DNA of 64,000 nt from positions 256,001-320,000 of the forward strand of contig CAWHWX010000001.1 of NCBI GenBank assembly GCA_963833125.1. Direction: 5' to 3'. Below, one piece after another: positions 1-64,000 of this stretch. The DNA comes from Candidatus Bathyarchaeota archaeon (lineage in GTDB: Archaea > Thermoproteota > Bathyarchaeia > 40CM-2-53-6). The position numbers and the translations under genes were made by a program. The notes under the pieces are model-generated. The model did no database searches. It was not told the origin of the DNA and saw only the letters and a list, made by a program, of their open reading frames with translations. Positions within the stretch are counted from its first letter, which is position 1. Each line of letters begins with the position of its first letter.

Positions 1-361
1 GGACTCTGGAACTAGCTTCTTCCTTCCAAGACTGGTGGGTTTTGCAAAAGCACTAGAGCTGTCATTAACCGGTGACGAACTCACGGCCAAAGACGCCGAA
101 AACCTAGGATTGACGTCCAAAGTTGTTCCATTAGATCAATTGATGCCAATCACCAGAGAACTCGCCGTTAAATTGTCTCTGGGCCCTACCAAGGCGATCG
201 GCCTCACAAAGCGGGCGCTGAACAAATCAATCTCTTCTGACTTGGAAACCGTTCTAGAGTATGAGAGCTATTTGCAAGAGATCGCCGGTGCGACGTCCGA
301 TCATCTTGAAGCTGTCCGTGCTTTCTTCGACAAGAGAAAGCCGGTTTTCAAAGGAAACTAA
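1..361 (+). CDS. Enoyl-CoA hydratase/isomerase family (PaaG-like), 5'-truncated by window edge
   Basis: Crotonase C-terminal signature (LTGDELTAKDAENLGL...AIGLTKRALN...EAVRAFFDKRKPVFKG); frame open to the window start. Confidence 0.85.
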   Translation, partial: DSGTSFFLPRLVGFAKALELSLTGDELTAKDAENLGLTSKVVPLDQLMPITRELAVKLSLGPTKAIGLTKRALNKSISSDLETVLEYESYLQEIAGATSDHLEAVRAFFDKRKPVFKGN

Positions 362-367
362 TTACGC

Positions 368-1363
368 CTAGAATGGAGTGGCCACGGGTTCGTCTGCGCG
401 TACATCAATCTCGGCTCCTTCCAAATCGATTTCAGGAATGGCGGGAAGCAGTATTCCTAATTTCTCGATTTGTTCCCTCCGCCTCTGAATGGCCTGAAGC
501 CAGCCCTTCGATTTTTCTTCAATCGAAGGAACTCCAAGACCTGAGTCTCTTGCAACCCCCTCCATTTCCGCGTCGATCTCGTCGAAGTCCTTAGGCAAAT
601 GCCAGAAGATTGGCATTGGGTGGTAGAGAAGGGGAGAGAGGAAGATGAAACCGTGCTTCATCTGTCGTGTTATCATCAACTTCTGATCCGATGGGAAATC
701 CTTGGCGAGGTTATCCAATAGGGATAATGTTCCAGCTAGGTGGCGTGATTCGTCCACCGTCACGTTTTGGAATGCCTCCTTGTAGAGTTTGATGCTTGAG
801 AGTTCGCTAACGGTCTTGAAGATGAGTTGGGCCCCTATCTCCGCGAAGAAGAAACTTGAGAATATCAGCTCCAACGGATATTTCTCCCAGGCTTTCATGA
901 AGCCATCCCAGTACCTTCTTCCATTATCATAAAGAGCAGTGATGTTCTTCAAAGCCCTCTTTTCGAAGTCGGTTGTGGCGTGATATTTGTATGGGAAGTT
1001 CGGACAGAGCTTATTGCAAGCACGCCTGCAAACCTCGTCGTGCCTACACTCATCGAACGTCACCGCCGCCAGAAACTTCTTGGTTGGATCCTCCATATCG
1101 TACATCGCCGCCTTCAACATGGCTGTACCGAACGCTCCAATTCCTGATTTCTCGAATAACGCGAGTTTAGCCATCCAATATGCCTGTGCAACGCGTTCCT
1201 TCCCGTCTAGGCCAGTCGGGTCTAATGAGTCCCAAGCTAGCGTAACTGGGTTCCAATCTTGAACGAAGGACTGCTCATACGTGCGAAGCAACTGTTGTGT
1301 CTTAACAGTCCAGTTGCCCGGGAAGATGTTGGGTTCAGAAGGAGTTTGTGACATGGAGCCCAT
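368..1363 (-). CDS. Ferritin-like diiron-carboxylate protein (R2/R2lox/AurF-like fold)
   Basis: E...DExRH twice (LFEKSG/DECRH and FAEIGA/DESRH); start set at 1363 because a TTAAAG box lies about 25 bp upstream (ORF track gives 1405). Confidence 0.75.
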   Translation of the reverse strand: MGSMSQTPSEPNIFPGNWTVKTQQLLRTYEQSFVQDWNPVTLAWDSLDPTGLDGKERVAQAYWMAKLALFEKSGIGAFGTAMLKAAMYDMEDPTKKFLAAVTFDECRHDEVCRRACNKLCPNFPYKYHATTDFEKRALKNITALYDNGRRYWDGFMKAWEKYPLELIFSSFFFAEIGAQLIFKTVSELSSIKLYKEAFQNVTVDESRHLAGTLSLLDNLAKDFPSDQKLMITRQMKHGFIFLSPLLYHPMPIFWHLPKDFDEIDAEMEGVARDSGLGVPSIEEKSKGWLQAIQRRREQIEKLGILLPAIPEIDLEGAEIDVRADEPVATPF

Positions 1364-1455
1364 TCTATCGTGAAAGAAATAGTCCTTTAAGGATTCCGAA
1401 GTCACACGGGCCCTATCTCATCGAGATACATTGTCGGTGAACAGGCATAGAGGTG

Positions 1456-2226
1456 CTAGTGAAGTAGGCTGCCGCCGTCTAAGACGAGCGTTTGTCCGTT
1501 AATGAATGTTGAATCGTCTGAACAAAGGAACACGAGAATCTTGGCGATCTCTTCAGGTTTAGCGAATCGCTTGATGAGGTTCTCGCCCTTCTCCCTTTCC
1601 AACTCTTCCTCTGTCAGCTCGGTTACCCATTCGGTTTCAACGTTCCCGAGTGCTACCGTATTTACCCGGACGTAAGGTGCGAGTTCAACAGCGAGCGCCT
1701 TCGTGAGGCCAATAACGCCTGCCTTAGCTACCGTAAATGCGAATCCCCTATCGTGCCCACCCAAAGCAGGCGTTGAGCTAACGTTCACGATCACTCCCCT
1801 CTTTTGTTTCAGAAATTGCGGTGCAACGGCTCGTGCACAAAGGAAGGATCCGAACAGGTCTACGTCTATGGGCTTGAAGAAGTCGTCAGGGGACAGCTCC
1901 AGGAAACGCTTATTCCATTCACCCTTTGCAGGGTAACCGGCTAAGTTTAACAGAAAATCAACCTTCCCGAACTTGCTAACCGCGGCTTCAACCATATCCT
2001 GAACCTGGCTGGGTGACTCCTTCACGTCTGTGAAATTGACTTGTGCCAGAAGGGTTTCGTGGCCGAGAAGGGATATTTCACGTGCAACTTTCTCCGCTGC
2101 ACCTCTATTGGCATGATATTGTAGCACAATGTTTGCACCCTCCCTCGCGAACTCAAGGGCCGTAGCCCGACCGATGCCGCCGCTGGCTCCCGTGACTACG
2201 GCAAGTTTACCCGACATGCTCAACAT
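1456..2226 (-). CDS. Short-chain dehydrogenase/reductase (FabG-like)
   Basis: TGASGGIG Rossmann motif, NVSS, VRVNTVA, INGQTLVLDGG; catalytic YxxxK reads FTVAK. Confidence 0.85.
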   Translation of the reverse strand: MLSMSGKLAVVTGASGGIGRATALEFAREGANIVLQYHANRGAAEKVAREISLLGHETLLAQVNFTDVKESPSQVQDMVEAAVSKFGKVDFLLNLAGYPAKGEWNKRFLELSPDDFFKPIDVDLFGSFLCARAVAPQFLKQKRGVIVNVSSTPALGGHDRGFAFTVAKAGVIGLTKALAVELAPYVRVNTVALGNVETEWVTELTEEELEREKGENLIKRFAKPEEIAKILVFLCSDDSTFINGQTLVLDGGSLLH

Positions 2227-2379
2227 TTAGGCAAACCACCCATCCATGGGACTCAAGAACCAAGTCACAAACCGCGGGCTCCTATATTGAGTAGACTTTA
2301 TTTCATCCAGAACCTGAATAATGATTAGAGAGGAAATCAGTCGCCCACTTTTGAGCAACTGACACGATTCAACAAACGT

Positions 2380-2691
2380 ATGCCCGTCTTGGTCTATGAG
2401 AAAATCAAGACCGGACAGTTTCTTCTCATAAAACGCTACAAAGAAAAATTAGTTTTTGTCGGCAAATTGAATGTCTTGGGTATCCTCCTGCTGGGCCTTA
2501 CTGGGTACTGGTACCTTGCTGGCACCAAATATCACAGTTACGTGTTGGAAGGCCTTTTGGGAATCATGACCACCGCGAAGTTGGATGACAGGCTCTACAA
2601 AGTAACGGATTGGGGCCACAAGAAGGGTCGACTGCTCGTCTATGTAGAAAAGGAAACGCCGAAAGCACGAATGAAAGCGCAAGAAGTCTAG
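2380..2691 (+). CDS. Hypothetical protein, possibly one TM segment
   Basis: ATG-started 103-aa ORF in an otherwise empty gap; no family recognised. Confidence 0.45.
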   Translation: MPVLVYEKIKTGQFLLIKRYKEKLVFVGKLNVLGILLLGLTGYWYLAGTKYHSYVLEGLLGIMTTAKLDDRLYKVTDWGHKKGRLLVYVEKETPKARMKAQEV

Positions 2692-2826
2692 AAAGTCTCG
2701 AAATCCATCCGCAACAATAATGGATTCAGCATCATCCCATATAGAATTAGAGATAGGAACCCTATCGTCTGACAGACAGGGCCCAAATGCTTTAATGTGA
2801 TTCAAGGCTACGCTAGAGAGGGCTTC

Positions 2827-2925
2827 GTGGTAGAAGAAATACCGGCGGCAAACGACGAAGAGCTTGACGATGAATATTTGCCTGCTTGTTGCCGCAACGG
2901 TAAACAGCATCAACATCCAGTTTAA
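2827..2925 (+). CDS. Candidate 32-aa small protein (MVEEIPAANDEELDDEYLPACCRNGKQHQHPV)
   Basis: Hand translation; TTTAAT at 2791-2796 and purine-rich GAGAGGG just before the GTG; below the ORF-track cutoff. Confidence 0.4.
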   Translation: MVEEIPAANDEELDDEYLPACCRNGKQHQHPV

Positions 2926-2989
2926 CTGAGATGTTCTGGGATACTCGTTCGTGGTCAGGGTGGAGTATCGATTATCTAAGAGGCGCCTC

Positions 2990-3418
2990 TCATTCAACGC
3001 CTAGACTTGTGAGAAGGTAAGAAAAGTTTCCATTCTCCAGCTTCGACGGCCTAAGCTTCAGTTTGATGCCTGCCTTCAGATTCTCCTCCGGAATCCTTCG
3101 ATCGATCCATGCGAAGACCTTTGGTCCTTCACAGAATTGCGCTAAACCTAGGAAATAGGGGACTTGCTCTTTGAATGATGCTGGAGCAGCCTCTACCTTT
3201 GTGAAAGTTATCAATGTACAATCGCCGGATAGCAACGTCCATTCGAAGCTACTCGACAGGCACTTCAGGCAATAGGCCCGCGGCGGAAATTGTATGAGGC
3301 CGCACTCTAGACATTTCGTACCATAAATTTTTCCAGCCTCCAAGTACTCGACGAATTTTGAGACTCTTGTTTGGCTTGCGAATGAAACCCAGCCGAATTT
3401 TTCGAAACCCAAGCTCAA
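2990..3418 (-). CDS. DUF35 Zn-ribbon/OB-fold protein (thiolase partner)
   Basis: CxxC...FPPRAYCxxC followed by OB fold; directly downstream of thiolase; TTG start at 3418 chosen to avoid overlap. Confidence 0.9.
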   Translation of the reverse strand: MSLGFEKFGWVSFASQTRVSKFVEYLEAGKIYGTKCLECGLIQFPPRAYCLKCLSSSFEWTLLSGDCTLITFTKVEAAPASFKEQVPYFLGLAQFCEGPKVFAWIDRRIPEENLKAGIKLKLRPSKLENGNFSYLLTSLGVE

Positions 3419-3437
3419 CCACCCATATGGCGTTAAT

Positions 3438-4589
3438 TCAACCGGCACGAAGGACCGTGCAAACGGCGTACATTCCAATTCCACCGATGTTGTGGGCCAG
3501 GCCAAGTTTTGCGTCGGGTACCTGGCTGCCATCGGCTTCGTTGCGAAGTTGTTTTGTGATGGAGATAATGTGAGCGGCTCCTGTGGCGCCCACAGGATGC
3601 CCCTTTGCAAGTAAACCTCCGTCGACGTTTACTGGCGTTTTTCCCCCAACATAGGACTGTCCGTCTTCTACGAATCTCCCGCCTTCACCCCGTTTGCAGA
3701 ATCCTAGGTCCTCGTAATTCATTATCTCTGCCGATGAGAAGCTATCGTGAACTTCTGCCACGTCAATTTGACGTGCCGTCACTTTAGCCATCTTGTAAGC
3801 CTGTTTAGCTGCGAGGACACTGCATTCGAAGCTCGCGAACTCACCGCGACTCGTAAGTGACATTGGGCTGGATGCCAGCCCAAGGCCGGCCAACCAAACT
3901 GGAGTATCCGTGAACTTCCGGGCTAACTTTTCAGCAGCTAGAATTATGCAAGTAGCGCCATCCGCGTTGGCGCAGCAGTCATACAGTTTGAGCGGGCTTG
4001 CAACGATTCGTGATCTTAGAACATCATCGATTGTGATTTCCTTTTGGAACATTGCGTAAGGATTCTTAGCACCGTACATGTGGTTCTTAACCGACACAAG
4101 CGCCAACTGCTCCTCAGTCGTTCCATACCGGTCCATATGTGCTCGAGCATGCATCGCATAATATGCCGGCATAGTCGGTCCGAAGGGTGACTCCCACATC
4201 ACATCCCCCGACCTGCTCATTACATCCTGCACCTCTCCAGCATCAAGCTCCGTCATCTTCTGAAAACCAACAACCGCAACAACATCATGCAACCCAGCCT
4301 GAATCATGGACCATCCCACTCTAACCCCAACGCCTGAAGAGGCACACGCAGCCTCTACGTGAAGCGTGGGAATTGGATTAAGCCCTAGGTATTCAGCCAT
4401 AATCCCGGCAGGAGACCGTTGCTTATCGTAGTGAGTTCCCGAACATACGATTAGTGTTGAAATATCCTTCCTAGCTAGTCCCGCGTCGGATAGTGCCGCC
4501 TTAAAGGCTTCAGCGACGAGCTCCCGGCTTGAGGTATCAGGAATCTTCCCGAACTTTGTTTGCCCTATCCCTACTATGCCAACCCGCAA
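3438..4589 (-). CDS. Thiolase (acetyl-CoA C-acyltransferase, SCP2/archaeal type)
   Basis: EAACASSG, AEVHDSF, GGLLAKGHPVGATG, HNIGG motifs. Confidence 0.95.
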   Translation of the reverse strand: MRVGIVGIGQTKFGKIPDTSSRELVAEAFKAALSDAGLARKDISTLIVCSGTHYDKQRSPAGIMAEYLGLNPIPTLHVEAACASSGVGVRVGWSMIQAGLHDVVAVVGFQKMTELDAGEVQDVMSRSGDVMWESPFGPTMPAYYAMHARAHMDRYGTTEEQLALVSVKNHMYGAKNPYAMFQKEITIDDVLRSRIVASPLKLYDCCANADGATCIILAAEKLARKFTDTPVWLAGLGLASSPMSLTSRGEFASFECSVLAAKQAYKMAKVTARQIDVAEVHDSFSSAEIMNYEDLGFCKRGEGGRFVEDGQSYVGGKTPVNVDGGLLAKGHPVGATGAAHIISITKQLRNEADGSQVPDAKLGLAHNIGGIGMYAVCTVLRAG

Positions 4590-4710
4590 GAATTCACCCT
4601 CATTTCAATTACTAATGGATTGAGGCGTTATCGGCTAATTTATTTGGTTATCTAGGAACTAGGAATGTGCTAGTACTGTGGCTTGAGGTACGATTCGGAA
4701 TCGGACAACC

Positions 4711-5070
4711 TTGATAGTCAGTGATGAGCCGTCAAAGCAACGCATCCTTGCAGCCATGGCCGACGAATATTCCAGAAAGATATTGACCGCTACAATCCAA
4801 GAACCGATTAGTGCACTCGAATTGAGCAAGAAGTATGAGATACCAATAACCACCGTTTATAGGCGCATTGAGGAACTGGTGGAAGCTGGTCTGCTCGCCG
4901 CAGTTAAGTCAGGCAGGACGACGGACGGTAAATGGTATGACCTGTACAGAAGTCTTCTGCGGCGAATCGATGTGGGATTCGAAAACGGCGATGTTAGAAT
5001 CGAGATCATCGTAAATGAACATGTTTCAGACCGCTTTACACGAATGTGGACTTCAATCCCAACAATCTGA
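4711..5070 (+). CDS. Winged helix-turn-helix (ArsR-like) regulator
   Basis: ADEYSRKIL...SALELS...IPITTVYRRIEELVEAGL. Confidence 0.85.
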   Translation: MIVSDEPSKQRILAAMADEYSRKILTATIQEPISALELSKKYEIPITTVYRRIEELVEAGLLAAVKSGRTTDGKWYDLYRSLLRRIDVGFENGDVRIEIIVNEHVSDRFTRMWTSIPTI

Positions 5071-5085
5071 GGGAAGCGTATAGTT

Positions 5086-5373
5086 GTGGTTGAACTTTCT
5101 CCGATCTTTTGGTTAACCAGCATTACGAAGATCGTCGCGCTCATTCTCGGCGCATTCATTGTCTATCTTGCATACAAGGGATACAAGCGAAACTCCAGCA
5201 AGCCACTACTTTACGTAGCGCTTGGATTTGCACTAATAACCGCGGGCACGGTTACTGAAGGAATACTTTACGTGGTGCTCGGGTCGGAATTGCTGAGTGC
5301 GATTGCTGCCGGAACAACTTTTATGGTCCTCGGATTCGTCGTGATAGTATATTCGATTTACGCGGTCAAGTGA
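5086..5373 (+). CDS. Small three-TM membrane protein paired with the HTH gene
   Basis: Three hydrophobic segments and AYKGYKR motif; 15 bp after the HTH gene. Confidence 0.75.
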   Translation: MVELSPIFWLTSITKIVALILGAFIVYLAYKGYKRNSSKPLLYVALGFALITAGTVTEGILYVVLGSELLSAIAAGTTFMVLGFVVIVYSIYAVK

Positions 5374-5386
5374 AGACGCAAGTATC

Positions 5387-5923
5387 CTATTCTTCGCTTG
5401 CGACTTGAGTCCTTACGCAGATACACTCGTCTTGATACCGTCCGCAACTTGGACAACGCGGTCTACCCGTCAAGGCTTCTATCTTCTGATTCTTTACTAG
5501 GGTACGAATCTCGTCGGGAAGCTTCGGTTCGTAAAATACTCGAAGTACCCACCTTGTCAGATCCTTCTCCGTTACTATGCCAACCAACTTTCCATTTTCG
5601 ATTAAAGGAAGGCGCCTAACACCTAATCTCAGCATTGTCTCGAAGCTTTGCCATATCTCCATGTCTGGAGTACCGGTTTGTAGGGGTCGAGACATTAGAC
5701 TTCGAACCGGTAACCTAAGTAGGCTATCTCCTCTCAGGGCGGCTCGAGTTACATCGCGTTCAGTAATAATGCCAACAGGTTTCTGTTTGTCGGTTACCAC
5801 TACACTTCCGATGTCGAACTTGACCATAAGCCGAACTGCCTCCTCCACCCGTTCAGTAATATCTATCGTGACAATGTTAGTTGTCATGATCTCTGAAAGA
5901 AGCGCGCGTTCGGCACTTTTCAT
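5387..5923 (-). CDS. CBS-domain pair protein with C-terminal Cys cluster
   Basis: VGIITERD, RRLP...VGIVTEKD; tail CPSCGRYQDECIC. Confidence 0.9.
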   Translation of the reverse strand: MKSAERALLSEIMTTNIVTIDITERVEEAVRLMVKFDIGSVVVTDKQKPVGIITERDVTRAALRGDSLLRLPVRSLMSRPLQTGTPDMEIWQSFETMLRLGVRRLPLIENGKLVGIVTEKDLTRWVLRVFYEPKLPDEIRTLVKNQKIEALTGRPRCPSCGRYQDECICVRTQVASEE

Positions 5924-6134
5924 GAAGGTCGACCATTTACTGGCCTCCGCCGTATAATAGACGGCTTAACAATTACCAACAATGAGAACAAAAGTAGGTG
6001 ACTGGGAGCTCTCCGTCATTCGATTGTCCTTGTTCTTTCGCCTGATTAGTGCGATATCTTCCCTGGATGGTAACAGTTATTTTTTAGATAACGTAGCGTG
6101 CTGGCATTGGTCCCGTAAGCATAAGTGGTCATGC

Positions 6135-7181
6135 ATGGGTTTTAGCCTGTACAAGTCTCTGGCTAGACCCTTACTTTTTCTTAGATCTCCCGAAGACGCG
6201 CATGCAATGGCTGCATGGTTCTTCAGACACCCTTGGATTGGGACCTTGTTCAGGTGGCGCTTCCGAGTTGATGATGAAAAGCTGCATGTCAGGGTTCGTA
6301 ATCTCGACCTGGCGAATCCAATCGGTCTTGCTGGAGGGTTTGACAAGAACTGCGAGATGTCAAGAGGGCTCTTCAACATTGGTTTCGGATACCTAACCTT
6401 AGGCACTGTCACGTTAAACCCTAGAGAAGGCAATACCAAACCCAGGATCTGGAGGTACCCGCCTGAGTCGTTGGTCAACTCGATGGGCTTTCCTAACGAG
6501 GGGGCACGACGGGTTGCTGAGGGTTTCCGAACAAGCGAGACTAGAGCGGGGGGTAAAATAATCGTTAGTATCTCAGGGCTTAGTTTGCCCGAAATCATTG
6601 AATGTTACCGTATAATGGAACCACTGGCCGATGGTCTTGAACTAAACATCTCTACACCAAACACTGCGGGCGTTAGAGTCTTTCAAGATCGCAGTGTCCT
6701 CACGGAACTTCTTGATGCGATTGCGACGGTGAGAATAGAGGGGAAACCCTTCTGGGTTAAGATTCCGCCATACTCTAATGAGATGGACCGAGAGAACGTT
6801 CTCGGTTTGGTAGAAGTATGCGTAGATAAATCTGTAGATGCGCTCACGGCAACGAACGCAAAACGTATCCCAGAGGTTAGGTCAAGCACAGGCACTGGTG
6901 GGCTGAGCGGCTCACTGGTCTATGAAGATACGCTAAGAATCATTGCGGACATCTACAAATACACTCAAGGAAAAATACCGATCAACGCCTGCGGCGGGAT
7001 ATCCTCAGGTTCGAAGGCGTGGCGAGCCTTTGAGGTGGGGGCTTCTACGGTTCAACTTTTCACGGCTCTGGTTTACGAAGGCCCCGGCGTTGTTTCAGAG
7101 ATAAACAAAAGCCTCAGTCAAAGGCTCGCAAACTCAGGTTTTAGTTCGTTGGCTGAGGTTACAGGAACCGGTCTACGCTGA
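6135..7181 (+). CDS. pyrD: Dihydroorotate dehydrogenase, class 2 (quinone-type)
   Basis: ARPLLF..PEDAH N-terminal helix, NPIGLAGGFDKN, NSMGFPN, ELNISTPNT (catalytic Ser), GGLSG; start moved to the ATG at 6135. Confidence 0.9.
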   Translation: MGFSLYKSLARPLLFLRSPEDAHAMAAWFFRHPWIGTLFRWRFRVDDEKLHVRVRNLDLANPIGLAGGFDKNCEMSRGLFNIGFGYLTLGTVTLNPREGNTKPRIWRYPPESLVNSMGFPNEGARRVAEGFRTSETRAGGKIIVSISGLSLPEIIECYRIMEPLADGLELNISTPNTAGVRVFQDRSVLTELLDAIATVRIEGKPFWVKIPPYSNEMDRENVLGLVEVCVDKSVDALTATNAKRIPEVRSSTGTGGLSGSLVYEDTLRIIADIYKYTQGKIPINACGGISSGSKAWRAFEVGASTVQLFTALVYEGPGVVSEINKSLSQRLANSGFSSLAEVTGTGLR

Positions 7182-7194
7182 AACAAGGGTACAG

Positions 7195-7770
7195 TTAGGA
7201 TTTGAGGCGTTTTCCTGGCATCGTGATATCGTTCGCTTCAATGAGAGCAATCAACTGGATTCCGTTGCGTTCCAAGAGTTCTCGCGCACCCTTCTGAAGG
7301 TCTACAAGAGTTATCGCGGTAGTTACTTCGGCATTCGCGGAGCGAAGTGCCTTGGCAGCAGAGAGTACCGTGTGCCCACCGAACGTCGCATCTGCGATAA
7401 TTACCACTCTCTTTCCTGATCTCAAGAGGTTCTCTAGTTTTTCGTACGCGTAAATGGGCTGACCGTGGTGGATGAAAAGCGAACCCAGCTTGGCATGTAT
7501 TCCGACAACTGCGACGATGGGATCCGCCTCGACCGAGGGGCTCGCTATCTTGTCAACATGTAGTTTTGTGAGCTCGTTCAGTGTAAGGTTGATCACAAGC
7601 TCAAGCCCTGTTGGTTCAGTGAATATCATTGCCATGTCGATATAGTAGTCAGTTCGACCCCCCGAAGGACTTCTGAATTCTCCTTGGAAGATAGCCTTCT
7701 CCTCGATGAGTCTCGCGAGAGCGCTACGTAGGTTCTGGGCATTCGGTTTTTCTTGAGACATCGATAACAA
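7195..7770 (-). CDS. PyrE-like phosphoribosyltransferase paralog with degenerate motifs
   Basis: GEFRSPSGGRTDYYID resembles PyrE, but the PRPP loop reads IIADATFGGHT and the RK loop is absent. Confidence 0.75.
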   Translation of the reverse strand: MLSMSQEKPNAQNLRSALARLIEEKAIFQGEFRSPSGGRTDYYIDMAMIFTEPTGLELVINLTLNELTKLHVDKIASPSVEADPIVAVVGIHAKLGSLFIHHGQPIYAYEKLENLLRSGKRVVIIADATFGGHTVLSAAKALRSANAEVTTAITLVDLQKGARELLERNGIQLIALIEANDITMPGKRLKS

Positions 7771-7777
7771 CTACTGG

Positions 7778-8368
7778 CTACGCCGGGAGCTTCGCGGAAG
7801 CTTTCACGTACTCCATTACTTCTTCATAAGTATTCGTAGGAATTGCCCCAAGTTCACGAAGGTATGCAAAGACATCAGTAATCTTAACGAGTGGGTGGAG
7901 TTCAAGTCCCTCTCGTTCAAGGTTTGCAGGCCCACCTTGTTCTCGATCAACGAGAACCACTGTATGTTTCACATTTCCCTTTCCGCGTAGGATCGCGGCT
8001 TCTTCGATTGTGCTGTGACCAGTCGTAACAAGATCATCGACAAGAAGGACGTTATCGTTAACGTTTACCACACCTTCTATGTTCTTACCGAGCCCGTGCT
8101 CCCTTAGTTCTTTCCTGACGTAAATCAGCGGAATCCGCATCTTTTGACTTACAACGGTTGCAACTGGTAGGCCGGCTGTTGGAACGCCTGCTATGCGGTC
8201 TATCTTCCAACCCGGTTGAATTTCGTTCTTTACGATTTCGACATACAAGTCGCCGATCCTATCAAGCAGGTCTGGGAAAGAGGGTGCCAACCTCAGATCT
8301 ATGTAGTATGGGCTTCTCGCGCCTGATGAAAGTTTGAAGTCGCCGAACTTGACCGCTCCCATTCGCAT
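7778..8368 (-). CDS. pyrE: Orotate phosphoribosyltransferase
   Basis: FGDFKLSSG..SPYYIDLR, YVRKE..EHG, LLVDDLVTTG, VDREQGG; true start may lie further upstream. Confidence 0.95.
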   Translation of the reverse strand: MRMGAVKFGDFKLSSGARSPYYIDLRLAPSFPDLLDRIGDLYVEIVKNEIQPGWKIDRIAGVPTAGLPVATVVSQKMRIPLIYVRKELREHGLGKNIEGVVNVNDNVLLVDDLVTTGHSTIEEAAILRGKGNVKHTVVLVDREQGGPANLEREGLELHPLVKITDVFAYLRELGAIPTNTYEEVMEYVKASAKLPA

Positions 8369-8470
8369 GAGAAGAATAGAAGCCTCCTTGCCGAGGATTG
8401 GTTTCTTCTGTTTCCAGATGATCTCTTCGGGGCCTATTGGGAGAACCCTTACGCAGCTGACTTTGACGAA

Positions 8471-8478
8471 TTATATAA
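8471..8478 (-). promoter_or_regulatory. TATA box of the pyrE operon
   Basis: TTATATAA in the pyrE-pyrB gap. Confidence 0.6.
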
Positions 8479-8576
8479 GAATAGATCTTTGCTCGACAAC
8501 CATCAATCGATCAAAGTCTAGTTTACTTTTCCCAGGATCGTGACGTGGCAAGGGACCATGGCTGGAGGTTTTCAAG

Positions 8577-9506
8577 TCAACTTGACACGATCTGCTTCAA
8601 TAGTGCAGCCCTGACGTACAATCCATTCCTCGCTTGTTCGAAATATCTTGCGATCGGCAGTCCGTCAAGGTCTGCGTTGAGTTCGTCTACTCTCGGGAGA
8701 GGGTGCATGATGAACGGCAAGCGGTCATACTTACTCAAAGACGCCTTGTTGAGTTGATATGAGCCTTTGAGTCGCTCGTATTCTCCGCCCTCGGTGAATC
8801 TTTCCTTTTGAAGGCGAGTGACGTAGAGAAAATCGAGGTTTTGGATTACGTTCTCGTAGGTCTCAACTTTTTTCACTTGAATGTACTTCAGGGAAGCAAC
8901 TACCTCAGGTCTGATTTGGAGTTCTGAAGGCGCGATATAGAAGACCGTTACATTCCTGAACTTGTCTAAACCGTATGAGAGGCTGCTTGTCGTCCTGCTG
9001 TGAGCCAAGTCACCCATGAGGCCTACCGTGACTCCATCGATTTTTCCTCGGAGCTTTTGCATCGTGTAAAGGTCGAGCATCGCTTGGGTCGGATGTTCGT
9101 GGGAGCCGTCGCCGGCGTTGATTACTGGCGCGGAACAGATATCGGCTGCGATCTTGGCTGAACCCTCAACTTTCGACCTTACAACGATCACATCTGGCGA
9201 ATAGCCGTCAATCATTCGCATACTGTCTTCGAAGGTTTCGCCCTTTGCGGTAGACGTTGCCTCAACGGGTCCGAAGTCTATGACTTCCCCTCCTATCTTG
9301 GTCATTGCAAACTGAAAACTGAGCCTGGTTCGAGTCGAAGGTTCCATAAAGACAGTGGCCAAAATGCGTCCCGCGCGCATGGGGAGGACACTTTTCTTGT
9401 CCAATTTCTTTCTTAGCGCATCAGTCTCGCGGAATAGATTCTCGTAGAAGGTTCGTGGAAGAGATAGAGTAGACAGGACGTCTCTGTTCGTGGAATTGCT
9501 GCGCAT
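8577..9506 (-). CDS. pyrB: Aspartate carbamoyltransferase catalytic subunit
   Basis: EPSTRTRLSF, KGET, NAGDGSHEHPTQ, TRLQKERF, MHPLPR. Confidence 0.97.
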   Translation of the reverse strand: MRSNSTNRDVLSTLSLPRTFYENLFRETDALRKKLDKKSVLPMRAGRILATVFMEPSTRTRLSFQFAMTKIGGEVIDFGPVEATSTAKGETFEDSMRMIDGYSPDVIVVRSKVEGSAKIAADICSAPVINAGDGSHEHPTQAMLDLYTMQKLRGKIDGVTVGLMGDLAHSRTTSSLSYGLDKFRNVTVFYIAPSELQIRPEVVASLKYIQVKKVETYENVIQNLDFLYVTRLQKERFTEGGEYERLKGSYQLNKASLSKYDRLPFIMHPLPRVDELNADLDGLPIARYFEQARNGLYVRAALLKQIVSS

Positions 9507-9691
9507 TGCACGTCACACAGAAAACTCTCGCAAGCGGATTTATATGATGTGCCTCGTTCCCTTCGATGGCGTGATAAGGTCCTTTCTCAAAATTCATCCT
9601 CAGCCGAAACGCAATTACGTGCCGCCCACAAAGGCCGAACGGACAAGTTTACCGACTATGAGAAATACGTGACTGTCTCAAGGGTGATGAC

Positions 9692-11042
9692 ATGAAAGGC
9701 TCCAACCTAACGGTGAAGGACGGCACAATTGTTACTCCTGATGTTGTCTTCAAGGGAGACATAAGAATCGTAGATGGGAAGATCGTGGAGATCGGAAAAC
9801 GCCTTGCGTCACAAGGCGAGAAAGTAGTTGATGCGTCAGGTCTTTTCGTTCTCCCGGGCGCTATAGACTCGCATGTCCACATGAGAGAGCCTGGTCTGAC
9901 TGAGTTCGAGGACTTTCAGACTGGGACGGCGGCTGCAGCTGCTGGAGGCGTCACCACAATTCTCGAAATGCCCAATACAATACCCCCAGTGGACACGGCA
10001 TCAAAACTCAGAGAGAAGAGAGATCAGGTTTCGAGAAAAGCTGCTGTGGATTTCGGATTGTACGGCGTGCTCCATGACAGCAACTTGGGAGCAGTCGAAG
10101 AATTGATCGAGTCGGGCGCTGTTGGGTTGAAGGCGTTCTTGGGACCGACTACGGGCAATATCCCGCCGCCGTCTGATGCAACTATCTACGAGGCGCTGCT
10201 CCTCTCCAAGAAGATGGGTTTTCCAATAGCGTTCCATGCTGAGAATGCGGCAATGATCACATATTACACGGAACTGATCAAGAAAACAGGTCGAACAGAT
10301 CCTAGGGTACATTGTGATTCGAGGCCAGTTATCTGTGAAACCGAACCAATTAACAGACTTGCTTTCTTAACTCTCAAAAGCGGCGGACACGGACATATAG
10401 TCCACATGAGCACTGGCGAAGGAGCCAAGATTGTATCTAGCTACAAGAAGCTCGGGGCGCCAATAACCTGCGAAACAGACCCGCAATATCTCTCGATGAC
10501 AGAAGAGGACCAGGAGAAGTATGGATCTTTAGCCAAGATCAACCCCCCTCTTAGAACTCCAAAGGACCAAGCTACTTTGTGGGATGCGATAGCTTCGGGC
10601 ATAATTGATACGTTGGGCTCCGATCACGCTCCACACTCTGCTGAACTCAAGAAAAGCCCAAACATTTGGAACGCACCTTCCGGGTTCATTGGCGTTGAAA
10701 CACTCGTTCCAGTGATGTTGGACTTTGTCGCGAATGGGAAAACTACGCTAGAGAAGATTGCGCTTCTGTTGAGCCAGAACCCAGCGATGCTCTACAAACT
10801 GTGGCCCCGTAAAGGCAGAATCGGTTTGAATGCCGATGGGGATTTGACGATAGTCGAGGTTGGGGAAGGAACATGTGATCAAAGCTGAGAATATGCATAG
10901 CAAACAGCGAGTCACGCCTTTCGACGGGCGCGTCATCAAAGCAGCAGTAAAGTACACCGTTGTAAGAGGAAATTTAGTTTACGACGGCGAAGTTGGCCCT
11001 CCCGCTGGAGATTGGATAAACCCAATGTCAATACAGCAGTGA
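9692..11042 (+). CDS. pyrC: Dihydroorotase (type I), one frameshift near 10860
   Basis: HVHMREPG with substrate-binding Arg, EMPNT, KINPPLR, SDHAPH; ORF 10860-11042 supplies the C-terminus (TPFDG...TVVRG); divergent from pyrB. Confidence 0.75.
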
Positions 11043-11124
11043 CCATGGGGAAGCACATTCAAGTATATGACTAAGGACACGACAATAATTCATCTAGAGC
11101 CCGGGCAATAAGGAGCAGCAACTT

Positions 11125-13494
11125 TTGCACACTATCGGCAAGGTAACGCGGAGGAAGGATGGGATAGCAAAGGTTACTGGTCGAGAATTGTTTGCGTCGG
11201 ATATTTGGCTGCCTGAAATGCTATGCGCAGCCGTACTAAAGAGCCCGTACCCTCACGCCAAGATCACGAACATAGATGTCAGTAAAGCGGAGAAGCTCGG
11301 GGCTGTGTGTCTCACCTACAAGGACACTCCTACCGTGAGATATTGTCCTCGTCTAGTGAGCACGCCTGAAGCCACCTACAAAGACTGGACACTGCTGACT
11401 GACACTCCGCGGTTCGTAGGCGAACCAATAGCAGTGGTCGCCGCAGAAACCGACCACGACGCGTTAGAAGCCCTCAGGGCAATACGAGTCGAGTATGAGC
11501 CACTCGAAACGTCTTTCGACGCCGAAGAATCCATGAAACCCGGTAAATCTCTAATCCATGAGACGGTGGTACTACACGATAAGGTTCTGCAGGTTCAACA
11601 AAACGTCGGTTGCACCCTCAATGTTTCTGAAGGAGATGTTGAGCGTGGCTTCCGTGAAGCGGACCAGATCATAGAACGAGAGTACCGAAGCAACAGGCGT
11701 TATCATTTTCAACTGGAAACAAAGGCCGCTATCTGCAGGCCCGAACCGGACGGTGGAGTGACGGTCTGGACGACTACCCAAACAATCCACAATACTCGCA
11801 TATTGATCAGTGAAGTGTTCAAGATTCCGCTCAGTAAGGTCAATGTGAAGAAGACGGCCCTTGGGGGAAGTTTTGGCTCTAGTATTCAAACGAACCCTGC
11901 TACCATGATTGCCGTAGCCTTAGCACTAAAGGCGAGGCGTCCGGTTCGTGTAATTTACACCAGAGAAGAGGATCTGCACGACCATTGTTCCTACCAAATG
12001 ATTTTCAGATTGAAACTTGGAGCGACGAAGGAAGGAAAACTTACAGCGGGCACACTTGAAGCGATACTTGACATTGGCGCACATCAGGTTCAGGCTTTCC
12101 CACTGTTAGGGTGTGTGGTGGGTTGGTGGGTTTCCCTCTACAAGCTTCCAAACTTGAAGTATGAGGGCAAGGCAGTTTACACGAATAAGGTTCCGTCATG
12201 TGCCCTGCGTGGCTACGGAAACCCGCAGACATGTTGGGCCGTGGAGTCGATTATGGACGAGTTCGCCGAGCAACTAGGAATCGACCCGCTCCAATTCAAA
12301 CTGAAAAACTACGTGGGTAAGGGTGACGTCTTCTGGGGACAGGGACCAACTGTCAAATCAATAATCCAAAGCTGCGGCGTCGAAGAAATTCTCACTCGTG
12401 GAGCGCCACTAATCAAATGGGACACACGGCCTAAACCCGGCGAGCAAACGGGAAGACTTCGAAGAGGAATTGGGCTTGGGCGAGGATTCCACACTTCGAG
12501 CGCAGGCGCCCCTGTGCCCAGCCATGTCGTAGATTACGGCGGCGCGATCGTGAAGATAAACGAAGACGGAACCGTAGATTACATCACCGCCATGATGGAC
12601 CATGGCGGAGGATCGCTTGAAGCCCAGGCGAAGATAGTGGCAGAGGAGTTAGGAGTTCCACTTGATAATGTCAACATAGTGCTGGGGGATACTCAGACGA
12701 CGGTTTACGATGTGTGTACCCACGCTTCAAGAGGAGTCTACGCGGGCGGAGGTGCAGCATGGAAGGTTGCAAAAGAGGCTAAGGAAAAACTATTCGAGTT
12801 CGCCTCACGAATCATTGGCGTGTATCCCTCAGGTCTGAAAATAAGACCGGATGAAAAGCTCGGTCAAGGAATAATCTATGCTGAAGGAATGCCTGACAAA
12901 AATATAACCATCAAAGAGGTCGTCGCGACTGCTCGCAATAAGAATTGGGGAACCGTATATGCGGAAGCCAGCCTGCGAATGACAGCCTGTCCACCGCACT
13001 TCACAGGATACTTCGTTGAGGTGGAAGTTGATACTGAAACCGGAATCGTGAAACCGATCAAGGTTGTCGCAGGCGCCGACATTGGAACAGTCATTAACCC
13101 TGACCTCGCGGAAGGTCAAATCCATGGTGGCTTCGCGATGGGTTGGATGATGGTGCAAGAAGACCTTCCTTACGACCCAAAGAACGGCGATATGCTCAAC
13201 AAAGGTTTCATAACGGACTACAAGATCGCATCAGCAGACGACCTACCACCGCCCGATGATATGCATATCTTCTTTGTCGACACATACGAACCCACTGGGC
13301 CATTCGGTGCCAAAGGAATTGGAGAAGGCGCCCTAAACCCCGTAGCAGGCGCCATAGCTAACGCAATCTACAACGCTATTGGCATCAGGTTCTACCAACT
13401 TCCGATAACAGCAGATAAGATACTTGCAGCACTAAGGAGAAAGGAGAATGTACACCAACCAGATCAATACGAGAATCCTATACCCGTCGTTTGA
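11125..13494 (+). CDS. Xanthine dehydrogenase-family molybdopterin-binding large subunit (operon 1)
   Basis: KVTG, SPYPHA, GGSFGSS, LRGYGNPQ, HASR, GQIHGG, AKGIGE. Confidence 0.95.
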   Translation: MHTIGKVTRRKDGIAKVTGRELFASDIWLPEMLCAAVLKSPYPHAKITNIDVSKAEKLGAVCLTYKDTPTVRYCPRLVSTPEATYKDWTLLTDTPRFVGEPIAVVAAETDHDALEALRAIRVEYEPLETSFDAEESMKPGKSLIHETVVLHDKVLQVQQNVGCTLNVSEGDVERGFREADQIIEREYRSNRRYHFQLETKAAICRPEPDGGVTVWTTTQTIHNTRILISEVFKIPLSKVNVKKTALGGSFGSSIQTNPATMIAVALALKARRPVRVIYTREEDLHDHCSYQMIFRLKLGATKEGKLTAGTLEAILDIGAHQVQAFPLLGCVVGWWVSLYKLPNLKYEGKAVYTNKVPSCALRGYGNPQTCWAVESIMDEFAEQLGIDPLQFKLKNYVGKGDVFWGQGPTVKSIIQSCGVEEILTRGAPLIKWDTRPKPGEQTGRLRRGIGLGRGFHTSSAGAPVPSHVVDYGGAIVKINEDGTVDYITAMMDHGGGSLEAQAKIVAEELGVPLDNVNIVLGDTQTTVYDVCTHASRGVYAGGGAAWKVAKEAKEKLFEFASRIIGVYPSGLKIRPDEKLGQGIIYAEGMPDKNITIKEVVATARNKNWGTVYAEASLRMTACPPHFTGYFVEVEVDTETGIVKPIKVVAGADIGTVINPDLAEGQIHGGFAMGWMMVQEDLPYDPKNGDMLNKGFITDYKIASADDLPPPDDMHIFFVDTYEPTGPFGAKGIGEGALNPVAGAIANAIYNAIGIRFYQLPITADKILAALRRKENVHQPDQYENPIPVV

Positions 13495-14335
13495 ATACTT
13501 CGTACCGAGCACACCAGAAGAAACTGCCGCCCTCCTTGCTAAGTACAAGGATGCGACTATTCTTGCTGGCGGCACAGATCTATTCATCAAAATGAAACAA
13601 GGACTCATCGAGCCCAAGGTTATCATCAGAGTTAAGCAGCCAAGTTTCATCGAGGAAAGGCCGGATGGCTTTCATATCGGCGCCGCAACCAAACTAAGAA
13701 CCATAGAAAAATCTCAGGTCATGACCGAAAGATTCCGCGCTCTATTCGAAGCCATTAGACTAGTCGGCTCTGTTCAGATAAGGTACATGGCAACACTGGG
13801 CGGAAACCTCTGCAACGCCAGTCCCGCAGCAGATACTGCCCCTCCGCTCTTAGTAATGGGAGCTGAGGTGAAGATGCTCAGTGCGAATGGGGCAAGAACA
13901 GTTGCTTTGAAGGAATTCTTCCTCGGTCCAGGAAAGACCATGCTATCTAAGTCCGAGATGCTCACTGAGATTCATATACCGAGCCCACGAGCTCACACCG
14001 GAACATCATTTATCCGGCTTTCAAGAGCGAGCATGGACATTGCAAAGATCAGCATCGCCGTAATGCTTCAACTCGATACTAACAAGCGAATCTCTGATGC
14101 CAAAATCGCACTCGGATCAGTTGCTCCAACCCCGATCATGGCAAATGAGTCAGCCGATCTCCTGACGGGCAACCGGCTAACGCGGGAGACATTGAATCGA
14201 GTGTCTCATAGCGTAGCTGATGAAATTCGACCGATAACAGACATCCGTGGAACGGCTGAATATAGGAAGGATGTCTCTCATGTGATCACGCGTGATGCTA
14301 TAGAGGTGGCATACAGGAGGGCAGAGGTTAGTTGA
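13448..14335 (+). CDS. XDH-family FAD-binding medium subunit (operon 1)
   Basis: LAGGTDL, ATLGGNLCNASPAAD, PITDIRGTAEYR. Confidence 0.95.
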   Translation: MYTNQINTRILYPSFEYFVPSTPEETAALLAKYKDATILAGGTDLFIKMKQGLIEPKVIIRVKQPSFIEERPDGFHIGAATKLRTIEKSQVMTERFRALFEAIRLVGSVQIRYMATLGGNLCNASPAADTAPPLLVMGAEVKMLSANGARTVALKEFFLGPGKTMLSKSEMLTEIHIPSPRAHTGTSFIRLSRASMDIAKISIAVMLQLDTNKRISDAKIALGSVAPTPIMANESADLLTGNRLTRETLNRVSHSVADEIRPITDIRGTAEYRKDVSHVITRDAIEVAYRRAEVS

Positions 14336-14814
14336 CGTCTAAAAAGAGCATAAAATTTGTGATAAACGGGACGCCGAGGAAACTCGATGTCGAACCGAAC
14401 GAGTTGCTCATGAATTGTATTAGAGACAACCTACACCTGACTGGAACCAAATACGTCTGCGGGATTGGAGAATGTGGGGCCTGCACTGTCTTGTTGGATG
14501 GCGAACCAGTACTATCGTGCTTAACGTTGGCCTTGGACGTAGACGGCAAGGATGTACTTACGATTGAAGGTATTTCCAAGAACGGTGAGCTTGATAGCGT
14601 CCAGCAGGCTTTCGTCGATGAAGGAGCCGTTCAATGTGGTTACTGCATTCCTGGTCTAATAATGACGACAGAAAGTTTACTCAAGGAAAATCCAGCGCCG
14701 ACAGAGAACGACGTTAGGGAATATCTTAGAGGAAATCTATGCAGGTGTACCGGCTACATGAACATTATCAAAGCCATAAGCAAAGCAGCAAGCGAACAGA
14801 AAAGAACCGCATGA
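14332..14814 (+). CDS. XDH-family [2Fe-2S] small subunit (operon 1)
   Basis: CGIGECGACTV, QCGYC, NLCRCTGY. Confidence 0.95.
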   Translation: MTSKKSIKFVINGTPRKLDVEPNELLMNCIRDNLHLTGTKYVCGIGECGACTVLLDGEPVLSCLTLALDVDGKDVLTIEGISKNGELDSVQQAFVDEGAVQCGYCIPGLIMTTESLLKENPAPTENDVREYLRGNLCRCTGYMNIIKAISKAASEQKRTA

Positions 14815-14824
14815 TCTGCGTGAA

Positions 14825-15298
14825 TTATTTTCTAGTTTTGGCAGCAGCAGATTTGATTGCGTCGATCTGATGCAGGTAGCCGGTGCAGCGGCAGAGATTT
14901 CCTGAGATGTAATTTCTAATTTCTTCGTTGGTCGGGTCCGGGTTTTCTTCAATAAGTGATTTGGCGGACATGATTAGGCCTGGGATGCAGTATCCGCATT
15001 GAACCGCATCCATATCTATGAAAGTCTGTTGCACCGGATGAAGTTTTTCTGCTGTTCCTATTCCTTCGATCGTTGTGATTTCTTTTCTGGCTATCTGTGG
15101 TGCGAGAACCAAGCAGGCGTTGACCGCGCGCCCGTTCAACTGAATCGTGCAGGCTCCGCAGTCTCCGCGGTCGCAGCCTCTCTTCGTTCCAGTTAGCTTA
15201 AGTTCATTATGTAGCAGGTCGAGTAGCGTCGCGTTCGGTTTCACCAGCGCCCTAGTAGGCTTCCCGTTCAAAACGAATTCAATGTCTACAAGTTTCAT
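14825..15298 (-). CDS. XDH-family [2Fe-2S] small subunit (operon 2)
   Basis: GCDRGDCGACT, QCGYC, NLCRCTGY. Confidence 0.95.
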   Translation of the reverse strand: MKLVDIEFVLNGKPTRALVKPNATLLDLLHNELKLTGTKRGCDRGDCGACTIQLNGRAVNACLVLAPQIARKEITTIEGIGTAEKLHPVQQTFIDMDAVQCGYCIPGLIMSAKSLIEENPDPTNEEIRNYISGNLCRCTGYLHQIDAIKSAAAKTRK

Positions 15299-15308
15299 AC
15301 TTTCAACC

Positions 15309-16172
15309 TCATGACTTGGCTCGCTTCAAAGCTTCCTGGATAGCTTTACGGACGTATACTCTGCTGGTATCCTTTCGGTATTCAGCGGAGGCTCTAATGT
15401 CTGAGATTGGTTTTATTTCGTCAAAGGCTTTCTGAGCCGCTGTGCGAATATTCTCCTCGGTAGGCTCTGCACCTTCTAGAACTTTTTCAGCGCTCTTGAT
15501 TCGAATCGGTGTGGGAGCCACCGAGCCCATCGCGATTCGAGCAACTGAGCAAACTTTCCCGTTCAACGTGAGAAATGCTGCGGCGCTTACGATGGATATT
15601 ATATTGCCTCCGCGTTTTGCCAGCCTAAAGAACGCTCCGCCGCTCTTCGGCGGTGGAATTGGAATTGTCACTTCCGTCACTAATTCGTCTGCCGCGAGCA
15701 CGGTCTTCTTGACGTGCAAGAAGAACTCATTGAGTTTGATGGTTCGTTCGGCTTCTCCCTTTCTAATTTTGAGGCTCGCATCTAACACTAGGAGTGGAGG
15801 GGCACTGTCCGCAGCTGGAGAAGCATTGGCCAAGTTTCCTCCTATTGTGGCTATGTTTCGTACTCCGATCTCACCGACTAGTTGAGAGGCCTCCGCGAGC
15901 ATTGGGATCTTTGTCCGAACGAGTTTGGATAACTCCATATCCCTCATTTTGGTAGCGGCACCAATTCTCAGATGACCGTCTTCTTCGCGGATGTAGCTTA
16001 GTTCTGGGACATTGCTGATGTCAATGATGTGAGTGGGTTTCATAATGCCTTGTTGAAGTAGGAGAACAAGGTCGGTACCACCCGCAAGAACTTTCGATTT
16101 TCCACCGTAACTCGATAAGTAACTTAGCGTCTCCCCCAGGTTCGTCGGACGTAGATACTCGAATTCGTTCAT
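15309..16172 (-). CDS. XDH-family FAD-binding medium subunit (operon 2)
   Basis: LAGGTDL, ATIGGNLANASPAAD, PISDIRASAEYR. Confidence 0.95.
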   Translation of the reverse strand: MNEFEYLRPTNLGETLSYLSSYGGKSKVLAGGTDLVLLLQQGIMKPTHIIDISNVPELSYIREEDGHLRIGAATKMRDMELSKLVRTKIPMLAEASQLVGEIGVRNIATIGGNLANASPAADSAPPLLVLDASLKIRKGEAERTIKLNEFFLHVKKTVLAADELVTEVTIPIPPPKSGGAFFRLAKRGGNIISIVSAAAFLTLNGKVCSVARIAMGSVAPTPIRIKSAEKVLEGAEPTEENIRTAAQKAFDEIKPISDIRASAEYRKDTSRVYVRKAIQEALKRAKS

Positions 16173-16465
16173 TACCCGCCCACCACCGGAGGAAAAATCT
16201 GCAAAATGTCACCATCATGAAGTTCCTTTCTTAGGCCATCTTCTGGTCTTAGCACATCCTTATTCAGGAATATCCGGTAGAATCTCAAATCAATCTGGTT
16301 GTGTGTGTCGAAGAGACTTTCCCTGAACTCTTGGCCGTATTTCTGCGCGAGCGTGTCGAGCGCTTGCCTAACATTAGCTGCCTCAACTTTGGTTTCATTC
16401 TCTCCAGCGATCGCTCTCAGGGCTGAGTGAATTCTCACAACAATTTGCGCCATGTTTGATATCAT
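16172..16465 (-). CDS. MoaD/ThiS/SAMP ubiquitin-like sulfur carrier
   Basis: Beta-grasp size (97 aa), LHDGDILQIFPPVVGG C-terminal di-glycine; overlaps both neighbours. Confidence 0.92.
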   Translation of the reverse strand: MISNMAQIVVRIHSALRAIAGENETKVEAANVRQALDTLAQKYGQEFRESLFDTHNQIDLRFYRIFLNKDVLRPEDGLRKELHDGDILQIFPPVVGG

Positions 16466-18861
16466 GCCCTCGGCCCGCCGGCTTTCTTGATTGCCATAAG
16501 AACCCGTTCGGGATTGATTGGTAGATCCCTGATGCGTATCCCTATGGCGTCTGCAACCGCGTTCGCGATCGAGGCTGGCATTGCAATTAGGGGTGGTTCA
16601 CCAATTCCCTTGGCTCCGAACGGTCCCCACTTGTATGCCTTCTCTATCAGGATTGGTTTCTCGATTTCTGGCATGTCCATTGAGGTTGGCATCAAGTAGT
16701 CCATGAAGTTCGGGTTCCGAACTATCCCGTCTTGGATGATTAAGTCCTCCATTATAGCAAACCCCAGACCCTGAGCGATTCCACCGTGGATTTGGCTCTC
16801 GATTAGTGCAGGGTTGATTGCGAAACCGACATCGTAGGCGGGTGTGATTCTCAGAACCTTGATTTCACCGGTCTCAGTATCAACCTCAACTTCAGTAACG
16901 TGGGCCGCGAAACTGTAGTTAGCGTACGCCTCTCCCAACCCTTTCTCCTGATCGAAGACATTCTTAGGGGCTCGGAAGTAGCCTGTATGTGAAATATTCG
17001 CCCCACGCTCATAGCATTGACGAGCTAGGTCTTTGAACTCGATCTTCTTTTCCGGATTCTTCGCGGAGTAAGCCCATCCATTTCTTATCTCAACATCATT
17101 GGGAGTGCAGTTTAGCAAGTCGGCTGCGATAGCGTTCAGGCTTTGGCGTGCCTTGTACGCGGCAACCATTGCCGCGGCCCCGCCACGTGTCAACCCGCGT
17201 GACGCATGAGTCGGTCCACTGTCGGGCACGGCGCCTGTGTCCGGGTTTTCGCGGTGAATAGCCTCGAACGGGACGCCTAGTATCTCCGCTACAATTTGCA
17301 TATGCCCCGTAAGAGTTCCCTGTCCCACATCTGTGATACCGGTCCTGTACCGAACGCTACCATCCTTGTTGACCATCACGTAGGCCGCGGAATAGTCCGG
17401 CGCGCCACGGCTGGTGCTGTTTCCATGGTACATCAACGCAACGCCGATTCCTCGTCTCTTCGTTCCGCGGATCTTCCTGTAGGATTCTTTCTTTTCTTTC
17501 CATCTAGAGATTCTTGCGCTCTCTACCAGGCACTCCTCCACTCCAACTGAATGGTCGAGCAACTGGTTCGTTGCGGTGTATGATCCGTCACGAAGAACAT
17601 TCTTGAGTCGGAAGTCAACAGGATCCATCCCGAGTTTCTCAGCCAGCTCATCGATCTGAGATTCAGCGGCGAATTCGCCTTGAACGTTCCCGAAACCCCG
17701 GTATGACCCGGAATAGAGATTGTTCGTGTAGACTGAAACAGCGTCAACCTTTACATTTGGTACAACGTACGGTCCCGCCGCATGTACGGCAGACCTCCAT
17801 AGCACATATGGGCCGTGCGAGGCATAGGCGCCTGTATCCGAGGTTAACTCAATCTGTGCCGCTTGCAGTTTTCCATCTTTCGACGCTCCAAGCTTATGTT
17901 TGATCCTGTAGGGGTATCGTTTGTTGTGACAGCAGATCGATTCCTCTCTTGTATGAATTAGCATTGCGGGACGACCGGTTTTCGTCGCGACCAAAGCGAC
18001 GCGTGATGATAATTCAGGTGGGACATCGTCTTTACCTCCAAATCCTCCGCCCGTTGCTGCTTGGATAATGCGGACTTGGTCAAGTGGCACGCCGAGGATT
18101 TTAGCCACATTCATCTGGACGAGGAAGGGTGATTGGGTACCTACGATCACAGTAACGGATCCGTCGGGCTCAGGAAGGCCCAACGCTGCTTCGGGCTCCA
18201 AGTATCCGTGTTCCTGTCTCGGGGTCGAATATTCGTTCTCGACGATGGCGTCGGATTTCTCGAACCCCTTGACAACGTCCCCTTTGCGGACACGGCATTC
18301 GTACATCACATTGCCGTTCTCGTGTATCTTGGGGGCCCCTGATTTCAAAGCCTCTTTGGGGTCAAAGACCGCGGGTAGCGGTGAATAATCCACTTTGACA
18401 AGCTTCAAAGCCTCTATTGCTTGTTCTGGGGTTTCCGCAGCAACGATCGCCACGCCGTCCCCTACGAATCTTACTTTGTCTTTGACAAGCAATGGTTGAT
18501 CCGGGAACGTGAAACCCCAATCATTGATACCCGGAATATCTTTCGCGGTCAACACTGTGACTACGCCAGGCGCAGCGAGAGCATCTTTCGTCTCGATACT
18601 ATTGATTAATGCGTGCGGGTGTGGGCTTCTGAGAATCTTCAAGTAAATCATACGGTCGTAGAAATAATCGCCAGTATACTTGGCTCTCCCAAGCACCTGA
18701 TCGAGAGCACCCGATCGTATTACATTCTTGCCGACAATATCGAAGTTCCTTTTCTTTGAGAAGCTCTCGACGATCTCCAAGTAATCCTGCTGCAATAAAT
18801 GACCTTCATTAACGCTCGGAAGAGCCCTCTTAAAAAAGGTTGATTGGATTTTCCCGCGCAT
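16462..18861 (-). CDS. XDH-family molybdopterin-binding large subunit (operon 2)
   Basis: GGGFGGKDD, YRGFGNVQ, PDSGPTHASR, QIHGG, AKGIGEP. Confidence 0.95.
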   Translation of the reverse strand: MRGKIQSTFFKRALPSVNEGHLLQQDYLEIVESFSKKRNFDIVGKNVIRSGALDQVLGRAKYTGDYFYDRMIYLKILRSPHPHALINSIETKDALAAPGVVTVLTAKDIPGINDWGFTFPDQPLLVKDKVRFVGDGVAIVAAETPEQAIEALKLVKVDYSPLPAVFDPKEALKSGAPKIHENGNVMYECRVRKGDVVKGFEKSDAIVENEYSTPRQEHGYLEPEAALGLPEPDGSVTVIVGTQSPFLVQMNVAKILGVPLDQVRIIQAATGGGFGGKDDVPPELSSRVALVATKTGRPAMLIHTREESICCHNKRYPYRIKHKLGASKDGKLQAAQIELTSDTGAYASHGPYVLWRSAVHAAGPYVVPNVKVDAVSVYTNNLYSGSYRGFGNVQGEFAAESQIDELAEKLGMDPVDFRLKNVLRDGSYTATNQLLDHSVGVEECLVESARISRWKEKKESYRKIRGTKRRGIGVALMYHGNSTSRGAPDYSAAYVMVNKDGSVRYRTGITDVGQGTLTGHMQIVAEILGVPFEAIHRENPDTGAVPDSGPTHASRGLTRGGAAAMVAAYKARQSLNAIAADLLNCTPNDVEIRNGWAYSAKNPEKKIEFKDLARQCYERGANISHTGYFRAPKNVFDQEKGLGEAYANYSFAAHVTEVEVDTETGEIKVLRITPAYDVGFAINPALIESQIHGGIAQGLGFAIMEDLIIQDGIVRNPNFMDYLMPTSMDMPEIEKPILIEKAYKWGPFGAKGIGEPPLIAMPASIANAVADAIGIRIRDLPINPERVLMAIKKAGGPRA

Positions 18862-18992
18862 GAAATCACGAAGTATGCCGGAGCATCAGAAATAATCCCG
18901 TTTTATTGGTGCCTTTACGGAAATGTAGATTCTCTTCGTGCTCAGGCGGTCAGCCGCATGCATCTCATTGAAGTAACGACTTTCCCTCTCCA

Positions 18993-20153
18993 TCAAAGAG
19001 TTCTCTGAGCAATCCGCTGATAGTAGCCGTAGAATTTTTCAAGTTCACTGATCAACGTGAACTCATCTGATCTATGGGCCAAGTCGAGGAAACCTGGGCC
19101 AAAGTGAACCCCAATAACGTCACGTCCCTTTGTCTTGAGATAGTTGTAGATTTTGTTCAGGTCACTAGCGCCGTTGGAGACCGAAAGCTCTAGGTTCTGG
19201 TCTTTTGCCCAGTTTGCAATAAAACGGTAACCATCCGACTTCGGATCTAACATGAAAGGGTCGGCATGCCAAAGAACCTTAACTCCAATATGTGCATCGA
19301 CAGCGCGGCCAATTCGGCTTGAATATTCCTTCAATTGTTCATGGAAACTCATCCATCTCTCTGATGGAAACAATCGCTTCTCGAATTCCACTTCGCATCG
19401 GTTTGGAGTCCAGGTTGGTTGAGTCCCTCCCTCAATCTTTGCAACATTAATCGGTCCCTTTCCCGTTCGCAAGCCTTTTGGGTTGTATGAGCGCTTGAAC
19501 TCCTCTGTGGATACGGTAAGGCTTGGGTCGTTGATCAAGCCCTCAATATAACGGGTCGCTACCAGGATAGCGTTGTTTGCTTTATGCAGATAGGCTGCAT
19601 GGTAAGAGGATTCATCCGTAGTGATCTCGGTTGACCAATCTAACCCTCCCTCAGCACCGACTAGCACGAATGGTTTTCCCGTTGTTGATTCGCCACTGGG
19701 TTCTGCTTCAACAATGAACTTGGCCTTGTCGAACACGCCTCTTTCACAAAGTATGTCAACCCCCGATTTTTCGTATTCACTTTCTTCGGTCACCTGAAAG
19801 ACTACTCCCAGTTCGTTGTACTGCTTGTACAGCCCTTTCATGATCTCCATAGCGACTCCGACCCCTCCCTTCATATCGGCAGTACCCCTACCCACAATCT
19901 TGTCGCCCCTAATCTTCGGCTGGTAATCTGCGTCTCCAGCCGGGGGTACAACATCCAGGTGTCCGTTCATGACAACTGAGGCTCCGGGGTTGACGACTAC
20001 ATTTCCTAATTCGTCAACCTCAGCTTTCATCCCGCAGTTCTCAAACCAGCCACCCACATACTCTCCAAGCTTTCGCTGACCCTCCGCGTCGTTCCAACAA
20101 CTTGGTCTACTAACTAATTCTGAAACTAGTTTCACCAATTCTTCCGTAACCAC
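18993..20153 (-). CDS. M20 family metallohydrolase (ArgE/DapE/YgeY-like)
   Basis: NGHLDVVP, GRGTADMKGG, TEE, EPS, AHRSDE. Confidence 0.9.
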   Translation of the reverse strand: MVTEELVKLVSELVSRPSCWNDAEGQRKLGEYVGGWFENCGMKAEVDELGNVVVNPGASVVMNGHLDVVPPAGDADYQPKIRGDKIVGRGTADMKGGVGVAMEIMKGLYKQYNELGVVFQVTEESEYEKSGVDILCERGVFDKAKFIVEAEPSGESTTGKPFVLVGAEGGLDWSTEITTDESSYHAAYLHKANNAILVATRYIEGLINDPSLTVSTEEFKRSYNPKGLRTGKGPINVAKIEGGTQPTWTPNRCEVEFEKRLFPSERWMSFHEQLKEYSSRIGRAVDAHIGVKVLWHADPFMLDPKSDGYRFIANWAKDQNLELSVSNGASDLNKIYNYLKTKGRDVIGVHFGPGFLDLAHRSDEFTLISELEKFYGYYQRIAQRTL

Positions 20154-20420
20154 TTTCTTTGACCGACCTTTTCTCAGTTACCGGATCCGTGTGCACCGCA
20201 AGAATATATGTCGTGAGCACCGCTCTCACCAACGAATTAGCAAGAAAAGTTACCGTTCAAATTTCTAAAAAGAAACTCCCTGAACGTACCGAATCCGACA
20301 AAATCACCATCCCCGATCGGTTGGCCTCGGACTGAACAAGCAAAGCATGTTCGCAAATAGGAACATCTTTGTTAAGTGTTATATACATAGGAAAACGCAA
20401 CCTCTCCCTTAGGGTTCTGC

Positions 20421-22049
20421 TTGACTACAGCACGGGTTTTTGTTCGCGAAGCCACTGGTTTAGTGAGAGAGATCTCGCCCTACCAACTTATTTTCTTCAA
20501 TTTCCTGACCGCCCCGATCGTTCCTACGTTAATGTTCTCGATAAATTGGAACCCGAACCTTTTTCCTGGATTTGACTTCAATACAGGGCTTCTAATCATT
20601 ACCCTCCTTGCTATTCCAATGTATTTGACATACGCCATCGTATACGCTGCATTCCCGAAAGCCGGCACAGACTATGTGTTCCAAAGCCGAGTACTAAGCC
20701 CAGGCATCGGTTTCGCGTCAACTTTCGCTTCATGGGTATTTTTCCAATTCTGGTTCATTGCGCTTGAGGGTGCATCGGTTGTTGAAATGTTTCTAGTCCC
20801 GTGGTTGTTCAGCCTCTCGCAGTTTACGGGCAACCCTGGCTATGCGGGGATTGCCACTACGCTTAGTCAACCCAACTCGTTGGCGATAGTCAGCTTTACA
20901 GCAGTGATAGCGGCGGGGCTGATAGTTATGGGGGGGCTTCGGTATTATCTGAAGATTCAGACGGTGCTGTTCTGTGCCGCTGCCGTTGGAGTCGTTGTAA
21001 TGGTGATCATGTTAGCGTCCACTTCGAATAGTGCCTTCATCAGTAATTTTAACTCTCAAGTCTCTAGCATGATCGGATCCTCCGACTCATACAATAAGGT
21101 GATAACCACCGCTCAGAGCGAGAACTACGTCCTCTCACCCGCTTTCACTCTATACGCGTCCATTGGAGGAATGATTACTCCTTGGACCTTCGCACTTGCG
21201 TGGACCATGTTCGGAAACCTTGGCCTTGGGGGAGAAGTGAAGTCTGCAGGTTCCGTTAAGACTCAGATGATAACAATCCTTGGATCGTTCTTCCTAATAG
21301 TCATAGGTTTGTTCGTGCTTTGGAACCTATTCATCGGCATGATGGGCCAGACGTTCTGGAATGCAATGGCGACCCTAGCGTGGAATGCAGACCCGCTACT
21401 AAACAAGCTGCCAAGTTTCTTCTACACGCAGCCCGCATCCTACGTCTTTCTATACGGCACAAATAACATCGTTCTCGGTACGATCTGGGCGATAGCAGGA
21501 GCACTAACCTTTATCGCGACCATCTTCACAATCTACACCCTTGTCGCAAGAATGGTGTTTGCTCACACCTTTGACCGGCTGTTCCCCGAGAAATTGGCGT
21601 ACATAACCGAGAGGACGAGGACGCCGGTTTACATCATGATAGTCATGATCATACTTGCCTGCGCATGGACTTACGGCGTCTTATACTACGCCTCAATTCT
21701 TTACGCTTACCTAGCGTCGGTTGAATTCATGATCTCCGCCACGATCATCTTGACCATGATCGGCGCAATATTCTTCCAGTTCCGAATGAAACGTTACTTC
21801 GAGCAGTCTCCCGCAAGACGCTACCGCGTCGCCATCATTCCTCTCGCCATAATCGGAGTCTTCGTGAATCTGCTTGTAATCTACTATCTGTGGACCGTCC
21901 CAGCTCTCCTAGCGACAACCCCACAGTCAGAATCACTCATCGTTGGAGTCTTCGTCATTGGCCTAGTATACTACTTCATAATGAAAGCATACAGGAAGAG
22001 CACGGGCCTTAACCTAGGCGACGCTTTCAAGGAAATTCCACCAGACTAA
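20421..22049 (+). CDS. APC family amino-acid permease
   Basis: About 12 TM segments; N-terminal FVREATGLVREIS, C-terminal FKEIPPD; TTATATAC box at about 20379. Confidence 0.9.
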   Translation: MTTARVFVREATGLVREISPYQLIFFNFLTAPIVPTLMFSINWNPNLFPGFDFNTGLLIITLLAIPMYLTYAIVYAAFPKAGTDYVFQSRVLSPGIGFASTFASWVFFQFWFIALEGASVVEMFLVPWLFSLSQFTGNPGYAGIATTLSQPNSLAIVSFTAVIAAGLIVMGGLRYYLKIQTVLFCAAAVGVVVMVIMLASTSNSAFISNFNSQVSSMIGSSDSYNKVITTAQSENYVLSPAFTLYASIGGMITPWTFALAWTMFGNLGLGGEVKSAGSVKTQMITILGSFFLIVIGLFVLWNLFIGMMGQTFWNAMATLAWNADPLLNKLPSFFYTQPASYVFLYGTNNIVLGTIWAIAGALTFIATIFTIYTLVARMVFAHTFDRLFPEKLAYITERTRTPVYIMIVMIILACAWTYGVLYYASILYAYLASVEFMISATIILTMIGAIFFQFRMKRYFEQSPARRYRVAIIPLAIIGVFVNLLVIYYLWTVPALLATTPQSESLIVGVFVIGLVYYFIMKAYRKSTGLNLGDAFKEIPPD

Positions 22050-22147
22050 ACACAAGAAACGAGAATGGCTGAATCTGAATCACCTTCGAGAATAGATTCT
22101 CACTTTTTCGAGACTCTCACCCTCATCTATGAGCAACAGTTAGAGCG

Positions 22148-23338
22148 GTGACAGCACTTAGAATTTTCTTATGCCTTCCCACGCAAAGTTGTCTTCGGAC
22201 CAAATAGCGTCAACAAGGTCCCAGATGAGGTTACAAGACTCGCCACGCCAAAAGCTCACGTTCTCGTCGTAACCGACAAGACCATTGCGCAAATCGGACT
22301 CTCAAACCGGTTGTCGGCTCCGCTGAAGGATAAGGGGCATGAGGTCGAAGTCTACAGTGAGATTACTGGTGAGCCTGCTCTCGCGACCGCGGAATCAGTC
22401 GCTCAATATGTTAGGGATCGGAAGTTCGATGTTGTCGTTGGATTGGGAGGAGGTAGTTGCATGGACATGGCAAAGATGGGAGCGGTAGCCGCAACTAACC
22501 CTAAACCCATCAAGGAATACATCGCATTCCTGGAAGACCGAATCGAGAACAAGACACTTCCCAAAATTCTGATACCTACAACCGCCGGCACGGGGAGCGA
22601 GGGTACCTCATACGCTGGTAGTTGTTGAGGGCGCATTCAAGAATTTCATGACAAGCCCCTCCGTAGTCGCGGACGTTTCAGTCATCGATCCCGCACTCAT
22701 GGCCTCCTGCCCACCCAAACAAACAGCTGGTAGCGGCCTTGACGCTCTCTCAATGCATAGAACCCTACCTATCCAAGGCCAGCGACATATTCTCCGACAC
22801 CTTCGCGATCAGGGGCATACAGCTGATCTCCAAAAACCTGAAGCAAGCCTACAAACAAGGCGACAACCTAGACGCACGTACGGGAATGGCACTGGGCGCA
22901 TTCTACGGCGGAATAGCAATCAGCACTGCAGCCGGCGTGATCCTGGGACACTGCATATCAGAGACGATCGGTCCCCGCTACAAGATTCCGCACGGACTTG
23001 CTTGTGGCATAGCCCTACCCTACACCGTGAAATTCAACATACCAGCCGCCCCCGAACGAATCGCCTCCCTCCTGCCACTACTGTCCAACGAGAAAGTCAG
23101 AGGCATGAAGGCGAGGGCTAACAAAGTCGTACAAGTTATCAGTAGACTTGTCAAAGAGCTCGGAGTATCTTTGGCGTTGAAGGACTACGGAATCTCCAAG
23201 GAACAGGCCCTAGATGTGGCCAAGTTCATCGCAAACGAACAACAGAAAAACTACGCCCTACCAGATCTAAACCCTAGACCGATCAATGAAACAGGGATGA
23301 ATTCACTCTTCGAGGATATGTGGAAAGGAAAAATCTAG
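22148..23338 (+). CDS. Iron-containing alcohol dehydrogenase (three apparent frameshifts)
   Basis: Joined frames give VVFGP, VVTD, GLGGGSCMDMAK, IPTTAGTGSE, GLDALSQCIE, GHCISE, IPHGLAC. Confidence 0.85.
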
Positions 23339-23459
23339 AGAGGTTCATGCCTGTATAACCGCGGCGACCTAACGTAGGGCATGTCGCAGTCCCATCTACT
23401 TCAATGGAAATGGGACTTGTATCTTAATAGTTGCAGTGCGTCGATGAGGGCGATGTTAT

Positions 23460-24796
23460 ATGCCTACTCCTGAAGTAGAGCAATACGTAACCCACACCCC
23501 AACTTCAAAGAAGAATTACGATGCCCTATCTTCCATAATTCCTGGTGGCGTCAACACCGCCATCCAATATTTCCCTCCTTATCCGCTATACATGGCTAAG
23601 GGCTTGGGGGTAGGTTGTGGGATGTCGACGGTAAGGAGTATGTCGACCACTGCCTGGCCTACGGCGCAATGACAGCAGGCCACGCAAATCCGGTCATCCT
23701 CGAAGCGATTAGGAATCAGCTGGGTCGAGGAACGTTACATGGCTTTCAGGGCGAAGGTTCTGAGGAACTCGCACGTGAAATTATTAGACGTTACCCGGCC
23801 GTGGAAATGTTGCGCTTCGCAAACACTGGCCTTGAAGCCACATTCTACGCAACCAGGCTAGCAAGGGCTGCTACCGGACGAAAACTGGTGGTCAAGATGG
23901 AGGGCGCTTACCACGGAGCGCACGATATGCTCTTAGTCAGCGACAAACCCCGACGACGACTTCTAGGATCTCGATACAACCCAGCCTCCACCGCAGACTC
24001 ACTGGGTACCCCCGACGAAGTAGTCAAACAAACGCTCGTAGTGCACTTCAACGACGCAGAAGGGCTGGAGAGGATGATGAAGAAGCATGAAAATGAAATT
24101 GCAGCGATCATAACCGAACCTGTCCAGTCTAATAGTGGAATAATTCCCCCGGAGAAGGGCTACTTTGATGCTGTAAGAAAACTCTGCGACGACTACGGTG
24201 TGATCCTAATCATCGACGAAGTCAAAACCGGATGCAACCTGGCCGAGGGCGGCGGGACGCAACTGTTCGGAGTGAAACCGGATTTGATGACGTTCGCGAA
24301 AGCGATTGGGGGCGGTACGCCGTTGGCGGCTTTCGGTGGCAAGAGAGAGCTCATGGAGCTCATCACTCCACTTGGGGGCGCGGTGCACTATGGTACGTAT
24401 AATGGTAACCCGTTATCGGTAGCCGCTGGAACTGCCTGCCTCAAGAACGTTATGACGCCGACAACGTATGCGAAGATCATGAAGTTTGGAGAGGAACTCT
24501 ACAAGGGCATTGGAGACGCGATCGCAGATACGAAAACAAAGGCCTCCCTAGGTCATTGTACTATGATGGGGACTATATTCTTCGGTCTAGATGAGGCCCC
24601 GAAGAATTACCGCGAAGCTGCAGAATGCGATTCGAAAACGTGGTATAGGTATTGGATTAACATGCTTAACCGCGGCGTGATTCCCTCAGGTTCAGCATGG
24701 TTCGAGGAATGGATGGTGTCTTCAATGCATGAACCGAACGACATCAAGAAATCCATACAAGCCACATATGAAACGCTCAAAGCGATCAAACCGTAG
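23460..24796 (+). CDS. Class III PLP aminotransferase (GSA-aminomutase-like), frameshift at the G-run near 23606
   Basis: IPGGVNT, WDVDGKEYVD, YHGAHD, IDEVKTG, FAKAIGGG, GTYNGNPLS. Confidence 0.85.
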
Positions 24797-24841
24797 TTCT
24801 TCCGGAAGTTGGCAGTTTAAGTTCGTAGGGGTAGGGTATCC

Positions 24842-26194
24842 CTAAGCCAATATTTCTTCCACAGAATCTTGAAACACTTTGGTGTGTTGATCTACATCCC
24901 TTTGGGTACTGTAGGGTGACAGGAGCGCCATGTTGTGAAAGGGGGTTAGAAGAATTCCCCGGTTCAGCGAATACAGATGCATATACTTACTCAGAAGCCA
25001 ATCAGCGGCAGCTTCCGCATCAGAGCCATTCCTCGATGGAGTGCGGCGAAATTGGTATTCGACGCGCGCCCCCAAACGGACTGAATGCCAAGGAACACCA
25101 GTGTTGCGAATTGTTGACTGAACGCCTTCGTTGAAGGATTTTGCTAAAGCGATCATGTGATGGAAGGCTCTTTGAGTGGCCACTTTCTCCAAGGTTGCTC
25201 GTATAGCGGCTAGGGCGAGAGCGTTCCCGTTCATAGTGCCCCCAACACCATTGACATCTGTCTTCGCCGCGAGCATGTTAGGACTAGTCTTACGGAAAAT
25301 TTCCTTGCTCATTCCGAATGCGGCTGCAGGAATACCGCCGCCTAAGGGTTTTCCTAGGGTGATCATGTCCGGCTTTAACCGATAGGCCCCAGAGTAACCG
25401 CCGGGACCAGTGCACCAGGTATGCGTTTCGTCGACAATCCACACGGTGCCAGTTTTTCGTGTGATCTCCCTCACGCCATCGAGGTAACCTTTCTCGGGCA
25501 ATACGATTCCACAATTCGTCATAGCCGGTTCCATTAGAACCGCGGCCACGTCTCGCGGATCAAGGGCGTGTTGCATAGCGTCGAGGTCGTTGTACTCAAC
25601 AATTTTTGTCGTAAGCATTGGATGAACAGATGGTGGCATTACACCCGCTCTAGTTTCCACGTTGCCATTTACAATCCGAACAAGTGTCTCGTCTACGGTT
25701 CCATGGTAACAACCGTTGAAAACTAGAATCTTCCGCCTACCCGTTGCCTCCCGCGCAATACGAAGAGCGAAACGATTTACGTCAGTACCCGTCATCGCGA
25801 TCTGCCAGTAAGGGAGACGAAAGCGGCTGGCGAGCTCCTTACCCACCCAAATCGAGTTCTCGGTGGGCAGCATCATTGTAATCCCCTTCCGCAGCTGCAA
25901 CGTAGCGGCGTTTACCGTAGCCGGGGGCGAATGACCGAACATTGCACCCGAATCTCCGAGGCAAAAGTCGACGTAAGTGTGTCCATCCACGTCGAAGACT
26001 TTGGAGCCGTTGCCTTCTTTTGCGAAAAGAGGGAATGAGCCGGGCCACTGAATCATCCAGTGCATCGGAACGCCCCCAATCAAGGCCTTTTTTGCTCGCT
26101 CGAACAGCTTCTTCGATTTCGGGTGGAGTTCCGAGAAAGTATTCTTCTCCCGCGCCATGATTCTTTTTACTTTGGTGTACTCAATGATTGTCAT
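24842..26194 (-). CDS. Class III PLP aminotransferase (second paralog)
   Basis: GVPMHWM, DVDGHTYVDFCLGD, YHGTVDE, VDETHT, LGKPLGGG; start set at the ATG at 26194. Confidence 0.88.
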   Translation of the reverse strand: MTIIEYTKVKRIMAREKNTFSELHPKSKKLFERAKKALIGGVPMHWMIQWPGSFPLFAKEGNGSKVFDVDGHTYVDFCLGDSGAMFGHSPPATVNAATLQLRKGITMMLPTENSIWVGKELASRFRLPYWQIAMTGTDVNRFALRIAREATGRRKILVFNGCYHGTVDETLVRIVNGNVETRAGVMPPSVHPMLTTKIVEYNDLDAMQHALDPRDVAAVLMEPAMTNCGIVLPEKGYLDGVREITRKTGTVWIVDETHTWCTGPGGYSGAYRLKPDMITLGKPLGGGIPAAAFGMSKEIFRKTSPNMLAAKTDVNGVGGTMNGNALALAAIRATLEKVATQRAFHHMIALAKSFNEGVQSTIRNTGVPWHSVRLGARVEYQFRRTPSRNGSDAEAAADWLLSKYMHLYSLNRGILLTPFHNMALLSPYSTQRDVDQHTKVFQDSVEEILA

Positions 26195-26388
26195 GAAAGG
26201 CACATTCCAGTGTCGAGATTTACCAACTAGCGATCTGATGCGGGGCATCCCATAATTATTTCGGAAGTTTGGCCGAAGGAACATCTTTCTTTTCGTTACT
26301 ATGTGGTGACCTGCGGTTTTCAGTTAGACGAAACGGAAGTGATACTGGATAAGTCTTAAGTAGCGAGACGATTCGATAACCGTATCAT

Positions 26389-28008
26389 ATGACCGCCTCG
26401 AACCCCGACCGACCGAAAGTTTTCGTTCGAGAAGCAACTGGCCTAGTAAGGGAAGTTTCCGGGAACGCATCACTGGTAGCCCAATGGATGATCACCACCG
26501 GCGGCTACCCCATCTTCATCCTCACCTACCTCGCCGTTTTTCCGGGAGCGAACTTCTTCCTCGCATTCATCCTCGGGTTTCTACCAATGTTCGCACTCCT
26601 AGGCGTATACACGCTCTTCGGTATCTCAATGCCGCGTGCAGGTGGAGACTACATCTACGTAACCCGGGGGCTGAATTCTTTCATTGGCTTCGTCAGTTCA
26701 TTCGCATTAGCCGCAGCGTACATGGTGTCGAATGGAATCTTCACCGTCCTTGGGAGTGGCTACGTTGGATACCAACTGTCCACGATAGGCATCGTTGATA
26801 ACAACCCAACGTTGCTGACAATCGGAAGCGCCATCATAACTCCTACGTACTCCTTCACACTAGCTTGCATCATCTTAGCGATTTCTGCAATCATAGCGAT
26901 TCTTAGGCCACGAATTGCCTGGCAGACAATATTCTGGGCCGGACTGTTCGCGATAGTCTGTACGATCGTTATGTTCATCGCCCTTGCAGGAATCAATCAA
27001 GCTTCCTTCCAAGCCGTTTATGACCAGTTCATCGCAACCAATAATTCAACTCTAGCCGCGAATGGCTTCAGTAACGTGACATCGTACCAGCAGACCATAA
27101 CTGCAGGTGGCTGGACACCTTCAACAAGTATCCTCACCGCCACACTCGCAGCGTACCCAATCGCGATCTATACTTTCGCCTGGAGCCAGCTACCAACAAA
27201 TTGGGCTGGCGAAATCAAGCAGGTTAAGAAAAGTCTTCCATTTATTCTCTTAGGCGGAATAATCTGGATATTAGTATACTTCGAACTCTTCGTCCAGTTG
27301 AGCGTAAATGCTTTCGGCCAAGCATTCATGACAACCTGGTCAGTTCTCTCAACGAATCCTTCATATCCATTGCAGGTGGCACTGAGCGATTACATTCCGT
27401 TCTTCTCCTACCTAGTCTACAGAAACCCCATTATCCTGTGGGCAATGTTTCTCGCCCTGTTTATCCCCGTTGTTTTTGAAGTCCCCCCGATCCTAATTGC
27501 TTCGGTTAGGTACCTGTTTGCCTGGAGCTTTGACAGGGTCTTACCTGAAGTGTTTTCACGAGTCAACGAACGGACCCATACCCCAGTCTTCGCGACTATA
27601 ATCGCGTTAATTCCGAATATTCTCGGCGCGGCCATTCAAGCATTCAATCCTGCGGCGACACCGAGTGTTTTAGTACCAGTATTCATTTTTGGATACATGT
27701 TCCCTGCTCTAGCCGCAATCGTCTTCCCATACAGAAGGAAGGACATGTACGAAACTTCCTTCTTGGTTAGGAGAAGAATAGCAAACGTCCCAGTCTTAAC
27801 CTGGCTTGGGATTGTCTCCTTCATCGGCCTGCTCGTAGGCATGTACGGTATCTTAACAAGTGGCCTGTATCCGCTCTTGTTGCCAGATTATCTATTCTAC
27901 GTCCTGGCCTATGGGTTGGGCATACTAATCTTCCTAGTCGCATACGCAGCTAGAAGAAAGAGCGGCCTCCCGTTGGAACTTAGCTTCAGAGAGATCCCTC
28001 CAGAATAG
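26389..28008 (+). CDS. APC family amino-acid permease
   Basis: FVREATGLVREVS, MPRAGGDY, about 12 TM, FREIPPE end. Confidence 0.9.
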   Translation: MTASNPDRPKVFVREATGLVREVSGNASLVAQWMITTGGYPIFILTYLAVFPGANFFLAFILGFLPMFALLGVYTLFGISMPRAGGDYIYVTRGLNSFIGFVSSFALAAAYMVSNGIFTVLGSGYVGYQLSTIGIVDNNPTLLTIGSAIITPTYSFTLACIILAISAIIAILRPRIAWQTIFWAGLFAIVCTIVMFIALAGINQASFQAVYDQFIATNNSTLAANGFSNVTSYQQTITAGGWTPSTSILTATLAAYPIAIYTFAWSQLPTNWAGEIKQVKKSLPFILLGGIIWILVYFELFVQLSVNAFGQAFMTTWSVLSTNPSYPLQVALSDYIPFFSYLVYRNPIILWAMFLALFIPVVFEVPPILIASVRYLFAWSFDRVLPEVFSRVNERTHTPVFATIIALIPNILGAAIQAFNPAATPSVLVPVFIFGYMFPALAAIVFPYRRKDMYETSFLVRRRIANVPVLTWLGIVSFIGLLVGMYGILTSGLYPLLLPDYLFYVLAYGLGILIFLVAYAARRKSGLPLELSFREIPPE

Positions 28009-28129
28009 AAAAACCCCTAAAATAAAATCGTTAAAATAAAATCGGGTCTATCGAACATGTTACGACGATGGGATGCCTTAGATACTTGCGTGACCTGACA
28101 GTCCACTAAACCTTCGGGACGGAACTAGC

Positions 28130-29539
28130 TTGGTTTCTGCAGACTTAATTGTCAAGAATGCGAAGATTTGGACACCTAGCGGAATCTTTGAGGGCGGACT
28201 CGCCGTAAGGGAAGGCAAAATCGTATCGATTTCTCACGATTACGCCCTTCCCGTTGCTGATCATGGGATTAACGCTGAAGGTAACCTCGTTATTCCGGGC
28301 TTAGTTGATGAGCATGTGCATCTAGGCGATCCGTACGAAGGGCCTGGAAGTGAGGTAGCGGTTCAGAGGGAGGACTTCTTGTATGGAACTATGGCGGCGG
28401 CGAACGGTGGAGTTACGACAATAATCGAAATGCCTGATACCGTCCCATTAGTCACTTCCTTGGACGTAGCCAAAGCGAAACTGCAAATTTGTAAGCCTAA
28501 GGCGTATGTTGACTTTGGCATGCACGGGGGTTTCATCGGTCAGTCGGATTATGCACGGGAAATAAGGCGAATGTACGATTTTGGACTGACCGGGCTGAAG
28601 ACGTTTACATGTTATTCGATTCCCGAATGGCCTCCTTGCTATGACGGCGACCTATACGAGGCTTTGAAATTAATCCGGGAAGTCGGTGCCGTCACGCTGC
28701 TGCATGCCGAAAACGACTTCATCCTTGCTAAGAACCGAAAACGGCTCGAAAGTGAACACAGGACTGACATTCGAGCGCATCTCGAATGGAGACCTCCAAT
28801 AGCTGAGATTGAGGCAGATCATAGAATGGTCTTCTTCCTGGAAGAAACCGGAGCCAAAGGCTTGATTGTTCACACAAGTGTACCGGAGGGAGTCTTGGAT
28901 GTGAAGGCCGCAAAGGAACGCGGTCACGAAATATATGTTGAGACTTGCCCACACTTTCTCTTCCTTACCGAGGACGATGTAATCCGAATGGGCCCATGGG
29001 CCAAGTACGCTCCTCCCCCTCGCGATAAAGCGAGAGTCAGTAAGATGTGGGAACTCTTGAACTTAGGCTACGTTGACACCTTAGGATCAGACCACGGGCC
29101 CTACACGAAGCAGGAGAAATTAGCCGGAATCAAAAACATATGGGACGCAGGAAATGGCGCATCATCCATCGAGGGCACTCTACCTCTAATGCTCGATGCT
29201 GTGAACAACGGGAAGACAACGTTAGATACTTTCATCCGAGTTGCTTGCCAAAACCCAGCCAAACTATTTGGACTATACCCACGGAAAGGCACGTTACAGG
29301 TAGGATCTGACGCAGACTTCGTTGTAGTGGACATGAAATCGAACTTCAAGATCTCAAACGACAAAAGCAAGTCAAAATGCGGATGGGTACTCTATGATGG
29401 TATGGTAACGAGGGGGAAACCGAGGATGACGGTTCTTCGCGGCTCAATAATAATGCAGGACGGCGAGATCGTAGGAAAGCCAGGATACGGTAATTTCCTA
29501 ACTAGACAGGAGCTGGCCCAAACCTCCCCACTTGCATAG
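28130..29539 (+). CDS. Cyclic amidohydrolase (dihydropyrimidinase/allantoinase/hydantoinase family)
   Basis: DEHVHL, GGVTT, LHAEN, ETCPH, SDHGP, GSDAD; lacks the dihydroorotase HxREPG Arg. Confidence 0.88.
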   Translation: MVSADLIVKNAKIWTPSGIFEGGLAVREGKIVSISHDYALPVADHGINAEGNLVIPGLVDEHVHLGDPYEGPGSEVAVQREDFLYGTMAAANGGVTTIIEMPDTVPLVTSLDVAKAKLQICKPKAYVDFGMHGGFIGQSDYAREIRRMYDFGLTGLKTFTCYSIPEWPPCYDGDLYEALKLIREVGAVTLLHAENDFILAKNRKRLESEHRTDIRAHLEWRPPIAEIEADHRMVFFLEETGAKGLIVHTSVPEGVLDVKAAKERGHEIYVETCPHFLFLTEDDVIRMGPWAKYAPPPRDKARVSKMWELLNLGYVDTLGSDHGPYTKQEKLAGIKNIWDAGNGASSIEGTLPLMLDAVNNGKTTLDTFIRVACQNPAKLFGLYPRKGTLQVGSDADFVVVDMKSNFKISNDKSKSKCGWVLYDGMVTRGKPRMTVLRGSIIMQDGEIVGKPGYGNFLTRQELAQTSPLA

Positions 29540-29584
29540 TTGGATCATCGAACTTACTCCCGAATGTAGAGCGATTGTAATCGG

Positions 29585-30441
29585 TTAGGCCTTTTTGACA
29601 AGAGTGCCATAGGCCTCTGGGCGTCTGTCCTTCAGCAAGTTCCCATACAGACGCCGTGCTTCCTCGAATCTCTTTCGTAATTCAATGGTTCTAACCAAGA
29701 CAAAGGATTCCGCTTGTTCGTGTGACGCTACGTACGGCGCTTCTGCCTCTATTCTGCCGTCCGGGGCGATGATTCGGCTGTGGCCGAAGAAATGTACCGG
29801 TTTGCCCACCATCGTGTCTCCCACCGCATTACATTGAACCACCCAAACAGTATTCTGAAGGGCGGCGCTGGGATAGAACTTATTCCACCAGTCTTCGTAC
29901 GGTGATTCGTAAGCGTTTATCTGGATAACTATTTCGGCACCCATGAGTGCGTTGGCTCTCCAGCACTCCGGGAAGTCGCCGTCATAGCAAGTGAGAAGTC
30001 CAACTCGTCCCATTCGAGTATCAATAACGGTGAAGTCATTTCCTGCTTTCCAAATCTGGTCTTCCCCCACAGAGGGGTAGAGATGTATTTTCCTGTGTTT
30101 CCCGATAACTCTGCCTTTATCATCGATCAGGACTGAACTATTGTAAATGTTGTAAATGTCATTGCCATCCCCGCTCTCTGGCATCCCAGCAATGATGTGG
30201 ATTCTGTGGCGCACCGCGTTTTCCGATAGGAAGTCTGTGTACAGACCAGGTATGGGTGCACTTAGTTCTCGGTAGTTAATTTCACCGTATCCAGTAGGCC
30301 ACATCTCAGGTAGAACTACTACTTCAGCGCCTTCCTCATTTGCTGATGAAATCAACTCTGCCGTTTCATTCAAGTTTTGGTCAACCTGTCCGGGTGCGTT
30401 CTGAATTGAATGACTCCGACAGTGAGCGAATCAGACAGCAT
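29585..30441 (-). CDS. Carbon-nitrogen hydrolase (nitrilase superfamily), frameshift near 30400
   Basis: E-K-C triad: LPEMW, KHRKIHL, TCYDGDFPE; N-terminus MLSDSLTVGVIQF lies in a shifted frame. Confidence 0.88.
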
Positions 30442-30496
30442 CCAAGTCACTACCGAATTCGATCTTAATCGATGTTGAATAGATCGAGCGAATTGC

Positions 30497-30504
30497 TTTA
30501 AAGC
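30497..30504. promoter_or_regulatory. Palindromic TATA-like box between the divergent C-N hydrolase genes
   Basis: CTTTAAAG about 30 bp upstream of the ATG at 30534. Confidence 0.45.
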
Positions 30505-30533
30505 AATACGTTCTGACTTTGCTTTGACTGGCG

Positions 30534-31400
30534 ATGATGCCTCAATCACTCACCATCGGTGTAATTCAATTCAATCCAAGATGGGGAAATGTGGACTACA
30601 ACCTAACTGCCACATCTGAGTTGCTTACCTCCGCTTCTAAGCAACAATGTGACATCGTGGTCCTACCCGAGATGTGGCCAACGGGGATGTATGGGGACCT
30701 TGACTTTCATAAGTTCAAACAACCTATACCAGGCCCTTTTACCGAGTTTCTATCAAGGCGCGCCAGGGAGCATTCTATGTTTATCGTAGCAGGCATGCCC
30801 GAACTCGGTAGCAACAATCAGCTCCATAACACATCGATAATGATCAGCAGTGACGGAACAATCCTTGCAAAACACCGGAAGGTTCAGGTCTACACCTTCT
30901 TGGGGGAGGAAAGAGTCTGGACGCCAGGGAATAACTACACCGTTGTGGACACTAAGTTTGGAAGAGTAGGATTACTTGTGTGTTATGACGGAGATTTTCC
31001 AGAATCTTGGCGAATTAATGCGTTGATGGGTGCGGATATTGTCTTCCACGTATCTGCCTACGAATCGCCATGCGAGAATTGGTGGGACAAATTCTACCCG
31101 GCTGCGGCTCTTCAGAACATTGTGTGGGCTGTACTGTGCAATACAGTGGGTGACACGGTCTTGGAGGGAAAGCCGTTGCATCTGTTTGGTCGCAGTCGAA
31201 TAATAGCTCCGGATGGCGACATCGAAGCAGAGGCACCATACGTTCCACCTGGAGGAAAATGTGAGTCATTTCTCTTGGTGAAGAAAGTTGACGCCAAACG
31301 CCGGTTGGAAAATGCTCGTAGCAAGTTCGGCAATTTCATTCGAGATCGAAGACCGGAGATGTACGGTCGACTCGTGGAGCGCATCATTAGTTACGACTGA
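30534..31400 (+). CDS. Carbon-nitrogen hydrolase (paralog of 29585-30441)
   Basis: LPEMW, KHRKVQ, VCYDGDFPE; long near-identical stretches shared with the neighbour. Confidence 0.9.
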   Translation: MMPQSLTIGVIQFNPRWGNVDYNLTATSELLTSASKQQCDIVVLPEMWPTGMYGDLDFHKFKQPIPGPFTEFLSRRAREHSMFIVAGMPELGSNNQLHNTSIMISSDGTILAKHRKVQVYTFLGEERVWTPGNNYTVVDTKFGRVGLLVCYDGDFPESWRINALMGADIVFHVSAYESPCENWWDKFYPAAALQNIVWAVLCNTVGDTVLEGKPLHLFGRSRIIAPDGDIEAEAPYVPPGGKCESFLLVKKVDAKRRLENARSKFGNFIRDRRPEMYGRLVERIISYD

Positions 31401-31586
31401 CCTACTACACCGCGAAAAGTTGCGACAAGGAAGCCCGCGGATCGGACCGTCCATATAAGATCGTTATGGGTGACGTGCGAGTATTGCCCCCGTTAGTTGC
31501 AACGATGGCTAATGGTTCTTGCCCATTGCTACGAGAAGTGATATATACCAAAGTTAAGCTAGGACTAGCTCTAGAGGACTTTCGAC

Positions 31587-33221
31587 TTGAGTGGAACCCG
31601 TGCCCACGTCTTCGTCCGAGAAGCGACGGGCCTAGTCAGAGAGATCTCCCCCTATCAGCTAATGTTCTTCAACTTCCTAACTGCGCCAATCGTTACGACG
31701 ATCATGTGGTCCCTGAATTGGGATCCAAACATGTTTCCGGGATTTGACTGGAACACTGGACTCTTGATAATTGCGCTTCTTGCTATTCCAATGTACCTAA
31801 CCTACTCGATCGTGTACACGGCATTTCCGAAGACCGGTACGGATTACGTCTTCCAGAGCCGGGTTCTTAATCCTGGATTAGGGTTTGCTGCAACGTTTGC
31901 TGCATGGGTCTTCTTCCAATTCTGGTATATTTCTCTTAACGGCATAGCAATCGTCGAAATGTTTCTCATGCCATGGTTGTTCGAGGTAGCCCAGGTTACT
32001 AACAATACTGGATACGCGGCGATGGCGACGACGTTGGTCCAGCCGAATTCATTAGCGATACTCAGCTTTGTGACGGTGATTGTTGCCGGGTTAATAGTGA
32101 TGGGCGGAATTCGCATTTACCTTAAAGTGCAGACTGTCTTGTTCATCTTCGCGGTCGCCGCGGACATAGCGCTGTTGGCGCTAATGGCTATCACGACCAA
32201 TGCAGCCTTCACGAGCAATCTGAACTCTAGCCTCTCGAGCGCTATCGGTTCAGCCGATGTCTACAACAAAATAATTAGCACTGCCCAAAGCGCCGGGTAC
32301 ACACTTTCACCTCCAGTGACTCTGTTCGCTAGTATAGGAGGCATGATTACGCCATGGACGTTTGCGTTGGAATGGACTCTATTCGGAAACCTGGGGCTGT
32401 GTGGGGAGATGAAGACAGCAAATCAACTTCGTACGCAAATATTCACAATGCTCGGTGCGCTTGCCTTAGTGGTGCTGGGGTTGTTCGCCGCGTACAACCT
32501 CTTCATAACGATGACCGGTCAGACCTTTTGGTATGCTGCATCAACTCTCGCATGGAACTCTGCTCCCCTCTTCGGTAACTTACCAAGCATATTTTACTCT
32601 CAACCGGCATCCTTCATTCTGCTTTACGGAACAAACAACCTCGCCTTGGGGACAGTGTGGGCGGTCGGCGGTGCTATTGCGATATTCGCTACGAACTTCA
32701 CCATTTACATGCTCGTCTCTAGGATGCTGTTCGCTCAAACGTTCGATGGTCTATTTCCAGCCAAGCTAGTCCACATAACCGAGAAGACCCGGACCCCAGT
32801 CTACATTATGGTCATAATGATCATAGCGGCCTGTGCCTGGACGTACGGCGTCTTGTTTTATGGTTCGACATTCTCCACCTACATGGCGTCAACACAGTTC
32901 ATAATCTCACTCGCCATGATACTTACCATGATCGCCGCGGTAGTGTTTCCGCTCAAAATGAAAACCCATTTCGATCAAACTCCCGCACGTAAGTACCGGA
33001 TGGTAACGATTCCATTGGCAATAATCGGCATTCTCGTCAACCTTCTCATAATGTACTATCTGGTCACTGTTCCAGCCCTACTGGCCGTGACGCCTCAGTC
33101 GGAAGGATTAATGATAGGGATCATGGTGGCAGGGCTTGCCTACTATTATGCAGTTTACGCTTACCGGAGGAGTACGGGAATCAACATAAGCCAAGCCTTC
33201 AAAGAAATTCCGCCAGATTAA
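31587..33221 (+). CDS. APC family amino-acid permease (close paralog of 20421-22049)
   Basis: Shares REISPYQL.FFNFLTAPIV, TDYVFQSRVL, ASIGGMITPWTFAL and FKEIPPD. Confidence 0.9.
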   Translation: MSGTRAHVFVREATGLVREISPYQLMFFNFLTAPIVTTIMWSLNWDPNMFPGFDWNTGLLIIALLAIPMYLTYSIVYTAFPKTGTDYVFQSRVLNPGLGFAATFAAWVFFQFWYISLNGIAIVEMFLMPWLFEVAQVTNNTGYAAMATTLVQPNSLAILSFVTVIVAGLIVMGGIRIYLKVQTVLFIFAVAADIALLALMAITTNAAFTSNLNSSLSSAIGSADVYNKIISTAQSAGYTLSPPVTLFASIGGMITPWTFALEWTLFGNLGLCGEMKTANQLRTQIFTMLGALALVVLGLFAAYNLFITMTGQTFWYAASTLAWNSAPLFGNLPSIFYSQPASFILLYGTNNLALGTVWAVGGAIAIFATNFTIYMLVSRMLFAQTFDGLFPAKLVHITEKTRTPVYIMVIMIIAACAWTYGVLFYGSTFSTYMASTQFIISLAMILTMIAAVVFPLKMKTHFDQTPARKYRMVTIPLAIIGILVNLLIMYYLVTVPALLAVTPQSEGLMIGIMVAGLAYYYAVYAYRRSTGINISQAFKEIPPD

Positions 33222-33297
33222 CCCAAAATCGAACAAGGTAAAACTACCGTACCTAAGCCATCAGCCGACGTAAGAACCGACTCTAACAGGGAAGAGC

Positions 33298-33733
33298 ATG
33301 GGCAAAGTCTACATTACCAAGATGGAAGATGCGTTCGAATACAAGGATTGGGGCGGTTGCATCAAGTTCCTTCTAATGCCCCAGTTCCCCATTGAAGAAC
33401 GTCTCCTTGGAGATCGGGATATTCAAACCCGGGGAAGACTTGAAACCCCATACTCACCTTGAGTCGGATGAGATTTACTATATCATCAAAGGGGAAGCTC
33501 ATTTGAGAGTTGGGAAGGAGGAGCTAACCCTCGCCGAGGGAACGGCTGCCATAGTACCTTCTGGAGAGGAGCACTATCCAAAGAACGACGGCAAGGAGAC
33601 CTTAGAGATAGCATTCATCACATCACCACCAGAAAAATGGTGGTTGCTTGAGAGACTTGAGAAGCTGGAAAAACAAAGATGCTCGAGTCACAAAAGTCGT
33701 AACGCACAGACCCTGCTCAAGCTCAGACCATAA
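33298..33733 (+). CDS. Cupin-domain protein (frameshift in the C-run near 33380)
   Basis: PHTH..DEIYYIIKG...VPSGEEH cupin metal motifs; ATG at 33298 in a shifted frame. Confidence 0.85.
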
Positions 33734-33819
33734 TACGAGCAACCGGTTAGCCCAGGTTGCCTACGATCCAAACGACAGTGAGCTCTTAACGACCCTCGTT
33801 AGTCGAGTTTGTGACCTGA

Positions 33820-35061
33820 CTAGCTTGTGGTGAGTAGCCGCAGCAACGTGTTCAGCAGTACGTTTGCTCCGGCTTCGAGATGCTGATTAGATGTCCATTC
33901 AGTGGGTACATGACTTACCCCTCTCAAACTCGGCACGAAGATCATGCCGGCCTCAGTTATGCGTGCCATATTCTGGCAGTCATGCCCTGCCCCGCTCAGC
34001 ATCCGCTTCTGTCTTAGTCCAAGTGACTGAGCCGATTCTTCGATTGTCCTCACAATCCTAGTGGACATTCGGGCAGGTCTGATGAAGTTGCTCCTTTCTA
34101 TTCGGACCTTCAGATCCTCTTGATTCCCGACTCGTTTCGTTAGATGAATGAGATCGTCGCAAAGTTCACGGAGACCATGGATTGTTGGATGCCTGAAATC
34201 AATTGTGAGTGTGGCTCTTTCCGGCACGACATTGGAGGCGTTCGGCGAAACAACTAGGGAGCCCACCGTAGCAACGGAATCTCGCATTTGGGAAGCGATT
34301 TTGTTCACGCCGGTTATGATGCGGGACGCGCCCACAAGCGCGTCATGTCGACCTCTCATCGGGGTTGTGCCCGCGTGGCCGGCGATTCCTCCAATCTCCA
34401 CTTTGAGGTCCCCCAGTCCAACAATCGCCGTAACCACGCCAATCGGAACTTTTTCGCGTTCCAGTACGGGCCCTTGCTCGATGTGAAGTTCAACGTAAGC
34501 CTTGATGCGATTTTTGTGCGTGTACGTATGCGACGAAGTGAGATGGTTAAAGCCTGCGTCCATTAGTGCTCTTTTGAATGTGACGCCATTTCTATCTCTC
34601 AGTCCATATGCATCCTCCGGGCGGATCGCGCCTATGAATCCTAGACTACCTATGAACCCCGGAAATCTAGCACCCTCTTCCTCGGTGAAGACAACGACTT
34701 CTAATGGATTCTTGATCCGAACCCTCTGTTCGAGGATGGTCCGAGCTGCTTCAATACCTGAAAGTAACCCATAAGCCCCGTCGAGAGGTCCGCCATTCGG
34801 AACGGTATCAATGTGGGAGCCACACATAACCGTCGGAGCTTCCTCAGACATACCTCTCATGTGCCCCACTATGTTTCCGAACCGGTCAACACGAACCGAA
34901 AATCCAGAATCTGTCATCAGGCTCGAAACATATTCGCGGCCTTCGAGGTCAGCTGGGGTAAAGGTGAATCTCGATATTCCGCCGTCAGGTTGTCGTCCAA
35001 TCCCCGAAAGCTCGTGAATAGTCTTCCTTAGGCGGGGAGCATTGATCTTGTATGGGGGCAT
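33820..35061 (-). CDS. N-carbamoyl-amino-acid/allantoate amidohydrolase (M20; HyuC/PydC/AllC-like)
   Basis: GSHIDTVPNGG..DGAYG, EEEGARF, ELHIEQGPVLE, GHAGTTPM, SGAGHD. Confidence 0.92.
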   Translation of the reverse strand: MPPYKINAPRLRKTIHELSGIGRQPDGGISRFTFTPADLEGREYVSSLMTDSGFSVRVDRFGNIVGHMRGMSEEAPTVMCGSHIDTVPNGGPLDGAYGLLSGIEAARTILEQRVRIKNPLEVVVFTEEEGARFPGFIGSLGFIGAIRPEDAYGLRDRNGVTFKRALMDAGFNHLTSSHTYTHKNRIKAYVELHIEQGPVLEREKVPIGVVTAIVGLGDLKVEIGGIAGHAGTTPMRGRHDALVGASRIITGVNKIASQMRDSVATVGSLVVSPNASNVVPERATLTIDFRHPTIHGLRELCDDLIHLTKRVGNQEDLKVRIERSNFIRPARMSTRIVRTIEESAQSLGLRQKRMLSGAGHDCQNMARITEAGMIFVPSLRGVSHVPTEWTSNQHLEAGANVLLNTLLRLLTTS

Positions 35062-35184
35062 GATCTCATTCTACCAGCGAGCGACTCTGAGGAAAACATT
35101 CGCGGTTGATTCAAGTCCAATTTGTTCCGACTTACGAAGGTTACTCGATAAATGTTAAATATTGCCCATCGCGGCTGACCTTAC

Positions 35185-35310
35185 ATGTTTCTAACGCAGC
35201 AAGAAGAGCTCATCCTCGGAGGCAACAATGGAGAGGGGCTCAGAAAGCGATTGAGCTACTTGTGGCGATTGGGGAGGCTTTCGATGCCCCAAGGATGATT
35301 CGACAGTGTA
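35185..35310 (+). pseudogene. N-terminal remnant of an aconitase X (AcnX/DUF521) large subunit
   Basis: MFLTQQEELILGGNNGEGLRK then, after a frameshift, AIELLVAIGEAFDAPRMI matches the AcnX N-terminal pattern; homology stops after about 40 codons. Confidence 0.6.
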
Positions 35311-35458
35311 ACTTGGCACGCAATTTGCAATCAACGATAATGTGAGGCTGAATCTACGACTCGAGAGATCAATATTAGCGCAGGTTTTTCAGGTTGAAAT
35401 TGTCCTCGTAAAGATCACAGAGACTTATGGTGACCTTCGGTTGGATGCAAACGGTGTC

Positions 35459-35689
35459 ATGTTCAGGAAGCAACTTCTCTCCCTTCTACTTGCCTTAGCA
35501 TCAATTGCTGGATCACTCTTTGCAATCTTTATTTTCTTATCCACAATGAGTTTCGGTGCGACTTTAGGCGCGGTTTTGTTCTTGGTTGTTGCTGCGCTTC
35601 TCTTAGCTGGTTATATGATGGGGTTCATGGCGGTTGCGTTTCTAGCAATCTTGTTTCTCACGATTTACTGGTCACAGCGTAGCAAATAG
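35459..35689 (+). CDS. Small hydrophobic membrane protein
   Basis: 76 aa, almost entirely TM-like. Confidence 0.5.
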   Translation: MFRKQLLSLLLALASIAGSLFAIFIFLSTMSFGATLGAVLFLVVAALLLAGYMMGFMAVAFLAILFLTIYWSQRSK

Positions 35690-35766
35690 GCCGCGGCGGT
35701 GCTGGGCGGAGGGGAGTGTTCAAATACCCTCGTATTCGTTCTACGATCGTATCTGTCAGGCTGTGC

Positions 35767-36981
35767 ATGATAATGCCGGATGGTTGGTCTCCTCCAAAAA
35801 GCGCGAAGATTTGGGGTCACCTCTTCAACGAGGTGGTACGTGCCAACCACTGTATGATGTGTGCCGCCTGCGTCGCCTCATGCCCAATCAACGTGCTAAA
35901 CGTAAACGTGAACGAGGAGCCAGTCATTAAGGGACCGTGCGCTGCGTGCCAAGTATGTTACTATAGTTGCCCCCGCCTTGAGTTACCGATCGATGAAATA
36001 GAATACTACCTATTTGGAAGAACCCGAAAACCCGAAGAAGAATCATTAGGCATCTACAGGAGCGTCTACTCTGCACGAGCCTTGGAAGAAGAGATCTGGC
36101 ATGCAGGCCAAGACGGCGGAACAACGATAGCGCTCATGACGCATGCGCTGCAAATCGGGTTGATTAACTGCTTTGCAACTTCGGACTTCACAAAATCAAA
36201 TTCAGTATTCGTTCTCGGAAGCGGAATGACACTAAAGACGGTCCCCGTCTTAGGTGATACAGCGGCTGACGTAATCCGCACCGCGGGTTCAAAATATACG
36301 CACGGCGGAGTTCTCGGAGTACTTTCGGACGCAGCCGCATCCTATCCGGATGGCAGGGTTGGCTTGGTGGCTCTGCCCTGCGAGTTACAAGGACTTTGGC
36401 GAATGTACACCTCCCTACAAGCCACAGTAAAATTCGGAGGTTCATGGATCAGAGGAGGACGCCCAGTGCTAACGATCGGCCTATTCTGCTCTAAAGTTTA
36501 CACCCACGACCAGTTAGTGACCGAATTCATTCAGAAGAAACACGGGATCGATCCAGCAAAGATTACGCGGACGGTAATCAAGCGTAACCGGTTCAAGGTG
36601 TACGTTGGCGCCGATTGCGTTCTCGATGTTGCGACGAAAGAGCTTGAGCCATACATGAGCCACCCATGCAAATACTGCATCGACTACGTGGCCGAGCTTG
36701 CCGACATTTCTATCGGCGCAGTTGGTTCCCCCGACGGGTGGACTACTGTGATTATTCGCTCCGAACTTGGACAGAAACTATTCGACAGCGCCGTTAAGTC
36801 AAGGGCGATCGAAGCTGTTCCAATAGAGACCGTCAAGCCTGGGCTCCCGTTCGTCGTCAAGTTATGCAACAAGAAGAAACGTGACAGGAATGCGTATTAC
36901 ATTAGGCGTGGGTTGCGAGAGGGATTCCTAGAGCAACGTAGAAACGAACTATTGCAGATCGCTCCAGCCCCAGAAGCGTAA
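35767..36981 (+). CDS. FrhB/FdhB/FpoF-family coenzyme F420-interacting Fe-S flavoprotein with N-terminal ferredoxin
   Basis: CMMCAACVASCP, CAACQVCYYSCP, GQDGG, GSKY, LPCE, GLFC, CKYCID, DISIG. Confidence 0.9.
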   Translation: MIMPDGWSPPKSAKIWGHLFNEVVRANHCMMCAACVASCPINVLNVNVNEEPVIKGPCAACQVCYYSCPRLELPIDEIEYYLFGRTRKPEEESLGIYRSVYSARALEEEIWHAGQDGGTTIALMTHALQIGLINCFATSDFTKSNSVFVLGSGMTLKTVPVLGDTAADVIRTAGSKYTHGGVLGVLSDAAASYPDGRVGLVALPCELQGLWRMYTSLQATVKFGGSWIRGGRPVLTIGLFCSKVYTHDQLVTEFIQKKHGIDPAKITRTVIKRNRFKVYVGADCVLDVATKELEPYMSHPCKYCIDYVAELADISIGAVGSPDGWTTVIIRSELGQKLFDSAVKSRAIEAVPIETVKPGLPFVVKLCNKKKRDRNAYYIRRGLREGFLEQRRNELLQIAPAPEA

Positions 36982-37146
36982 CGGTACAGTAACTGCGAAT
37001 CTTTCAACTGAAAACCCTGAAGCCCATGTTCCTTTGACAAGATATTCGTAGGTTTGAACCTGTGCGGTCAATGATGTCCCTTTACCTGTTCACTATAGTT
37101 GTTTGGAGAGCTGTTCTTAAGAGATTAGATAGGCGATCTGATGTAT

Positions 37147-37803
37147 TCAAGTCAGTTTTGCGTTGACCTGCGCCACTAACTCTGCCGTTCCTGCTTCCTT
37201 ACAGAGTTCCGGAGGTAACCCTGAGGTGCATAGGAGTGCGGATATTATGTTGGCTTCGTCGTCAATCGTCTTCCTAATTTCGGATTCAACTTTCTTGAGT
37301 TCAGTTTCGGTTTGCCGGAATGTGTGGCCTATGAATATTTTGGGTGTGAATCCCGAACCAATTTGAGCGAACCTTCCAGCAATTAGTAAGAACGGGATCT
37401 CCTTCTTCGGGTTGAATTTGCGCAGTAGTTTTTCCTCTGTCTTCAGGAGTTTTTGCAGGGGCTTGAATTCTCGGTCCTTGATCTCGCGGGCGACAAATTC
37501 GATGTGGGGGCTTGTGTAAGTAGCCTTTGTGAAATCGTAGGTGGGAAGATTTAGGAACGGCTCATCTCTGGCGGCACTGATGGTTTGTTTAAGGCCGTCC
37601 CATTGTCCAAATTTTTGGAGGCTCCTGACGATGGCCCACCGTTCAGCGGCGCAGTAAGGGCAGTATTCAGCTCCCATGAAGAAGACGAACAGCTTGCCCC
37701 CTCGTCGCATGGTATCTTTTGAGACCTCGACAAATTTGCCGAGGACTTTGGGCTGTTTGCTCATCTCTTTGGAGCGCCGCCACGGCATACGATGGGTCAT
37801 CAT
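37147..37803 (-). CDS. DUF929 thioredoxin-like protein
   Basis: GAEYCPYCAAERW..V..L.KFG motif, IPFL. Confidence 0.8.
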   Translation of the reverse strand: MMTHRMPWRRSKEMSKQPKVLGKFVEVSKDTMRRGGKLFVFFMGAEYCPYCAAERWAIVRSLQKFGQWDGLKQTISAARDEPFLNLPTYDFTKATYTSPHIEFVAREIKDREFKPLQKLLKTEEKLLRKFNPKKEIPFLLIAGRFAQIGSGFTPKIFIGHTFRQTETELKKVESEIRKTIDDEANIISALLCTSGLPPELCKEAGTAELVAQVNAKLT

Positions 37804-38118
37804 TTATCCCTACCTGTAGGCCTCGACAAAAACAAGCTAACTTTCACAGTACAAGAAGCTTTGCAAACCAGAAACGTGCATGACCTTAGGAGCCAAGATG
37901 AGGGTAGCGATTACTGAAAACTCGGACAGGCTAAGGCTGATAGAGAGAATACCACCAAAGTCCACCTCCAAACGCTTAACCCGGATTGTGGGTTTCTCAG
38001 TAGTAGAAATTTAGAGAGTTCTCCTACTAACGGGAATCGATAATCGTCTTAATTTCGCGATACTCGACAAGAGGTCTTTTAAACGGAGCTCTAGGAGCAG
38101 GTATGTGGTTGAATTAGG

Positions 38119-38565
38119 ATGGCAAACTTACCTCGCGAAGAGGACACTCTCGGACATGTGATGACAAGCCCAGTTAGAACGATGGAGTCGAACGGAACTG
38201 TAGCCGCTGCTGCAAAAATTATGGTTGAACACGATTTTGGATCAATCGTTGTCGTCGAAGGAAAGAAGCCTGTCGGCATCATAACGGAACGAGACATAAC
38301 GAAACAGGTGATCGGAGGGGAAGGGGTACTGAATGAGACTGTGAAGAACGTAATGACAAAGGGGCTTGTGACCGCACCGCCGAATATGCCCGTTCAGGAG
38401 GCGTTCGAGCTGATGTTGATGAACAAGGTACGCCGCCTCCCAATAGTCGAGAACAACAACATTGTAGGCATCGTGACGGTGAAAGACCTTATGCGATGGG
38501 TCCTACGAGTCTCCTATGAACCTAACATTCCAAAACACATCAAAATGATTCTAGAAGCACCGTAA
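38119..38565 (+). CDS. CBS-domain pair protein (paralog of 5387-5923)
   Basis: VGIITERD, RRLP, shared RWVLRV.YEP tail; TTTTAAA box at about 38077. Confidence 0.9.
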   Translation: MANLPREEDTLGHVMTSPVRTMESNGTVAAAAKIMVEHDFGSIVVVEGKKPVGIITERDITKQVIGGEGVLNETVKNVMTKGLVTAPPNMPVQEAFELMLMNKVRRLPIVENNNIVGIVTVKDLMRWVLRVSYEPNIPKHIKMILEAP

Positions 38566-38630
38566 AACAACCCAGCCGCTGACACACCGGGTCTTCTACG
38601 CAGGGTTTTGTCCTCGAGGAGGAGCAATCA

Positions 38631-39776
38631 TTGAGAGTGGCAGTTTTCGGCTCCGGTCTCATGGGTTCGACTATAGCTCGTGACCTGGCAAGGTCAAAAC
38701 GTGTTGATGAAGTAACGGTTTACGACGTTGACCGCAATCGGCTGCGTGATTTGGCCGATAGGGATCATTCAGCGAAACTTTCAATTAAGATTCATGATGT
38801 CCGAAAGAAGGCTAAAACTGCAAAGTTACTGAAAAGATTCGACGTCGGTGTGGGGGCTTTACCTCACGGGTTAAGTGAGTACGCAATTTCAGCAACGATC
38901 ACGGCGGGCGTTGATTTTGTTGACCTTATTTTTGGTTGGCGATTCGGTCAACGGGAGATACATTCAGCGGCGAAGAGAAAAGGGATAACGATCATTCCCG
39001 CGTGCGGTTTAGCCCCAGGTCTAACAAACATTCTTGCTATGGATGCAGCCGAACGAATGAGTAGGGTCGATGAGGTCCACATTAAGGTAGGCGGCATCCC
39101 AGAAAAACCAAAACCACCCTTAAACTATCGAATAGTATTCTCCTTCGAGGCAGTCCTTGAAGAATACCTTCGGAAAGCCCGCATCATAAAGAAAGGAAAA
39201 ATCACTGATGTCCCAGCGCTCTCCGGCCTTGAGACCATATCATTCCACGCACCAATTGGCAGGTGCGAATGCTTCTACACCGACGGCCTCTCAACCCTCG
39301 TTCAAACGCTTAGGAAAGTGCGTGAGATGGATGAGAAGACAATCCGTTGGCCTGGCCATGCAGAGCAGATAAGAACTCTCATAGAGTGCGGCCTACTCGA
39401 AACTAAACCCATGCTCTTTCAGGGACAACCCATCGCTCCCAGAAAATTCGTCTCTACCCTGTTGTCTGACAAGTTGAGTCTGGGAAGGGAGAAAGACCTA
39501 ACGCTCCTCAGAGTTGACGTATCTGGGAAGACCGATGGGGGGCTAGTCCACCGCCGATATGAAATGATAGATCATTATGACACAAGGCAGGCAACGACCT
39601 CCATGGCCAGAACCACCGCCTTTCCATGCTCGATAGCCGCACAACTACTAGCATCAGGAGAAATAGCCCAGAAAGGTTTGGTCCCACCCGAACTTGCGTT
39701 CAAACAGGACCTGCGGCCTGAATTCTTAGATTATCTGGCAAACAGAGGCATGGAGATCACATCAAAATCCATTTGA
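38631..39776 (+). CDS. Saccharopine dehydrogenase/lysine 6-dehydrogenase family
   Basis: VFGSGLMG, CGLAPG, VGGIP..PPLNY, TDGL, EKTIRWPGH, MARTT. Confidence 0.88.
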   Translation: MRVAVFGSGLMGSTIARDLARSKRVDEVTVYDVDRNRLRDLADRDHSAKLSIKIHDVRKKAKTAKLLKRFDVGVGALPHGLSEYAISATITAGVDFVDLIFGWRFGQREIHSAAKRKGITIIPACGLAPGLTNILAMDAAERMSRVDEVHIKVGGIPEKPKPPLNYRIVFSFEAVLEEYLRKARIIKKGKITDVPALSGLETISFHAPIGRCECFYTDGLSTLVQTLRKVREMDEKTIRWPGHAEQIRTLIECGLLETKPMLFQGQPIAPRKFVSTLLSDKLSLGREKDLTLLRVDVSGKTDGGLVHRRYEMIDHYDTRQATTSMARTTAFPCSIAAQLLASGEIAQKGLVPPELAFKQDLRPEFLDYLANRGMEITSKSI

Positions 39777-39922
39777 AAGAGGTAAGAAATCAGTTCTGCG
39801 CTCTTTGAAACGGTCACTCTAACGTTACGAGTTCATAATCAGTTGTGGGAACCGTTAGTCCTGCTTATATCAAAAATTCGTCCCTCAGACCTTAGAGGAT
39901 TTTCTCGGGAGCGCGATTACCG

Positions 39923-40777
39923 ATGGTTCATCTTCAAGCCCCATCACGGTTAGACACTATCCGCGATGTTATGACCAGATGGGTCATTACGGTCTCCCCA
40001 TCGGATTCGTTGCTGAAAGCACGGGACGTGATGACCCAAAATCGGACATCTCAACTCGTTGTCGTTGATCAAAACAACCGGCCCATAGGCTCAGTTTCAA
40101 AACGCGACGTTGCGAGATTCCTACTCGACGATGTTACGACTCGCGACCTAGGGCAGATAACGGTCTCCGAGGCCTCACCAAAGCCCGTTTCCACTATAGG
40201 AGCCGATGTGAGCGTGCTCGATGCAGCACGCATGTTCGACGAGAACGACCTGGTATACGCAGTAGTAACAAATGATGATCCACTATCCGGAATCATAACA
40301 GAAACTGATCTTTGCCATTACTTTTCACAGAAATGGCCTGGGAAATTCAAGGTGGGCGATTTCATGACTACTGACTTTATGTTCGCCAAGAGCAACTACC
40401 CGGTCGTTCACGTGGCAAATGGAATCATCTTCCGACAACCGAGCGTTCCAGTCATCGACGAAGACCTTGTCGGTATACTAACACTCTCAGACTTGCTCTC
40501 GATTGGCGAAAAGATACCCGCACCGAAGAGCGCAGGAGTGCATGTAAACGGCAAAGCCGAGCTTGCTTTAATCACAACCAAGGACTTGATGACCCTTAAC
40601 CCAATTACAACTAGTGAGGGAACTGATCTCGCGCAAGCCGCTCAGATAATAATCAAGAAAAGCATAAGCAGCCTACCTGTAGTCGATATAGAATCCAAAG
40701 TTGTCGGCCTCATCACCAAACGCGATATCGTCAAAGCCCTTGGACAGATCGATAGAAAACTGATCCTGGAAGCATAG
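39923..40777 (+). CDS. Four-CBS-domain protein
   Basis: Four CBS repeats (SKRD, IITETD, LTLSD, ITKRD). Confidence 0.88.
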   Translation: MVHLQAPSRLDTIRDVMTRWVITVSPSDSLLKARDVMTQNRTSQLVVVDQNNRPIGSVSKRDVARFLLDDVTTRDLGQITVSEASPKPVSTIGADVSVLDAARMFDENDLVYAVVTNDDPLSGIITETDLCHYFSQKWPGKFKVGDFMTTDFMFAKSNYPVVHVANGIIFRQPSVPVIDEDLVGILTLSDLLSIGEKIPAPKSAGVHVNGKAELALITTKDLMTLNPITTSEGTDLAQAAQIIIKKSISSLPVVDIESKVVGLITKRDIVKALGQIDRKLILEA

Positions 40778-40911
40778 CCACTTCCCACACAATACGAATC
40801 GAGGGATTTGACTGTGCTGTACGAGATTGCGAAATCATGAGAGGGATTTGCTGAACAATCTCAATTAGGTACTATAGCCTAAATTAACTAACGCAAAGAG
40901 CCTTTGCGCGT

Positions 40912-41547
40912 ATGGATCTCTTTAGTTTCGTAGTTACTGTAATTCTCGTGACAGCGTCCGGTGCGCTAGCTCCTGGGCCACTGTTCTTTGGGCTGCTGAT
41001 GCATGGGTCCAAAGAGGGCGCTCGCGCTGGGTTCTCATGTGCGGTTGGTCATACTCTGGTGGAGTTTCCTCTTGTTCTCGCCCTCTCCTTAGGATTACTT
41101 GCAGCTGCAAATCAACCGACCATAAAGGGAGTTATTGGATTCGTTGGCGGTGTGGGGTTGATCGGTTTTGGTGTGTTGCAGATCTATGACACGATCAAGA
41201 GCAAACCCGAGTTCGGCAAGATTCCGAAAAAAAGTAAGGTCCCCGCCAGCTCACTTATTCTCGGTCTTGCGTTGACGGGGCTGAATCCATACTTCATTCT
41301 ATGGTGGCTCACGATAGGTTCAGTGCTCATCGTTCAAGCTCTCGCTTTCGCGGCCATCGTAGGCGTACTCATAATGTACATTTCCCATGTCTGGATGGAT
41401 TACGCTTACCTAACCGCAATCGCCCACTTGGGCAAGAGAGGAAAAGGGTTAATCGGTTCACGATACTACAAACTCATGCTCATCGCTTTCGGTTTTATCC
41501 TAATCTACTATGGCTCCACCTTCCTCCTCAACGTCGTCAGACTGTAG
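40912..41547 (+). CDS. LysE family exporter
   Basis: SGALAPGP, GH..VE, LNPYFILWW. Confidence 0.9.
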   Translation: MDLFSFVVTVILVTASGALAPGPLFFGLLMHGSKEGARAGFSCAVGHTLVEFPLVLALSLGLLAAANQPTIKGVIGFVGGVGLIGFGVLQIYDTIKSKPEFGKIPKKSKVPASSLILGLALTGLNPYFILWWLTIGSVLIVQALAFAAIVGVLIMYISHVWMDYAYLTAIAHLGKRGKGLIGSRYYKLMLIAFGFILIYYGSTFLLNVVRL

Positions 41548-41585
41548 AGAACACACTGTGAATTCGGTACGCAGCTTTGAGTAGT

Positions 41586-42368
41586 TCAAGTCAGTCTTTT
41601 GTAGAGCTGTCCGATAATCCTAGTTGGTTTCCCCACTAAAGCCTCCACCTTCCAGCAACTTCCTTGTCGAAGGGCACAGAGCAGGACTGTGGCCGGACCG
41701 GCAGATTTCTCAAGATCTACTCCTGGCGAATCCGATAGTCTAACCGAAAGGTTGGAACCTTTCGCCATTGTTCTGGCTTCTTTAAGAATTCCCCGTGAGC
41801 CTACAGGAATTATTTCATGCACGAATGGCTTGTCGCGAACTTTTAGGATATCCAGTGGATCCGCGATTTTTCGACTCGCTGCTCCTCGCAGAACTTCTTG
41901 TCCAACATGCGGCTCACCGACAGCAACTACTTCGTCCCCCGGTCTACATCGACCTACCTTAAGCCTTGAAGCAGATACAAAACCCATCGTTGTTACTCCA
42001 ATGCCGGTCTGACTTACTTTCACGTTCTTTTCGGAGCTGGATAGGATCCGTACTTTGCGGAGCCGTGCATACCGCACTTCGTCTAACATTCCCTTGATGA
42101 TTTGGTTGCCAGTCGGTTCAGGCTCAACCGACAATGTCCCGACAATGGCTGTTGGATTAGCGCCAATTGCGAGCAGTTCCATCAGAGCCACTCTAGCTGT
42201 CATCTTCCCCACAAACCACGGACTGGCTCTAACCCTATCGTGTACTTTCGAGCCGATTCCTCCAGCCGCGTCGCAGCTCACCGCGAGCAGTCGATCCCTA
42301 CTAACTCTCAGAAGGAGCAAGTCTCTACATGTTCTGATAGACCTTGGTGCCGCAGAGGACCCGGTCAT
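41586..42368 (-). CDS. cblS: Alpha-ribazole kinase (AIR-synthase/PurM-like fold)
   Basis: RDL...SCDAAGGIGSK.HD, RVALMELLA.GA, EPTG..II.G, SSEKN..SQTGIGVT, EIIPVGSRG, KSAGPAT; ATGA overlap with the cblT stop. Confidence 0.8.
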   Translation of the reverse strand: MTGSSAAPRSIRTCRDLLLLRVSRDRLLAVSCDAAGGIGSKVHDRVRASPWFVGKMTARVALMELLAIGANPTAIVGTLSVEPEPTGNQIIKGMLDEVRYARLRKVRILSSSEKNVKVSQTGIGVTTMGFVSASRLKVGRCRPGDEVVAVGEPHVGQEVLRGAASRKIADPLDILKVRDKPFVHEIIPVGSRGILKEARTMAKGSNLSVRLSDSPGVDLEKSAGPATVLLCALRQGSCWKVEALVGKPTRIIGQLYKRLT

Positions 42369-42865
42369 GTCCTTAGTCTTCTTCTTACCGCAACGTAAAG
42401 GACTGCACCAATTGCACCGTTGACACAGGCCGCCAGAAACAGGAGCGGGATAAAGCTCAATGTGGCAGCCATGCCCAGAACTGGAATAGCTACAACGACT
42501 AGAGCCGTATTGATTGCGATGCCTGCGGCAACGGCTGGGAAAGCGTTCCATTTCCTATTGATTGTACCAACTGCGGCTCCAGCAACGGCGAGGCCCAACG
42601 CGATTGGTAGATGGAGGATTCCAAGTGGAAAACCATGGACAATCGCCGTTGCCATGTGGCCTAGCCCAAACACGCAAAAACCGTCCACGGGACCGAAGTA
42701 TAATGCGACGAAGAAGCCGGGGGCTGAATCAAGTGCGACTGTTGAGACGGGACTGGGAAGTTGAATAAAGGAACCTACGACAGACAAAGCTGCAAACACC
42801 GTTATCCGTGCGACCAGGTATGTCCGTGGTACATTTCTTGGATTGGGATTGAACATGGACTTCAC
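42365..42865 (-). CDS. cblT: Alpha-ribazole transporter, ECF-type S component
   Basis: VALDSAPGF...FGP..G....GH......GFPL..H pattern; adjacent to cblS. Confidence 0.75.
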   Translation of the reverse strand: MKSMFNPNPRNVPRTYLVARITVFAALSVVGSFIQLPSPVSTVALDSAPGFFVALYFGPVDGFCVFGLGHMATAIVHGFPLGILHLPIALGLAVAGAAVGTINRKWNAFPAVAAGIAINTALVVVAIPVLGMAATLSFIPLLFLAACVNGAIGAVLYVAVRRRLRT

Positions 42866-42873
42866 TTTAGCAG

Positions 42874-43500
42874 TTATCTTGCGCTGTTGGTTCCTCTCTT
42901 GTCGGAGAACCTTTTCCTGGCGAGATCAAGCTCGCTTGACGTGTTAACATTAAGAACTACATCACCCGAGTCGATTACGAATATCGTCTGATCCAGCTCT
43001 CCCTCGTCGATACGTCTACCGTTGATCAGGTTGATTCCGACGGGTACGAAATCCTGGCCATCAACCTTGAACAGGTACTGTGGTTTCGAACCGATTTCGT
43101 CATACACCTCAGGTTTGGCCATGACTGCCAACGCTGGTTTGCCTGAACTACGATACTTTTGCACGACTCGCTCAACGATGTCTACGGTTATGAATGGAAG
43201 GTCGGAGGAAACAACCAGAACATCGCCAAGGGAGAGTTGTCGAATAGCAAAGTGCATATCCTCTTCGAAGCCGTCACCAGGCGTAACTAGTACCTCAACT
43301 CCTAGCCTCCTGGCTTCGATGCTGGTTGATGGGGTCTTGGTGCTTGAGGCAACTACAATTCTATCTACGCTCGTCTGTTTGAGCACTTGGATTACAATTT
43401 GCAGCATCGACTTGCCTGAGACTTCTAGAAGTGGCTTCTCTACTTTGGATCCCATCCGACTTGCTCGGCCGCCCGCCATTACTAGAGCAGTCATGCCCAC
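42874..43500 (-). CDS. cobY: GTP:adenosylcobinamide-phosphate guanylyltransferase (archaeal)
   Basis: MAGGRASRM..EKPL, SSDLP, PVGIN, NVNT..EL; follows cobS. Confidence 0.88.
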   Translation of the reverse strand: MGMTALVMAGGRASRMGSKVEKPLLEVSGKSMLQIVIQVLKQTSVDRIVVASSTKTPSTSIEARRLGVEVLVTPGDGFEEDMHFAIRQLSLGDVLVVSSDLPFITVDIVERVVQKYRSSGKPALAVMAKPEVYDEIGSKPQYLFKVDGQDFVPVGINLINGRRIDEGELDQTIFVIDSGDVVLNVNTSSELDLARKRFSDKRGTNSAR

Positions 43501-44246
43501 TTCAAGAACACCAAAACCAGAATGAGCGAGATTGCCCGCGAAATCTCATTCGTAGCGCCCAGCACGTCACCTGTTATTCCTCCGAAGTGGCGATTGGACA
43601 CAGTGATCATTACCAAGGCGGTGATAATCGCGCCGATAACAACTGGTACGCCACCAAACCTCAATGACAGAAATGAAATTACAAGAATAATCACGCAGGA
43701 GAGTCCCAGACGCAAAGCGCGTTTGTGATGCATTGCGTCAACGAAAATGCTGTTCATACCCTTATGCGCAGACTTACCCATAGCTGCGGCAAGGACCATT
43801 GAGAATCCTGCAGCTGATTCCGACACGATGATGCCGGGGACAATCAAGGGTGGCGGTAAGGCAGCGATGGAGAATGCAGCTGTACCAAGAATGATTAGAC
43901 CTAAAGAGAAACCACCTGCCCCTGTTGTGGGATCGCGCATAACCCGTAATTTCCCACTCGGTGAACCATGAAACATTATCCCATCGCCGAAATCGAGCAA
44001 ACCATCCACATGTTGGGCACCATTAATGAGAAGAAGCAACCCCAACCCGATCATCCCTGCTACAAGTTGGGGTAAGACTAGTTGGAGAGCCCAGACAACT
44101 GCGCCCGCCATCAAGCCGGTTATCGCACCAATCAGTGGGAATAATGGCATGTACGACGCTGCTTGAGTGACACCGTCTCGGTCCATTCCAACTGGAATTA
44201 TCGTCAAGAAGGCGAAGGAGTTCTTCAGCCCACGCAGAATGCTCAA
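43491..44246 (-). CDS. cobS: Adenosylcobinamide-GDP ribazoletransferase (cobalamin synthase)
   Basis: FLTIIP, HVDGLLDFGDG, VMRDPTTGAGG, FGGITGDVLGATNE. Confidence 0.95.
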   Translation of the reverse strand: MSILRGLKNSFAFLTIIPVGMDRDGVTQAASYMPLFPLIGAITGLMAGAVVWALQLVLPQLVAGMIGLGLLLLINGAQHVDGLLDFGDGIMFHGSPSGKLRVMRDPTTGAGGFSLGLIILGTAAFSIAALPPPLIVPGIIVSESAAGFSMVLAAAMGKSAHKGMNSIFVDAMHHKRALRLGLSCVIILVISFLSLRFGGVPVVIGAIITALVMITVSNRHFGGITGDVLGATNEISRAISLILVLVFLKWA

Positions 44247-44253
44247 GGGGGAT

Positions 44254-44748
44254 TCATCTTACACTCTGCCGAAGAGCTTGGGAGTACATATTCGAAGAAC
44301 AGCCCGCGATAAGTCCGCCCACAGCGTCATTCATTATCGGCCCCAGTTTTGCCAGGATACCGGGTTTATTCTGGTCGAACCGAATGAATTCGAAAATACC
44401 CTTCGCACCGGCGATGTAGTTTGCAATCGTCATCCCAAGAAGTTCGTCAGTTACGAGGCCGGGACGACCCATAAATCGTTCGATGGTAAGATTCGGTATC
44501 AATCCAACCTTAGCGTCCTCCTCGGCGCGGTAGCATGCCACTACTAACGTGGAAACGTTGACATCTGTGAGAGCCTCGCGGAATTGCTCTAGGATTATCT
44601 GTGTTGCCTTTTCACTGTTTTCCACTCCAGGATGCGGAACAAACAGTACCAGCGCCGTCTCAACCAAATCCTTCAACGTGACGCCCCTTTCCTCCAGATA
44701 GCGTAGAAGTGGCGGGTTCCCGATGATTTGACCGTTCAAGTCTGGCAT
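44254..44748 (-). CDS. cobZ: Archaeal alpha-ribazole-phosphate phosphatase
   Basis: DVNV..L, DELLGM.IANYIAG.KG.FEF.RFD..KPGIL..LGP..DA.GGLIAG; precedes cobS. Confidence 0.85.
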   Translation of the reverse strand: MPDLNGQIIGNPPLLRYLEERGVTLKDLVETALVLFVPHPGVENSEKATQIILEQFREALTDVNVSTLVVACYRAEEDAKVGLIPNLTIERFMGRPGLVTDELLGMTIANYIAGAKGIFEFIRFDQNKPGILAKLGPIMNDAVGGLIAGCSSNMYSQALRQSVR

Positions 44749-44777
44749 TTGTATGACACCAACAGCGCTTTATCTAT

Positions 44778-45404
44778 ATGGCTGGATTATCCAGCCAGGC
44801 CTCCATCGTGGTGCAAAGTCTGCGGTTCAACTCGAAGCAAATCGCTTTGGTTTCCACATTTAGCGCTATTGGTGCGGCGGTCCGACTCTTAGCTAAACGA
44901 CATTGCCTCCGTCACACCCGAGCCCAGTGTACGCGTGTTGTGATCAAGTTAGGTTTAGTGAAACGCTAAGTTTTGTCAGCGGATTTATTTTCGGTCCCAT
45001 CGCGGGCTTTATCACAGGTTTTTTGATAATTCTATTGTCCGATATAGCTAGTCCATATGGGCCAGGTGCTTGGACCCCCTTCATAGCTTCCATAATTGGT
45101 TTGTTAGGAATATGTGGGGGAATCATACGCCGAATTCATCCGACGGCCAACAGTATCGGTCGCATTGGTCTCAGCCGTAGCATTGACGTTATTGAGCGAG
45201 TTTTTGCAGAATGCGTGGGTCTCGTTAACCTACAATATTCCAATCGAGGGAACAATGATTACTGGGATTTCTAGTCTCGTGACCGCTATGGCGAACAATG
45301 TCATCCTCTTCCCAACTGTAGGCCTGAAAACGATCACGTTTGTTCAAGAACATTATCTCAAGCAATCAGATCCCAGCCCGTTATCCAAACAAGTTTCAGT
45401 TTAG
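44778..45404 (+). CDS. ECF transporter S component, CbrT-like (frameshifted)
   Basis: Joined frames: IALVSTFSA...FIFGPIAGF...SD...GPGAWTPF...; divergent from cobZ across 30 bp. Confidence 0.7.
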
Positions 45405-46067
45405 GCTTCTAGAAGATCGATCAGAGTCGGTAGTTCGTTTATTGAACCTAAGAGATAGTCAGGTTCAGTTTTCAGGATCTCGTCCGATTGGAAATGGGCC
45501 AGTGGATACTGCTACGGAGAGCAAGCCTGCAGCTTTAGCAGCCATGATATCGATCACACCGTCTCCAACCAGGATCGTTGCCTCTGTTGAAACGCCCAGT
45601 TGTGCCAGGATTTTCTTAATTGGAGCGCATGCGGGCTTCATCTCTTCACAATCGTCTCTGGTGACGATGGCATCGAAAAACGGTTCAAGGTGATGCCTTT
45701 TGAGAGTTAGTTCCGTGCCGGCTCGACTGTTATTTGTTACTAGCCCAATCTTCAGATGCTTAGAATGCAGTTGCTGCAGCGTTTTCTCGGCGCCTGGGTA
45801 TATGGCAACATCCTCAGCTGCTTTAAGCTCCATTTCCTCGAAGAAGCCATAGAACGTTGAACGTAGCGTCGAGAACTTTTCTGGGTCGCAGTTATCCTTG
45901 AGCTCTTGAAGGATGACGAAGAGGTTGACTTGATCAGTCATATCGGGAGTTCTCAAGCCGAGCTTCTCGAGTTCTCCGAGCGCTCTCCGGCGGGCGGCCA
46001 TATAATCTAAGTTGAATTTGGTGATGGTTCCGTCCATATCGATTATGATCGCTTTGATTTTCAACAA
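45401..46067 (-). CDS. HAD-superfamily phosphatase (frameshift near 45480)
   Basis: DMDGT, VTNN, KP, VGDGVID; C-terminus ILKTEPDYLLGSINEL in a shifted frame. Confidence 0.88.
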
Positions 46068-46137
46068 CGACTCTTCCGGACGTTTCTGGCAAGGACTAAT
46101 AGTCGATTCCTTAAAGGTTGATGATGATTACATTGCC

Positions 46138-46718
46138 TTGGAAGGGCGTTGAACCTGCTAGGATCCATAGATTGTTCTACCCGCAAGTTCCGGTCGATGA
46201 TAACAACCGAGTTTCAGGGGCATATTGGTGGCATGCCAGCGATTTGGTGTATGTCGCTTTCATTCAACCCACCACTAGTTGGCGTGGCGATTGCGCCAGA
46301 ACACGCGACCTACGAAATGTTGATCGGCGCTCGAGCTTTTGGTGTAAACTGGCTGAACTTCTCATTCGCTAAACAGGTAGGTGAGCTGGGTGAAAACTCG
46401 GCCAATGTGGTTAGGGACAAGCTCTCCGCTGTAGGGCTTAGAGTTCTGAAGGGCAATACGACGGGTCAACCATTGATCCGAGATGCGGAAGCAGTCTTGG
46501 AATGCCGAATTCATGAACGGCACCGGATCGGTACCCATGAGTTGGTAGTTGGAGAAGTGGTAGCTGCCTCAGCAACAGAGAGCTTTACTGAGTACTGGGA
46601 TTTCTCAAAGTACAATCCCATCCTCTATGCTGGGACGGTGAATATTGGAGGAAAGAGTTGGGTGTTCAGGTCGGGTTCCGGAGAGAGAGCAGTTGTGCCC
46701 TTGAAACATGAGGTATGA
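46138..46718 (+). CDS. Flavin reductase family protein (frameshifted N-terminus)
   Basis: HRLFYPQVP, SLSFNPPLVGVAI, LEC, IGTHELVVGEV. Confidence 0.85.
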
Positions 46719-46788
46719 GAGGCGTTCTAACTACGGTTTCAGTCAGTTCTATTCCTCGTGATCATCTGTGGACTCAGGAGCAAATCAC

Positions 46789-49160
46789 TCATTGTGCTAT
46801 GCTCTTGACTAGCCGATCATAGGCACGTAGTTTCTCAAGCCCCACTTTGATACCGGTTTCGGCGTCGGAAATGGCATGTTTAGTGAAGAAATCTTCAGCT
46901 TCAGAAACCCGGCCAACGCATAAGACTGGGATGATTGACATGAATACCGTTGAGAGGAGCCCCGTGCCCTCGTATAGCTCCCGAAGTTTTCCCATATTAG
47001 ATTTCAACCATTCCCACGCCATATCCCTAACTTCAGGGTTCTTGGTAGCCGCGGATACTACCGAGATAACATCCTGCCGTTTGACTTCGCCGCTGATCGC
47101 AAAGTTCAATGTTCGCTTAACAAGTTCCTCACTAGCGAATGTTGTCATTGACTGCAGAAACTTGATGCGATCCTCATCTGACACACTTTCCCGGTACTTG
47201 CGCGTTAGACCCTCGAGATCGTTGGTTGATCTGGCATAGGCTATGGCCACGGCTAGCCTCATGTCCGGAGGAGTTTTTCCGTAGTCGTTGAATTTGCGGG
47301 CCAATGTAGCCGCGTAGTCTGGATCAATCACGGCCATCCTGCTAGCCAGCGTGCCTTCTAGTATCGAACTCTTTGCGTCAGTGCTATCCTTGAACGTTTC
47401 AAGTAAGCCGTGATGAATCCTCTTCGAAATGTCCAAGATCTTTGGTGGTATGAGACAATATAGTAAGGTGATTTGGTCTGATAACTCCTGAGCGGGTAGT
47501 GTATCGGTCTCCCTCTCGAACTTGGTCAAGGTTGTTAGGTATTCGTTGAAGTTGGTTCTTCCAGAGATGAGAAATAAGAATGCGTCGTGTATTAGTCCCC
47601 ACCGATCGTATGGTGATAGTTTGCTACGCCAGATGATCTCATCGAGGCCTTGGTAGTGGACTACGTAGAACCCGGTGCGGTCAGGGTTTATTCTCAGTGA
47701 ATTCAAATCGTCAACTACAATGTCGTAATTCGAGTCTTCCATGAGAATGCTCTTTTTCTGATTGTTTACTTCGATTATTATCGGGATTGACCATTTTCGC
47801 TTTGCTTTATCTGGGCTCCCCGAAATCAGGAACCTTTCCTGTCTTAGAGTTAGTTTTCCGTCACATTTGGAAACAGCCACTACTGGAAAGCCGGGTTGCT
47901 GTATCCAACTCGACATTATCTTCTGCACTGGCTTCTGAGACGCGCCCTCAATTGCAGACCAAAGATCATCTCCGGTTGCGTTAGCGTAAGCGTGCGCCAA
48001 GAGATATCGTCGCACACCCTCGCGAAAGCCTTGCTCACCAACGAAGCTTTCGATCATTTGGAGCACGTGAGCGCCTTTCCCGTAACTGATCGCGTCGAAA
48101 ATCTGTTCTATCTCATCAGGTGAAGTCACTTTCACTTGAATTGGGTGAGTATTCTCCGTTGAATCCTGTTCCATCGCGCCAGCCAGCGACTCGACCGAAG
48201 GCTCTCCATTGAAGAAACTGGTCCAAATTCCCCATTCAGGATGGACTGAGTCGATGGCTTTGTAGGCCATGAAGGTCGCGAAGCTTTCGTTCAACCAAAT
48301 ATCGTCCCACCACTTCATCGTGACCAGGTCGCCGAACCATTGATGGGCTAATTCGTGGGCAATGGCCATGGCGGAGCGCATCTTCAGCCTATCGCTCGTA
48401 TTCGCGTCGGCTAGAAGTAGTATCTCGCGAAAGGTGATAGCTCCCCAGTTCTCCATCGCTCCCATGGCGAACTCAGGGACAGCGATCAAATGCACTTTTG
48501 GAAGCGCGTATGGTATCTTGTAATATGAGTTGAAAAATTCGATTGCTTTTTGGGCTTCGTTTTCTGCGAAGCCTCCTAGCTTCGTTTTCCCCGGGGTGGT
48601 TGCGAGAATTATGTCTGTTTCTCCAACTTTGGTGGTTTGCGTTTGGAACTTGCCCACTCCTAGGTAGAGTAGGTATGTTGACATTCGTGGAGTCTTCTCG
48701 AACGTTACAATTTTCTTGTCGCCATCCGCCTTTTGGGAGTCTATGGGCATGTTTGAGATTGCTTCTAGATCATTGTCTATTCTCACCGTAAGTTTGAATT
48801 CGGCTTTGACGTCGGGTCGGTCGACGCAGGGAAGCATTCGCCTTGCTTGAGCAGCTTCGAAGTGAGTGGTTACAATATGCGTATTCTCGTAGGAGGCTCT
48901 GTAGATTCCGGCCAGAGAATCCGGAATACGCCCCGAATACTCCACTTGTAAGACCCCATCAAATGCCCCGCTCTCAATCTTCAAGTCATCTTTCTCTTGG
49001 CTAAATCGAAAAGTTTTCGCGTCAGAGCTAACACGAGTTATGTCTAATGCCACAGTGTTCAGGACAATATCCTGATCTGTTTTCAATTTGACGCAAGGGT
49101 TCCGTTGAACTTCAGCCTTGAAAATCCAGATCGATAAGCAAATCGTAACTTGACACTCAA
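46789..49160 (-). CDS. M1 family aminopeptidase (tricorn-interacting factor F2/F3-like); several indels in the first 25 codons
   Basis: THFEA..AR, GAMENWG, HELAHQWFG, WLNESFA, ISYGKG. Confidence 0.93.
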
Positions 49161-49304
49161 AGGATATGACCCAGCTGACCATTGAGTCGGATTTTTTCCC
49201 TAGACTTTCTTTAGACGTGTAGTGTGTTCAACCCTTGAAAATCCAGATCGATAAGCAAATCGTAACTTGACACTTCCATAGGATATGACCCAGCTGACCA
49301 TTGA
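49111..49304. repeat. Imperfect direct repeat of about 75 bp (49111-49185 and 49227-49304) covering the aminopeptidase 5' end
   Basis: CCTTGAAAATCCAGATCGATAAGCAAATCGTAACTTGACACT...AGGATATGACCCAGCTGACCATTGA occurs twice. Confidence 0.95.
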
Positions 49305-49520
49305 AGGCCTGCGCTACCTAATCTTTTTCGCACTAAGACATTTCAGAATATTAGACCGATGATAAGCGTGGGAAGATAGTTCGGTTCCGAATTTATATTT
49401 GCAGTGTTAGACGCAAACGTTTCGATTTATGCGCGAGGCTTCAGCACGGGGGTTTGCATGCCTATGTCAGTTACGTGATACGCTTAACTTCTCGTTTTTC
49501 ATTTTAGTTCACGATGAATT

Positions 49521-49844
49521 ATGTGTAACTACTGCGGCTATGGCTCGTACCCGTACGGGGCCTACTCACAATACCAGAACTATGGCTATCCATCGAACTA
49601 TGCAAGCTATCCTAGCTATTCTAGCTATCCTGGTTTTGGTAGCTATGCTGGCTACGGAAACTACGGCAACTACGGCAATTTCGGCAACTTCGGAAACTAT
49701 GGAAACTACGGTAGCTATGGACTACCTTCAGGTTACGCCTACGGTCCATCCTTTGGGTCCATGGCGTACCCAGCATACTTCGGTGCACCCGGTATTCAGC
49801 GTGGAGAACACAAAGTCGGCAACTGTCTGATGATCTGTCAATAG
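49521..49844 (+). CDS. Tyr/Gly/Asn/Ser-rich low-complexity small protein with terminal Cys pairs
   Basis: Repeat units vary mainly at third codon positions in this frame; T-rich terminator directly after the stop. Confidence 0.75.
   Translation: MCNYCGYGSYPYGAYSQYQNYGYPSNYASYPSYSSYPGFGSYAGYGNYGNYGNFGNFGNYGNYGSYGLPSGYAYGPSFGSMAYPAYFGAPGIQRGEHKVGNCLMICQ
49656..49718 (+). repeat. Seven tandem 9-bp units encoding G-N/S-Y/F
   Basis: ggaaactac ggcaactac ggcaatttc ggcaacttc ggaaactat ggaaactac ggtagctat. Confidence 0.95.
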
Positions 49845-49850
49845 GCCCAC

Positions 49851-49865
49851 CTCTTTTTTTCTTTC
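49851..49865 (+). terminator. Archaeal oligo-T terminator
   Basis: CTCTTTTTTTCTTTC starting 7 bp after the stop of the low-complexity ORF. Confidence 0.65.
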
Positions 49866-49947
49866 AAGTTTTCAATTTCGGCAGCGTTCCAGCGCAAGCC
49901 CTATAGAGCATGGAACGAGTTGAGAACACGGACACACGGCATGAAGT

Positions 49948-49991
49948 TAGCCTAGTGTATAACATAGGCTAGGCACGCCGTCTATAACGGC
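49948..49991. promoter_or_regulatory. Two inverted repeats upstream of the MFS gene (candidate operators)
   Basis: TAGCCTA-gtgtataaca-TAGGCTA and GCCGT-ctata-ACGGC. Confidence 0.45.
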
Positions 49992-50025
49992 CACCTGCCA
50001 AGAGACTCGACGGCGAAACATCCTC

Positions 50026-51288
50026 ATGAGCAACCAAGACTCACACCGCTCACGCGATGCGGGCCTCTTGATCGGCGCGATGGGTCTAAACTCCCTACCC
50101 TACGGATTCACACTCGTCGTACTGCCAATCTACCTCAGCACTATCGGATTCTCAAGCCAAGTAATCGGTTATGTGACATCAATATCTTCCATAGCCAACA
50201 CGATCGCACTCATTCCCTTCGCCATTGCAGCGGATCGATATGGAAGGAAAGTATTCGTTCTTTTGGGCTTCCTTTCAGCCACCCCAGCTTACCTCTTTTC
50301 GTGTTCACACGGGATCTCAATTCATTATTGTTAGCGAGCGCGATCGGCGGTGTAGGACTTGCTGGAGGATTCAGCGCCGCCGTATGGACACCCGCGTGGA
50401 CAGCGTTGCTGGCCGAGAAGGCCCCCGCATGAGAAGAGGACAAGAGCCTTCGCATGGTCTCAAGGGATATGGACGATTGCGCTTACCGTAGGTTCAGCAA
50501 TGAGCGTAGTCCCCTACCTTCTCCGAAGCCAGCTCCACGTAACCTTCGGGCCGTCGTTTGAGTATACCTTCCTAATCTTCGCGTTGCTTTCATCGTCTCA
50601 GGGTTGGCTATCTTGCCAATTGGCGAGAGGCGAGCAACGAGAGTAGCCTCAAATGGAATAAGTTCGAAGAGTTTGCTACATTCAAAATCCAGAATGCAAA
50701 TTGCAAAGTTCTCAGTGACTATAGGACTGGTTGGCTTTGCGTCAGGCCTTGGGATTCAATTGCTTTCGCTTTGGTTCAATAAGATGTATGGAACTAGCGA
50801 AACCGTCTTAGGGCCTTGGTTTGCAGCGGCCGAAGCGACTTCACTGATAGTCATCCCGATCGTCCCAAGACTGGCGGGGAGTTTAGGTAGTCCAAGGAGC
50901 GCGTTTCTCACCCAAGCCGCTATCGGCCCTCCTCCTGATGTCGATGATCTTTGCTCCAACCTACGAGGTCGCGGCTATGCTCTTGGTCGCGCGAAACTTC
51001 TTCATGAATGCGTCATGGCCCATTCAGCAATCATACCTCATGGGCACCGTGAGTCCTAAGGAGCGGGCGTCTGCATCAGCCATAACATATACAGTCTGGG
51101 GAGTTGGGAGTTCCATTAGCCCGATTCTGGCAGGTTACTTCCTTAGCGGTACGAGTTTCATTTCGATTTCTGCTCCCGTCGCACTCGGAGGCGCGATCTA
51201 TCTCGCTTCCTCGATTAGCTTCTACTACTTCTTCCGAAATATTGCTCCGCCAGAAGAAAAGCTGCTGTTCAGGAGAGGAACCTCTTAG
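50026..51288 (+). CDS. MFS transporter (about four frameshifts)
   Basis: Motif A AADRYGRK, WTALLAE, WPIQQSYLMG..SPKERASAS across consecutive frames. Confidence 0.85.
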
Positions 51289-51713
51289 GGCGCCAGCGTC
51301 AGGCTTTGGGTTGAGACAAGTTTCTTGCCGTCCCAACGGAACCCTAACTCCTGTAGCTCTTGGAAGAACCAGTTGAGGTTTTCCTTGGGTTCATGGAACT
51401 TGTTGAGTACTTGTCCTATGACGTAGCCTAGGAATGAGGCGAAGATTTCCTTGTTCCCTTTGTAGAGTCGATCAAGGAATATGGATAGTCGGTCGATTTC
51501 GTAGTCGCCGGTAACAACTTCACTGTACACCTTGTTCCAAGAGTCTTCCAGGTTGAATTGGCGTACTGTTTCGCGCATGTAGGGGAAAAGGTCGGTGAAG
51601 TATTCCCTCATCATTCCTTGCGATCGAAATACCGCCTGAACCAGACGCCTAATTCTCATGTCAACTTCCGGAATGCCGCTCACGGTTATCGAACCTGTCC
51701 GCTTAGAGGCCAA
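51285..51713 (-). CDS. Hypothetical protein
   Basis: 142-aa ORF with protein-like composition, co-oriented with the upstream genes. Confidence 0.65.
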   Translation of the reverse strand: MASKRTGSITVSGIPEVDMRIRRLVQAVFRSQGMMREYFTDLFPYMRETVRQFNLEDSWNKVYSEVVTGDYEIDRLSIFLDRLYKGNKEIFASFLGYVIGQVLNKFHEPKENLNWFFQELQELGFRWDGKKLVSTQSLTLAP

Positions 51714-51733
51714 GCTTGTTATTATGTGGTAGG

Positions 51734-53031
51734 CTAAGAGTAGATTTCCTTCAGCATATCCTTCATTACTTTATCCACACCGCGAGGCTCGACCTGACCA
51801 TCCTCGGTAATGTAACTCGAAACAGACTCTGCTGGAGTCAAGTCAAAGAGATCCTGTGGGATTGCGGGGCGTTCTCCAAGTAAATCCTGTGCGCTGAATT
51901 TTGTCGTTTCGCATGAGCTGTATAATGGTATCCCGAGTTTTTTGGCCGCGATTGCGATGTTTTTCGTTCCCGTTTTGTGAATTAGAGATCCGTCTTTGAG
52001 CACGCTGTCCGTCCCAACCAAAACAAGGTTCGCTCGTGGGATGATTGAGTCTACGATCGAGTCGGCTATGAGCCTCACAGGAACGCCTAGGGCTATCAAG
52101 TCCTTTGCGAGCTGTTTGCCTTCCATTCCTGGATAGGATTCGGTGGCGAAAACTTGGAAAGTCTTTCCGCTCTTGAAGCCTAACTCTAGCGATCTTAGGA
52201 CGGTGGTGCTGTAGCTGTGGGTGAGCACGACGCCATCCTGAGGGAGAATATGTGCTGTATTTCGGGACGCATCCTCGGAAGCCGCGGCAGCTTCTTTCAG
52301 AATCTGCTGACTGAACTCTCTGACGCGAGTCTTTAGTTCATTTACCGAGGAAACTGTCCCACTCTCTCGATCGACGACCTGCAGTAGTTTTCCGGTGAGG
52401 TTCCACACATTGGCCATTGCTGGCTGGGCTCTTCGTAGTTTTGAGAAGACTAGTAGGAGATGATAGAGTAAAGCGTCCGTATCTTTGGCATCTGAGGCCT
52501 GGGCGGTCGCTGACAACAACTCTAGGGCTCGGCGGCCGAGGAAGTTTGCTCCATGAACTCTGTCACTCGACACTTCCTCTATCCCACGTAGGATTCCTGC
52601 GAGTGATTCGGGAGTTGCTTGGAAATCGTAGCGTACGCGATCGTAGGCCGCTTTCAGTTTAGGTACAGTCTCGTAGGACGCTAGGCTGCTTCGGTTCGAT
52701 CCACCGGTATTCGCTGTTCTCCCAATCAAGTCGGACCGTGCTAGATTTTGTTTCAAATAGGAAAGGGTGGATCACCCATACAGTGTCGATTCCCTCTTCA
52801 AAGTCGCGAAGGATCTCCCCCTCACTTAGCAGGTTGATCTGGTTGGCGGAGAAGCCCCACCTCCTCCCGTATCTCAGTCATGGCACGTGTAAGCGGTTGC
52901 TCGTCTCCCTCAAGATATCCGCTAACTGCTGACCATTGACCTCTATAGGTTCCAACCTTCTGGCTGCGGCGTAGAAGGAGAATTCTTTGATCCTTTGTGA
53001 GAAAGGAGGTGACGACTTGCTTGTAATTCAA
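51734..53031 (-). CDS. NUDIX hydrolase fused to an eIF-2B alpha/beta/delta-like domain (two frameshifts)
   Basis: SGYLE...A.TEIREEVGL Nudix box; LDWEN.EYRWI and YETVPKL continue into RVHGA, LTHSYS, TESYPGMEG, VGTD. Confidence 0.8.
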
Positions 53032-53062
53032 CGAGTTACACTGAGGGTTTCGAGGGGTTGGA

Positions 53063-54428
53063 TTATTTCTTGAGTGGGTCCACTTGTGGCTTGGAGGTTT
53101 TCAGTCTGTCCCAGAGTTTCGCAGCAGCAGCCTGCGCTAAAGATTGTGCCTTATCCTCGTCGAAGGTAACGAGTTTCTTGTTTTTGACGATTGGTTTTCC
53201 TTCGACGAGGACTGTTTCCACGTCGTCCCCATCTACCGTGTTGATCAGATGTCCGACGACGCTGCTCGCGTTGAGCGGTGTGGGGAGGATGGTTGGTTTG
53301 ATTAGGATGATGTCAGCCTTCTTCCCAGGCTCGATTGAGCCAACCTCCTTTCCCATCCCATAGAGTCCGGCCCCATTTACTGTCGCCATTTCGAGAATTG
53401 TGTATGGGTCGATGGCGTTAGGATTCTTGTGGTAGACTCTGTGTAGTAGGAAGGCTGCTCGCATGTTCTCGAACATGTCGAAGATGTAACCGTCGTTTCC
53501 TAACCCCACTCTCACGTTGTGCTTCAGCATTTGAAGAAGGGGCGCAACGCCAACGGCGTTTAGCATGTTACTCATGGGGTTATGTGCAACCCCGGTGTCC
53601 GTTTCCGCGAGAATGCCGATCTCCTTCTCATCGAGATTGACACAATGCGCAAGAACAACATCAGGGCCTAGCAATCCCACGTCGCGCAGACGTTCTACCG
53701 TTCGTTTGCCATAATTCTCCAGATTGTGATGCACATCCCCTAACCCTTCTGACGCGTGAATCGTGATAGGGGCGTGATATTTTTGGGCAAGCTGCTTGAC
53801 GCGACGTATGAGCCCGTCGGAGACTGTGAATGAAGCATGGATGCTGAAGAGCGGCCTTGCCTTACTCTCAGGTTTCACCTTCTCCGCGAACCGAACGTTC
53901 TCCTGAACCCCATTAGCCCCTTCCTCTGCTGAGTGGCGCTCGGTTGCTTCGAAAGAAATGAACCCCCTAATTCCGATCTCCCCAACCGCCCTCGCGATAT
54001 GGTCGAGAACGCCGGAGATCGAGTTAGGGCCGGAGTATGTGTCGGCGAAAGTAGTTACGCCAGATTTCGCGAACTCCAGACAGGCGACGAGAGCGCTCGC
54101 GTATGCGTCTTCAAAATTCATCGCCTCATCAACGGGCCACCAGACTCGCTGGAGGATTTGAGTGAACTCGGAAGGTGGGTCTATGTTGAGAGATGCGCCC
54201 CGTAACAACATGCCGTAAAGATGGGAGTGACTGCAGACTATCCCGGGCATTACGATTCGGCCTGTGGGCGTCGATAATCTCGGCCCGCCCGTGTTTCTTC
54301 TCTAGGTTCGCAGTCTTATCGACTTCAACAACTCGACCCGCTTCAACGGCTACGGCGTGATCTTCTAGAATTCTCCGGTGCTTGTCCATCGTGACTAGAA
54401 CGCCATTCTTTATGAGTAGATCAACCAA
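53063..54428 (-). CDS. Metal-dependent amidohydrolase, SsnA/deaminase-like (frameshift near 54270)
   Basis: MPGIVCSHSHLY, F..IL..WW..D, IHASE, LAHCV, HNPMSNMLNAVG, GNDG. Confidence 0.85.
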
Positions 54429-54481
54429 GATTGAAACCAGTTCATGGTGGGAACCATCTGATAAAATAGGTTGCGTTATCG

Positions 54482-55081
54482 TTGGAGCTTCTTATTGTTG
54501 GGTTAGGTGATTCCACCACTGCTGGGACGCCGGGCTTCCTCTCGCCACTTGAAGTCCCACCGGAGGGCCGCGGCAACCGTGAGAGTCAGTATGAGTATTG
54601 GATGATGAAGAACCACCCTGAGTGGGCAGTTCTGAATAAGGGCGTCAACGGCCAGAGGTCAGATGAGATCCTAGCGAGGTTGGACCGTGACGCAATCAAA
54701 GTGAAGGCAGACTATGTAATTATTCTCGCAGGCGTGAACGACATCTACCAGGGCGCGCCAATAGAATTTACCAAGAATAGCCTCCTACTCATGTACCAAA
54801 ATTCGATCTCGGCTGGAATTCGACCCGTATCGGCATCAGTGCTGCCATACAACACAGCTTCTCCCTCAGAAGTTACGGCATTGAGAGATCTGAACAGCTG
54901 GATAGAGTATACATCCAACCGACTTGAAATTCCTTTCTGTAACACAAACCTTGCAGTTGCCGATCCAAAAAACCGGAACCGTTTGAGCGGTTCGCCTGAC
55001 GGATATCATCTAGACGTTTCAGGGTATCGAAGTATGGGCGAGTCACTCGCGCGAGTAATAGAAGCGGATATTGAACGCTAA
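54482..55081 (+). CDS. SGNH/GDSL hydrolase
   Basis: GDSTTAG, GVNG, GVND, DGYH. Confidence 0.9.
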   Translation: MELLIVGLGDSTTAGTPGFLSPLEVPPEGRGNRESQYEYWMMKNHPEWAVLNKGVNGQRSDEILARLDRDAIKVKADYVIILAGVNDIYQGAPIEFTKNSLLLMYQNSISAGIRPVSASVLPYNTASPSEVTALRDLNSWIEYTSNRLEIPFCNTNLAVADPKNRNRLSGSPDGYHLDVSGYRSMGESLARVIEADIER

Positions 55082-55120
55082 CAATTCCTTGATATAATTG
55101 GGAACGAAGATTCGTCGAAG

Positions 55121-56479
55121 TTGGGCGCTTTGCCGACTATTCTCGTTGAAAACGCAAGAATTCTGCGTGAAGGCAAACTTACGCGCGCAAACATTTTGGT
55201 CGGAGATGGAAAGATCAAGTCAGTCACCGGATCAAAGAAACCTAATTCAGATGAGAAAATCGATGCGAAGGGGCGATTTGTGATGCCTGGTTTGGTGGAC
55301 GGGCATGCCCACCTTTATGATCCCGCTTTCACGAATCGTGAAGACTTCACAAGTGGAACGTCTGCAGCGGCCGCAGGGGGCGTCACCACCGTGATTGAGA
55401 TGGTTCTCACAACTCCAGTCGACTCACCTGAACGGGTCCGGGTTAAGATTGAGGAGGGACTGCGGAGTTCGTTGATTGATTTCTCTTTCCACGCTGGGAT
55501 GATGAATTTGAACAACCTGCCGAATATTTCTGCGATTGCAGAACTGGGCGTGCGTTCGTTCAAAACTTTCACCTGCAAACCCTACTACGCCGACGACCAC
55601 ACCCTTATGTCACTCATGCGGGAAACAGCAATGAATCATTCAATCCTGAACGTTCACGCTGAAGATGAACAGATCGCGAACGAGAACTTACAGAAACTTC
55701 TGGCATTGGGTAGGAAGGATCCGATGGCGCATGCGGAATGGAAACCCAATATTGCTGAAGCGCAGGCGGTGAAGAAGGTTATTGAATTTGCGCGGGGAAT
55801 AGGTGCTCGCCTTCATATCTCCCACATGTCGACCCATGAAGGGGTTGCTGCAGTCAAGAAAGCGAAGAAGAGTTGGGTAAGGGTGACGACGGAGACCTGT
55901 CCTCACTATCTTACGTTTACCCGCAAAGACATGAAGAAACAGGGGCCGTACCTGAAGATGAACCCGTCACTTAAGGGTCCAAGGGATGTGGAGGCTCTTT
56001 GGAGAGGTCTTCGCGATGGAACCGTTGACATTGTAACCTCCGAACATGCGCCTGGCTTGAGAGCGGAGAAGGAGATGGGGTGGAAGGATATTTGGAAGGC
56101 GTGGGGCGGCGTCCCAGCCATTGAAACAATGCTTCCCGTCCTGTTAAGCGAAGGAGTAAACAAACACCGCCTAACCCTTCCAACACTCCAAAGAGTTTGC
56201 TGTGAGAACCCCGCCAAAATCTTCGGCAACTACCCAAGAAAAGGCAACATAGAGGAAGGAGCGGATGCAGATCTCGTAATAATCGACTTGAAGATGAAAA
56301 GAAAAGTCAGGGGAGAAGACCTTCACCAAAAAGCCGACTGGACTCCCTATGAGGGGTGGATTTTGAAAGGTTGGCCGATCCTTACCATGCGCCGAGGACA
56401 AATAATCTACCAGGACCAAGAAATAGTAGGTGCGCCCGGTAGTGCCGAGTTCTTACCCATGTCCCTGGAATCGGGTTGA
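55121..56479 (+). CDS. Cyclic amidohydrolase (allantoinase/hydantoinase family)
   Basis: DGHAH, AAAGGVTT, VHAED, ISHMS, ETCPHYL, KMNP, SEHAP. Confidence 0.88.
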   Translation: MGALPTILVENARILREGKLTRANILVGDGKIKSVTGSKKPNSDEKIDAKGRFVMPGLVDGHAHLYDPAFTNREDFTSGTSAAAAGGVTTVIEMVLTTPVDSPERVRVKIEEGLRSSLIDFSFHAGMMNLNNLPNISAIAELGVRSFKTFTCKPYYADDHTLMSLMRETAMNHSILNVHAEDEQIANENLQKLLALGRKDPMAHAEWKPNIAEAQAVKKVIEFARGIGARLHISHMSTHEGVAAVKKAKKSWVRVTTETCPHYLTFTRKDMKKQGPYLKMNPSLKGPRDVEALWRGLRDGTVDIVTSEHAPGLRAEKEMGWKDIWKAWGGVPAIETMLPVLLSEGVNKHRLTLPTLQRVCCENPAKIFGNYPRKGNIEEGADADLVIIDLKMKRKVRGEDLHQKADWTPYEGWILKGWPILTMRRGQIIYQDQEIVGAPGSAEFLPMSLESG

Positions 56480-57066
56480 CGTACGCAATGTTATCGATAA
56501 TAGTATTAGCCGCTGGAAAATCTGTTCGAATGCGCGGCAAAAACAAACTCCTCACTCAGATCCAAGGAACGCCGATGATTCGTAGAGTTGTGCAAGCGGC
56601 TCTGAAATCAAAGGTGGACGAGGTAATCGTTGTACTCGGTTCGGAGGCGGATAAAGTTCGGAAAGTGCTCACCGACCTCCCTTGCCGGCTGGTTGTCAAC
56701 AAGATTTACGAGAAGGGACAGAGCAGCTCCGTTAAGGCCGGGCTCGGCGAAGTTAGTTCCCTGACGCGTGCAGTTCTAGTTCTACCTGGGGACGTGGCGC
56801 TGATTGACTCCCGATCGATCAACCTGGTCATAGAGAAATACAATCTTGGAAAAAATCCAATCGTGATCGCAGCTCATAAGGGCGCATCCGGGCATCCAAT
56901 TCTCTTCGATAAACAACTCTTCCCTGAGATACAGCGCATTGATGAAGAAACTTTCGGGTTGAAAGCCGTCGTTAAGCGGCATGAAGGGGAAGTAAATCTA
57001 GTTGAAACCGGCTCGCCTAATGTTCTGAAGGATGTGGATACGCCTGAAGACCTCAAGGAACTATGA
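56476..57066 (+). CDS. mocA: Molybdenum cofactor cytidylyltransferase (MocA-like)
   Basis: LAAGKSVRM..NKLL, GQSSS, PGD, GHPILF, DVDTPED; XDH-family enzymes in the same window use the MCD cofactor. Confidence 0.75.
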   Translation: MTYAMLSIIVLAAGKSVRMRGKNKLLTQIQGTPMIRRVVQAALKSKVDEVIVVLGSEADKVRKVLTDLPCRLVVNKIYEKGQSSSVKAGLGEVSSLTRAVLVLPGDVALIDSRSINLVIEKYNLGKNPIVIAAHKGASGHPILFDKQLFPEIQRIDEETFGLKAVVKRHEGEVNLVETGSPNVLKDVDTPEDLKEL

Positions 57067-57092
57067 GAAGGGCGAGGGTTTGAGTTTTCGTA

Positions 57093-58024
57093 CTATGAGT
57101 ATGTGTATGCTGGATAGACCCTGAGTGGCACCCCAGGTCTAATGGCTGCCTGTGCGTCAGCATTTAGTATGTAGCGGCCCGATGGGTCAGCGCTTCCCGC
57201 CTCCGCGAACAATTTAATGGCGAATTCCTTCACGGGTTTTCCCTTGTAGAGAAACGGGTAAGCCTTCGGTTTCTTGGGCAGATATTTTTTCCAGATTTGT
57301 TCGACTGGCATAATTCTCTTGAAGGCTCGATCATTGAATTCATAGAACCCAGAAAGTTCTGAATTCCTTGGAAGCCTAGAATGTCGCTCCGAAAGCTCCT
57401 CATAAGCGCCAAGAAGATATTCGTGGATTGTGTTGAAGCGGCGTTCCTTCACGTAGCCCTTGAAGAATTCGACGAACTCCCAGATCAGCTGATTCACTTG
57501 AGCCGCAACTTGTTTCATATTGGGCAGCAGAACATCTCGCGGTAGAACCTCCCGAACCAATCCAAGTTTCCCGTTACCTGAAATCGCGAGCCCGACATCG
57601 CGATATGCTTCCTTGAACCTCGCTCAACCCTGCGACTCCGAGTTGATTCTCATAGATTTCTAGCTCTAGCGCATGATCTTGCCTGAAGATTACTCCAATT
57701 TTCGTCCCAAACAATTTCGTAGCTCTTGCGCCGCATGTCCTCGACGATCAAGTTGGAGGTCTTCACAAGGCCTGCCCGTTTCAACGCGGCCAGCTGAATG
57801 CTCACGGCGTATTTGGATTTCCGAGTCTCGCGAGCCAGCTCACTCGGGGACTTGGCACCCTTGACCATCAAGAGGAGAATTTCAGCCAACGCCGCAGAGT
57901 TCAGGACCCTGCGTACGGCGGTTATTTGACGACTGAGATTCTCACCCGAATCTATCTTCACCTCAACCGCAACCCGTCTCCCCCACAATTGACGGGCCAG
58001 AACTGTTGGTTTTGTTCTAGGCAT
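57093..58024 (-). CDS. ArsR-type HTH protein with uncharacterised C-terminal domain (two frameshifts)
   Basis: SPSELARE..KSKYAVSIQL..LKRAGLV; an intermediate frame links ORFs 57650-58024 and 57093-57560. Confidence 0.7.
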
Positions 58025-58076
58025 GGTTGATTTTAACTAGCCAATGGTATAAGTAGTTAATTCCACATTTAACCAT
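58023..58076. promoter_or_regulatory. Nested inverted repeats in the divergent ArsR/SRPBCC promoter
   Basis: TTAACTA(58033-39)-N14-TAGTTAA(58054-60) around a TATAAG box; outer ATGGTT...AACCAT. Confidence 0.55.
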
Positions 58077-58087
58077 CGGTAAGACAG

Positions 58088-58648
58088 ATGCCTCAAACTG
58101 ACGCTGATTCAATGAAAGGTACAATTTTGAAGGTTCTACAAATAGACGCCCCACCCGAACGGGTCTTCAAGGCCTTCACGAACAAGGAGGATGTCCAAGA
58201 GTGGATGGCTGACCATTACGAAATTGACGCTCGAAAGGGTGGAAAATGGAGGATGGGCGGTGAAGCGGACGGATACGTTGCGACAGGCGAGGTCGTAGAT
58301 GTTATCCCCAACGAGCTTCTCGTCTACACTTGGCAAATGAATGATTACGACACTGAAACCGGCAAGAAAGTTCCGAGTTGGATGGACACGAGCCCGACGA
58401 AGGTCACTGTTAAGTTCGAAAAGGCCGGGAGAGGCACCAAGGTCACGGTAACGCACCAAGGTTTCCCGGAACGCGACGAAGCATACTGGGGCACTGAGGT
58501 CGGCTGGGAAATGCTGGGCGGGGAGGTTCTAAAATACTATCTCGAACACACTAAGAGTGAGTTCGACAAATGGTGGAAAGAAAACGAGAGTTCATGGCAG
58601 GAACGCTGGCAGAAGACAGTGGAAACACGTGCCAAGGCAAATCAATAG
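58088..58648 (+). CDS. SRPBCC/AHSA1-like ligand-binding protein
   Basis: IDAPPERVFKAFT....W, GG, LVYTW, T.V.VTH.GF, GW. Confidence 0.9.
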   Translation: MPQTDADSMKGTILKVLQIDAPPERVFKAFTNKEDVQEWMADHYEIDARKGGKWRMGGEADGYVATGEVVDVIPNELLVYTWQMNDYDTETGKKVPSWMDTSPTKVTVKFEKAGRGTKVTVTHQGFPERDEAYWGTEVGWEMLGGEVLKYYLEHTKSEFDKWWKENESSWQERWQKTVETRAKANQ

Positions 58649-58664
58649 GAGGTGAGAAGAGAAA

Positions 58665-59084
58665 ATGGTGAAAGTAACCGACGACGGACTCTTTCCAGTA
58701 CCGCGCGACAAGGTCTGGCGTCTCATCGAAGCCCATGGGACAGACTTACGAGGCATTCATCCTAACGTCAAGGCAGTTAAGCCCCTGAACAAAGAAATGA
58801 CCAAAATCGAACAAACACGCGACATGAACGGACGAGAAGTTAAGATGGTCCTCCAAATCACGCCGAGTCCACCCGACAAGCTAACCCTCGAATTCCTAGA
58901 AGGGCCAATGACTGGCAAGATAGTCAACACCTACACCGAAGTACCTGGTGGAACAAAGGTAGTGAGCGAGTGCGATTTCAAATCGTCTATGATGGACGAC
59001 AAGCAACTGGAAGGCGCTGTTAGACAAACCCTCAATGACGGCTTCAACGAAGACCTTCGATATCTAAGCACGAAGATGAAGTAG
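58665..59084 (+). CDS. SRPBCC/polyketide-cyclase-like protein
   Basis: PRDKVW, EFLEGPMTG, GGTKV; GGAGGTGA SD upstream. Confidence 0.8.
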   Translation: MVKVTDDGLFPVPRDKVWRLIEAHGTDLRGIHPNVKAVKPLNKEMTKIEQTRDMNGREVKMVLQITPSPPDKLTLEFLEGPMTGKIVNTYTEVPGGTKVVSECDFKSSMMDDKQLEGAVRQTLNDGFNEDLRYLSTKMK

Positions 59085-59246
59085 CTGGGAGAGCAGTTTT
59101 TTCGGATGTTCTCCTAGCATCCCCATTATATTCCGACCTTTCGAGCTAAATGTTGAAAATCTCCGTCTTTTGTGTGAACCACTCAATTCCACTCACACCA
59201 AAACCACAACTGCAAATAAGTCATGTCAAAATGAGATTGTATTCCC

Positions 59247-59954
59247 ATGCCACAGATTCAGTTAATCGGAGACTTGACCAAGACACCCATCCCATCAGGA
59301 TCAAACATCCTGGTTGAGTTCGATCCATCATCACAGTGGTACAACGCTTCCCTCACCATCGCTGCAGGCTGGCTCAAACAAGGCGGCACTCTGATCTACA
59401 ACACGGGCGGTCAAATACCAAATGATATTCGGGCTACCCTCGGACAGCTTTCAGTAGATATTGGGGGATTGGAAAACTCAGGCAAGCTGAAGATTTATGA
59501 TTGGTATACAACCACGTTGGGTCAGAAATCGAGGGAAAAATTCGCGATTGATTCCCTAAGGATCCACGACCTTAGCATATATTTCTCGAAAGAAGCTATG
59601 CACGAATCACCCAATCCAGACCTGTTGAGAATTGGCGACAACGTTTCGACCCTAGCGAGGTTCAATGACGATAAGGCTTGGACGGAATTTCTACTAACTA
59701 GGAGTTTCCCATCTTCTGTGGTAAGAAAGTCAACCCAGATCCTTGGCATAGTAAATGGCGTTCACCCTGAGTCAGTCTACAAAACCCTCGAAGCCGGAGC
59801 GGATGGCATCATAGATTTCAAGCTTGACGAGTCAGGTAAGGAACTCCGGAACATCATGCGGGTTAGGAACATGCGTAAAGTCGTATGGGACGCACGATGG
59901 CATCAATTAACAATGCGCGAGAATCTGGAAGTCAGTTTAGAGGAATCAGGCTAA
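59247..59954 (+). CDS. RAD55/KaiC-like protein with degenerate Walker A
   Basis: IPSGSNILVE, IYDWY, GVH....LE..ADGIIDFK...RVRNMR. Confidence 0.75.
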   Translation: MPQIQLIGDLTKTPIPSGSNILVEFDPSSQWYNASLTIAAGWLKQGGTLIYNTGGQIPNDIRATLGQLSVDIGGLENSGKLKIYDWYTTTLGQKSREKFAIDSLRIHDLSIYFSKEAMHESPNPDLLRIGDNVSTLARFNDDKAWTEFLLTRSFPSSVVRKSTQILGIVNGVHPESVYKTLEAGADGIIDFKLDESGKELRNIMRVRNMRKVVWDARWHQLTMRENLEVSLEESG

Positions 59955-59985
59955 CCTGTGGTTTAAACCCCTGTCTAATGTGCCA

Positions 59986-60570
59986 TCATTTCAGCGCTTG
60001 CAAAATGTCTGACGTCTTCCTGACTCTTCCAATTCTTTTCAGGACGAACTCTATGGAACTCCTATGTGCTTCGGCGGAACGGTCTGACATGGCGTCTTCA
60101 GCGAAGATTTGCTGGTAGCCATACTCCTACGCGAACCTTGCGGTACTTTCTACTCCGTAAGTCGTTGCGATGCCTGCAAGCACAATTGTGTCGATCTCTC
60201 CGCGTCTGAGCCTAAGATCAAGGTCAGTTCCGTAGAATGCCCCCCACTGCCTCTTCGTTATCACTACATCAGATGGCGCAGGCCCCAATTCTGGTACTAT
60301 GTCCGCCCAATCTGCCGGCATCTCTCCTCTCGAAGGCATTGCAAGGTCAGCGATCGGTTGGAGAGCGGTTCCTTTTGAAAAGGCGACATGCACAAGGAAG
60401 ACAGGCATTTTGTTCTCTCGGGAAGCGCTAGCCAATTTCGCGGAGTTTGATATCACAGTCTTCGTGTCATACGGTTCAGTCGACATAGACGTGATTCCCT
60501 TTTGGAGATCGATCACTACGAGGGCTGTGTTCGCTTTGTTTAGAATCAGATCGCTCAATTCGCATCGCAT
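59986..60570 (-). CDS. Isochorismatase family hydrolase with an in-frame TAG at 60127-60129
   Basis: ALVVIDLQKG, KRQWGAFYGTDLD, GIATTYGVESTARFA*EYGYQQIFAEDAM continues in frame to TGA at 59986. Confidence 0.85.
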
Positions 60571-60720
60571 TGCAGAGCATTACAACTCATCTTCAATATT
60601 CATGTTGCCTCCTGAAAGTACCAGGTTAGCATAAGGTTCTCAGCTGCCTATGCATGAGTGCATTTTCCCATCATTTTCGTGGCCAAGGTTTAATGAGGCG
60701 TGTTTGCTTGCTTGCAGATC

Positions 60721-61812
60721 ATGCCAACAGCCAATTACGATCCCCTAGTACGTAACGTTCTTTCCAAAACGCTCGCGATTCAGTCGGGTGACGATGTCAT
60801 TGTTGAAACATGGGATCATGGCCTCCCCATTGCCGCGAATTTCATTTACCGACTGCGCGAGCTAGGCGCGCGCCCAATGCTATGGTTCGAGCATGAGAAA
60901 ACATTCTGGCAATCGATTGATTCACTTCCCGAAGATAAGCTGGGGAAGGTGGGTGACCATGAATGGGCTGCGATTGAGAAAGCTAAAGGATACATCTTCA
61001 TCACAGGACCTGCTGAGTTCTCCAGGGTATGGAAGAATCCGGCAAAATTCGGAGCGGCTACGGGCTATAATGAGGAATGGTACGAGAGAGCTAAACGCTA
61101 CCGGCTGAAAGCAGCCCGCATCGGCTTGGGTTATACTAGCGCTAATCGTGCTCGCTCATACAGGCTTCCATTAGCCGCGTGGCAGCGAATGCTGATCGAA
61201 GCATCTACTGTTGATTTCGCAGGGTTGAAAGGTCAGGTAACGAAGCTCGCTCCGTTAATGAAGAACGGCGAGGTTAAGATTACTTCTCCCAACGGAACAA
61301 ACTTGACCCTCCGACTGTTAGACCGAGAAGTTTCCTCGGAGGATTGCATAGTTGATCAGGACGATTTGGATCACGGAAGAAACGTGGCAAACATCCCCGG
61401 CGGCAACATCCTAGCCTGTCCAGATGAAATGTTCGCGGAGGGAAGGGTTGTCTTTGATAGACCAACTCCATACATGGGCAAGTGGGTAGGTGGGATGCGT
61501 TTGGATTTCAAAGACGGGATACTCACCAACTACAAGGCGACCCAAAACGTTGGTCACTTCAAAGCGAGTTACGATAAAGCCTCAGGCGAGAAGAATCGGA
61601 TTGCAGCTATTGGTGTGGGCTTGAATCCTAAGGCAAGAATAGGTTTCCTACAGGATACCATGGTCGCAGGTGCAGTCACCGTTGCAATTGGCGGTAACGA
61701 CGATATTGGCGGAGCGAGCAAGACCGATTTCTATTTCCCAGGCATCCTGACAAAGGCAACATTAACCGTCAACGGAAACACCATCGTTCGAAACGGTAAA
61801 CTGACCATGTGA
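60721..61812 (+). CDS. M29 (AmpS/T) aminopeptidase-fold protein, metal ligands apparently lost
   Basis: ITSPNGTNLT, NIPGG, EGRVVFD, GVGLNP. Confidence 0.75.
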   Translation: MPTANYDPLVRNVLSKTLAIQSGDDVIVETWDHGLPIAANFIYRLRELGARPMLWFEHEKTFWQSIDSLPEDKLGKVGDHEWAAIEKAKGYIFITGPAEFSRVWKNPAKFGAATGYNEEWYERAKRYRLKAARIGLGYTSANRARSYRLPLAAWQRMLIEASTVDFAGLKGQVTKLAPLMKNGEVKITSPNGTNLTLRLLDREVSSEDCIVDQDDLDHGRNVANIPGGNILACPDEMFAEGRVVFDRPTPYMGKWVGGMRLDFKDGILTNYKATQNVGHFKASYDKASGEKNRIAAIGVGLNPKARIGFLQDTMVAGAVTVAIGGNDDIGGASKTDFYFPGILTKATLTVNGNTIVRNGKLTM

Positions 61813-61868
61813 AACGTTCTTTTATCGAATACCAGTTATTTCAAGGCGCGCGATAAGCGAAGGAATCT

Positions 61869-64000
61869 GTGCTGCGCCCACCCTCGAATTCGATAACGGG
61901 AGCCCCTCTAATTCTTGTGGCTATGCTTCTAGCCCAAACCTTGGCATTTTCTCATGGTGCGACTACCGCATCGATCGGACAGCATGCCGTAGCGTCTCAA
62001 GACCCATCTTCCGACGACTGGCCCACCTACCACAGAGACATGCTCAGATCAGGATACGATCCGAACTTTCCTCAATTCACCTCCGCCGTCCAGCGAAATT
62101 GGACATCAACGACACTGGATGGGGACGTTTACGCCGAGCCTCTAATCGTCGGAGCGGATGTTGTAGTCGCGACGGAAGCGAACTCCCTATACGAACTAAA
62201 CGCGGTCACTGGCCAGATTCTATGGCACATGAATTTTGGAACTCCAGTCAATGGGGCGGTGCTCCCGTGCGGAGACATAAACCCGTCCGGCATAACTAGC
62301 ACCCCGGTCATTGATGTTGCCGGAAGAACGATTTTTACCGTCGCGTTCCTAGCATCGCCCTCCCTGCACCATCAATTATTCGGAGTTGACCTAGATACTG
62401 GAGCGGTCAAATTCCAGATGGGCATCGACCCGCCCGGCTCCAACCCTACAGTTCAGCAACAGAGAGGAGCCTTGGCTTTGGCTAATGGGTATGTGTATGT
62501 TCCCTACGGTGGGTTGGATGGGGATTGCGGGTCGTACCACGGTCGGCTCGCCGCGACCAACACTAACGGGGGAGGCCCTGTATTTGGTTACCAAGTTCCA
62601 ACCGGAAATGCAGGCGCTATATGGGGAGGAGGGGACGGTCCCGTCGTAGACCAGACAGGGAACCTGCTGGTTGCTACAGGTAACAGTTTTTCCACTTCGA
62701 CATTCGACTACGGAGACGCCGTGCTAAAACTCTCTCCAGCCACAAACCCTCCCATAACCCTGATCGATTATTTTGCTCCCTCAAACTGGGCCACGCTTAA
62801 CGGTGGCGATCTTGATCTGGGATCCACTGAACCAGTCACTCTCAGCTCGAGCTACCTCTTTCAAATCGGCAAGGAAGGCGTTGGCGACGTGCTTAACGCT
62901 ACCCACCTAGGGGGAATCGGAGGAGAACTCTACTCTGCCCAAGTGTGCAATAGCGGTGGCGGAGCGTTCGGCGGTTTGGCTTACTTCTCCCCGTACCTGA
63001 TAGTTCCGTGCGACAATGGCCTTGTAGCGCTGCAAGTGACTCTCGGTTCCAGCCCATCCTTCTCTGTTGCTTGGCGTGGCCCCACTTACTTTACCGGTCC
63101 GCCTATCGTTGCAGGCAACGCCGTATGGGATGTGGATGTTAGCCATGGGAAGATTTACGCGTTCAACCTGACCAGCGGGACACCACTGTTCACAGACTCG
63201 ATTGGGTCTCCCCCGACGCATTTCAACTCGGTAAGCGCGGGTGACGGAGCGATCTTCGTCACGGCCAGCCGACAGGTACGAGCTTACCGTCAACCAATGA
63301 CGGTCATATTTCACACGACCCCACCAACATTTCCAGGCGCAACTTTGCCGGGCTCAATCAAAGCTTGCGGTGGAACATTCAATGATAGCCAATCAACTGT
63401 TTGTGCCGCCAGTTTCCCGGTCACAGCAAACCTACCTTCGCCCTCGACTGGTTGGCAGTTTGATCATTGGACTTGGAACGGTGGATTAAGTTGTACACCC
63501 TCAATGAATATGGCGAGTTGTTCTACCTCCGCGGTTGGTGGATCATTAACGGCCGTCTACGCCGCCAAAGTCACTTTTCACACAAACCCAAGCTCTTCAG
63601 GAGCAATGATCAGTTGGACATCATGCGCTGCTGTCGGTGAAAGCGACGGAGCATCTATCAATAGCACGAGTTATGGTTTAGTCAGCGCCTGTTACGTGCC
63701 CTCCGGTTACACTCTAGCAAACTGGAGTTGTTCCGCTGGTCTGATGTGTTCCGGGTCGAATGATCCGACTCAGGTCATATTTACTGGTCCTGGAACAATT
63801 ACGTTGACCTTGAAGTCTGGTTCGATTTCGTTACCTGCGCAAACCAACATAACTGCTATAGCGACTCCCTTGAGCCCAATGCATGGGACCATGTTCACTG
63901 TTTCAGGAGTGTTACGGAATGTTTCGAATGGAGTTGGGATAGCTAACAAGCAGATTGTGTTGGTGTTCAGTTGGAGCACAAACGAAGCGACCGTCACGAC
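61869..64000 (+). CDS. Secreted PQQ-type beta-propeller protein with Cys-containing C-terminal modules; 3'-truncated
   Basis: Not in the ORF track because it has no stop in the window; hand translation gives a signal-like LILVAMLLAQTLAFSHG, DWPTYHRD..RSG, LDGDVYAEPL, PCGDINPSGITSTPVID, QQQRGAL, DLDLGST. Confidence 0.85.
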   Translation, partial: MLRPPSNSITGAPLILVAMLLAQTLAFSHGATTASIGQHAVASQDPSSDDWPTYHRDMLRSGYDPNFPQFTSAVQRNWTSTTLDGDVYAEPLIVGADVVVATEANSLYELNAVTGQILWHMNFGTPVNGAVLPCGDINPSGITSTPVIDVAGRTIFTVAFLASPSLHHQLFGVDLDTGAVKFQMGIDPPGSNPTVQQQRGALALANGYVYVPYGGLDGDCGSYHGRLAATNTNGGGPVFGYQVPTGNAGAIWGGGDGPVVDQTGNLLVATGNSFSTSTFDYGDAVLKLSPATNPPITLIDYFAPSNWATLNGGDLDLGSTEPVTLSSSYLFQIGKEGVGDVLNATHLGGIGGELYSAQVCNSGGGAFGGLAYFSPYLIVPCDNGLVALQVTLGSSPSFSVAWRGPTYFTGPPIVAGNAVWDVDVSHGKIYAFNLTSGTPLFTDSIGSPPTHFNSVSAGDGAIFVTASRQVRAYRQPMTVIFHTTPPTFPGATLPGSIKACGGTFNDSQSTVCAASFPVTANLPSPSTGWQFDHWTWNGGLSCTPSMNMASCSTSAVGGSLTAVYAAKVTFHTNPSSSGAMISWTSCAAVGESDGASINSTSYGLVSACYVPSGYTLANWSCSAGLMCSGSNDPTQVIFTGPGTITLTLKSGSISLPAQTNITAIATPLSPMHGTMFTVSGVLRNVSNGVGIANKQIVLVFSWSTNEATVT

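Follow-up and report, generated by a model that had tools for sequence, protein, structure and literature searches.

A predicted alpha-ribazole salvage operon with cblT-cblS at the cobT position in a Bathyarchaeia genome

Alpha-ribazole salvage has so far been regarded as a Firmicutes trait, with work on its transporter-kinase pair confined to Listeria-like bacteria. Gray and Escalante-Semerena reportedly described the CblT/CblS route in Listeria innocua in 2010; the L. innocua locus tags of the pair are lin1153/lin1110. In archaea, nucleotide-loop assembly and cobinamide salvage as known from Methanosarcina and Halobacterium involve CbiZ, CbiB, CobY, CobS, CobZ and an archaeal CobT. Bathyarchaeia are abundant anaerobic archaea of soil and sediment. 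For the two Listeria proteins, functions are set out in the available sections of PMC4086397 and PMC6461909; within these, the former credits Listeria with a nearly complete corrin-ring pathway, and the latter reports CblS in 363 of 11,000 bacterial species, mainly Firmicutes. According to the available part of PMC6722938, the Lactiplantibacillus plantarum plasmid pMF1298-5 carries a cblT-cblS-cobS-cobC operon together with cbrTUV, and the available part of PMC7733943 describes CbiR of Akkermansia muciniphila as splitting a cobamide into cobinamide-phosphate and alpha-ribazole.

Operon layout and distribution

In the window (the whole stretch of 64,000 nucleotides that was analysed), five minus-strand genes form a tightly packed cobZ-cobS-cobY-cblT-cblS unit that faces a CbrT-like gene across a short intergenic region (Table 1). 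The five gene calls of the original prediction all hold with respect to open reading frames, spacing and family scans: cobZ and cobS are separated by 7 nt, cobS and cobY overlap by 10 nt, cobY and cblT are 8 nt apart, and cblT and cblS share an ATGA stop/start overlap. The cblS frame as listed spans 41586-42551, its true start being the ATG at 42368; the resulting length of 260 aa agrees with the 259-260 aa of the best 15 database relatives. The gene order is kept in 11 of 18 regions (from 17 related genomes) and is therefore not attributable to chance. Across all five genes, dN/dS relative to the G016 orthologues was 0.05-0.24, indicating purifying selection, with values of 0.24 for CblS and 0.05 for the cobZ-like gene, which is 93% identical to its counterpart.

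Table 1 Features of the predicted salvage locus (positions within the window)
Feature	Positions	Strand	Basis
cblS, predicted alpha-ribazole/alpha-riboside kinase, PurM superfamily, 260 aa	41586..42368	-	
cblT, predicted alpha-ribazole importer, ECF-transporter S component, 166 aa	42365..42865	-	
cobY-like, MobA-type nucleotidyltransferase, predicted adenosylcobinamide-phosphate guanylyltransferase, 208 aa	42874..43500	-	
cobS, adenosylcobinamide-GDP ribazoletransferase, 251 aa	43491..44246	-	
cobZ-like, predicted archaeal PgpA-type alpha-ribazole-phosphate phosphatase, 164 aa	44254..44748	-	
TATA-box-like element TTTATCTATA, inferred shared promoter core, adjoins the palindrome	44769..44778	.	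read from sequence
19-bp perfect palindrome TGGCTGGATTATCCAGCCA, candidate operator of the divergent promoter	44779..44797	.	
Second ECF S component, CbrT-like, predicted corrinoid importer, two frameshifts in the assembly	44778..45404	+	

Among the nucleotide-loop enzymes, CobS scored 148.3 bits against TIGR00317 (cut-off 110) and 138.6 bits against PF02654. The CobZ-like protein reached 137.8 bits with TIGR03161, just under the cut-off of 152.5, covering model positions 3-140 of 140, and the best-scoring families for the CobY-like protein were TIGR00454 (121.5 bits, cut-off 174.7) and NF045495 (109.6 bits, cut-off 250), both scores lying under the cut-offs. The slot of CobY between cobS and cblT or cobT is constant across the genus.

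As to distribution, for which the original prediction had proposed a search across archaeal genomes, we obtained a CblS-type match in about 29 of 301 sampled Bathyarchaeia genomes (about 10%, counted from the score table), and the cultivated Candidatus Bathyarchaeum tardum (L051) carries the cblT-cblS pair. In bacterial-labelled loci, CblS and CblT are adjacent in at least 16 of 40. A literature search, the check on which the claim of novelty had been made to depend, returned no paper on archaeal CblS or CblT. Our comparisons confirm the operon, at the level of sequence, as an archaeal instance of the known CblT/CblS alpha-ribazole salvage system, one that as far as we found had not previously been reported.

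Identity of the transporter-kinase pair and replacement of CobT

The L. monocytogenes gene that we take to be the cblS orthologue, from its position and locus tag, lies between pduV and cobU-cobS-cobC-pocR. Compared with this gene, rather than with the assayed L. innocua protein, the archaeal CblS was 37% identical across 229 residues (E 1e-44) and was its sole significant match in the genome (E 4e-35; next E 2.0). CblS, CblT and the CbrT-like gene are each the reciprocal best hit of their bacterial counterpart. Identity to the CblS homologue of plasmid pMF1298-5 was 33% (E 2e-32). Bacterial members of the family bear the database names 'alpha-ribazole kinase' (Orenia) and 'alpha-ribazole-5-phosphate synthase' (C. 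tetani, Angelakisella).

CblS scored 29.1 bits against AIRS PF00586 (cut-off 24), and its AF2 model (pLDDT 90.8, pTM 0.89) adopts a PurM-type fold, for which the Foldseek matches were ThiL (ranked first, 3.7e-15), SelD, HypE and PurM, with E-values between 1e-12 and 4e-15 and identities to these solved proteins of 12-18%. A profile search of the PDB returned PurM only, at E 0.0065 or worse. Membership of the ThiL, SelD, HypE or PurM families was considered and rejected, the best family score being 22.3 bits for ThiL TIGR01379 versus a cut-off of 184.15. Together with the identity to the Listeria gene, this places the PurM-fold protein, as originally predicted, with CblS and not with ThiL, SelD or HypE, and we regard it as an orthologue of the Listeria and Lactiplantibacillus CblS, predicted to phosphorylate alpha-ribazole.

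The CblT protein scored 42.1 bits against ECF_trnsprt PF12822 (cut-off 30.7) and was 29% identical to L. monocytogenes CblT (E 4e-11, BLASTP). Its assignment to the Listeria type likewise stood up to profile comparison by hhalign, in which the archaeal CblT profile matched Listeria CblT at 97.4% (E 1.1e-11, 145 columns) versus 0.45% for the CbrT-named protein and 5.9% for the RibU-like S component of the genome as controls. Alpha-ribazole is its predicted substrate and uptake the predicted direction of transport. Four related loci contain an in-frame CobY-CblT fusion. Candidates for energising the transporter are two ECF modules of this genome (G000), with EcfT and EcfA genes at C7 and C15.

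The original prediction had cblT-cblS standing in place of cobT, which turned out to be literally so. In G003 and G005, which belong to the same genus and are without CblS, CobT (PF02277, 391 and 396 bits) sits exactly at the cblT-cblS position, and CobT was not found in this genome. Strong CobT matches occur in 2 of 22 genomes from the genus and CbiB in 6 of these 22; in other families of the same order (e.g. G025 and G039), CbiB, CobS and a weak CobT-type match lie side by side.

The divergent promoter region and the CbrT-like gene

A divergent CbrT-like S component had been placed about 30 bp from the operon. The gene is present, with 29 nt between its ATG and that of cobZ, but as assembled its frame is broken, the sequence falling into three ORFs (44778-44969 in frame 0, 44903-45274 in frame 2 and 45114-45404 in frame 0). 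Because this genome has further split genes (one MFS gene within the window, both EcfT genes and several PF01261 genes), these frameshifts may be artefacts of an indel-rich assembly; the orthologues are unbroken in 12 relatives (179-216 aa). By hhalign, the CbrT-like profile matched the L. plantarum plasmid protein to which PMC6722938 gives the name CbrT at 97% (E 8.2e-11), with controls at 2.6% and 1.4%, and no match beyond chance was obtained with solved chains. The protein is probably a corrinoid importer.

The palindrome between the two transcription units follows the consensus TGGnTGGATwATCCAnCCA and occurs once in the 3.07-Mb genome. At up to two mismatches, 34 matches occur across the 1.2 Mb of related loci that were scanned; among 22 distinct sequences the core never changes, though the flanks do, and all 21 distinct oriented flanking segments lie in the cobZ/CbrT-like divergent intergenic region. 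The palindrome is likely the operator of a shared divergent promoter and, as such, a candidate DNA site for the control of B12-related genes in archaea. The adjoining TTTATCTATA could act as a TATA-box-like promoter core, and a TTTAT-type motif is found beside the palindrome in many, though not all, of the loci compared. No riboswitch was found in a search at the archaeal operon, and we know of no B12 riboswitches in archaea; bacterial cblT-cblS pairs directly follow cobalamin riboswitches in L088 and L078.

Other Bathyarchaeia encode an RHH-CblS-like fusion protein that is absent from this genome. In its own lineages the fusion gene is divergent from cblT-cblS, and the intergenic region there carries the motif ACTAC-N5-GTAnT instead of the palindrome. 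The fusion falls within the CblS clade (14 sequences in one clade, support 100), and its RHH_1 domain is confirmed in L051 (35.5 bits), while the score in L077 (20.4 bits) narrowly misses the cut-off of 20.5.

Proposed salvage route and comparison with known systems

We consider it likely that the operon provides the nucleotide-loop-assembly end of cobamide salvage through CblT and CblS in a host incapable of corrin-ring synthesis. As a solitary ECF S component powered by EcfAA'T modules encoded elsewhere in the genome, CblT would import alpha-ribazole or a similar lower-ligand alpha-riboside, which CblS would convert with ATP to alpha-ribazole-5'-phosphate, replacing the absent CobT phosphoribosyltransferase. 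CobY would turn adenosylcobinamide-phosphate into adenosylcobinamide-GDP, CobS would couple the two halves and CobZ would then remove the phosphate, the corrinoid probably being brought in by the divergent CbrT-like S component. Both transcription units would share one promoter region, whose palindromic operator would stand where bacteria use B12 riboswitches.

The genome encodes a methylmalonyl-CoA mutase and corrinoid proteins as users of cobamides, as well as a PduO adenosyltransferase. Among the genes that the original prediction had singled out for checking, CobT, CbiZ, CbiB and, for ring synthesis, CbiC were not found in this genome. CbiB, CbiZ, CobU, CobT and CbiR are missing from this genome and from five near-complete relatives alike, and CbiR (NF041277) was above the cut-off in none of 41 genomes, the best score in this one being 25.8 bits versus 105. 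Accordingly, the compact route that had been proposed stands in part: genes for import, phosphorylation, attachment and dephosphorylation are present, but the genome holds no known enzyme that makes adenosylcobinamide-phosphate for CobY. As this also applies to the five relatives, the pathway as drawn is without a corrinoid input step. Most of the genus may maintain the operon under purifying selection with none of the four known adenosylcobinamide-phosphate routes (CbiB, CbiZ plus CbiB, the CobU kinase, CbiR). We tentatively suggest, as a combined proposal that we hold to be possible but somewhat doubtful, that CobY is fed by an enzyme not yet described, be it a cobinamide kinase without homology to the known ones or a novel hydrolase that cleaves cobamides, and that the palindrome is the operator of a protein-based, cobamide-responsive regulator replacing riboswitches.

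The missing step could instead be assigned to the PurM-fold kinase, which would make the cobinamide-phosphate used by CobY from cobinamide, whether or not it also acted on alpha-ribazole, with the adjoining S component importing cobinamide. The absences listed above, which extend to all five near-complete relatives, favour such an activity, as does the fact that CblS is the only kinase of the conserved operon. Nevertheless, G005 has the operon with CobT and without both CblS and CbiB, so that retention of the operon does not appear to depend on CblS; the one-for-one exchange with the lower-ligand enzyme CobT and the full-length orthology to Listeria CblS also weigh against it, and we judge a cobinamide kinase to be quite improbable. 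It is similarly unlikely, if a little less so, that this strain carries the operon as a decaying relic, with a corrinoid importer pseudogene and the remainder disused. The two frameshifts and the absent upstream pathway would fit decay, but the five minus-strand genes are unbroken and constrained, the other split genes point to assembly indels, and cobamide-dependent enzymes are encoded in the genome.

A role for the pair in handling a non-cobamide riboside or vitamin precursor, for example of the thiamine type, with its place in the operon due to chance, has in its favour the first rank of ThiL in Foldseek and the JGI names of relatives, which include 'thiamine monophosphate kinase' and 'selenophosphate synthetase-related protein'. 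We find this very hard to credit in view of the ThiL family score far below its cut-off, the much lower identity to solved PurM-fold proteins than to Listeria CblS, the constant place of the pair within cobZSY, its alternation with cobT and the CobY-CblT fusions.

With alpha-ribazole salvage as the preferred reading, the CblT/CblS pair is established in Bathyarchaeia by sequence, by context and by the gene-for-gene replacement of cobT. The prediction follows that neighbours release the free alpha-ribazole and corrinoids on which these archaea rely, a cross-feeding link, and the source of cobinamide-phosphate emerges as the gap. The products of CbiR are the inputs of CobY and CblS, exactly what the archaeal operon lacks, and no CbiR orthologue is present here.

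As in Listeria, an ECF S component and a PurM-fold kinase, orthologous to the L. monocytogenes proteins at the identities given above, would feed alpha-ribazole-phosphate to CobS in a host without CobT. Unlike in Listeria, the host is an archaeon without corrin-ring synthesis, cblT and cblS are adjacent and translationally coupled instead of 38.9 kb apart, the partner enzymes are of the archaeal kinds CobY and CobZ where Listeria has CobU and CobC, and a palindromic DNA site is found, with no riboswitch. The arrangement on pMF1298-5 is likewise one of salvage only, with CblT-CblS beside cobS and a phosphatase, a separate CbrT-type S component and no ring synthesis; in contrast to the archaeal operon, it is bacterial and plasmid-borne, has CobC instead of CobZ and no CobY, and has dedicated EcfA/T genes adjoining CbrT. 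Compared with the pathway of Methanosarcina and Halobacterium, CbiZ, CbiB and CobT are missing, whereas the CobY, CobS and CobZ homologues are retained, here gathered in one operon in which bacterial-type CblT and CblS would form the lower-ligand branch.

Operon architecture and the alternation of cblT-cblS with CobT

The genome carrying the window (G000) is a 3.07-Mb assembly in 39 contigs, with 87.8% completeness and 7% contamination; the window occupies C1:256001-320000 of it. The original prediction described a compact archaeal cobamide salvage operon, cobZ-cobS-cobY-cblT-cblS, and all five minus-strand genes are indeed in place. Their spacing along that order is 7, −10, 8 and −4 nt, which argues that they constitute a single tightly coupled unit. 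CblS starts at the ATG at 42368, in an ATGA overlap with the cblT stop, and at 260 aa has the same length as its 15 best relatives. Relative to G016, a related genome, dN/dS values were 0.05 for cobZ, 0.14 for cobS, 0.23 for cobY, 0.17 for cblT and 0.24 for cblS. Rfam families gave no match in 38000–49000 at E values up to 0.1, and a sigma-70/terminator scan, which is not applicable to an archaeon, yielded no signal above shuffles. A second MobA-like nucleotidyltransferase, adjoining amidohydrolase genes at 56476–57066 on the plus strand (PF12804, 125 bits), lies outside the operon and is probably tied to molybdenum-cofactor metabolism.

Coordinates of the operon genes, the divergent second ECF S component (S2) and related proteins (window positions, or own coordinates of the locus named)
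Feature	Position	Strand	Evidence or remark
CobZ-like	44254-44748	minus	TIGR03161 137.8 bits (cut-off 152.5)
CobS	43491-44246	minus	TIGR00317 148.3 bits (cut-off 110)
CobY-like	42874-43500	minus	TIGR00454 121.5 bits (cut-off 174.7); NF045495 109.6 bits (cut-off 250)
ECF S component (CblT)	42365-42865	minus	PF12822 42.1 bits (cut-off 30.7)
PurM/AIRS-type protein (CblS)	41586-42368	minus	PF00586 29.1 bits
S2 pieces	44778-44969, 44903-45274, 45114-45404	plus	frames 0, 2, 0 of one gene
CobY-CblT fusions	L042:4865-5998, L043:4871-6004, L045:4874-5998, L047:4661-6004		Bathyarchaeia
RHH-CblS-like protein	L051:4466-5404		Ca. Bathyarchaeum tardum; 13 other loci
Winged-helix/DUF4443 proteins	L029:8935-9567, L033:10694-11341, L036:12394-13026, L037:3033-3665		

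A CblS query found matches in 16 of the genus's 22 other genomes, in neither of the two genomes from other genera of the family and in 2 of the 16 from other families of the order. We mapped gene order in 18 regions from 17 genomes. The complete cobZ-cobS-cobY-cblT-cblS arrangement is kept in 11 of these, ten of which also carry the divergent second S component; two regions have cobS-cobY-cblT-cblS without cobZ, and three are partial (one at a contig end, one with cblS alone, one with cblT-cblS alone). In the remaining two (genomes G003 and G005), a full CobT occupies the cblT-cblS position (PF02277, 391 and 396 bits). No other genome of the genus has a strong CobT, and neither of these two has CblS. 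Of all the evidence from gene context, this one-position swap argues most strongly that the pair does the job of CobT, the supply of alpha-ribazole-phosphate.

CobY, a soluble nucleotidyltransferase, and the membrane S component CblT are fused in frame in four loci, placed by the CblS tree beside the window's clade. The fusions span 374–377 aa, except in L047, where an upstream extension brings the length to 447 aa; the one scanned for domains (L043) has NTP_transf_3 at residues 5–123 and ECF_trnsprt at 225–369. In G033, from another family of the order, cblT-cblS stands alone behind the palindrome described below (L034:9355-10657). CbiB is present there and a CobS match is absent, so the pair is not always accompanied by cobS.

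Identity of the kinase and of the two S components

NCBIfam holds no model named for CblS or CblT, and the window CblS retrieved only weak ThiL-like families (ThiL, 22.3 bits against a cut-off of 184). A profile search of the PDB with the CblS family returned PurM alone, at E values of 0.0065 or worse. The AlphaFold model (pLDDT 90.8) has a PurM-superfamily fold, for which Foldseek placed ThiL first (3.7e-15), followed by SelD, HypE and PurM, at 12–18% identity throughout. The low ThiL score, this low identity and the weak PDB matches all speak against membership in the ThiL, SelD or HypE families.

For comparison with Listeria, genes were taken from the Listeria monocytogenes record NZ_CP030101.1 (loci L118 and L120), a 2.9-Mb chromosome that is listed in PLSDB as a plasmid. 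Querying it with a C. tetani family member led to one place, a 247-aa ORF flanked by pduV on one side and by cobU-cobS-cobC-pocR on the other. We take this pduV/cobU interval to be the site of cblS (lin1110 in L. innocua). The window CblS is 37% identical to the protein encoded there over 229 residues (E 1e-44), and a reverse search of the whole of G000 with the Listeria protein gave the window gene as sole match (E 4e-35; next best 2.0). It also aligns at 33% identity (E 2e-32) with the product of a gene described in PMC6722938 as a CblS homologue, on the L. plantarum plasmid pMF1298-5. Bacterial family members carry the public names 'alpha-ribazole kinase' (Orenia) and 'alpha-ribazole-5-phosphate synthase' (C. 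tetani, Angelakisella). The assignment of the PurM-fold protein to CblS in the original prediction, which a grouping with ThiL, SelD or HypE would have overturned, is thus borne out.

The window CblT matched no NCBIfam family, and PDB sequence searches with it returned nothing meaningful. With L. plantarum CblT as query, a Listeria gene was found 38.9 kb away from the cblS-position gene, which agrees with what we take to be the lin1110–lin1153 distance; this Listeria gene is followed closely by a cobalamin riboswitch (L120, 1974–2163). The window protein and Listeria CblT share 29% identity (E 4e-11), and a profile of 14 archaeal orthologues aligned with the latter in hhalign at 97.4% (E 1.1e-11, 145 columns), compared with 0.45% and 5.9% for controls, respectively the plasmid S component named CbrT and the RibU-like S component of G000. 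In the reverse direction, Listeria CblT (E 4.8e-5; next 0.61) and L. plantarum CblT (E 4.9e-7; next 3.5) both had the window gene as their best match in G000.

Intact S2 orthologues of 179–216 aa occur in 12 relatives. Their profile matched the pMF1298-5 S component behind EcfT and ATPase genes (hhalign 97%, E 8.2e-11), which the authors of PMC6722938 name CbrT, and scored 2.6% and 1.4% against two CblT control proteins. The best G000 match of the CbrT-named protein is S2 (E 0.01), and no solved chain was matched among PDB sequences. On these profile comparisons, 'CbrT-like' is a reasonable but unproven description of S2.

The two frameshifts that divide S2 in the window bear on the assembly. 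No public sequencing run matched the strain (best share of words, 0.08); contigs from relatives' runs, mostly less than 95% alike, show several indels relative to the window in 44748–44943, ending near 45145–45153. Other G000 genes are split likewise: an MFS transporter gene at 50026–51288 (plus strand) into four ORFs, both EcfT genes (C7:72113-72704 and the C15:2982-3362 region), a corrinoid-protein gene (C1:37455 region) and several PF01261 genes. These point to an indel-rich assembly, which suggests indel errors as the simpler reading of the S2 frameshifts.

Distribution of the CblS family

A pattern scan of species genomes, with patterns drawn from an archaea-rich alignment, confirmed 87 of 141 candidates, from which 80 loci were kept. 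Thirty-eight have archaeal labels (Bathyarchaeia, with one Hodarchaeota and one Methanocella), 40 have bacterial labels (mostly Bacillota, some Desulfobacteraceae) and two bacterially labelled loci are actually of the window's archaeal genus. These two, L041 and L081, have public titles of Acidobacteriota type yet carry the archaeal operon. Since L041 and G022:C3 are one and the same contig, mistakes in binning or naming probably account for the labels. Among the 40 bacterial loci, at least 16 have a CblT-like ORF beside a CblS-like one, and a cobalamin riboswitch stands immediately ahead of cblT in two loci (L088 and L078). In an even sample of the class, 43 of 301 genomes, from 14 of 107 genera, matched the family at an E value of 1e-20 or lower; by score, 29 are CblS-type, 13 are a longer paralogue only and one is clipped by a contig end.

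In a maximum-likelihood tree of 85 sequences, a branch with support 96 separates the archaea and Orenia from the bacterial sequences, among which Listeria and L. plantarum sit on long branches. Midpoint rooting nests the archaeal sequences among Bacillota, as though derived from them, but this root is arbitrary and the sampling was biased by patterns from an archaea-rich alignment. The archaeal side contains a fully supported clade (100) of 14 longer proteins (309–322 aa) that join an RHH domain (35.5 bits in L051) to a CblS-like domain and are encoded divergently from cblT-cblS in other Bathyarchaeia. This paralogue is absent from G000.

A conserved palindrome, a missing input step and comparison with known systems

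The cobZ/S2 intergenic region contains a perfect 19-bp palindrome, TGGCTGGATTATCCAGCCA, at 44779–44797, which encloses the ATG annotated for the S2 ORF. It is unique in G000, where the closest other site has two mismatches. A search of 1.2 Mb of related loci for its 17-nt core, with up to two mismatches allowed, gave 34 sites; these reduce to 21 distinct flanking segments, which when oriented all fall in the cobZ/S2 intergenic region, CobT-version operons included. In 19 of the 21 segments, 9–72 bp separate the palindrome centre from whichever end of the predicted cobZ ORF (cblT in G033) is closer; the remaining two come from loci without cobZ, where its distance to cobS is about 530 bp. Across the 22 distinct sequences (window plus 21), the core TGGnTGGATwATCCAnCCA is invariant and the flanks vary freely. 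Such conservation marks the palindrome as a candidate operator. Immediately next to it, toward cobZ, is a TTTATCTATA box; if spacing from this box is typical of archaea, the cobZ transcript would be leaderless, and S2 transcription would start on the far side of the palindrome from the TATA box. The palindrome is absent from the lineages with the RHH-CblS paralogue, whose intergenic region instead has ACTAC-N5-GTAnT followed by CTTTTAT, a motif missing from G000. In four genomes of the genus, a winged-helix and DUF4443 protein (PH0730-like) is encoded directly 3′ of cblS or cobT, beside ribose-5-phosphate isomerase, and is a possible candidate for the palindrome's binder.

G000 has methylmalonyl-CoA mutase, two corrinoid-protein genes, a PduO-type adenosyltransferase and two ECF modules. 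The original prediction had proposed a search for cobT, cbiZ, cbiB and ring-synthesis genes, and CobT, CbiZ, CbiB and CbiC are all missing from G000, as is CobU. Five genomes of the same genus, 96–100% complete, likewise carry the operon without CbiB or CobT, and CbiZ and CobU were each found in none of the five; the absences in G000 are therefore not due to incompleteness. CbiR, whose products are cobinamide-phosphate and alpha-ribazole according to PMC7733943, has a chemistry that would fit the operon's needs perfectly, but no orthologue was found: ten ORFs scanned from 15 PF01261-matching stretches in G000 scored at best 26.3 bits against a cut-off of 105, and none of 41 genomes had a match above that cut-off. 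CbiR was accordingly rejected, and without CbiB, CbiZ, CobU or CbiR there is no known source of adenosylcobinamide-phosphate for CobY. A second role for CblS as a cobinamide kinase is an unlikely way of filling the gap: in G005 the operon persists with CobT while both CblS and CbiB are missing.

The functions of CblT and CblS in Listeria are described in PMC4086397, PMC6461909 and PMC5064896, and the survey in PMC6461909 covers bacteria only. No description of an archaeal CblS or CblT was found in the open-access literature searched. The view that a Firmicutes-type pair stands in cobT's stead holds up on the orthology of both proteins, the CobT at the same position in G003 and G005, and its absence from G000. 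A conserved candidate operator accompanies the operon, whose input step, the supply of cobinamide-phosphate, has no known enzyme. The comparisons support a reading of the operon as a newly seen archaeal member of the known CblT/CblS system, in which the importer and kinase pair of Listeria would be joined to archaeal CobY, CobS and CobZ.

Follow-up and report, generated by a model that had tools for sequence, protein, structure and literature searches.

Of the sequences that drive protein condensation in eukaryotes, uncharged low-complexity ones rich in aromatic residues are the best understood. In the sticker-and-spacer domains of FUS and hnRNPA1, tyrosine and phenylalanine are regularly spaced among glycine, serine, asparagine, and glutamine residues, and the chains are nearly uncharged and disordered. 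To our knowledge, such sequences are known in archaea mainly as predicted domains of larger proteins. In the gene described here, which lies in a 64,000-nucleotide stretch of DNA from an uncultured Bathyarchaeia genome (the window), the entire protein is a low-complexity sequence, which is selected across two genera and comes with end modules, a putative promoter architecture, and a fixed enzyme partner. For archaeal candidate prion domains, a PLAAC survey combined with assays has been reported, and the positives are richer in Tyr and Phe (10.1101/2020.07.20.212902).

Results

A tyrosine-rich protein-coding gene under purifying selection

The gene occupies positions 49521..49844 on the + strand, starts with ATG, and encodes a protein of 107 aa followed by a stop codon, as supported by the ORF listing, homologues, dN/dS, and RNA-library contigs. 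The protein contains 23 Tyr, 22 Gly, 12 Ser, 10 Asn, 8 Pro, 5 Phe, and 4 Cys residues, so that aromatic residues make up 26% of the chain and Cys 3.7% (4/107). A six-frame listing of the 3.07-Mb genome contains 7288 ORFs with 60 aa or more, and by Tyr fraction this one ranks 4th. Asp, Glu, Lys, and Arg are absent from residues 1-93, and Arg94 is the first charged residue. The Cys residues are located at positions 2, 5, 102, and 106, and a His residue at position 97. Our re-count agrees with the initial annotation of this DNA on the composition, the uncharged chain, the CNYC start, and the HKVGNCLMIC stretch near the end. The spacing from one aromatic residue to the next is exactly 3 in 19 of the 27 intervals. 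The initial comparison with [G/S]Y[G/S] composition needs a correction, as the strict motif occurs just 4 times, and 0-4 times in the five relatives counted; an aromatic residue among small residues (small/aromatic/small), a looser pattern, occurs 24 times. No hydrophobic stretch was found in the protein, the top Kyte-Doolittle mean over 19 residues being only 0.29. A signal peptide or membrane helix is therefore considered absent, as had been proposed for the signal peptide.

Third codon positions vary in the gene, with 13 TAC and 10 TAT codons for Tyr and all four Gly codons in use. Of 16 pairs compared, one was saturated and the other 15 gave Nei-Gojobori dN/dS values of 0.06-0.50; purifying selection spans the N-terminal motif and the whole chain. 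Within the last 15 codons, synonymous variants are plentiful (CGT/CGC, four Gly codons, TGT/TGC, CTA/CTG/TTG, ATC/ATA, CAA/CAG), and the residues are unchanged. Eleven contig pieces from 4 metatranscriptome runs of a single peat study cover 49572-49880 with 90-100% identity to the window and zero indels; being RNA contigs of one study, they report presence in the libraries, and neither level nor transcript ends can be read from them. Positions 49521-49844 are a genuine protein-coding gene under purifying selection. The initial annotation had argued for a real gene and had named the lack of both homologues and expression as grounds against it; homologues exist, and the sequence is present in RNA libraries.

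Two other explanations of the open frame were rejected, namely an overlapping frame of 133 aa (49429-49830) and a spurious ORF, as conserved ends and dN/dS below 1 are found only in the 107-aa frame. We note that no contig of the four runs covers 48800-49571 or 49881-50600, which says nothing on expression or transcript ends.

An undescribed family in two genera

A first search, with the single sequence against 5.8 billion proteins, gave one close relative, of 81% identity, and three further candidates (P0002-P0004). The latter were not accepted as family members, since the common part is only NFGNYGNYGN...GNYGS..LPSGY after an unrelated N-terminal region; NCBIfam gave no match for them. In a six-frame search of related genomes, 19 of the 22 members of the genus had an open frame carrying the same C-terminal end. 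With a profile built from 16 orthologues, the gene was detected in 20/22 genomes of its own genus and 3/10 genomes of a second genus, and in 0 of 26 genomes from three further genera of the taxonomic family. When a 65-row profile was applied across the order, the counts were 20/22 in the own genus (g1), 7/10 in the sister genus (g5), and 0/72 in genomes from 23 other genera. An extra copy in the sister-genus genome G080, missed by the profile and seen in the ORF listing, brings the sister genus to 8/10. The apparent absence of the gene from G010 and G017, the two genus members with no match, is probably an assembly gap, because the NUDIX-IF2B gene, a downstream member of the locus, ends 14 bp from the contig end in G010 and is missing from G017 too.

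A HMMER pass over 1.84 billion representative proteins returned 26 matches, 25 of them with the family architecture and the 26th a 4303-aa protein (E 1.3e-4); no fusion to a known domain was found among the 26. The sequences in the 57 clusters at 90% identity have no Pfam domain. Cluster names, where given, read 'hypothetical protein', with the lone exception of a JGI label as heme/copper-type oxidase subunit 1, and of the NCBI entries among them three bear the label Candidatus Bathyarchaeia archaeon and one that of an Acidoferrales MAG. The top score in the ESM Atlas was 0.78, to an unnamed cluster. The sole Pfam-A match was Collagen at E 0.23, with no curated cut-off reached, and the PDB profile search gave nothing relevant and one chance-level match. 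No paper was found in a literature search for Bathyarchaeia together with 'tyrosine-rich'. Because this search was empty, the database entries are unnamed, and no Pfam or NCBIfam family covers it, we regard the family as undescribed; its range is limited to two genera within a single taxonomic family of uncultured archaea.

Family proteins are 65-110 aa in length, and a genome may carry up to four copies. The paralogues keep the upstream promoter blocks and both end motifs described below, and their middle is more charged. The genome of the window also contains further small Tyr-rich ORF families, kept in 6/22 and 7/22 members of the genus; the lineage employs small Tyr-rich proteins repeatedly.

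Conserved ends and a variable, disordered middle

The protein begins with the Met-Cys motif MCNYCG (49521..49538, + strand). At least 2 Cys residues are found within the first 12 residues in 29/33 copies; of the remaining copies, one has 1 Cys and 3, all from the sister genus, have zero. Variants of the motif include MCxxCG, MSYCGCG, MCQCGCC, and others. At the other end is the module RGEHKVGNCLMICQ (residues 94-107; 49800..49841, + strand), with the consensus RGE(H/Y)x(V/I)GNCLMICQ-stop. Four positions (R94, G95, G100, and C102) do not vary across 35 sequences, and conservation reaches at least 90% at E96, N101, L103, M104, I105, C106, and Q107. The C-x3-C pair near the C-terminus is present in 30/33 copies, the second Cys being missing from the other 3, and the total per copy ranges from 2 to 8 Cys. 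A third conserved element, YGLPSGYAY (residues 66-74; 49716..49742, + strand), lies within the chain. Its consensus is YGLPxGY(A/V)Y, in which Y72 and Y74 are invariant and Y66, G67, and P69 nearly so.

Apart from this element, the middle is a nearly uncharged, Tyr/Pro-rich chain of 40-80 residues with variable length. In the 21 orthologues, Tyr accounts for 14-29% of residues, and Asp, Glu, Lys, and Arg are absent before the RGE motif in 16 of them; across the family, the Tyr content of the chain is 10-29%. AlphaFold2 was run twice, on a 35-row and a 65-row family alignment, and gave mean pLDDT values of 48.4 and 48.0 and a pTM of 0.10; the models contain zero secondary structure and no confident joining of the ends. 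The protein is thus predicted to be intrinsically disordered and without a fold. The initial description of an uncharged, aromatic-rich, disordered chain is in keeping with the lack of charge before R94 and the pLDDT of 48, and the charge depletion and predicted disorder of FUS-like and prion-like domains are both found here.

These features can be set against other classes of protein. Metallothioneins commonly contain 15-30% Cys and few or no aromatic residues, and the composition of the small protein (given above) falls outside this range in both respects. In a Cys4 site of the zinc-ribbon or rubredoxin type, a fold joins two CxxC(G) knuckles; CNYCG fits a knuckle, and the C-terminal pair is a C-x3-C, which is not a classical zinc knuckle. 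For amyloid, the proline content is of interest, as proline disfavours amyloid and most copies are Pro-rich (7-25% across the family). The combined Asn and Gln content is also low for a true prion or functional amyloid, being just 13% in the window copy and ranging over 1-19% in the family; domains of the PLAAC type have a Q/N-rich core of at least 60 residues. As a prion, the protein would undergo a heritable switch to self-templating amyloid, of the kind reported for some archaeal candidate prion domains, and its zipper core would be either VGNCLMICQ or the GNY run. The 66% of Tyr, Gly, Asn, Ser, and Gln in the window copy and the predicted disorder do fit this explanation, as does the Tyr/Phe enrichment of positive archaeal candidate prion domains in the PLAAC survey (10.1101/2020.07.20.212902). 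We consider it improbable on balance.

A recent repeat expansion

The GNY/GNF run of the window copy is encoded by a 9-nt tandem repeat of 6.7 copies (49652..49711, + strand; Tandem Repeats Finder). The motif G[NS][YF] occurs 9 times in the window copy, 6 times in its closest relative (L022), and no more than once in any of the remaining 31 copies. The two repeat-bearing genes differ in repeat copy number, and copies without the run are Tyr/Pro(/Ala)-rich with irregular aromatic spacing. Because this 9-nt expansion is found in 2/33 copies only, the FUS-like look of the window copy appears to reflect a recent lengthening of the sticker/spacer region and not the functional core of the protein. 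The GNY/GNF periodicity, to which the initial annotation had drawn attention, does not characterize the family.

The same repeats bear on a possible role as a precursor of a RiPP (a peptide made on ribosomes and post-translationally modified), in which an enzyme encoded elsewhere would cross-link Tyr or Cys residues, either as triceptide-like aromatic-x-Asn cyclophanes in the window copy or as Cys/Tyr links, and the C-terminus would serve as a recognition 'follower'. The YGN/FGN triplets of the window copy, the conserved ends around a variable middle, and the M1 or M20 peptidase upstream in some loci would be in line with such a role. The sole NCBIfam match of the protein, to the His-Xaa-Ser repeat precursor HxsA4 (NF038313; E 4.3e-4), points in the same direction, but its 21.1 bits are far under the cut-off of 55, and the triplet repeats occur in just two copies. 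The enzymes are a further difficulty. The window encodes peptidases, permeases, amidohydrolases, and molybdenum hydroxylases, and none of its 63 ORFs belongs to the radical SAM, YcaO, P450, lanthionine, or MNIO families; none was found among the conserved neighbours either, so the earlier statement that no modifying enzyme is nearby is confirmed. Searches of the own genome, which is 88% complete, detected no P450, YcaO, or MbnB/DUF692, and its single SPASM radical SAM gene lies in a heme-synthesis cluster 52 kb away. A search for tyrosinase (PF00264) gave no match, but it gave none in the control genomes either, so this negative carries no weight. A RiPP precursor is therefore very improbable in our judgement.

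Upstream blocks and terminator

Alignment of upstream regions revealed three blocks within 125 nt upstream of the gene. Block A (49398..49418, + strand; -123..-103 from the ATG) is a dyad-like TTTGC-N11-GCAAA and a candidate transcription-factor site; a TTGC..GCAA-type pattern is found in 23/33 upstream regions. Block B (49440..49462, + strand; -81..-59) reads TTCnGCAyG-N7-(A/G)CAyG. Block C, GATACGCTTAACTT (49477..49490, + strand; -44..-31 from the ATG), has the consensus GATACGCTTAAyTT with a (nearly) invariant CTTAA core, and a TATA-like pattern is present in 32/33 upstream regions. From general knowledge of archaeal promoters, we take block C to be a BRE/TATA-like element. The blocks are common to orthologues and to paralogues at unrelated loci. 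In its own genome, an nhmmer profile of blocks A-C matched the gene's own promoter (E 4.8e-15) and one weak intragenic site, and no regulon emerged; Rfam gave nothing for 49150-50050 at E up to 1. From these alignments, we infer that blocks A-C form a dedicated, factor-controlled promoter.

On the downstream side, a T7 run (49854..49860, + strand), likely an archaeal terminator, begins 10 nt past the stop codon. Runs of at least five T at most 60 nt from the stop are found in 11/33 copies. Four of the 11 RNA-library contig pieces reach 49847-49880, and the true 3' end cannot be revealed by contigs. The conserved upstream blocks and the T7 run are consistent with the proposal that the gene is its own transcription unit.

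Gene neighbourhood

In the 21 orthologous loci, the gene order is a HAD-IA hydrolase (-), variable inserts, the small gene (+), an MFS transporter (+), a 127-142-aa protein (-), NUDIX-IF2B (-), and an amidohydrolase (-). The variable inserts include flavin reductase, M1 or M20 peptidase, and PNPOx-like genes; in the window, the upstream flank is a Peptidase_M1 gene (46789-49182, - strand; Pfam). The 127-142-aa protein is present in 19/21 loci, and a search of five genomes from other genera did not detect it; the ESM Atlas returned unnamed clusters only when the 142-aa neighbour was used as the query. The MFS gene (50026..51288, + strand; ORF listing and Pfam) is split over frames 1-3-1 in the window and intact (421-423 aa) in relatives. 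The aminopeptidase and the MFS transporter had been noted as flanking genes at first, and neither is a constant partner; the HAD phosphatase gene, which had escaped notice, is.

The position of the MFS gene raises the question of a regulatory leader or arrest peptide, with translation of the Tyr-rich ORF and a C-terminal arrest sequence controlling the MFS gene downstream. The MFS gene has the same direction and is directly downstream in 14/21 orthologous loci, its orthologues (at least 58% identity) are confined to the same genus, and five copies have no T-run before it. However, the MFS orthologue is missing from six genomes that carry the small gene, paralogues and sister-genus copies have different or convergent genes downstream, and in the window the T7 run follows the stop codon. 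Selection is also not limited to the C-terminus, as it covers the N-terminal motif and the entire chain. We find this explanation barely credible.

The HAD-IA hydrolase gene (45468..46067, - strand; Pfam HAD_2, E 2.5e-30) is the constant divergent neighbour. Its orthologues were found in 20/22 genomes of g1 and 8/10 of g5, and in 0/22 of g2, 0/3 of g3, and 0/1 of g4. In all 28 of 28 genomes, the two genes are on the same contig and divergent, at a distance of 256-3454 bp, which is below 800 bp in 16 of them; G080 adds a 29th genome with the divergent pair (29/29). Between the two genera, the HAD proteins share only 45-48% identity, and the remaining neighbours differ. All catalytic motifs are invariant in the HAD alignment. 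The nearest solved relatives are phosphoglycolate phosphatases, a pyrophosphatase, and beta-phosphoglucomutase, and the NCBIfam equivalogs all scored under their cut-offs.

These data lead to a second possible role for the conserved end, in which the C-terminal 15-mer would be a short linear motif that docks to one conserved partner, with the HAD-IA phosphatase as the best candidate, and the Tyr/Ser-Pro-rich chain would be a tether or regulator, or a phosphorylated substrate that is reset by the phosphatase. The HAD gene shares the narrow distribution of the small protein, the pair persists despite the divergence of the HAD and the change of neighbours, the catalytic motifs are kept, and conservation extends over the entire C-terminal block, including its hydrophobic residues. 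On the other hand, the solved relatives place the HAD among capped, small-molecule enzymes, with no equivalog reaching its cut-off, and one to three genes separate the pair in 12/28 genomes. Paralogues retain the C-terminal motif with no HAD nearby. Since related genomes are not independent, the pairing may trace to a single gain of a two-gene locus. We regard this docking role, the main alternative to the reading favoured below, as rather doubtful. The persistence of the pairing is nevertheless the best functional lead, and if the protein is an ordinary soluble partner of a phosphatase, it still represents a small-protein family that is new and whose docking motif is defined.

Discussion

We tentatively favour, as a possible reading that may well be wrong, a self-associating aromatic sticker protein in which the Cys-bearing ends would serve as a clasp or cross-link that depends on metal or redox conditions. 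The disordered chain would reside in the cytoplasm and self-associate through its many tyrosines. The two ends could provide four thiolates together with His97 and Met104, and these might bind a soft metal or form disulfides, leading to loop closure or to cross-linking of chains. Assembly would hence depend on the metal or redox state. Expression of the gene, and probably that of the phosphatase gene with it, would be turned on by a dedicated transcription factor at the upstream dyad.

The idea of a clasp was part of the initial annotation, and the conservation of Cys at the ends supports it in most of the family. Because the sister genus lacks the N-terminal Cys residues and 3/33 copies lack the second C-terminal one, a four-Cys clasp is not a universal mechanism. 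The nearly invariant 8-residue GNCLMICQ also resembles, in its conservation pattern, a specific surface for docking or packing more closely than it does loose metal ligands, and the sticker and clasp reading leaves the HAD pairing unexplained. The probability left beyond the readings named in this study belongs to an explanation not yet conceived.

A broader picture can be drawn by combining several of these elements. Soil and peat Bathyarchaeia might possess a lineage-specific toolkit of stand-alone, Tyr-based phase-separating proteins, with the small-protein family as its regulated core scaffold, which would condense or gel when the Cys ends are bridged by metal or oxidised and be reset through the co-inherited HAD phosphatase. 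We think that this picture is unlikely as a whole. If true, the condensates of eukaryotic prion-like domains would have a prokaryotic counterpart that needs a single gene and has a redox or metal switch built into it.

The family offers a compact and testable system, consisting of a protein of 65-110 aa, natural spacer variants (Gly/Asn, Pro, and Ala), and two short motifs to mutate. It could show whether archaea use sticker-driven assembly, and whether the metal or redox state gates it. It is also a clade marker for uncultured Bathyarchaeia, for which the HAD pairing provides a first functional handle.

Among known systems, the FUS and hnRNPA1 domains resemble the window copy in Tyr/Phe spacing, near-zero charge, and predicted disorder. 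They differ in that the window copy has few strict [G/S]Y[G/S] motifs and regular spacing is limited to two of the 33 copies, and in that the small family has no RNA-binding or other folded domain. We know of no conserved terminal motifs such as those of the small family in eukaryotic domains of this type. The triceptide/HxsA precursors of radical SAM cyclophane synthases are likewise short peptides with aromatic-x-polar three-residue repeats, but the small family scores 21 against a cut-off of 55 for NF038313, has no radical SAM/SPASM gene nearby, and does not conserve the repeats. The archaeal candidate prion domains are similar in being archaeal, disordered, of low complexity, and enriched in Tyr/Phe; they are Q/N-rich domains within larger annotated proteins (10.1101/2020.07.20.212902). 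Relative to the domains described there, the small family is stand-alone, has a modest Asn and Gln content, is mostly Pro-rich, and carries conserved Cys-bearing ends. It is a new family, but of an already known kind of protein.

Genes around the small Tyr-rich ORF

The small ORF encoding the 107-residue Tyr-rich protein (49521-49844, +) is unbroken in the window, consistent with the RNA contigs. Several other genes of the window are interrupted in their reading frames. Compared with intact relatives, the MFS gene (50026-51288) is spread over frames 1-3-1, the NUDIX-IF2B gene (51734-53025) over three frames, and the amidohydrolase gene (53063-54425) over two frames. The Fe-ADH gene (22311-23335) is broken into two ORFs, and the HAD ORF (45468-46067) is short by about 25 residues at its C-terminus, possibly as a result of the same kind of break. 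These frame changes could be read as the decay of pseudogenes, but they point to indel errors in the assembly instead, because so many breaks occur in a row.

A 142-residue protein without an assigned family is encoded next to the MFS gene (51285-51713, -), and it is found in 19 of the 21 orthologous loci, where its gene is convergent to the small gene or to the MFS gene. A search of five genomes of other genera did not detect the protein, and only unnamed clusters were retrieved from the ESM Atlas. Downstream of the terminator of the small gene, there is a conserved AGCGCAAGCyCTATAG-like stretch (49886-49905), which also precedes the MFS gene at the corresponding place in the loci of several relatives. 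This stretch may be the MFS promoter.

The sole SPASM radical SAM gene of the genome (contig C1, 253148-254311, -) is located 1.7 kb ahead of the window start, within a run of heme-synthesis-like genes, whose identity was judged by visual inspection of the N-terminal sequences. The radical SAM gene probably encodes an enzyme of an alternative heme pathway and has no relation to the small Tyr-rich protein.

Other Tyr-rich and GNY-repeat proteins

Outside the window, the same genome contains additional families of small Tyr-rich ORFs, located on contigs C4 (168652-168834 and 156844-157041, both -), C10 (4692-4916, +), C17 (35578-35805), and C12 (32372-32599, +). The MSCVCVC...YPYYW type (60 residues) is present in 6 of the 22 genus members, and the MSMSYYQPP...YRVQ type (65-75 residues) in 7 of the 22 as well as in both genomes examined from another genus of the same order. 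In two related genomes (G002 and G013), members of different small Tyr-rich families are 4-6 kb apart.

The genome also carries a 243-residue ORF (locus L002, contig C32, 10375-11106, -) with a hydrophobic segment at the N-terminus and a long GNYGNYGNY run, a tripeptide repeat identical to that of the window copy. The encoded protein could be a surface protein.

Three proteins of ~100 residues from other organisms (P0002-P0004) have an N-terminal part unrelated to the window protein, but their tail, NFGNYGNYGN(V/A)GNYGNPGNYGS..(L/I)..SGY, closely resembles its residues 46-72. This likeness may reflect convergence or a shared module.
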